Program-made: the position numbers and the translations under genes
Source of the DNA: Candidatus Thorarchaeota archaeon
GTDB lineage: Archaea; Asgardarchaeota; Thorarchaeia; Thorarchaeales; Thorarchaeaceae
Length of the DNA stretch: 31,442 bases
Assembly (NCBI GenBank): GCA_046758445.1
Contig: JBHIAE010000032.1
Location: 1-31,442 of the forward strand
Direction of reading: 5' to 3'
In this document: positions 1 through 31,442 of the stretch, piece by piece
Numbering within the stretch: position 1 is the first letter of the stretch
How the letters are laid out: the number at the start of each line of letters is the position of its first letter
The notes under the pieces: generated by a model
Database searches by the model: none
Told to the model about the DNA's origin: nothing
What the model saw: only the letters and a program-made list of their open reading frames with translations

Positions 1-891
1 AAGCCCGAATGGAGATGGGTTGCATCTGGCGGACTCAAACTGGCCGAGTATATGAACAAGAACGACCACTTCACTGCGGACCTGGGTCAGATCACATTCG
101 GCCCTGCCACCACAATGACGGGCGATGGCCCCTTTCAGTTCACACTATTCCAAATGACCAAGGGGAAGTGGGCAAACATAACAGTAGACGTAGAAATGCC
201 AGGCGGTGCGGGCGTTGTGCCCTATACCTTTGACCCCAAGTCACCAGCCAACGCAGTGCAGTGGGCTATTCCATTAGAGTTTGCTCTGAGCGTGAAGGAC
301 GTATGGCGAGTCATTATGAGCACCGACCATCCCAACGCAGGGCCCTTCACAAAGTACCCCTTGGTTCTCTCCTGGTTGATGAGCAAGAAACAACGGGACG
401 TATGGATGGAGAAGATGCACAAGTTTGCAACTGAAAGGTCTACCCTGGCCGATATCGATCGCGAATGGAGTATCTATGAGATTGCCATCTCCACTCGAGC
501 TGCCCCGGCAAAGATTCTAGGACTGGACACTAAAGGCCACCTAGGAGTAGGCGCAGATGCGGACATCGCTATTTATGACCTAGACCCTACAAAGGTCAAT
601 CTGGCCGACGACCCTGAGCGGATAATCAAGGTGTTTGGGCAATCATATCTTACCTTCTTGAGAGGTGAACAAGTTTCCAAGAAGGGCATCATCGGGAAGA
701 CACCGCACGGAAGGGTGTGGTCAGTCCATCCCGAACTGAACGATGCTCTCTGGGATAGAATCAACAAAGAACTCGAGGACATGATGAACCGTTGGTATGC
801 ACATTCCTTCCACAACTATCCCGTTCCTGACCGATATCGTGATCATATGGAAGAGCCTATTGTCATTGATTCCACTGGGGTGGCTGCATAG
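1..891 (+). CDS. fwdA: Formylmethanofuran dehydrogenase subunit A (5'-truncated)
   Basis: The frame is open from base 1 (KPEWRW...). Motifs AVQWAIPLE, STDHPNAGPF and EIAISTRAAPAKILGL..KGHLGVGADADIAIYD are typical of the amidohydrolase-fold FwdA/FmdA C-terminal half. Confidence 0.9.
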   Translation, partial: KPEWRWVASGGLKLAEYMNKNDHFTADLGQITFGPATTMTGDGPFQFTLFQMTKGKWANITVDVEMPGGAGVVPYTFDPKSPANAVQWAIPLEFALSVKDVWRVIMSTDHPNAGPFTKYPLVLSWLMSKKQRDVWMEKMHKFATERSTLADIDREWSIYEIAISTRAAPAKILGLDTKGHLGVGADADIAIYDLDPTKVNLADDPERIIKVFGQSYLTFLRGEQVSKKGIIGKTPHGRVWSVHPELNDALWDRINKELEDMMNRWYAHSFHNYPVPDRYRDHMEEPIVIDSTGVAA

Positions 892-965
892 GTCAGGGGT
901 GTTCAGGGCATTCTACCAATCCTTGACATCGAGAAACGGCACAACCGTAGAAGTGTGTCTGTACA

Positions 966-1745
966 ATGAGCGATAGGAATTCAACCACGTGGTTGCGGTC
1001 AGGATACGAGGGAGTGGCGGAGTTCTACGATCTCTTTGCCGATAATTCCGATCTTCCGTTCTATGTTAATTACGCCCGGAGGACAGGGTCTCCAATCCTC
1101 GATGTTGCAGCGGGCGCTGGTCGAGTGACGTATGAATTGGCTCGCAATGGGTTTCAGGTGACAGCGCTTGAGAAGTCACCATCTATGCTGGCAGTGGCGC
1201 GAAGCCGACTTGAGAAGGTTCCTCCAGATGTTGCTGCTAGGGTCAGCATCGTGGAAGGCTGCATGACTGATTTCGAACTTGACCAGAAATTCGCACTTGT
1301 TATCATACCATCGTCTTTCGGCCACGCCACAACATCAGAGCAGCAGCTCTCTGTGCTTCGGTGTGTTAGGGACCATATGCGGCCTGACAGTCTCTTTCTA
1401 CTTGACCTGTATCCCGGTGCCCTAAGCCTTGGTAGAGTGGAGTTTGAGGATGACCCTGTTTCTTTGGATGATGGAAGTCTGGTATCTCGCAGGGGCGTCA
1501 TCAACCCTGACCCTGTGGAGCAGATAATTCGGGTGTCCCTATTCTTTGAAGTAAAGACACCTCAAGGTGAAGAAATCGAAACAAAGAAGGTTGAGTCTGA
1601 GGCAGCGATCATCTACAATAGAGAAGCTGACCTGCTGATCGAGATGTCTGGTTTCCGTGTTATGGAAGAATTGGGTGGCTTCAAAGGAGAGTCATATGGT
1701 CCCGATTCGCAGAAGAGAATCCTTGTTCTCAAGCGTGAAGAGTAG
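966..1745 (+). CDS. Class I SAM-dependent methyltransferase
   Basis: N-terminal YxxxAEFYD, motif I ILDVAAGAGRV, motif II VTALEKSPSML, then GCMTDF/KFALVII and a post-motif LFLLD strand. Confidence 0.88.
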   Translation: MSDRNSTTWLRSGYEGVAEFYDLFADNSDLPFYVNYARRTGSPILDVAAGAGRVTYELARNGFQVTALEKSPSMLAVARSRLEKVPPDVAARVSIVEGCMTDFELDQKFALVIIPSSFGHATTSEQQLSVLRCVRDHMRPDSLFLLDLYPGALSLGRVEFEDDPVSLDDGSLVSRRGVINPDPVEQIIRVSLFFEVKTPQGEEIETKKVESEAAIIYNREADLLIEMSGFRVMEELGGFKGESYGPDSQKRILVLKREE

Positions 1746-1867
1746 CCTAAAGTTTGTGAATTGTGGTGGGGGGTCTTTGTCTTCCGAAAGAGTTCACGCG
1801 TGGATCCATCTCGTCCCAGCGCGAATCTTACATTGTTGGTGCGAGTTGATATTTTGGGGTCGGGTCT

Positions 1868-2947
1868 GTGGGGCCGAGAATCCAGCTTGAGGCTTCTGAT
1901 TCATCCAAAGACACTTTATTAGACGTCTATCGGCTGAATGAATGGGACTCTGGACTCCGTGAATCTGTGAGCCGGCTTGCCAAGAGTAGACGTTATGGAA
2001 GTGGACTCGAATTGTCCAAAGAGGCAGTATCATTCCGATGCGGCGTTTGCAATGAGAGAGTTGTAGTTGGTTCTTCTGACCGCGTCAGGGTGGTCGACAG
2101 ACAACCTGTTTCCAATAGTGCGATCGGTGAAATGGACACGTACAACATTGAATCCGAATGCAGTGACGGTGAAATTCACGTCAACATCATCGTTGTAGAT
2201 GGCGATGGCAGGTATCGCGGGCACAAGCATTCTGCCAAGAAGGAGTCCAAACACATCGACGTAAGTACACTAGATGATCTTCGCCGAATTCTGAGTTTCG
2301 GCGACAATCTCTCAAAGGTATTCTCGACCACTCTAAGAGGCAAGAGCTTCTTGATATGTGGTGAGGAAGACGAGTGTCAAGTCTGGCTTCGTGTTCTTCC
2401 GAGAGTCTTCTCTCTCAGTGACTATCAGGCAAAGCCGTGGATCTATCTCATTGAGGACTTCGTGGAAAGCTACCGAAAGGAACCATTTCCACAAAATGGT
2501 GTTATTGGACTATTGGATAGCGGACTGATTCGACAAGCAATCACTGCTCTGCCGGATGCTCCGCGAGTCGAGCTCAGGAATCGAACGGTGTACCAAGGTG
2601 AATCTCTGGTCTACGCTCAGAATCTGGTGAAGATGCTGCGCGCAATCCCCTCATCAGAAGACAGAGCCCTTATCACCTTAGTTTCAACAGAACTGGATTC
2701 ACTGAGAAGGTTGCTGAATGACCTCACTCAGAATCTAGAGATTGCTCTGACGGAAACTGTAGTACTTGGCGCTGGGCAGCTTTCAGAGGTTGAGTTCATA
2801 GAGTCCGTGCTCAATCAGGTGTTGGCTTCTAATTCGTCTAATGACCTGAAATCAAGATTGAAACGCGAAGAGCTTGAGATTCTTGCTCCTCATTTGATCC
2901 AACGAGTGCCCGCTCTTCGCAAGGCATTCCAAGCCAGAATTGGATAG
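1868..2947 (+). CDS. Putative DENN-like protein with N-terminal Zn-binding module (start may be TTG 2012)
   Basis: C58xxC61...C98/H104 module, followed by a segment reading like core DENN (VFSTTLRGKSFLICGEEDECQVWLRVLPRVF...AKPW...GVIGL...RVELRNRTV) and a helical C-terminus. It directly abuts a small GTPase gene. Confidence 0.55.
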   Translation: MGPRIQLEASDSSKDTLLDVYRLNEWDSGLRESVSRLAKSRRYGSGLELSKEAVSFRCGVCNERVVVGSSDRVRVVDRQPVSNSAIGEMDTYNIESECSDGEIHVNIIVVDGDGRYRGHKHSAKKESKHIDVSTLDDLRRILSFGDNLSKVFSTTLRGKSFLICGEEDECQVWLRVLPRVFSLSDYQAKPWIYLIEDFVESYRKEPFPQNGVIGLLDSGLIRQAITALPDAPRVELRNRTVYQGESLVYAQNLVKMLRAIPSSEDRALITLVSTELDSLRRLLNDLTQNLEIALTETVVLGAGQLSEVEFIESVLNQVLASNSSNDLKSRLKREELEILAPHLIQRVPALRKAFQARIG

Positions 2948-2956
2948 GTGGGCTGC

Positions 2957-3538
2957 ATGGATCAACCAGAATCAAGAGAAGAGTTTCTGGCTAGGATCAA
3001 GAGATCACGGAACATATTCAAGTTCTGCCTTGTGGGCGACGGAGGCACAGGCAAGACCACCTTTGCTCGATTTCTTGCATCAGGCGAGTTGAGCGTGTGT
3101 GAGAATCCCATAAAACGAACCCCGTACATGGATTTTGCTTCAGCGGATCTTGGGGCTGGAAAAGTGCAACTCATAGACCTTGCAGGTCAACGCGAGAGAG
3201 ATGCTCACCCTCTTGACCACATTCCCCATACTGCCCTAAGAGGAGCAGATGTGATTGTATTCTTCTTCTCTCTTGACAACTTCCAGTCCTTCCTCTCAGT
3301 CAAGGCATGGTATGACGAGATCAGAACATTGTTCACAGGATGGGGCGCTCAGATGCCCACCTGTTATCTTGTAGGCAATAAGAGCGACCTAGACAGAAAA
3401 GTCGAGGCCCTGAACGGCATTGATATGGTAGAACGATGTGTCGAGTTCAAGGAATACTACGAAACTTCACTTCTGAGCGGCGAAAACTTGGAGAAGCTCG
3501 TAAATGTTCTTGAGGATGACATGAGAAACAGGGAATGA
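2957..3538 (+). CDS. Ras-superfamily (Rab/Ran-like) small GTPase (alternative start GTG 2948)
   Basis: G1 GDGGTGKTT, G2 T in RTPYMDF, G3 DLAGQ, G4 NKSD, G5 ETSL. An SD-like AGGTG at 2946-2950 precedes ATG 2957. Confidence 0.93.
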   Translation: MDQPESREEFLARIKRSRNIFKFCLVGDGGTGKTTFARFLASGELSVCENPIKRTPYMDFASADLGAGKVQLIDLAGQRERDAHPLDHIPHTALRGADVIVFFFSLDNFQSFLSVKAWYDEIRTLFTGWGAQMPTCYLVGNKSDLDRKVEALNGIDMVERCVEFKEYYETSLLSGENLEKLVNVLEDDMRNRE

Positions 3539-3865
3539 GCGAGGCAATGCTCAACTTCAGACTGGTTAATCCTTTTCCTTGAACAATGCACCTTCAAACA
3601 CAACTGCGCATTAAGGAGCTGCTACGACGGATTCTCAAAAATAGGCATGAAGAAGCTTTGTGAATTCGTGATTTGTCGTAGACGGGTTCCTGTCCAAAAT
3701 CCTGATACATTTGGGAACTGCTGTCAGGCTTATTTGTTTCGGTTTGGAAAGGCCTCAGGGACAATACGATAGAAATCGCAACCGAGGTCTACCAAAAACG
3801 CTTTATTCCGCCGTCACTATGCTTCTTTTTACACTTGCTTTTCACCTATACGTGAGGTATGCGTA

Positions 3866-5347
3866 ATGGGAGAAGAGACATCAGTAGAAATGGAAGTAGC
3901 CCGTGAAACTTGGGTAACCCGAATGGGTTTCGTCTTCGCGGTCTGGGGCTCCATGACAGGACTCGGCAACGTCTGGAACTGGCCATTCAAGGTATCTGTC
4001 TTGGGTGGCGGTCCGTTCGTGCTCATCTACCTAATCATGCTTGCTTTGGTAGGTATTCCTGTCGTGCTTACGGAGTTCGTTCTGGGATCCACCTTCAGAA
4101 GAGGATTCCCCGGAGCTCTAAAGAGAATTCACCCTCTGGGAGAGTTCCTTGGCTGGTTCTGTCTTGTGAATACAGCAATACTGACTGCTTTCTACACAGT
4201 GCTGATCGGATATGCGGCAGTCTACGCTGGATATGCTGCAACCGGGCTTGCACTAGATGGGCCAATGGGGCCAGCTTTGTTCACTGACCAACCTAATTTC
4301 TTTGTGAACATGTTGATGTCACCCATAGTCCTTGTAGGATTGATTGTCGTCTGGATTGCTGTGTTCATCATTGACTACTTTGGAACCAGAGGTATTGAGA
4401 GATCAGTGATGATTCTGTTCCCACTCATGTGGATAATAATCATCTTCATGGCCCTGTTCGGCCTCTCTCAGCCTGGAGCGGCAGCCGGTATCGACTTCTA
4501 CTTGGACCCGGCACCAGAAGAATTCCTCAACCCGGATATGTGGTCAACAGCAGTCTCACTTAGTTTCTTCAAGTTAAGTGCAGGAATGGGTGCTTTGACT
4601 GCGTACGCGAGCTATCTTCCACGTCGTGGTGAACTCACCAATAGTGCAGTAACAACGAGCTTGCTCGACACGACTTTCGCCTTCACGGCTGGAATGGCCG
4701 TGTTCACAATCGCGGCTACTGCGGGCTTCCTGGGCGCAGGAGGAGTGGGCTTTGCATTCGTTGCATGGCCTGGAGGAATGACATTACCTGGAGGAAACAT
4801 ACTTGGGTTTGTGTTCTTCTTGATGATGGTGTTTCTCGGAGTCACTAGTGCGATCTCACTAGTGGAAGCAATAGTCACGGCTGTGATGGACAAGTTCGGT
4901 TGGCCGCGATCAAAGACAGTGATTGTTATCACACTCATACTGTTCCTCGGAGGGGTTCCGTTCACACTCTGGATGGAACTTCCTGATCCGGCGGGAGCAG
5001 GAGACGTTGTCTGGGGTCTGTATCTATTAGACATCTTCGACTACTATGTCGAGAACTTCGGCCTAGTCTTGGTCACACTGTTCATGATGTTGATCATGAG
5101 CTGGGTCTGGGGTGGCAATAAGATACTGGAAGCAGCGAATGAGGCAGGAGACTTCAAGCTGCCTAGTTGGTACAAGTGGGTGGTCAAAGTGATCTCACCC
5201 ATCGGTATCATCATAGCGCTGGCATTCATTTTCCTCAATGGATTCTATGCTGTCGGAAGTATCATGGAATTGGCGGCACCCCTGATATGGATAGCAATCT
5301 GTGTGGTCTTCGCGGCGATATTATGGCGTATGAAGGGGGTCGACTAA
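3866..5347 (+). CDS. Neurotransmitter:sodium symporter (NSS/SLC6, LeuT-like) family transporter, probably for amino acids
   Basis: RETWVTR, GLGNVWNWP, GGGPFVLIYL, E..LG, FFKLSAGMG..TAYASY, GVTSAISLVE; about 12 hydrophobic segments. Confidence 0.92.
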   Translation: MGEETSVEMEVARETWVTRMGFVFAVWGSMTGLGNVWNWPFKVSVLGGGPFVLIYLIMLALVGIPVVLTEFVLGSTFRRGFPGALKRIHPLGEFLGWFCLVNTAILTAFYTVLIGYAAVYAGYAATGLALDGPMGPALFTDQPNFFVNMLMSPIVLVGLIVVWIAVFIIDYFGTRGIERSVMILFPLMWIIIIFMALFGLSQPGAAAGIDFYLDPAPEEFLNPDMWSTAVSLSFFKLSAGMGALTAYASYLPRRGELTNSAVTTSLLDTTFAFTAGMAVFTIAATAGFLGAGGVGFAFVAWPGGMTLPGGNILGFVFFLMMVFLGVTSAISLVEAIVTAVMDKFGWPRSKTVIVITLILFLGGVPFTLWMELPDPAGAGDVVWGLYLLDIFDYYVENFGLVLVTLFMMLIMSWVWGGNKILEAANEAGDFKLPSWYKWVVKVISPIGIIIALAFIFLNGFYAVGSIMELAAPLIWIAICVVFAAILWRMKGVD

Positions 5348-5349
5348 GA

Positions 5350-5574
5350 ATGGGACTTATGGACATCATATTCGGCCCATACGAGCGGTTCGGGATGAGA
5401 GGCGGATTCGTTCTCTTGATTCTAGTGGCAATTGTCGGTTCAGTCTTTGCAGTCTGGATGTGGTACATTGGCGCTGCAATCGGGGCGGCCCTCTCATTCA
5501 TCTTGGACCTAACTCTGACCTACGGCGTGCTAGTGTTGTTCCTGTACATTATGTGGTATCGTCGTCCCAAGTGA
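5350..5574 (+). CDS. Small two-TM membrane protein (74 aa), probable NSS accessory subunit
   Basis: ATG lies 2 nt after the NSS stop. Two hydrophobic helices and a basic RRPK end; followed by an oligo-T tract. Confidence 0.7.
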   Translation: MGLMDIIFGPYERFGMRGGFVLLILVAIVGSVFAVWMWYIGAAIGAALSFILDLTLTYGVLVLFLYIMWYRRPK

Positions 5575-5585
5575 CTTATACCACA

Positions 5586-5600
5586 CCCCCCCTTTTTTTT
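5586..5600 (+). terminator. C7-T8 tract, archaeal-type oligo-T terminator
   Basis: CCCCCCCTTTTTTTT starts 12 nt after the stop of the NSS/small-protein pair. Confidence 0.6.
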
Positions 5601-5630
5601 GGACAATATCCCCTAGGTAGATGAATCAAT

Positions 5631-6050
5631 ATGTCAAGCGGACTAGAACGACTTGCAGGGAAAGTGCGCCGAAGACGGCGCAGATACTATATATTCGCAG
5701 TGATTACTGTCGTGGCGCTCGTACTCGCCGGCATAGTGGGATACATGATCTATGGTGCATCAGAAGCGGGATTTGCGGCTGTCCAATCAAGCCTGTTCCT
5801 GACCTTCGCAGTCCTACTACTGTTCCTTATTCCTACAAGAGACATGAGGCGGATTGAGTCGATCATCTACCTTGCATCAAAACATGGTGGAACCCTCAAG
5901 ATTGAAACAATTCGAAAAGAGTTGCGTCTACCAGATGAGAAATCAAAAGCTCTACTAGGTTGGATGGAGAAGCAGAAGATGGCTGAGGAACGCGAGCAGA
6001 CCGGCCGCTGGGTGTTTCCCGAACTCAGACGAAGCCGTGAAGGTACGTAG
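5631..6050 (+). CDS. Membrane protein with two TM helices and a C-terminal winged-helix-like domain
   Basis: Basic RRRRRR, two hydrophobic stretches, then IIYLASKHGGTLKIETIRKELRLPDEKSKALLGWMEKQKMA...WVFPEL (helix-turn-helix plus wing pattern). Confidence 0.65.
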   Translation: MSSGLERLAGKVRRRRRRYYIFAVITVVALVLAGIVGYMIYGASEAGFAAVQSSLFLTFAVLLLFLIPTRDMRRIESIIYLASKHGGTLKIETIRKELRLPDEKSKALLGWMEKQKMAEEREQTGRWVFPELRRSREGT

Positions 6051-6180
6051 TTTGCTCCAAGAATGCAGCATAGTAGGCATAATCACTATGGCGGCGTCTG
6101 CTAGAGCGATACCATCTGAAATGGATCTACTATGCAAGCGGTCTCAATTGATATCTTCGTCATAAATGCCAATCGTATGA

Positions 6181-7284
6181 CTACTGCATCAGTGTGGTCA
6201 ATACATCGTCATATGACAAGACTTGGTTGCATTTCTTGAAGGGCTTCTTTCTTCCCTGTCGGTCCAGCCACTCTCCCTCGATGTCCACTATGCGAAGAGT
6301 ACCCTCCTGGGCCACGCGAACACGTGACCAGTTCCAATATTCTAGTGTTCCCTTGTTGAGAGTGATGGAAACCGATGTCTTCGATGTATCGTAGCCAATG
6401 GTTAGCTTTGTTCTGTTCCCGAAGTCTATGTCTTGCTTCTCCTCTACGGTGGTGCCTGCTTCGTCTGTCCCTTTGACGGTTATGTGAGCTCCAAATGCTT
6501 CATGAATGTGTCCGACAAGAATGAGGAACGGCCTCTGTTCATCCGCTATGGATCTCAAAGCCGTGCTTCCTTTTTGTGCTCCCCATAGATGTGGAGGCAC
6601 TCCAAACCGTCCAAGTCGGTCTCTCATTCCGAATGGAGGGCTATGCGTTGCGATGATCAGATTCTCAGGTCTTGTATCGGCTCTTTGCACAGCATCATTC
6701 ACGGCCCAAGTCAGGTTCTCCTCGGAACGTTCTCCTGGAAAGGTATGGTTGATAGGATTTGATCCTTCGACACCAATTATGGAGAAACCACTCATCTCGT
6801 ATAGCCCTCCTGGCCAAGTAGTTCTCCTGGTCTGTAGGTCCATGTATGTTTCGTCAGGATGAATTCGATCTACACGAGAATCAGAATCCTTGTCAGTCCC
6901 TACGTCGCGTATGTTCTCAGAGCCAATTGCCTCTATTGCATCAGCCGTGGTGCCAAACATCTCATAGTTGCCAGCCACACAAAGGGCAGGAGCGGGTGAA
7001 TCTAGCAGAGTGCTCAGGAGTTCTTTTAGCTTCTCAACCGACTCCTTTGAAATCTCAGATTGATCCGTTCCCACCTTTAGGTACGCAGGCTCAGCCAAAT
7101 AGTCACCATCAAACAACAACACATCTGGCGGACAATTCTTAAGGTTCTCATGGAGAAGACGAACCTTCCCTACCTCCTCATGCGGGTCACCACTCCCAGC
7201 GAACTCGAAGACTTTGTTGTCATTCAAATATGCCTCCAATTCTCCGATTTTGAATGATGGTTTCTTTTTGCGACGAAAGCTCAT
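6181..7284 (-). CDS. Calcineurin-like metallophosphoesterase (Icc-related)
   Basis: GDPH (DxH), DGD, AGNYE, THSPP, GHIHE. SD GAGGAG at about 7292-7297 favours ATG 7284 over TTG 7299. Confidence 0.85.
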   Translation of the reverse strand: MSFRRKKKPSFKIGELEAYLNDNKVFEFAGSGDPHEEVGKVRLLHENLKNCPPDVLLFDGDYLAEPAYLKVGTDQSEISKESVEKLKELLSTLLDSPAPALCVAGNYEMFGTTADAIEAIGSENIRDVGTDKDSDSRVDRIHPDETYMDLQTRRTTWPGGLYEMSGFSIIGVEGSNPINHTFPGERSEENLTWAVNDAVQRADTRPENLIIATHSPPFGMRDRLGRFGVPPHLWGAQKGSTALRSIADEQRPFLILVGHIHEAFGAHITVKGTDEAGTTVEEKQDIDFGNRTKLTIGYDTSKTSVSITLNKGTLEYWNWSRVRVAQEGTLRIVDIEGEWLDRQGRKKPFKKCNQVLSYDDVLTTLMQ

Positions 7285-7410
7285 TGTTAAACTCCTCAAA
7301 CTTGATATTCCCTAGACTCGTTCAATCTCGAGAGCCCAACATTGGATTTATCTGTTAGGGAATGTCATCTCCAGAGCGACTCTGCATAGGGTTTATGTCA
7401 GTTCCGATAG

Positions 7411-7959
7411 GTGAAATACTTGCCAGACTCGTACAAGGTATTAGTAGACTGCTTCGATGCAAACGGACTCTATGAAGAGAACTACGAGAGAATCATGCTC
7501 GTTATGAACTGTCTGGCTTCATCAAAGCTGCTAAAGCGAGATTGGGTATCTTCTCAAGCCGTGGGTGGGACTTGGGCTAGGTCGATTAGGTGCACCTTTC
7601 AAGCGGAACTGGACGCTTATGCCATCAAAGCTCTCATGCTGGGACTAGAGTATGCCAGCTTGGATGAGGTCCCTGAAAGACTGCATCCGAAGAGCAACTC
7701 TGAGTTGTTCAGGTTTGCGGACATTGATGTCTTTGAAATCAAGGGAAAAGAAGGTAGTGCAGTAAGTCGAATTGCTGGTCGACTAAGACTTAGTGAGAGG
7801 AAGATTGGGATTGGTGACTTGCGCAAAGGTGAGTCCGACGTCAAATTCGCCCTTTCATGCAGGAAGAAGCTACTTGAGCAGCTAGATGATGGGACTCGGA
7901 AGGAGCTGCTCGACTTGGAGAATCAAATCTACGAAGTGCTCCAGCGGGCCGTTCTTTGA
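7411..7959 (+). CDS. Hypothetical protein with weak CitX-like pattern
   Basis: 182-aa ORF filling the gap between two minus-strand genes; contains IKALMLGLE...FRFADIDVFE...VSR. Confidence 0.55.
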   Translation: MKYLPDSYKVLVDCFDANGLYEENYERIMLVMNCLASSKLLKRDWVSSQAVGGTWARSIRCTFQAELDAYAIKALMLGLEYASLDEVPERLHPKSNSELFRFADIDVFEIKGKEGSAVSRIAGRLRLSERKIGIGDLRKGESDVKFALSCRKKLLEQLDDGTRKELLDLENQIYEVLQRAVL

Positions 7960-8037
7960 TAGGAAGGAAGTCCAGGCTGGTTGGCACAGCTGACACCAGT
8001 TTCAGGGAATACTGGGTGAATGACGGCTTGCGAATGA

Positions 8038-9273
8038 TCACAGGCTTTCCGGTGGTGGCAGGTTGTCTACCTTTTTGGGTTCTTGCACGAAATCAACGCC
8101 GTTCTCAGTATCCAAGCTCTGTGTATAGAGGACTTCTCCCTCTACTCTAACATCACGTTCCAAGTAGATAGTTCGGCCATAGATGCTACCGACTCTGGCA
8201 CGCTCTTCGATTCTTATCTCATCGCCATAGAGACGCTTTGTCCTTGCCTGTTCTCTTATCAGAATCTCTCTCGCCTCCACAGGACAGGAAACCTCAGCTC
8301 TACGACCAATTCTGAAACCGTCGGCCTTGACGTATTCTGCATCAATCAGACCACCAACTATGATTCGGTAGGTGTTTATCCTGCCATCAGCTACTACGGT
8401 GCCTCCAACCTTGATCTTCTTCTCACAGTTGAGGTCTCCACCGACTTCAATCTTGCCGCCTACTTCCAAGTTCTGCTTGAGATTCAATGTACTTCCAGTG
8501 CGCACCTTACCTCCAACATCTATCGAACCACCTGTAGCGACACCATCAACGCGGACAGAGCCTCCCACGTCGATATCTCCGAAAGTCAAGTTATCCCCCG
8601 CTCTGAAACTCCCGCCTACATCTATCGAATGTACTGTGGAGCCAGGACCCACGACAACAGATCCTCCCACCTCTATCTCATCAATCTCTATTGCTCCATC
8701 GGACCTGAAGCTGCCTCCCACCTGTACCTTCTCAATGTGGCCTGTGTGTGCCTTCGCTGACCCTCCCACACGAACCTCGGCGCTTTCAATACGCCCTTCC
8801 ACTTTGACAGACCCGCCAGCAGAGATTCTGGCCACATCTGCGTCTCCCTCCACCTTGACGGATCCTCCTCCGAAGAGTCTCTGCGCCTTTGCATTTCCTC
8901 TAACCTTGATTGAACCCCCTCCTTTGGCTGAGCTACATTCTAGGTCACGGTCAACACGCAAGGAGCCACCGACATTTATCGTCTGGGCCTCAGCTGATCC
9001 CTCCACACGCAGGTTACCTCTTCTTACGTCGACCGTCGTGTCGGCTCTGAGGTCACCTTCTATAGTGATTGTGTGATTTGACTTGCAGGTAAGTTCGTGA
9101 GCCTTCAGAGATCCACGAATCACCGTATCACCCTTGATTCTCAACTCTCCGGTGATTACAATCTCATTTCCCTGCAATGGTACGATGTAGTCGCAATGTT
9201 CGATTTCTACATCGCCTTCAACAGCTCCCAGCTCGACTGTTTCTTGTTTCTTGAACACTTGTCTTTTCGTCAT
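8038..9273 (-). CDS. Long beta-helical, bactofilin-like polymer-forming cytoskeletal protein
   Basis: About 13 tandem 16-18-aa repeats (VGGSxxVxGxxxxxxIx) flanked by degenerate coils; SD AGGTGA at 9283-9288. Confidence 0.75.
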   Translation of the reverse strand: MTKRQVFKKQETVELGAVEGDVEIEHCDYIVPLQGNEIVITGELRIKGDTVIRGSLKAHELTCKSNHTITIEGDLRADTTVDVRRGNLRVEGSAEAQTINVGGSLRVDRDLECSSAKGGGSIKVRGNAKAQRLFGGGSVKVEGDADVARISAGGSVKVEGRIESAEVRVGGSAKAHTGHIEKVQVGGSFRSDGAIEIDEIEVGGSVVVGPGSTVHSIDVGGSFRAGDNLTFGDIDVGGSVRVDGVATGGSIDVGGKVRTGSTLNLKQNLEVGGKIEVGGDLNCEKKIKVGGTVVADGRINTYRIIVGGLIDAEYVKADGFRIGRRAEVSCPVEAREILIREQARTKRLYGDEIRIEERARVGSIYGRTIYLERDVRVEGEVLYTQSLDTENGVDFVQEPKKVDNLPPPESL

Positions 9274-9321
9274 TATCGACGTTCACCTTGTCCTGTTCTA
9301 AGTAAAGCGACCCAGATTCTG

Positions 9322-9329
9322 TATATAAA
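9322..9329 (-). promoter_or_regulatory. Candidate TATA box for the bactofilin-like gene
   Basis: TTTATATA on the minus strand about 50 nt upstream of ATG 9273. Confidence 0.5.
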
Positions 9330-9401
9330 GCGAAACCACATTTGAGGGTCACAAGTTGTTACTATCAGAAGCGGCACTCTTCGAGCACTCCCCGTTCAAG
9401 G

Positions 9402-9707
9402 TCACATTCCGATAATCGGTTCAGGGATTGGGATTCCAACGAGCGCAGCCATCCTCTTGTATAGCTCGAGGTACTGGTGTCCCCGAACCGTGACGGAATA
9501 GACTCTCTGTCCTTCATCGTCTTCTTCCTCCAAGAGCCCTCTCTCCATTAGCTCTGTGATGGACTCCTTCGCCCTATCGACGGGCATGTTAGTAGACCTA
9601 GCTGCCCGTGTGAGCGGACAATAGCCGTAGATATAGATGACACGGATCAACTCAGCGTAGATGTCGTAGCGCGTTCTCTTGATACGCTCTGCCTTCTTCT
9701 TCGGCAA
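9402..9707 (-). CDS. Archaeal winged helix-turn-helix transcriptional regulator
   Basis: KRTRYDIYAELI...LTRAARSTNM...ITELMERGLL...YSVTVRG, a pattern typical of small archaeal wHTH proteins; TTG start. Confidence 0.8.
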   Translation of the reverse strand: MPKKKAERIKRTRYDIYAELIRVIYIYGYCPLTRAARSTNMPVDRAKESITELMERGLLEEEDDEGQRVYSVTVRGHQYLELYKRMAALVGIPIPEPIIGM

Positions 9708-9857
9708 TCTGTCGCACCCAGCAAGACAGCATCAATGAGTCATAAAAAGGCATTCACAAAGGTGGCTGGGAAATGGATTCAATGGGCCGGAAGACTATCT
9801 ACAAGGAACGCTTATGATTTGCCTTGTGGCCCGTCTATTGTTTACCAGGGAGTCAGA

Positions 9858-10616
9858 ATGATACTTAGAGCGTATCTAATCAAGAACAACGGGGAGCCGA
9901 TATACGGCCAATCCTTTGAGGAAGGATCCCCTGTTTCTCAGGTTAGCCTTCCCGCCCATGTGAGTGCGTGTGCTACTCTGTTTCACTCCAGCAGTGGTAC
10001 ATCAAGTGACAGAGTCTACACGCTTGAGCAGAATGGGAATCTGTGGTCCTATTTGTTCTTTGACTCCTTTGCAGTGATACTCTTCACAACTGTTGACGAG
10101 AATCTTGTTGCATTGAAGAAGATGATGATTTCACTTGGTCGGGCAATCGCAAATCAATACGGCGAATTCATCAAGTCTTGGACTGGTGATATCGGCGAAA
10201 TTGAGGGAATTGACTCTCTTGTTGGTGAATACATTGGAATTGATCTTCAGGCTCCATCCAAGGAGATTTTGGAACAGATTGAGAACATTGTGTCAGAGTC
10301 TCTCGAAACACACGAGGTCGCGTACGCAGGAGTCCTGGATGCTCGTGGCCGGATGCTTCTAGGTAATATTCCCGACAGTCACCTCTCGACTCTCAAGCTG
10401 GACATTTCCAGTGGTGCCATACGACCTGTAATGGACATGGTGCCCACATCGACTGACATAATGGGGTATAGCGTGCAGATGTTGAGAGTAAGCACAATGA
10501 CTGTAGCTGTTTCCTCACACAAAGATGAGAGTCACATAGCCGCGGTTAGAGCGGTCAGCGAGATAGCTGACGCTCTTGACAACGCCCTGGCAAAGCGGAG
10601 CACAAGTTCTAAATGA
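9858..10616 (+). CDS. Longin-like + roadblock/LAMTOR-like fusion protein
   Basis: Probable start ATG 9858 (GGGAG upstream). N-half has the longin pattern (AYLIKNNGEPIYGQSF...QYGEFIKSWTGD). C-half has the roadblock pattern (VAYAGVLDARGRMLLGNIP...TVAVSS...AVSEIADAL). Confidence 0.65.
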   Translation: MILRAYLIKNNGEPIYGQSFEEGSPVSQVSLPAHVSACATLFHSSSGTSSDRVYTLEQNGNLWSYLFFDSFAVILFTTVDENLVALKKMMISLGRAIANQYGEFIKSWTGDIGEIEGIDSLVGEYIGIDLQAPSKEILEQIENIVSESLETHEVAYAGVLDARGRMLLGNIPDSHLSTLKLDISSGAIRPVMDMVPTSTDIMGYSVQMLRVSTMTVAVSSHKDESHIAAVRAVSEIADALDNALAKRSTSSK

Positions 10617-10649
10617 TACCGTCTCTCAACGCCATCTCTGGTGACCTGA

Positions 10650-11291
10650 ATGCTGATTGTTGGTATCAATGGTTCTCCCAGGGGTGAGAAGTCGAACTCG
10701 CGTTTCCTACTCACCAAGGCTCTCGAGGCTGCATCGGATGTCCTAGTCGAAGGGAAAGGCAAGAAGGCAAGTACGCTTCTGCTTGACATCACGGACTTCA
10801 ATATCCGCCACTGCACAGGCTGTGATGCGTGCGTTCGACAGCGTCCTTGTCCTGAGAATGAACATGACGATATGCCCAAACTGGAGGAGAAGTTGACTCA
10901 AGCCGATGCCGTAATAATCGCAGCACCGTCTTACTTCACGTCGGTACCTGGAGTGCTGAAGGATCTTATGGATCGCTCCAGAACTCTGAAGATGCTGGAT
11001 CATCAGCTGAAAGACAAACTGTTTGGCGCAATTACATATGCCGGACTCAGACATGGTGGTCAGGAACACGTGATTGATGTCCTCAATCGCTACGCATTGG
11101 GACAGGGAATGATTGTTGTGGGTGCTGTTGGAAGTCCCGTGAAACATGGCACGTTTGGGTCTGGTAGCATGCAGACCGATGAAGGCAAGTGGCGTTCTGC
11201 AAAGGATGACATTCTGGCCATTGATGCGAGTATGGAACTTGGGAGAAGGTTAGCTGGTCTCTTGAAACAGATGAAGGGGACTGAGGAGTGA
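10650..11291 (+). CDS. Iron-sulfur flavoprotein (Isf; flavodoxin/NADPH-dependent FMN reductase family)
   Basis: GINGSPRGEKSNS, compact Cx2Cx2Cx5C (CTGCDACVRQRPC), APSYF, LKDLMDR, RHGGQE. Confidence 0.88.
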   Translation: MLIVGINGSPRGEKSNSRFLLTKALEAASDVLVEGKGKKASTLLLDITDFNIRHCTGCDACVRQRPCPENEHDDMPKLEEKLTQADAVIIAAPSYFTSVPGVLKDLMDRSRTLKMLDHQLKDKLFGAITYAGLRHGGQEHVIDVLNRYALGQGMIVVGAVGSPVKHGTFGSGSMQTDEGKWRSAKDDILAIDASMELGRRLAGLLKQMKGTEE

Positions 11292-11857
11292 CGATGAAGA
11301 AGCCTGAGATCTCGGGGCTGGTTCAGATATACACGGGGAATGGAAAAGGAAAGACGACATGTGCACTGGGAGCTGGCCTTCGAGCAGCCGGTCATGGTCT
11401 AGAAGTACTGATGATTAGCTTCATGAAGGCAAAGGTGGCTGAACGTCGCGAGGGCACCGAAGTCAATTATGGAGAGTTCAGGTCAGTGGATTCTATCCCA
11501 AACTTCACGATAGTCCCCGTAGGAAGAATTGAATTCGTGGATAAAGAGAGCCCGGACCCGGTTGACATCAAGATGGCACAGGATGGACTTGAGCTTGCAC
11601 GCGAGGCTCTCCAAGAACGCAAATGTGATGTCCTGATTCTTGATGAGATTAATGTTGCTGTCGAGTGGGGTCTAATCTCTCTCGAGGACCAACTACAGCT
11701 CATCAAGATGAGGCCACACGACGTCGAGCTCATCATGACCGGTCGGTATGCCTCAATAGAGGTCATGCAGGCCGCGAGCTTGGTGACTGAAATGACAGAG
11801 GTGAAGCACTACTTCAATGAAGGTGAACAGCTGGCGCGAAGAGGATTTGAGTTCTAG
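11288..11857 (+). CDS. cobO: Cob(I)yrinic acid a,c-diamide/corrinoid adenosyltransferase (CobO/BtuR)
   Basis: GLVQIYTGNGKGKTT, LRAAGHG, ILDEINVA, ELIMTGR, VTEMTEVKH, RRGFEF. GTGA overlap with the upstream stop; ATG 11294 is an alternative start. Confidence 0.93.
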   Translation: MTMKKPEISGLVQIYTGNGKGKTTCALGAGLRAAGHGLEVLMISFMKAKVAERREGTEVNYGEFRSVDSIPNFTIVPVGRIEFVDKESPDPVDIKMAQDGLELAREALQERKCDVLILDEINVAVEWGLISLEDQLQLIKMRPHDVELIMTGRYASIEVMQAASLVTEMTEVKHYFNEGEQLARRGFEF

Positions 11858-11946
11858 CTTCACTACTCATCAGCCAACTCTTAGAGAGAAACACCAGATG
11901 CCGTTAACTCGAATCCGGGCCAGAACTACCAAGGTGCTACGGGAAC

Positions 11947-12363
11947 TTATTTGCCATATCCAGGAGCGAAAGACGCCATTACGTCACAGGCACCGACAGT
12001 GTTGTCAATTAGCGTCCGTAGCTCTTCGCCAGTGAGGTCTGTGTCATTGGTTTCGGCAGTGACGGCGATGTAGTTGTCAGAAGTGATGACGAACTTGACA
12101 CCATTGACCTTCCAGGACGAGACTAGCATGTCGTACATCAGTTTGTGCTGCTGGTCCTGAGGGATGTTGTCGAAATCCGTGAACAAGGCCGTTATGAAGA
12201 TCCAACTCTCGTCCGGGCTCGTAAGAATGAGAACCTTCAGTTCGTCAAACTGAGATGTATCCCACACCATGAGAAGACCACTGCTCTCCTTTGAGTAGAT
12301 GATTCCGATCTCGTCCAGCAGACCTGCAATCTCGTCTAGTTTGCTCAAAGTGAGAACCTCCAA
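11947..12363 (-). CDS. YbjN / type-III-secretion-chaperone-fold protein
   Basis: Small acidic protein with an alpha-beta3-alpha-beta2-alpha pattern (KLMYDMLVSSW..NGVKFVITSDNYIAV...LTGEELRTLID). Confidence 0.6.
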   Translation of the reverse strand: MEVLTLSKLDEIAGLLDEIGIIYSKESSGLLMVWDTSQFDELKVLILTSPDESWIFITALFTDFDNIPQDQQHKLMYDMLVSSWKVNGVKFVITSDNYIAVTAETNDTDLTGEELRTLIDNTVGACDVMASFAPGYGK

Positions 12364-12500
12364 TCCCGGCTGTATGTGCGCTTAGATAAAACTGTCTAGG
12401 ATGCATACTTCATCTGCATTCACTCTCCTTGGAAGTTCCAAACGAACAGTTAATATCGTGACCTTCGGTCTGTCTGTTTCACCGACAAGGAGTGTCATCA

Positions 12501-14219
12501 ATGGGCGCGGAAAGGGCGAAGGAAAAGAAGTCCGACAAGGCTAATGATCCTGAGCTGTCAGAGATACGTGCAGCCATGGGACGTTGGGAGTCAAGCACAC
12601 TAAGTCGCCATGCTGAAGCAAATCCGGAGCGACGGGATGAGTTCATCAGCGTTTCAAGCCGTCCGGTAAGAAGAATCTACACGCCACTAGATGTCCCCGG
12701 CTTTGACTACATGCGTGACCTTGGTTTTCCAAGCGAGTATCCATACACACGTGGGGTCCAGCCTACAATGTATCGCGGCCGCTTTTGGACAATGCGTCAG
12801 TTTGCCGGTATGGGGACAGCTGAGGAGTCAAATGAGAGATTCAAATTCCTCCTTGGCCACGGGCAGACAGGTCTAAGCGTTGCTTTCCACCTTCCGACAA
12901 TATACGGGTTGGACTCCGATGATCCGTTCTCCCTCGGTGAGGTCGGCAAACTTGGAGTGGCTGTTGACACTCTCAAGGACATGGAAATCCTCTTCGACGG
13001 CATTCCACTTGACAAGGTAACAACATCTATGACAATCAATGCGCCGGCCTCGGTTCTTTTGTCAATGTACATGGTGACCGCGGCAAAGCAGGGAGTGGCC
13101 TCCGACAAGATTGGAGGGACAATTCAGAACGATATTCTCAAGGAGTATATGGCACAGAAGTCCTTCATCCTTGGGCCAGAACCTTCTCTTCGGATCATTG
13201 TTGACATAATGGAGTACTGTGCGAAGAACATACCTCGGTGGAACACGATCTCCATCAGTGGATATCACATCAGAGAGGCTGGGTCAACCGCCGCTCAGGA
13301 ACTGGCGTTCACGCTTCTCAATGGGATGGAATACGTTAGAGCAGGAATAGAGCGAGGTCTTGACGTGGACATGTTTGCCCCTCGACTCTCATTCTTCTTC
13401 AACGCTCACATCGACATCTTCGAGGAGGTTGCGAAGTACCGAGCAGCCAGAAGAATTTGGGCTCGAGAGATGAAAGACCGATTTGACGCCAAGAAGAAAC
13501 GGTCTCTCTGGATGAGATTTCATACCCAGACTGCGGGTGTTTCGCTCACGGCACAACAGCCGAACGTCAATGTAGTCAGAACTGCCTACCAAGCGTTGGC
13601 TGCGGTCTTGGGGGGAACTCAATCACTGCACACCAATAGCATGGATGAGGCACTATGCTTGCCAACAGAGGAGGCCGTCAGGGTCGCGCTTCGGACCCAA
13701 CAGATACTCGCACATGAGAGCGGCGTGGCCAATACCATAGATCCACTGGCGGGGTCCTACTATGTAGAGGCACTCACCAATGAGCTGGAGGAGGAGGCCT
13801 ACAAGTACTTCGACCGCGTAGATGCGCTGGGAGGTGTGATACCAGCCATCGAGAAGGGATTCTTCCAAAAGGAGATATCAGATGCTGCCTATCGTTATGA
13901 AAGAGAGATTGAATCTAGGAAACGCATCATAGTTGGAGTGAACGAATTCCAACTTGAGGACGAGGAGATTACGATTCCCGTCCTCAAGATTGATCCTGAA
14001 GTCGAACGAATGCAGATTGAGAGGCTCAACACGACTCGACGTGAGCGTGACAACAAGAAGGTTCAGAAGGCTCTTGATGGACTGAGGAAGGCATCTGAAG
14101 GCACAGAGAATGTTCTTCCGCATGTAGTGAACGCTGTCAAGGCTTATGCAAGCGTCGGCGAGATCTGTGGAGTCTGGAGAGAGATCTTTGGAGAGTGGGA
14201 GGAACCGAAGATATTCTAA
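12501..14219 (+). CDS. B12-dependent acyl-CoA mutase large (substrate-binding) subunit, isobutyryl-CoA mutase type
   Basis: [68 protein letters not shown]. No DxHxxG B12-binding domain. SD AGGAG at 12488-12492 favours ATG 12501. Confidence 0.92.
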
Positions 14220-14284
14220 ACGATTGTCGCCAATGGCAAATCAAATATGTGACTCAGGGTTTCCTGTTCTCTGGGGCAACTTGT

Positions 14285-14950
14285 ATGACTGTTTCAATAC
14301 GATGGTTGGGACATTCGGGCTTCCAAATTAGAACTCAAGAGAGTGTTACCTATCTGGACCTCTATAGGTCGAAGAAGTTGATAGAGAGAGTTCCCGACGT
14401 TTCTGAACCGGCGACACTTGTGCTAGTCAGTCATTCTCACAATGATCATTGCTTCCCTGATGCAATAGACGAAGTCAGAACGGACGAGACCACTGTGATT
14501 GCTCCTGCGAACTGTAGTGAGAAGATTCGCGGTGATTTCACATCTCTGGAGCCTGGCGACGAGATCACAGTCAAAGATGTCACAGTTAAGGCAATCGAAG
14601 CATACAACGTGAAACGATTCCGTTCTCCAGGTAATCCCTACCATCCCAAGAGATTTGGTGTTGGCTATCTATTGACGGTAGGCGGGAAAACGATCTACTT
14701 CGCAGGAGACACCGACAAGATTCAGGAGATGGAGGACCTAGGTGCCGTGGATGTGGCACTTCTGCCTTGTGGGGATACGTATACAATGGACAATCTCGAG
14801 GCGGCAGAGGCGACGAAGACTATCAAGCCCGAGGTCGTTATACCCATGCACAACTGGGACAAGAGCGTGGATGAGTTTCAGAAGGTAGTAGAAGCCGAAA
14901 CTGACACCAAGTTCATCCTGCTCAAGGAGGGTGAAGAGTACACACTCTAG
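14285..14950 (+). CDS. MBL-fold metallo-hydrolase (UPF0173/UlaG-like)
   Basis: IRWLGHSGF, SHSHNDH, IYFAGDT, LLPCG..YTM, VIPMH. ATG 14285 avoids overlap with the mutase gene. Confidence 0.88.
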   Translation: MTVSIRWLGHSGFQIRTQESVTYLDLYRSKKLIERVPDVSEPATLVLVSHSHNDHCFPDAIDEVRTDETTVIAPANCSEKIRGDFTSLEPGDEITVKDVTVKAIEAYNVKRFRSPGNPYHPKRFGVGYLLTVGGKTIYFAGDTDKIQEMEDLGAVDVALLPCGDTYTMDNLEAAEATKTIKPEVVIPMHNWDKSVDEFQKVVEAETDTKFILLKEGEEYTL

Positions 14951-15011
14951 CGTTTGCGTCTTGGAATCCCTGGCTGGTCCGTAGGACAGCTGGCGTAGGG
15001 CCAGCCGTCCA

Positions 15012-17342
15012 CTATAGGGCATCTCTTCTTCTTCTATAGAAGATCACACCTGCCACGACTACGATGACGCCGCCAGCAGTAGCAACAATCACAACAGCAT
15101 TCTGAGCCAGGAAGTCCAGGATCCCCAGCGGTCTGCCAATCAATGATTCTGCTCCCACGTATTCATTTGTGGTGAAGGACTGAAACTCCACATAGATGAA
15201 GCCCTCTCCTGCCAGTACTCTGTCCACTGTGATTGTCAGCACTGTGTGATTGCTTATCGTGCCGACCTCGAATGCCACGAAATCAGCGGCGACTACCGAG
15301 TAGTCGTCAAGGGAAGTCCACGGCAGTAATTGCGTCACATTGTGGAATGTCTGTTGAGTAGTGCAGGTCATAGTGGCAACGTCAGTGACGTTCAACGAAA
15401 CGTTCCACCACACTCCTATAGGTCCAGTGAGTTCAAGCCTGTAGGTTTCTGTCGGGCTTCCTGGGTCTTCCAAGGTGAAGTTGTAAGAATCACCCACTCC
15501 TGTAAGTGTCAGTTGACCGATACCGTCATAGTGCCACGAGTTATCCCTCAACCACTCAATCTCGTAGTTGACAGTGTAGTCTATGTACTCGTTTCCAGGA
15601 CCAGCTGTGTTGTTCAGCACTTCAATCGGGCTTAGTGCGATTATGATGTCTGTGTAGGAGGTGATGAAGGGAGATAGAAATGTCTGGTTGATCGGATTGG
15701 CAATCCATTCACCTCCGCTCTGGATGTTACCTTGAACCGTCTGACCACTGTAGTGAGTAGTGCCATAGACATCAAACACCCGATATTGAGTGGTAACGGT
15801 GATGTTGTCCTGTGTCAACAGAGAGATTGTGAAGTTGAAGTAGTCAGGCGCGCTGGCTGGTACGCGAAAACCAGCGACATTACTAGAAACCGCGTCCATC
15901 AGCTGACTGTTGTTTACCGCACCAACATTGAATTCTACGAAGGCATTTCCTCCTGAGCTGACTGTTGCTTCGAAGACATAGTGCCCTGCAGGTAGATAGT
16001 GGAATGTAGAGGCCTCAAAGGTGCCCGTTGAGGATGGGCTATAGTCGAAATACATCATGTCTTCGGACACTGTCCATGCGTTCCAAGTGACTCCTGTGGA
16101 CCAAGTATGGTTCATCCGGAGGATTCCATCCTGCTCGAGGAACAGGTTGTAGCCTCTCTTCTCTGTGTAGGCGTTTGTGTTCTCGAAATAGAATGCTTCA
16201 TTGACAGGAAGTTCAGATGAGGTTAGAAGTTCGTGGAAGATTGTGTATTCTGCATTCCCCGAGCCAATCATGCTGATGTAGTAGGCTTCATCTCGGCCTG
16301 ACTGGTAATAGAAGGTGTCGCCATTGGAAGTGTAGCTCCTAGCATATCTCTGAACCGTATCTGAAACTGCCTCGAAGGCACCACTTGTTATCATCCCTTG
16401 TACTCCAACAGGAGAGATGGCGAATTCAGGCTGGTTGAAAGAGAACGCGAGTTTCGCCATCTGGTCCACTGGTGAACTGAATCTGAACGTGTGAACTGAT
16501 GGTGCCAGCTCTCTATGTACGACATTGCCACCATCCACGACTGCCCACTCGCTTTCTGGAAGCACACCTTGAATCACCTCTCCGTAGCCTATCTGACGCG
16601 GTGAAACTGCCTGTGGAAGCAGATCAAAGACCACAGGACCAGTGGTGGTAGGAGACACTGTCAATTGAACAATGTAAGTCCCGGCTCCCGAGGGATGGAA
16701 CGGAATCACGACCACGTCGCCATCTGACCACAATGCGGAGCCCATTACTCTCTCTTCGGGGTCGTACACTAAGGCGTTCCAACTCACTGAGTCTTGCCGC
16801 GAAGCGATTGTAAGATGCACGAACTCCTCATTACCTAGTGTCAGCGCACCGAAGTATGAATACCCCTGTTCCATGACCACAGTACTGCTTTGGCCCACAG
16901 CAAGATTAAACGAACGGCGGACCACGCTGGAGTTCATATTCAAAGGCTCTCCGGACCCGCTATAGAAGTCGTAAAAGGCGGGAAGATAGAAGCTTCTGCC
17001 AAGTGGTCCCTGTGAGATAGTACTCCCACGTTGCCAAGCGATATGACGTTGCGCTGGCCCCCAATAGAATGTACCAGATCCTATCCAAGTACCAGAATAG
17101 TAACGGGTCCTCCACAGGTTTGCTCCATCTTCAAGGTCAAGGAATGACCGAGAGTCAGACCTCACGTGCAAACCGTCATAGTAGACATAGGTGTGGTTGT
17201 TCGCGTCCGGCAAGAACGGCTGAACATAGGTCTCTTCCGCTATAGTAGGATTCACTGCCGAAACAGGTGCTACTAGTGACGCAAAGGCGAGGGCAAACAT
17301 TACAACTAATGCTATAATAGCATATTTCCCAAAGACCTTCAC
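15012..17342 (-). CDS. Cell-surface glycoprotein (signal peptide, beta-sandwich repeats, C-terminal TM anchor)
   Basis: N-terminal signal peptide ending PVSA, beta-rich acidic body with many NxS/T sequons, C-terminal hydrophobic helix followed by RRRR. Confidence 0.8.
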   Translation of the reverse strand: MKVFGKYAIIALVVMFALAFASLVAPVSAVNPTIAEETYVQPFLPDANNHTYVYYDGLHVRSDSRSFLDLEDGANLWRTRYYSGTWIGSGTFYWGPAQRHIAWQRGSTISQGPLGRSFYLPAFYDFYSGSGEPLNMNSSVVRRSFNLAVGQSSTVVMEQGYSYFGALTLGNEEFVHLTIASRQDSVSWNALVYDPEERVMGSALWSDGDVVVIPFHPSGAGTYIVQLTVSPTTTGPVVFDLLPQAVSPRQIGYGEVIQGVLPESEWAVVDGGNVVHRELAPSVHTFRFSSPVDQMAKLAFSFNQPEFAISPVGVQGMITSGAFEAVSDTVQRYARSYTSNGDTFYYQSGRDEAYYISMIGSGNAEYTIFHELLTSSELPVNEAFYFENTNAYTEKRGYNLFLEQDGILRMNHTWSTGVTWNAWTVSEDMMYFDYSPSSTGTFEASTFHYLPAGHYVFEATVSSGGNAFVEFNVGAVNNSQLMDAVSSNVAGFRVPASAPDYFNFTISLLTQDNITVTTQYRVFDVYGTTHYSGQTVQGNIQSGGEWIANPINQTFLSPFITSYTDIIIALSPIEVLNNTAGPGNEYIDYTVNYEIEWLRDNSWHYDGIGQLTLTGVGDSYNFTLEDPGSPTETYRLELTGPIGVWWNVSLNVTDVATMTCTTQQTFHNVTQLLPWTSLDDYSVVAADFVAFEVGTISNHTVLTITVDRVLAGEGFIYVEFQSFTTNEYVGAESLIGRPLGILDFLAQNAVVIVATAGGVIVVVAGVIFYRRRRDAL

Positions 17343-17471
17343 TATAATCCACGCTCCCTCTGTTCCATCACCTGTCTTTTTAAGAATGAATCTTGTCTGT
17401 CCAGCCTTCTACCGAGTTGCTCTTGTCAACCACCATATGTACCTATATACCACCATTTACACCCCGCGGCC

Positions 17472-18122
17472 ATGTCACTACTTGAGAAGATCAAGAGCGT
17501 GCCCAAGGCAGCCTTGGTTGGATATCTCGCACCATTCATTGCTCTGTTTGGTATTGCAATTTCCATTGGCCTATCACCAAGCTTTGACTGGGCAGCCAAT
17601 GCGCTTAGCGACCTAGGTCACTATACGAGGACTGACATAGGACCGAACCCTCTTGTGCGTGCGATAGTGTTCAATGTCGGATTGGCCACAACTGGAATTC
17701 TGATGATAATCATCACACTCGGCTTTATGATGCAGCTCAAAGATCTTCCCACCAGAATTGCCATGGTGCCCTTTCTTCTCGCCGCAGGGTTCCTCACACT
17801 GATTGGAATCTTCTCGGAGAACTTCAACCCAACTCATCGAATCGTGTCCGAAGGGCTCTTCATGAGCTTTCCGTGGGCGATGTGGTTCGTTGGCCTTTCG
17901 TGGCTTCGGTTTCCTCGTCTCCGATGGTTTAGTGTGATTTCCCTGCTCCTGCCATTCGTTTCGGTCTATCTGTGGGGCGGGACCTTCGCCGGAACAATGC
18001 CCTGGACGGGTGTCGCGATACCAGAGCTCTTGACAGCGCTCACTGCAATTGTCTGGGTCTGGTTGATCCTGACCCTTGAGGTGAAAGGACACCTAGAACC
18101 ATTACTTACCAGAGGTGATTAG
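17472..18122 (+). CDS. DUF998-like membrane protein
   Basis: SPSFDWAANALSDLG, IVFNVGL, LIGIFSE...H, VAIPELL; about 6 TM helices. Confidence 0.75.
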   Translation: MSLLEKIKSVPKAALVGYLAPFIALFGIAISIGLSPSFDWAANALSDLGHYTRTDIGPNPLVRAIVFNVGLATTGILMIIITLGFMMQLKDLPTRIAMVPFLLAAGFLTLIGIFSENFNPTHRIVSEGLFMSFPWAMWFVGLSWLRFPRLRWFSVISLLLPFVSVYLWGGTFAGTMPWTGVAIPELLTALTAIVWVWLILTLEVKGHLEPLLTRGD

Positions 18123-18186
18123 GTAGCAAGGATGCTTGCTCCAACTTGATAGGTTCGTGAGTTTTGTGGAGGAGTGTGCCTGAATC

Positions 18187-18777
18187 TTGGTCAAACGTTA
18201 CCAGATTGGAATCCTTGCACCAGTGATTGCATTCGTTTCGATTGCGGCTTCGATAATTATGTCTCCATGGTTTGACTGGACCCAACATGATCTCAGCCAC
18301 CTGGGAATGTATGAGAATGGTTCCGCAGCTGCTATCATCTTCAATGGTGGCCTGATGGCCACGGGAGTGTTAATGCTCATCTTCTTCATTGGATATACAC
18401 GGAGCGTTGACGAAACATCGATACAGCTATTGATGCTGCCCTTCATCATTGCAATGGCATCCCTAACTCTCATTGGAGTGTTTCCGGCGGGCTCTGGTCC
18501 GGTCCATTTCATTGCATCACTCGGTTTCCTACTTTCTTTTCCGTTTGCTATGAGCATCGTAGGAATCTCATGGATTAGAATTGAAAGCCGCAGAGTCTTT
18601 GCTGCAGCATCTTTGGTGGTTGGGATTCTGCTTCTTCTGATGTGGATACTGGTCCTGATTAGCCCCTCCTTCACTTTTGGAGCCGCAATCCCAGAAACTC
18701 TAACTGCTGTATCTGCCGCCATCTGGCTTTGGTTGGCATGGTCTCGATATATGGTCCGAAGAACTCCTCCGGCGTGA
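18187..18777 (+). CDS. DUF998-like membrane protein (paralog of the upstream gene)
   Basis: SPWFDWTQHDLSHLG, IIFNGGL, LIGVFP...H, AAIPETL; TTG start. Confidence 0.72.
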   Translation: MVKRYQIGILAPVIAFVSIAASIIMSPWFDWTQHDLSHLGMYENGSAAAIIFNGGLMATGVLMLIFFIGYTRSVDETSIQLLMLPFIIAMASLTLIGVFPAGSGPVHFIASLGFLLSFPFAMSIVGISWIRIESRRVFAAASLVVGILLLLMWILVLISPSFTFGAAIPETLTAVSAAIWLWLAWSRYMVRRTPPA

Positions 18778-18939
18778 TAGCAGGCGAGGTTTCGTGTCTG
18801 GCTACCTAGCTCCTCTCTAGACTTTCATTGGGAAACAGGACACACTTTTTAGACCGCTATTGACTTAGTCCAACTCCAAATCATGCCCAATTCTTCTGCA
18901 TGCAGAAACCTACCATGTTCCTAGAGCTGATGACATATC

Positions 18940-20136
18940 ATGGAGAGTGACACACTAGTTCCAGCAGGATGGTACAGGTGGATAATCCTAGTTCTCACCT
19001 GGCTAGTCTACTTCTCCTTCGGTTTGATCTTAACTTCGATTCCGCCCTTGGTAACTCCAATAGCTGATGACCTCTCGCTGACGTTCTCTCAGGTGGGTGT
19101 AATATTGGGCAGTGTCATTGTAATGTACGTGCCCTTGGCTATTCCCATAGGTGTGTCAATAGATCGCATCGGTCAGAAGAGGATGATCACCGCGGGAGTT
19201 CTATTCATCTCCATGTCCGCAGTCCTTCGTGCATTCGCATTCAATTTCGAAACGCTATTCCTAACAGTGTTCCTCTTCGGATTCGGTGGACCGACCATTT
19301 CCACCGGACTTGCCAAAGTGGTCGCATCGTTCTTTGAAGGAAGAGAGCGAGGTCTAGCCTCTGGTGTATACATGACTGGAGCGATTATCGGCTCTTCCAC
19401 TGCTCTGGCCGTGACGAATTCACTTGTACTCCCCCTTGTGGGCACTTGGCGAAATGTGTTCGTTTTCTATGGTGTGACTGGAATTCTCATTGCTGCTGTT
19501 TGGGTCTTACTGGCAAGAGAGCCAAAGGAGAGTGAGGATTATGGCCAGAGTACTCTGTCGCTGAGAGAGATGACAGGAACTTTGCTTGGCCACAGACAAG
19601 TTTGGATCGTTGCGATTATCGGTTCCTCATCCTTTCTCGTATTCTATGGATTCACAAATTGGCTACCTGCATTGCTAGAAATGAGAGGGCTGAGTCCTAC
19701 CGAAGCAGGATTACTCTCTTCTCTGCCGGGGTGGGTCGGTCTCGTGGGGAGTGCAATCATACCTGGCCTAGCTAAAGCTGGTTCAAGAAGACCGATTGTC
19801 ATCATCACTCTGCTTATTCAAGGTATAAGCATGATGCTGGCCGGGTTGACCAATGGAACATCTCTCCTTGCATCGCTAGTTGCGTACGGGGTGACGAGCG
19901 GAGCTTCTATGCCTCTGCTACTTGTGGTCCTTATGGACCTCCCTGACGTAGGAGCAGAATACACTGGAGTTGCCAGCGGAGTTTTCTTCTCAATAGGAGC
20001 ATTCTGCGGTTTCATTGGGCCAATCATTGTTGGCTATCTGACCGACATAACCAGTTCGTTCATTCCGGCGGTTACTGCGTTGACCCTAATTGTAGAGGCA
20101 GTGATAGTACTGACTGTGTTCTTGAAAGAAACGTAG
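18940..20136 (+). CDS. MFS transporter (CynX/NimT-like)
   Basis: About 12 TM segments, motif A GVSIDRIGQKR, FEGRERGLASG, NWLPALL, GPIIVGYLTD. Confidence 0.9.
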   Translation: MESDTLVPAGWYRWIILVLTWLVYFSFGLILTSIPPLVTPIADDLSLTFSQVGVILGSVIVMYVPLAIPIGVSIDRIGQKRMITAGVLFISMSAVLRAFAFNFETLFLTVFLFGFGGPTISTGLAKVVASFFEGRERGLASGVYMTGAIIGSSTALAVTNSLVLPLVGTWRNVFVFYGVTGILIAAVWVLLAREPKESEDYGQSTLSLREMTGTLLGHRQVWIVAIIGSSSFLVFYGFTNWLPALLEMRGLSPTEAGLLSSLPGWVGLVGSAIIPGLAKAGSRRPIVIITLLIQGISMMLAGLTNGTSLLASLVAYGVTSGASMPLLLVVLMDLPDVGAEYTGVASGVFFSIGAFCGFIGPIIVGYLTDITSSFIPAVTALTLIVEAVIVLTVFLKET

Positions 20137-20161
20137 AGAAGTGAATCTTCGATGTGCGCCC

Positions 20162-20200
20162 AAAAGGAAAGGAAAGCGCCCTGCAAGTGACAGGGCCTTT
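20162..20200. terminator. Hairpin plus pyrimidine tract between convergent genes
   Basis: GCCCTG(20178-83)-7-nt loop-CAGGGC(20191-96), extendable by AAAG/CTTT. On the minus strand it is followed by TTTCCTTTCCTTTT. Confidence 0.55.
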
Positions 20201-20208
20201 GCAGAACT

Positions 20209-21519
20209 TCACTCGATTAATCGATCTAGCAGTTCTAGGAGCTCCACTACCTCTAGCTTGGAGCCAAGATCAGACATGTCGGCGCCAGTTTCTGCTTCCT
20301 CCTCCTTGAGGGCTTTGATGCCATCATTGAAGTTGGTCACACAGAAAGGACACGAGGTCATGATGACTTCTGCACCGGTTGATGCCGCTTCTTTCAGTCT
20401 CTCCTTTGCTGTTGCAAGTGCAAAGTCAGGAAACTGAGCTTTGACACCGCCACCAGCACCGCAGCAGAAGCTGTCACCCTTGATTCTATACATCTCGCGT
20501 AGATCCAGCCCAGGGATTGCATTCAGCACAACTCTCGGAAGTTCGAAGTGTGCCGCCTTGGCCTTCTTCCCTTTCCTACTGTCAAGCAACCAATTGTCGG
20601 ACTTTTCGAGGATCTCCTTCTCAATGGCCAGGCCAACGTGCCTGATACTATGACATGGATCATGCCATGTCACTTTCTTGGCATAGGACTTGTCAATCTT
20701 GAGCTTCTCTGCATCGATGAGGTCATACACAAACTCAACTGCGTGTCTGACTTTGAAGGGCAATGGCTCGCCACTCATCGTGGGGTAGTCGTTTCTAAAC
20801 GTCTTGTAGCAACCTGCACAGCTGAACAGCACTAGGTCAAAGTCCTTGAACAGCTCCCGGTTCTCCTGCATGACCTGCATGAAGACGTCCCGCTGACCTG
20901 TCCTAAGAATCGGAGATCCACAACAGACCTCGTCGCTGAGTACTGTGAAATCAATGCCCAGCTTGTTCAGGATGCTGCCAGTGTGCACCGCAATCTGCTG
21001 TTGACGGTATGCTGCCGTGCAGCCGACAAAGTAAGCAACCTTGACATCAGACCTGTCGACCTCTCCGCTGTACCACTTTGTACGTTCCGCCCTGGGTTCA
21101 TTGTACGGATTCCTCAGGCCGTCATCGCCCACTCTGACTGCGAAGCCTTTGTGCTTGTCAAGGGGCTCCACACCCGACTCAATGACTGCAGCCCTGAGTG
21201 CCTCCGTGATTGCAACGGTGTCAATATAGTTCTCGCACTGGCTTTCACACATTCCGCAGGTGGTGCATGCTTCTGCTATCTCAAGCAGCTCTCTACTTGA
21301 AGAGAGCTCACCATCTAGAAACGCCTTGGTCATCCACTGCTTGCCAGAATTGTAGTATCCTTCCCAACCATAGTATATGCCTGCAGGACAGCCCTGCAGC
21401 ATACCTGTGTACTCCTCTGTTTCGCCCTCTTTGTCTGGCTCACCAGAATAGGCGTACTGGCATGCTCGGCAGTGAATGCAGCGGGCATTGACTTTGCGCA
21501 GCTCTTCTAGACTTGTCAT
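20209..21519 (-). CDS. Fe-S oxidoreductase, HdrD/GlcF-like (2x[4Fe-4S] + 2 CCG domains)
   Basis: CIHCRAC...CP, CTTCGMCESQC, FVGC/EVCCG/SCAGC and HDPC/CCGAGGG/SCPFC; SD GGAGG at 21531-21535. Confidence 0.9.
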   Translation of the reverse strand: MTSLEELRKVNARCIHCRACQYAYSGEPDKEGETEEYTGMLQGCPAGIYYGWEGYYNSGKQWMTKAFLDGELSSSRELLEIAEACTTCGMCESQCENYIDTVAITEALRAAVIESGVEPLDKHKGFAVRVGDDGLRNPYNEPRAERTKWYSGEVDRSDVKVAYFVGCTAAYRQQQIAVHTGSILNKLGIDFTVLSDEVCCGSPILRTGQRDVFMQVMQENRELFKDFDLVLFSCAGCYKTFRNDYPTMSGEPLPFKVRHAVEFVYDLIDAEKLKIDKSYAKKVTWHDPCHSIRHVGLAIEKEILEKSDNWLLDSRKGKKAKAAHFELPRVVLNAIPGLDLREMYRIKGDSFCCGAGGGVKAQFPDFALATAKERLKEAASTGAEVIMTSCPFCVTNFNDGIKALKEEEAETGADMSDLGSKLEVVELLELLDRLIE

Positions 21520-21950
21520 GTCAATCCATTCCTCCGTTTCTTTTCCATTATAATAGACGTTTCGTTATGTGCTATGGGCTAGATACAAGAGAGGCTTCGC
21601 CACTGTCGTCATGTTGTGACCACTGTGGAGGCTAAGGCCATACTTGACAAGTTGACCCGAGCAAATCCGATATATCAAGACTTCGTTGATTCTATCCGCA
21701 TCTCTCCGGGTCAAGATTATCCCCAGATTTCATTCTTGAGCTCTATTCGCGGCACTCAATTGATGTGTCATCATGGTCCTTGTTTTGAAACTGAACCCAA
21801 GAGATGGGGTGCTTGTGTGTTTCAGTCGATTTCACTGTCGATTCGCCATAGAACCGTGTCTTGCTGATGACAAGGACTAGGTCCACAATCTACGTCCTAT
21901 GACATCGTAGTAGGGCAAACAGCCAGTTGTCCATTGAGTGTTTCTTCCAG

Positions 21951-22961
21951 CTACGCCGAGCCAGACCCTAATCTTCCGGTGACTTTGGCGAATAGACCTT
22001 CCTTCCATCCTATGAGGAGAACCACAGCAACTAACATGGCAACTAGGCCTCCTCCAATTACCAGGCCAGTCAAATCCGCAGGTGCGCCATTGGTTTCAGT
22101 TGTGGTTGTTGTGATGATTCCGCGATCACCGATAGCAATCCAGTTCAGGTCGCAAACCCCTGATTTCACATAGACGGAGAAATCCGAGATCGTTCTGTGG
22201 TAGACCGAAGAATCTCTCAAGTCATTTTCGTTCCCTGTGGAATTGTCTTGTGTTGTGCATACTGTCGGAAGAGAAGTGTAAGGAGTGTCGTAGCTGACTA
22301 CAGTCCAGTTCCGCAAGTCAAGTTGTCTGTGTACTCCGTACTCAATCTGGTCACTTGAGCCACCACTGCCCGTGCCCACAGCAATCCAAGTGATATTCAG
22401 GGTGTACTTGGAATATACCTTGAAATCGTTCGTAGTGACTTCCTTGATAGATGCCGCTCTTGTATCTGCTCCAGCTGTTAATTGAGATATCACTACAGAT
22501 GGTGTCGTGCTCCATGCTGCGGTGAAGTTGACTGTTACCCATCTTCCTGCCGTGACGTTCTGTGTTCCATGTTCGTAGACTTTGTCATCTCCACTGCCAG
22601 GTCCGTAAGCCACCCAGCTCACATTGCCCAAATACCTTGAATATACCTCAAAGCCTGTGGTGGTTCGATTTGTCGTATGTAATGACCTGAGATCATTCTC
22701 TTTACCTTCGCTATGGTCACTTACCGTGACCAACACCGTTGGAGCGGAGGTGAATGTCGCTCCAAAATCGACATGATTCCAGCTCGTCGTCGTTATCTCG
22801 ATTCTCCCGGCATCCCAAACGCCATCGGCCAAGAGAGCCCTCGGTCCAGTATCTTCCAACGCAGTTTCCTGTCTTGCCTGGACTGGTATGTACATGACAA
22901 GAATCTGAATGAGAAGAATGGAGAGCACCATGCCTGTAGCAATTCTAACGGTTCTGACCAT
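21951..22961 (-). CDS. Membrane-anchored protein with three tandem H-type-lectin-like domains
   Basis: Signal peptide, three ~70-aa repeats (W..V.F...F...P.V...T..F.VY...W.A.G), poly-Thr linker, C-terminal TM helix. Confidence 0.72.
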   Translation of the reverse strand: MVRTVRIATGMVLSILLIQILVMYIPVQARQETALEDTGPRALLADGVWDAGRIEITTTSWNHVDFGATFTSAPTVLVTVSDHSEGKENDLRSLHTTNRTTTGFEVYSRYLGNVSWVAYGPGSGDDKVYEHGTQNVTAGRWVTVNFTAAWSTTPSVVISQLTAGADTRAASIKEVTTNDFKVYSKYTLNITWIAVGTGSGGSSDQIEYGVHRQLDLRNWTVVSYDTPYTSLPTVCTTQDNSTGNENDLRDSSVYHRTISDFSVYVKSGVCDLNWIAIGDRGIITTTTTETNGAPADLTGLVIGGGLVAMLVAVVLLIGWKEGLFAKVTGRLGSGSA

Positions 22962-23197
22962 CCATTTGACCCTCCATTTCCAATAATCGCAATATCGTCA
23001 CCATGTAGTCTTAGAGACGTTCTTCGTTCAAATGCAGGATATCCTGCCACTTTGGTGTGACAGGTCAATTCATTGTTTCACGCAGATTGGCTTGAACGTA
23101 TCATAGAGCGTCTGCTCCTCAATGCTGATGCTTGTTTCAAATTCTGTCAGGCAATGGATGTCATAAGCACGACAGAATGCATGAATTCTACAGCTTC

Positions 23198-24721
23198 CTA
23201 GGCCATGTCCTCATACGGGTTGGGTAGATCGGTTACAGCTTCCCATGGAATTGCTAGACGACCTGGATGTAGGATCAGGTTCGGGTCCAGGACTTTCCTG
23301 AACTTGACTAGCATTCGATAGTATTCCTTTGCCCTGGAGAAGGTCTGCGGCGCATGGACGAATGGATCTGGTCTATAGTTGAGCCATCCATTGTTCAGTA
23401 CTTCTTTGGTTGATTCTAGATTCCATTCTCGAATCTTCTCCATGATACCAGGTTCAGTACTGTCAAAACAGAGAATCGGCATCACAATGGCCTGCCTAGC
23501 ATGGTCGATAGAGGCTACCCACATTGTCGGTGGGAATCCGTACTCTTCCATACTCTGACAGTACATCTCAGCAGCCCTGCCAGCTTCCAGCCAAGGGGTG
23601 TAGACTGTGACGAACAAGAAGCCGGCCTGCCAGAGTGCGTAGGGAATGGCAATCTTGTTAGGCTTCTTGAGCCGTGAGGCCACCTGCTTTGGGTGTAAGT
23701 CCTGTTTAGGAGTCTTCCTCGAGTGCTTCACCTCGTAGTCTTTGTAGACCTCGTCAATCTTCTTCAGGGTGAAGTCAAGCTCCTCCTTTGACCATGCCCA
23801 GCATTCATAGTTCATCCATTTCTTGTCCACGCCAATCTTCTTGTAGAACTCGTAGTCGAGCGGTACGTTGGTCTTGGGCCAGCGGGTCATGACCAGCTCA
23901 TAGTTGCCACCTTGCACCATTACAGTTCGTTCACCAACGCCCATCTCGTGCTTTGATATCTCCCAAGCGGGCTTGATGATGTCATCCCAGGTTTCGCCTC
24001 CATATGCAACCACTGTCTTGTAATGTGGATGCGGAACCATCTTGATAGCGCACTTCGTGATGATTCCCATCGAGCCCTGTGAGCCTAGGAATAGACCGTC
24101 CGGATTCGGTCCGACACCCCAGCGATAGAATGGCTTGGCCCCGGGAAGCGCCCATGAACCAGTGTGGAATATCTCGCCTGTTGGAAGCACAATTTCCATG
24201 CCCATTATCATATCCGCTTGGGGACCGTAGACTCCAGTTACAAGCGAGAAGCCTCTCTCTATGGCATCGCCGAGGACAGTCGCGGCTGGCGGAGCACCGT
24301 CAGGTATTGGTGGTGCCCAGTCCGGATACTTGGTCTTGAAGATTCTCCATGCATCGCCTGACTTGAGGCCCGGCTCAACAATCATGACACGATTCTCAAC
24401 GTCGACCTCTAGGCCCTCCATTCGGGTCATGTCCATGAGAATCCCCCCGGGCTCAATAGCCGGGAGAGCGAAGCCTCCACTGAGACCGCCCGCAGCCGGT
24501 GTAACCGGGCTCAGATTCTCGTTCGCCACAATCAGAATCTTGGACACCTCTTCTGCGCTGGCTGGTCTAACAACGGCTTCGGGGACCACAGCCTCTAGGC
24601 CCATGATACCCCTGGCCATGTATGAGTGGCGAAGTGGTTCACTTGTGGTGACGAACTCCTTGCCGCATATGGCCACGAGTTTCTTCACCACTTCGTCGGT
24701 GACCTTGTTGTAGTTACTCAA
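23198..24721 (-). CDS. FAD-binding oxidoreductase, VAO/PCMH (GlcD-like) family
   Basis: PEAVVRPASAEEV, GGILMDMTRM, VEPG, GMEIVLPTGE, GSQGSMGIITK, LDPNLILHPG; TTG start with GGAGG SD at 24730-24734. Confidence 0.9.
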   Translation of the reverse strand: MSNYNKVTDEVVKKLVAICGKEFVTTSEPLRHSYMARGIMGLEAVVPEAVVRPASAEEVSKILIVANENLSPVTPAAGGLSGGFALPAIEPGGILMDMTRMEGLEVDVENRVMIVEPGLKSGDAWRIFKTKYPDWAPPIPDGAPPAATVLGDAIERGFSLVTGVYGPQADMIMGMEIVLPTGEIFHTGSWALPGAKPFYRWGVGPNPDGLFLGSQGSMGIITKCAIKMVPHPHYKTVVAYGGETWDDIIKPAWEISKHEMGVGERTVMVQGGNYELVMTRWPKTNVPLDYEFYKKIGVDKKWMNYECWAWSKEELDFTLKKIDEVYKDYEVKHSRKTPKQDLHPKQVASRLKKPNKIAIPYALWQAGFLFVTVYTPWLEAGRAAEMYCQSMEEYGFPPTMWVASIDHARQAIVMPILCFDSTEPGIMEKIREWNLESTKEVLNNGWLNYRPDPFVHAPQTFSRAKEYYRMLVKFRKVLDPNLILHPGRLAIPWEAVTDLPNPYEDMA

Positions 24722-24968
24722 TCAATGATCCTCCGTGTTTATCCAGTTTGATGAATCGTGATTTGTCGAAAGCGATACCCCGCTGGAAATCACCCTCATA
24801 AATAGGCATCGACTTGCCATGGCAAAGAATCTCAGAAACTTTGCATCTTGAACCACACTTCGAAACTGCCTGGAGGGAACGCTGTCCACTGACTATCCGG
24901 AGTGACTTCTGAAGATGATAGAGCCACTCGATGGATGCCCATGATAGGACGGCACTGGGAAACGAGGG

Positions 24969-27900
24969 TCACTCTTCTTGCTCTTCTTCTTCCACAGGCA
25001 GCAGTTCTTCAAGCTGAGCCTTGGTGAGTTTCTGGAGTTCTTCGAGGCCCATTATCTCCTTGATTTCTTCAGCTAGTATGTCGATGATTTCCGCCTTAGT
25101 CAAACGCGTCTTGGGTTTGGCCACAACCTCTTCGGGTTTGTCATCCATTTCCTCGACCATTTCAGCTTCCGGCAGTTCTTTCTCGGTCGGTGGAACAATC
25201 TCGGTTGGCTCATCTGCAATCTCAGGCAGCAATCTGTCCACCTCGCGTCTTTCCCTAATGGCACCTGATGCTCTTGAAACGCCCTGTGCCATCTTAGAGG
25301 TCACATATGGAATGACCAAGATGAAGATGACTGGCATGAGCACGATGACACCTAGAGAGTAGCTTCTCAGAAAGTCCATTGTGAGGACGGTCGTACCGGC
25401 CAAGACAACCAAGAACATAAAGAACTTCATGCGGATAGATGAACCCATCTTCTCGACAAGGTCCACACATTCCTGTTCTACCACGATCGGTGGCGTTCCC
25501 AAGGTAGCCATCTCTTTGACTCTTGAGAGTCCACTGCGAACCTCCCTGTAGAGATTCACGACGACTATGATTATCGAAGAAATGTATGCAGCGAATATTG
25601 TGAGCACAATAGTCGGAACATATACCTCGCCCAATCGTAGGACCTCTCTAAGTACATAGTACTCGAACCATTCGATATGGAAGCCCCAGTCGAATATCTG
25701 TACAATGGAGATTGGCACGAATATCAGATGCCATAGGCCAAGCAGCATTCTCCTTCTGTTGATTTTCTGTGTGTGCAAGATTGATGAAGATGCGTCTCTG
25801 TAGAGCCAAATCCCATACAATATGAGCGAGATGCCAAGGACCAAGACGCTCTCGGCCACCGCAAGCGCAAAGTTGCCTGCCCCTGCGGAGATATACGAGT
25901 GAAGGATGGTCAATCCGGCGAGGCCTACTACACTACCATATAGATAGTCCAGTCTTCGAATCCCTCTCATCAGCTGTTCTTGTGTCCCCCTAGTGATTGA
26001 CAGACCTCGAGAGATTCTAAAGTATATGACCATCCCAACGAAGCTAATCAAGAAGACGATTATGAAGAGCACACCAAAGGATTCGAAAGTCAGGGCTATT
26101 TGTGGTACAGCTACGTCGACCCAGACAGAAGCTAGTTCCTGTCCTGGGAAGGCTACACACATCGCTCCTTCAGCTTCTACGACGATGGCATTGTCGCCAA
26201 AGCCATGGTCTGCCACGACGTAACTCACCAAGTATTCTCCAATCTGTGTTGTTTCAATGGCGTCCTTCAGGTGATTCTGGAACGTGATACTGATGTTCAG
26301 GCCTGACACAGGGTTACCATACTTGTCTGTCACCTCTATGGTGATGTTGATTAGATCTCCTTGTTGTGGCTTCTCTGGCATGAACTCTACGTGGAACTGC
26401 AGCTCTGCCAAGACCTCCACATTACCTTTCAGTGTAGATTCTTGCGCCAAATACGGATGACTCACCGTCAGGGTGTAATTGTAGTCCCCGGCAGCCCAGC
26501 CCGCAGTCGATACGACCCTGGTGTATGTTCCGTTGTCCTCATCAGTCAGCACAAAGAATGAATCGTGGATGAGGACAGAAACATAACCACCATCCATCAC
26601 GTTGTCGAGCATGTCCCTGAGGTCTACTCTGAAGACAATGGAATCTGTTCCTTGTATATAGGCAGTATTCTCCATGGGTGAGAACAAAGTGGCATTTGTT
26701 TCACTCTTTACTTGGACTACTCTTGTCACCCACTTGGTGGGAATGCGAGGACCTGAGATGGTCACATTGAGAACATAAGAACCCGGCAGCAGCTGCGGGA
26801 CGAAGGTCCAAGTCTTGTTGTAGAAGTCTGCAGTGCCTGATGTGTTGTATACACCGCCAAGATCCATGAAGTAGTTGAACTCGTTTACTGTGAAGCCGCC
26901 CAAGTCGGTGACAAGAACCTCAAACATTGCATTCTCGTAGTTCACAATCGTATCCGGCTTAGTATTCACGACGATATTCGTATCTCCTGTCAGTGAGATA
27001 CTCACGGCGAGCTGTTGGGTGTCCATGAAAGCTTGAGACACAATAACCTGCGCTAGGTATTCGCCAATTTGGAGGTCTGTGGCGGCGACGGTACCGTTGT
27101 AGATCCCATCTGATACTTCACTCAAGAAGTACGTTCTACCACCAACACGAAGCTCGACAGTAGCCCCGGTGATATTGTTGAACAACTCGTCCTGTACAAG
27201 GACACTGAACTCAATGTTGTCTCCTTGAGTGAACGCTGCACCATCCATCGGTGCCAAAATGCTGGCGGCCACTACTCCTTTCACACCGATGCTGAAGTTG
27301 AATGTGGTGTACAGGAGGTATGTTCCATTCAGGGTGATATTCAACCAATAGTTGCCTGCGATGAAATTGGGAAGCACTGTCCATGACAACTTATGCGATG
27401 TTGAATAACCACTCTTGTTATAGACTCCTGCGAAGTCAAGAGTATAGTCGAAGTTGGGCAATGGAATGCTATACTGGTCTGTGATTGTGAGATTGAAAGT
27501 GACGTTGAACTTGTTCTGTACAGGACTCGGATTAACCGAGAGGTCGACCTCGGCATAGCCCTCTACGAATAGCTCCAAGTATGCTGAATCAGTGGTCAGA
27601 TAGTCGTGCGATATTCCGACTGTGACGCTATATTGACCTAGGGGGAGTCCTGCTGTGGGAACAATCCTTGAGTAGACACCAGACGCCCCTTCTGTCAGGG
27701 TGTATGTACTCCCCCTGAGAGTTGCAGTTACTTCGGCTCCTGAGATGGAGTAAGTCGCCAAATCTTCGACAAAGACTGTGAAGTTGATCTGATTGCCCTG
27801 AAGGTATGTTGACTGATTCAGCGGCGAGAGAACGCTTGCCAGCGTACTCCCCAAGACGTCCACCCAGACCACGAACTGGCTCTGAGATAGGAATGGCCCA

Positions 27901-30900
27901 TCAATTGTCATGTTGAGAGGATACTGTCCCGGGTAGACATTTGGCAGGAAGTCCCAGAAGATCTCGTAGCTGAATGATGTCCCGGACTTGGTGAATGTCC
28001 CTGCGAAAATGAAGTTGTAGTCGAAGTCATACAGCGGATTTCCATATATGTCGACAACTGCGAAATCAAACGTTGAGTTCTGATGATTGAAGACCATATT
28101 GGGAACGTAGACATCAACAACAGCTTGACCGTTCACTGTCAAATCACGATAGAAGTCATCCAGGAAGAGATATGGATGCTCCACCGCTATGTGTATGGAG
28201 TAATTCCCTGGCGGGTAGCCAACAGTATCTAGGTCCACCCAGTAGCTACCGTTACCAAATGGAATGAATGCCATGCTACTAGGACTGTATGCTGTCACCG
28301 TTGCATCGGGAACGAAATATCCAGACCAATCGCTTACAGTCACTGTGAGTGTCGTCAAGTCCCCTTGATTCAGTACCCAATTCAGCGAAGACTCAACAGC
28401 AATGTTGGGCAATGAGTACACATACAAATCGTGAATGTCGGCCCTGGGCTGTCCGAAGTCTGCACCAACATATACGGTGAAGCTGTGTTGACCGATGCTT
28501 AGCGACGCATTCAGTTCGACTCTGAACTCAGCTCCTTCCACGTAGATGGCCGTATGGTTGGTTTCGCCAAGCTCTGCAATGGCCCATGCTCCCTCCGGCG
28601 TCACGCCATACGAGTCATAAACAAAGATTGAAACCGTGAAGTTCGCTCCACCCGTGACTGTTGACTCATAGCCAACTGCCGGAGCGAGAGTACCGGTAAC
28701 CACCATTGAGTACGGATCGAATATTGTCCCTTCAACATAGGGGTGCTGTACGATTATCTCTGCCGTGTAGTTACCGACAGGCATCGCAGCCAAGTCGCTC
28801 AGCAAGTATCTTCCGGGCGCCACCTCCACAAGTATGAACTCTGTAACACCAAAGTCCACCCTCACATTTGCGCCGTCAATCGGGTTTCCGTAGACATCAG
28901 TGATGTTGAGCCAAGTTGTGAAGAACTGGTCTTGAAGAGTTTCTGCAGGGGAGTTGCGCAAGATATTCAGAGAGTACGCCACAACTGACACGGACTTGGA
29001 ATGGTTGGTTCCGCTGGTCGCATATTCGTGGTCCGCTGAGGCAAGAACCGAGTAGCTGCCGGGGGCAAGATTGATTCCTGTAACAGAGGTGTAGTATGAT
29101 CCTCCCACATAGGACACGGGATAGTTGACTGAGTTGAGTGTTACGTTAACATCCGCATCCGTTACTTTCGTGCCAAGGCTGTCTGTTACAGTGATGTTGA
29201 TGTCAAGGTCATGCCCCTGGAAGACCTCGGACTGAGTAAACACCTCTATAGTGAGCGGAGACTCGACTCTCAATGCGTTCTCGAACTCCTGCACCACGCC
29301 CTCGTAGTACTCGTGGCTGACAGAGAGTGATAGGTTTGTCATTCCCATTGGCCAATTCGGAGCAACAGTCGTCGTGTATATGTCGGCCATGTCATCATAT
29401 ACCATTCCCATTGTCTGCTCAGAAGTTCCTCCTCCGAAACGATATGAAGCAACGAGGGATACAGAAGCATCAGCTATTGGTTCGGCATATACGTTGAGGA
29501 CAGTAGCATTTGCCCATAGGCTGCTACCCTGTAGTGTTACATTTGCTTCAAGGTCAAAAGTCACATCCAGCATGTATAGAAGGTCAAGATTGCGTATTGT
29601 TGCCAAAGTGTAACGAGATTTGAAAATCGGAAACGCAACGATGTCCTCGCCAGCGCCGACATCTACATTCCCAATGGGAGCCATGTTGAAGGCAATGCCT
29701 ACGCTAGCACTATAATCAATCGTGCCACTGAAGCTAACTGCAGTCAGCCGGTCGTCAGAGGTGGAAATGACGAATTCTTCCTCTCCGTCCCCATCGAAGT
29801 CCAATACTATTCCGCTTCTAGGTATAGCCTCACTTACGTAGACTGACCACAACTGTACAGCTGTGGTAGACAGCTCATAAAGTGTAGCATTTCCGCTATC
29901 ATCGAGATAGCATAGCTCATCCACTCCATCCGCGTCTACGTCTCGAGGGAATGTGACCCTGATATGTTGGCCTGTGAACATGTAACTGGGCCAATCACCT
30001 ACACTGACAGTATTCGCATCTACAAGACAGATGTAGTTCGTTGGTACGTCAATCAGCCAACTAAGATAGACCACCACAAGTTGTGCACTTGAGTGTGTGG
30101 AATTCCTGTATACTTGGATACTTAGTGGCTCATCAAACATTGTTGATCCCGGAGATGAGTAATTGAGCGTCTTCAAGTATGTCACATTATTCAGATGGTA
30201 GAAGTCAACCTCACCACTATCTCTCAGTATCGCGAGCTGAGGATTTGAACCGAACATGTCGATTGGAACATAGTCCACAACAGTCGAAGTCTCTTTCAGA
30301 GCCACTTCAGTCCATGTGGCAAAGCTTTCATCTACCCGCACGAGGAATAGACCAGTGACATTCTTTCCGACATATGCCAGCTCGTCGAGATTGTCTCCAT
30401 CATCATCGACAATCACTACTCCATGCTCCCGTTTTGCGGGATACAGGCTATAGGTGGCGTTCCTCCAAGACGCAAAGGTATCGCCGTTGAATGCCCAAAT
30501 CCGTATATGCGTTTGATTGTTTCTGATGAGCACCGGGTCTAGCACGGAGTCCCCATCAAACATGCCAGTATAGATTTCGAACTCCTCGTCCGTTGTGGTT
30601 TCAGTTAGAGTGAATTCACCGAGCTTCGCAAAGCTTGAATCGAACACTCTCAAGCTCGTGGTCTTTGATTCCCCATCTGATATGACATTGTATACTCGTT
30701 TCTCGCCGAGAGAGTTGTTGCCCAGCGCTAAGACGTGCCTCTGGGCTTGATCAAATGTGACATTATAGAACAGACCGGACTCAGTATGTCCTTCAACTTT
30801 CAGAACGTATGGATTTGTGAAATTGCCATAAGAGTACGTATTCAGATATGGGTCCACGACCTCAATGTAGTACTGATAGTTTCCGGGCTGTAGATCGGTT

Positions 30901-31442
30901 TCAAGGAAGATATACTTCCCATTTGGTGCCTCAGTCATCACATTCTCTTGGTAACCTGGAATCATTAGGTCTGCAGGACGAATGTAGATCTTCGCTTCTT
31001 CCACGAATATCTCATCAGTCGCGGTGAGCTCCACTTTGAGATAGGGATCATAGACAGTTGGATGGATCGGATAAAGAGGATCCAGAGATACTTGAGGTGG
31101 ATCCGTATCACTGAGGAGGACGTTGATTTGACCTTGGAGAGTGACTACGTCGTCTCTACCATCCCCATTGATGTCATAAGACAGAATCTGTTCGAAGGGA
31201 GCCGGCAGTCTCGGGTCCTCATAGCCTGTCACAGCGTTTCTCCCTCTGAACAAGGCATATTGTCCTCTGGGACCCTCGACTGCGACATCAGTGTGAGAAT
31301 CCGAATCTAGGTATCCCGTTGCGAATGCGCGCGATGACATGCCGATGCACTCTTCATTGGAAACTCTCATCATGGTTCCAGAGGCTCCGTTAGCAAAGTA
31401 CATTGTATAGTATTGACCAGGAACAACAACCAGATCCACCTG
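24969..31442 (-). CDS. Giant surface protein: FG-GAP propellers + ~12 Ig-like repeats + 7 predicted TM helices + acidic tail (5'-truncated)
   Basis: The frame is open to the window edge (CAG at 31442-31440). DxDGDG-type motifs, repeated V.D.yGnP Ig-like units and seven C-terminal hydrophobic segments. Confidence 0.85.
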   Translation of the reverse strand, partial: QVDLVVVPGQYYTMYFANGASGTMMRVSNEECIGMSSRAFATGYLDSDSHTDVAVEGPRGQYALFRGRNAVTGYEDPRLPAPFEQILSYDINGDGRDDVVTLQGQINVLLSDTDPPQVSLDPLYPIHPTVYDPYLKVELTATDEIFVEEAKIYIRPADLMIPGYQENVMTEAPNGKYIFLETDLQPGNYQYYIEVVDPYLNTYSYGNFTNPYVLKVEGHTESGLFYNVTFDQAQRHVLALGNNSLGEKRVYNVISDGESKTTSLRVFDSSFAKLGEFTLTETTTDEEFEIYTGMFDGDSVLDPVLIRNNQTHIRIWAFNGDTFASWRNATYSLYPAKREHGVVIVDDDGDNLDELAYVGKNVTGLFLVRVDESFATWTEVALKETSTVVDYVPIDMFGSNPQLAILRDSGEVDFYHLNNVTYLKTLNYSSPGSTMFDEPLSIQVYRNSTHSSAQLVVVYLSWLIDVPTNYICLVDANTVSVGDWPSYMFTGQHIRVTFPRDVDADGVDELCYLDDSGNATLYELSTTAVQLWSVYVSEAIPRSGIVLDFDGDGEEEFVISTSDDRLTAVSFSGTIDYSASVGIAFNMAPIGNVDVGAGEDIVAFPIFKSRYTLATIRNLDLLYMLDVTFDLEANVTLQGSSLWANATVLNVYAEPIADASVSLVASYRFGGGTSEQTMGMVYDDMADIYTTTVAPNWPMGMTNLSLSVSHEYYEGVVQEFENALRVESPLTIEVFTQSEVFQGHDLDINITVTDSLGTKVTDADVNVTLNSVNYPVSYVGGSYYTSVTGINLAPGSYSVLASADHEYATSGTNHSKSVSVVAYSLNILRNSPAETLQDQFFTTWLNITDVYGNPIDGANVRVDFGVTEFILVEVAPGRYLLSDLAAMPVGNYTAEIIVQHPYVEGTIFDPYSMVVTGTLAPAVGYESTVTGGANFTVSIFVYDSYGVTPEGAWAIAELGETNHTAIYVEGAEFRVELNASLSIGQHSFTVYVGADFGQPRADIHDLYVYSLPNIAVESSLNWVLNQGDLTTLTVTVSDWSGYFVPDATVTAYSPSSMAFIPFGNGSYWVDLDTVGYPPGNYSIHIAVEHPYLFLDDFYRDLTVNGQAVVDVYVPNMVFNHQNSTFDFAVVDIYGNPLYDFDYNFIFAGTFTKSGTSFSYEIFWDFLPNVYPGQYPLNMTIDGPFLSQSQFVVWVDVLGSTLASVLSPLNQSTYLQGNQINFTVFVEDLATYSISGAEVTATLRGSTYTLTEGASGVYSRIVPTAGLPLGQYSVTVGISHDYLTTDSAYLELFVEGYAEVDLSVNPSPVQNKFNVTFNLTITDQYSIPLPNFDYTLDFAGVYNKSGYSTSHKLSWTVLPNFIAGNYWLNITLNGTYLLYTTFNFSIGVKGVVAASILAPMDGAAFTQGDNIEFSVLVQDELFNNITGATVELRVGGRTYFLSEVSDGIYNGTVAATDLQIGEYLAQVIVSQAFMDTQQLAVSISLTGDTNIVVNTKPDTIVNYENAMFEVLVTDLGGFTVNEFNYFMDLGGVYNTSGTADFYNKTWTFVPQLLPGSYVLNVTISGPRIPTKWVTRVVQVKSETNATLFSPMENTAYIQGTDSIVFRVDLRDMLDNVMDGGYVSVLIHDSFFVLTDEDNGTYTRVVSTAGWAAGDYNYTLTVSHPYLAQESTLKGNVEVLAELQFHVEFMPEKPQQGDLINITIEVTDKYGNPVSGLNISITFQNHLKDAIETTQIGEYLVSYVVADHGFGDNAIVVEAEGAMCVAFPGQELASVWVDVAVPQIALTFESFGVLFIIVFLISFVGMVIYFRISRGLSITRGTQEQLMRGIRRLDYLYGSVVGLAGLTILHSYISAGAGNFALAVAESVLVLGISLILYGIWLYRDASSSILHTQKINRRRMLLGLWHLIFVPISIVQIFDWGFHIEWFEYYVLREVLRLGEVYVPTIVLTIFAAYISSIIIVVVNLYREVRSGLSRVKEMATLGTPPIVVEQECVDLVEKMGSSIRMKFFMFLVVLAGTTVLTMDFLRSYSLGVIVLMPVIFILVIPYVTSKMAQGVSRASGAIRERREVDRLLPEIADEPTEIVPPTEKELPEAEMVEEMDDKPEEVVAKPKTRLTKAEIIDILAEEIKEIMGLEELQKLTKAQLEELLPVEEEEQEE

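Follow-up and report, generated by a model that had tools for sequence, protein, structure and literature searches.

The window analyzed here (the whole stretch of DNA, 31,442 nt of contig JBHIAE010000032.1 from a Candidatus Thorarchaeota archaeon) carries two co-oriented forward-strand open reading frames, called at 1868–2947 and 2948–3538 (Table 1). Genes for an amidohydrolase, a methyltransferase, an SNF transporter, and a metallophosphoesterase flank the pair. We read bases 2012–3538 as a two-gene operon encoding a DENN-fold protein and then a Ras-like GTPase, in which the first product, composed of a putative zinc domain, a core DENN domain, and a d-DENN domain, would have the GTPase as its dedicated partner, binding and regulating it; we put the probability of this explanation as a whole at about 0.6. 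Residue numbers refer to the 311-aa protein that starts at TTG 2012; an earlier annotation made from the letters alone (the sequence-only reading) numbered a 359-aa protein, and its residue numbers are higher by 48.

Table 1. Features of the DENN-fold protein and GTPase genes (positions in the window)
Feature	Position	Strand	Remarks
Conserved leader	1868..2011	+	probably untranslated; would hold promoter and 5′ UTR of the pair
DENN-fold protein CDS	2012..2947	+	311 aa from TTG 2012; stop TAG 2945-2947
All-β zinc-knuckle domain (putative), aa 1-78	2012..2245	+	AF2: six strands, no helix
Putative Zn ligands	C10 2039-2041; C13 2048-2050; C50 2159-2161; H56 2177-2179	+
Core DENN (predicted), aa 80-197	2249..2602	+	two helices, then α/β sandwich (AF2)
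Core DENN strands	aa 113-116, 139-144, 164-168, 185-187, 192-194		AF2
d-DENN-like all-helical domain (predicted), aa 198-311	2603..2944	+	AF2 and structural alignments
d-DENN helices	aa 200-210, 217-245, 259-270, 273-282, 285-298, 300-310		AF2
Helix	aa 132-142 (359-aa numbering)		AF2
Strand FLIC, then acidic turn GEED	strand aa 161-164 (359-aa numbering)		AF2
Helix	aa 167-180 (359-aa numbering)		AF2
Strand QAKPWI	aa 187-192 (359-aa numbering)		AF2
Strand GVIGL	aa 212-216 (359-aa numbering)		AF2
Hairpin VELRNRTV	aa 233-235 / 240-242 (359-aa numbering)		AF2
Helices	aa 248-358 (359-aa numbering)		AF2
GGTGG Shine-Dalgarno-like motif of GTPase gene	2946-2950	+	read from sequence; overlaps upstream stop
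Ras-superfamily small GTPase	2957..3538	+	193 aa, from ATG 2957
GTPase G1 GDGGTGKT	3035-3058	+	P-loop
GTPase switch I RTP		+	motif present
GTPase G3 DLAGQ	3176-3190	+	then family-specific HPLD
GTPase G4 NKSD	3377-3388	+
GTPase G5 ETS		+	motif present

Homologous sequences suggest that both genes start downstream of the first codons of the called frames. Since homologous GTPases begin at the Met equivalent to ATG 2957, the intergenic gap is 9 nt rather than 0; the sequence-only reading was right that the GGTGG motif at 2946–2950 overlaps the upstream stop, with 6 nt left before the GTPase start, but its abutting genes are in fact slightly apart. Upstream, homologs of 306–311 aa start just ahead of the CxxC motif and distant ones 3–8 residues before it. 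The leader at 1868–2011 differs from that of two congeners by 9–11% without indels, compared with 13–14% for the gene itself, and its differences fall on the three codon positions without third-position bias (6, 2, 5 and 4, 5, 7), whereas those in the gene are strongly biased (27, 16, 82). Farther upstream (1746–1867), divergence from the same congeners is 36%, with long gaps. Because homologs start near CxxC and the leader is conserved without third-position bias, translation probably begins at TTG 2012, with GGAAGTGGAC ahead of it at 1997–2006, and not at GTG 1868, where the sequence-only reading had begun its 359-aa protein. In a first AF2 model of that longer frame, pLDDT was below 40 over the leader-encoded residues. 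The leader is conserved and apparently noncoding, and AAAGACACTTTATTAG near 1906–1921 looks like a candidate archaeal BRE/TATA element; the start of the transcript is predicted to lie near 1945. An Rfam search of the leader gave no match, and its RNA fold is no better than that of shuffled sequences (z = 0.79). Its 48 codons had been called by longest-ORF logic.

By its sequence, the second gene encodes an intact member of the Ras superfamily of small GTPases. Pfam Ras matches it at 1.6e-16 (60.8 bits, cutoff 21.6) and Roc at 3.5e-7, and its best PDB sequence matches are Rab27B, Rab33B, and Rab7L1 at about 1e-9 to 1e-8, with Rab1 also among the best. The G motifs show little or no variation among 26 neighbor GTPases, all of which keep the DxxGQ glutamine and the P-loop glycines. 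Solved Rabs share with this GTPase motifs G1–G5, the DxxGQ glutamine, NKxD, and a length of ~190 aa, but it scores just about 40 bits to any of them and lacks a C-terminal Cys prenylation motif. Its subfamily is further set apart from Rabs by a basic N-terminal helix (FLxxLKxxK), an RTP in switch I, and an HPLD following switch II.

Structural modeling supports a DENN fold, core DENN plus d-DENN, for residues 80–310 of the upstream product. DENN modules are tripartite, consisting of longin (uDENN), DENN, and d-DENN domains (Zhang et al. 2012, PMC3521125); the central domain is a three-layer α/β sandwich with a five-stranded sheet, minimal and P-loop-NTPase-like but without nucleotide-binding residues, and the all-α d-DENN domain directly follows it (PMC3521125). 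Our template-free AF2 model from a 35-row alignment has pLDDT 87.2 and pTM 0.73, its C-terminal two-thirds being supported by just 13 sequences. In this model five strands alternate with helices over residues 113–194, as in the central DENN domain, and the core DENN region has no Walker A motif. The best Foldseek matches are C9orf72, DENND1B, DENND1A, SMCR8, and FLCN (E 3e-5 to 2e-2, probability 0.94–1.0). VIA-align superimposes model residues 88–299 on FLCN 347–558 (Z 13.3, rmsd 3.0 Å, 172 residues), followed by SMCR8 (12.7), DENND1A (12.1–12.2), and DENND1B (12.1). Eukaryotic references comprised the FLCN C-terminal region (3v42, 6nzd), SMCR8/C9orf72 (6lt0, 7o2w, 7mge), DENND1A/B with Rab35 (6ekk, 3tw8), and DENND10 (8p0v).

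A search independent of Foldseek points the same way. Among 48,161 PDB chains, the top seven matches are all DENN modules (Z 8.7–13.3, next fold 7.1), each aligned across both core DENN and d-DENN, the top six over 172–198 residues and the seventh over 175 residues at an rmsd of 6.3 Å; the FLCN, SMCR8, and DENND1 alignments reach model residues 299–310. P-loop ATPases match more weakly (Z up to 7.7) and within the core DENN part only, as expected because DENN topology is P-loop-like (PMC3521125). An ESM-Atlas shape search returned DENND1A clusters and a Heimdall cluster (TM 0.51), 23% of whose members have Pfam Folliculin. Feature searches of the same atlas with the DENN-fold protein and with a ~307-aa zinc-domain protein found nothing at 0.9 or above. 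The fold claimed by the sequence-only reading for residues 130–359 in its own numbering was borne out over the range it named, with FLCN and SMCR8 leading, and every element in the order it listed falls on modeled secondary structure (Table 1). It had likened the region most to the FLCN/SMCR8/C9orf72 type; because FLCN, SMCR8, and DENND1 fall within about 1.2 Z units of one another, the matches assign no DENN subtype. A first AF2 model, made from seven sequences for the 359-aa frame (pLDDT 57.8) and superseded by the 35-row model, had given no DENN match by Foldseek or VIA-align and generic Rossmann/CheY-like matches at Z ~6, an outcome reversed by the better alignment.

Compared with eukaryotic DENN modules, the same core-DENN sandwich and helical d-DENN recur at Z 11.5–13.3 over 172–198 residues, yet sequence identity is 8–16% and there is no Pfam match. 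Pfam DENN-type families (DENN, uDENN, dDENN, Folliculin, and others) gave no match to seven family members at E up to 10, phmmer and hmmsearch of the PDB with sequence and profile found no DENN family, and Pfam DENN (PF02141) matched nothing anywhere in the genome at E up to 1. Since every sequence-level route came back empty, DENN membership is here a matter of fold only.

Residues 1–78 are modeled as an all-β domain with a Cys2-Cys/His-His site and putative zinc binding. Across 30 sequences drawn from three architectures, C10, C13, H56, N58, and D63 never vary, and conservation of G66, Y68, and R69 is 90% or higher, with N58, D63, G66, Y68, and R69 (R69 at 2216–2218) making up a conserved patch; the C50 position is a His in other zinc-domain families, one column earlier. 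Alignment by hhalign to a ~300-aa family (probability 98.4%, E 5e-15) is limited to this region. The domain's profile found no meaningful relative among PDB sequences and Pfam, nor did Robl_LC7 or longin of Pfam match it. Searched within the full model, the domain gave tied, weak shape matches to β-meanders and WRKY (Z up to 5.9), with no longin or roadblock structure among them. Barring a very derived longin, the model indicates that an all-β zinc domain has taken the N-terminal place that the longin (uDENN) domain holds in eukaryotic DENN modules. The catalytic arginine of FLCN, SMCR8, and NPRL2 sits in the longin domain, which also forms half of the DENND1 clamp on Rab35; with the longin replaced, neither the FLCN/SMCR8 arginine finger nor the half of the DENND1 clamp that a longin provides would have a counterpart here. 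FLCN-type longins, Asgard ones included, are marked by a GP motif and an arginine finger (PMC12290439; PMC3521125).

Gene linkage across Asgard archaea ties the two genes to each other. The DENN-fold family occurs in 8/400 Asgard genomes and is directly followed by a GTPase in 8/8, at 7–21 nt by gene calls. At loci L005–L007 the pair has a different place relative to the SNF/metallophosphoesterase block and is still together. This adjacency is far beyond chance, and the synteny on which the sequence-only reading had staked its pairing is kept even after rearrangement. The zinc domain is more widespread (87/400 genomes), heading ~310-aa and ~740-aa TPR proteins, and a GTPase of the same subfamily lies directly upstream on the same strand at 35 of the 42 sampled loci of these other architectures (21/22 and 14/20). 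No such GTPase adjoins the other seven: six have none in the stretch fetched, and L019 is at a contig end. Conversely, the best match to this GTPase adjoins a zinc-domain gene in 5/5 other genomes, each with 27–78 candidate GTPases, and the next-best paralogue in its own genome scores 29 bits compared with 65–92 bits for zinc-domain neighbors elsewhere. When the profile was searched without a length limit against 1.84 billion representatives, no protein fusing the DENN-fold protein to a GTPase came up.

The part that recurs beside the GTPase, and is most tightly tied to it, is the zinc domain rather than the DENN part. The three GTPase-linked architectures have only their first ~115 residues in common, and zinc-domain proteins with no detectable DENN region pair with the same GTPase subfamily. 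The sequence-only reading had concentrated on its residues 134–290, where the DENN fold indeed lies, but the N-terminal domain is the closer associate of the GTPase. Were that DENN region alone a GEF or GAP for its neighbor, with the zinc domain as an accessory, the strong fold match would be accounted for, and most Rab35 contacts in DENND1B–Rab35 (PDB 3tw8) do come from the core DENN domain. We consider this unlikely given the partners of the same subfamily that show no DENN region and the lack of a GTPase neighbor for L062, a weakly matching core-DENN relative from a different genome (hhalign probability 84%). Less likely still is that the two genes have no functional link, the upstream product being a zinc-finger nucleic-acid binder or otherwise unrelated and its DENN likeness a convergence of P-loop-like and helical parts. 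Such an origin would suit the absence of sequence similarity to DENN families in Pfam and PDB searches and the tied, weak matches of the N-terminal domain alone, which include the WRKY DNA-binding zinc domain at Z 5.3, but it would leave unexplained both the seven leading DENN matches through core DENN and d-DENN and a GTPase-subfamily linkage that holds across two gene orders and three architectures.

Complex prediction for the DENN-fold protein and the GTPase scored 0.48, compared with 0.00 for the best of three controls, a result graded as weak support. The mark it passes is reached by 58/80 solved complexes and 2/110 mismatched pairs, and passing scores of 0.60 or lower belong to 7 of the 80 solved complexes and to both mismatches. 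From run to run, at least 94% of contacts agree, and partner pLDDT is at least 77. The score lies in the weak range, and reaching the mark may be a matter of resemblance instead of binding because DENN–GTPase complexes have already been solved.

In the regulator reading that we favor, the two products would form a complex in which the zinc-domain face H-x-N...D-x-x-G-x-Y-R recognizes the GTPase, zinc domain and DENN lobe would hold it in much the way that Rab35 is held by the two lobes (longin and DENN) of DENND1, and the DENN-fold protein would set its nucleotide state. Contact between the DENN part and this GTPase may not occur at all, since the GTPase-linked proteins share the zinc domain only. 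As for the predicted role, we give a little over a third of the weight to a GAP, somewhat under a third to a GEF, a quarter to an effector or scaffold, and a tenth to anything else. The case for a GAP is that conserved Arg69 could serve as an arginine finger; the GTPase keeps the residues equivalent to Ras Gly12 and Gln61.

An effector or adaptor is the rival to which we give most weight, though it is doubtful. The zinc domain would then read the GTP state as a Ras-binding domain does, and the variable remainder of each protein (DENN in this family, TPR or another helical region in the others) would be its output, with the DENN part dimerizing, scaffolding, or acting on a different GTPase in a cascade. 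Sharing limited to the first ~115 residues agrees with this, TPR partners are typical scaffolds, and in the FLCN–FNIP2 and C9orf72–SMCR8 structures the DENN domains serve mainly in dimerization and not in catalysis. On the other hand, the invariant or conserved polar residues N58, D63, Y68, and R69 suit a catalytic or switch-contacting surface better than docking, and the DENN fold is otherwise known in GTPase regulators only (PMC3521125). Under regulation by the zinc domain, a broader and tentative possibility is that this domain, hitherto undescribed, is the Asgard-wide catalytic partner of one dedicated Ras-like GTPase subfamily, an arginine-finger GAP acting through the invariant Y-R being the most attractive form. 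If so, the zinc domain would do the job done elsewhere by longin and roadblock domains, and its fusion to DENN would be a second, independent platform-plus-DENN regulator, parallel to the eukaryotic longin–DENN.

Eukaryote-like small GTPases number in the dozens in Asgard archaea, and to our knowledge almost none of them has a known regulator or partner. The present pair is matched, small, and soluble-looking (311 aa and 193 aa), directly expressible and assayable, with residues to mutate. A DENN fold in archaea without a longin partner is relevant to the assembly of the three-part module of eukaryotes. Across the Asgard lineages, the feature that best marks the partners of one GTPase subfamily is the unnamed zinc domain. 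There is less novelty here than the sequence-only reading assumed. The part of the preprint by Liu et al. available to us (bioRxiv 10.1101/2020.10.19.343400) describes an Asgard operon, published in 2020, of a LAMTOR1-like roadblock protein, a Rab-like GTPase, and a DENN protein, as well as other Asgard DENN proteins of noneukaryotic architecture. Both cases are Asgard operons joining a DENN-type protein to a non-Rag Rab/Ras-like GTPase; unlike the operon as described in that part, this pair and its homologous pairs have no Robl_LC7/roadblock or longin gene beside them. As the Asgard DENN–GTPase operon idea is, on that account, already in print, the advance lies in a new architecture and in a pair that can be tested rather than in any new principle.

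Elsewhere in the same genome, contig 7 carries a separate operon of a roadblock protein, a 306-aa protein, and an Arf-like GTPase. The hhalign probability between the present family and that 306-aa family is 0.2%, which says little because both profiles are shallow (Neff ~2). Eukaryotic DENN modules act on small GTPases, and the Asgard protein is encoded beside one; unlike FLCN and SMCR8, it is small and stands alone, no gene for an FNIP- or C9orf72-like partner lying nearby. Its N-terminal domain differs from longin/roadblock platforms (MglB for MglA, NPRL2, FLCN-type) in being all-β, in lacking flanking helices, and in its Cys2-Cys/His-His site. In common with those platforms, it is a small domain encoded beside, or fused near, a cognate GTPase, has a conserved arginine, and is placed ahead of a DENN domain.

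The upstream protein is predicted, with good support, to have a DENN fold. Its sequence has no relative in Pfam or PDB. An initial model, built on 7 sequences, scored poorly (pLDDT 57.8), gave no specific structural match and was superseded by a template-free model (pLDDT 87.2, pTM 0.73) on a 35-row alignment that combined 13 full-length members with 22 N-terminal pieces from genome searches. Foldseek against the PDB ranked C9orf72, DENND1B, DENND1A, SMCR8, and FLCN at the top (E 3e-5 to 2e-2, probability 0.94–1.0). VIA-align placed model residues 88–299 on FLCN 347–558 (Z 13.3, rmsd 3.0 Å, 172 residues), with Z of 12.7 for SMCR8, 12.2 for DENND1A, 12.1 for DENND1B, and 11.5 for DENND10, vs. 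7.7 for the first non-DENN entry. In a Foldseek-independent search of 48,161 chains the top 7 were all DENN-module proteins (Z 8.7–13.3), followed by secretion ATPases (7.1), and an ESM-Atlas shape search returned a Heimdall cluster (23% of members with Pfam Folliculin) and DENND1A clusters. The model also agrees with the published DENN and d-DENN definition, which includes a P-loop-like topology (PMC3521125). A DENN-like fold had been proposed by the sequence-only reading; DENN modules led all three structure comparisons, and every strand or helix that it listed coincides with one in the model.

The DENN-fold gene probably starts at TTG 2012, preceded by GGAAGTGGAC, and residues are numbered here from that codon (311 aa; adding 48 gives the earlier 359-aa numbering). 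More distant homologues are 306–311 aa long and start 3–8 residues ahead of the CxxC. The database gene call of one homologue (P0005) begins too late and loses the zinc-domain CxxC, the real start being a TTG further upstream; those of two others (P0004, P0008) likewise miss it. The 144 nt at 1868–2011 are apparently a conserved, untranslated leader, because their divergence from two congeners is low (9–11%), without indels or third-position excess ([6,2,5], [4,5,7]); divergence of the gene is 13–14% with a clear third-position excess ([27,16,82], [30,17,86]), and that of 1746–1867 is 36% with long gaps. Between congeners this segment is conserved more than the gene itself and evolves in a manner that is not coding-like. 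Within it lies a BRE/TATA-like AAAGACACTTTATTAG. An Rfam search gave no match and RNA folding nothing unusual; the segment probably serves as a promoter, a leader, or a region where a regulator binds. The two genes had been read as abutting, with the Shine–Dalgarno motif over the upstream stop: the overlap stands, but the GTPase starts at ATG 2957, equivalent to the starting Met of homologous GTPases.

Coordinates of the gene pair (nt) and of the predicted parts of the DENN-fold protein (aa)
Feature	Position	Strand	Remark
ORF 1	1868-2947	+	co-oriented with ORF 2
ORF 2	2948-3538	+	co-oriented with ORF 1
Upstream gene's stop TAG	2945-2947	+	
GGTGG	2946-2950	+	overlaps upstream stop; followed by ATG 2957
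Model part 1	aa 1-78		six beta strands
Model part 2	aa 80-197		two helices and a five-stranded alpha/beta sandwich
Model part 3	aa 198-311		six helices

The second gene encodes a Ras-superfamily GTPase (Pfam Ras 1.6e-16, Roc 3.5e-7) whose best solved relatives are Rab27B, Rab33B, and Rab7L1 (about 1e-9 to 1e-8). Common to its subfamily are an N-terminal basic helix, RTP, DLAGQR, and HPLD, and the Gly12- and Gln61-equivalent residues are kept. Ahead of the P-loop, the helix (FLxxLKxxK; 2957–3030) is conserved in the subfamily alignment and amphipathic-looking, recalling the membrane-binding helices of Arf/Sar; the subfamily has no C-terminal Cys motif.

A dedicated pairing of the DENN-fold protein with this GTPase is well supported. 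The full-length family occurs in 8/400 Asgard genomes over two taxonomic families, and a GTPase follows it in all eight, which bears out the proposed adjacency; at three loci (L005–L007) the pair is shifted relative to an SNF/Metallophos block, yet still together. The zinc domain occurs in 87/400 genomes. In its other architectures, a GTPase of this subfamily lies immediately upstream on the same strand in 21/22 loci of one sample (the exception is at a contig end) and in 14/20 of a second, chosen for diversity. In 5/5 other genomes, with 27–78 candidate GTPases apiece, the one that best matches the window's GTPase adjoins a zinc-domain gene, as do the second- and third-best in two of them. 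The next-best paralogue in the window's own genome scores 29 bits vs. 65–92 for zinc-domain-neighbor GTPases. Within the window's taxonomic family, each genome that has the full-length DENN type gives just one zinc-domain match; the others have instead between one and four zinc-domain genes, of different types (~205–330 aa and, in some, ~750-aa TPR). The types may replace each other.

The N-terminal domain (the zinc domain) is all-beta in the model and is not recognizable as a longin. It has no match in Pfam or PDB sequences, and by shape it gives weak, tied hits to propeller blades and a WRKY zinc domain (Z up to 5.9). C10, C13, H56, N58, and D63 are invariant over 30 sequences and G66, Y68, and R69 nearly so; a fourth likely zinc ligand is a Cys in the DENN-fold family or a His one column earlier in other families. 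Searching 1.84 billion representatives with the profile placed the full-length family in only about five clusters and found the domain also heading ~740-aa TPR proteins and ~300-aa proteins, in which homology does not extend past the first ~115 residues (hhalign probability 98.4%). At two Asgard loci (L010:2859–7353, L044:151–4235) zinc-domain TPR proteins of ~750 aa form tandem pairs; one GTPase gene precedes the first pair, in whose second copy Lys replaces the conserved Arg (YKTH), and 150 nt upstream of the second pair are covered. In another Asgard family, a 347-aa protein (L062:1963–3003) matches the core-DENN strand-helix region at its residues 172–250 (hhalign probability 84%, E 8e-6); its gene has no GTPase neighbor and is adjoined by oxidoreductase and enoyl-CoA hydratase genes.

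Complex prediction for the two proteins, using both alignments, returned a verdict of weak support (0.48 vs. 0.00 for the best of 3 controls). Among solved complexes 58/80 reach the mark, as do 2/110 mismatched pairs, and scores of 0.60 or less include only 7 of those 80 plus both passing mismatches; runs share at least 94% of contacts, with partner pLDDT at least 77. The proposed partnership reaches the mark, but the pass may reflect likeness, since DENN–GTPase complexes are already solved. That the two proteins bind, which surface makes the contact, and which way regulation runs are matters of inference. Since the zinc domain alone is common to all partners of the GTPase subfamily, it would be the recognition element, possibly catalytic too; an arginine finger such as R69 would suit a GTPase keeping those Gly12 and Gln61 equivalents. 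One possible role of the DENN lobe is to complete a clamp (compare DENND1–Rab35); alternatively, it may be a dimerization or output module.

A 2020 preprint (Liu et al., bioRxiv 10.1101/2020.10.19.343400) reports an Asgard operon of roadblock, Rab-like GTPase, and DENN genes, along with other DENN proteins from Asgard archaea whose architecture is unusual; a 2025 paper (PMC12290439) discusses Asgard longins that look like those of GAPs. Because a DENN–GTPase operon is already in print, only architecture and partner would be new here, namely a DENN protein that has a zinc domain and no longin and whose GTPase partner is named, and the zinc-domain/GTPase association looks to be the undescribed part. 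Unlike the published operon, the window's pair has no flanking roadblock or longin gene. Contig 7 of the same genome carries a separate roadblock/306-aa/Arf/Ras-like GTPase operon (L041:2263–4726), which is probably the published one. hhalign comparison of profiles, both shallow, found no similarity between its 306-aa family and the DENN-fold family. The operon's 315-aa protein has an N-terminal roadblock domain (Robl_LC7 6e-9), and the 306-aa protein is highly conserved (226 relatives; 74–100% identical among the 120 matches listed).
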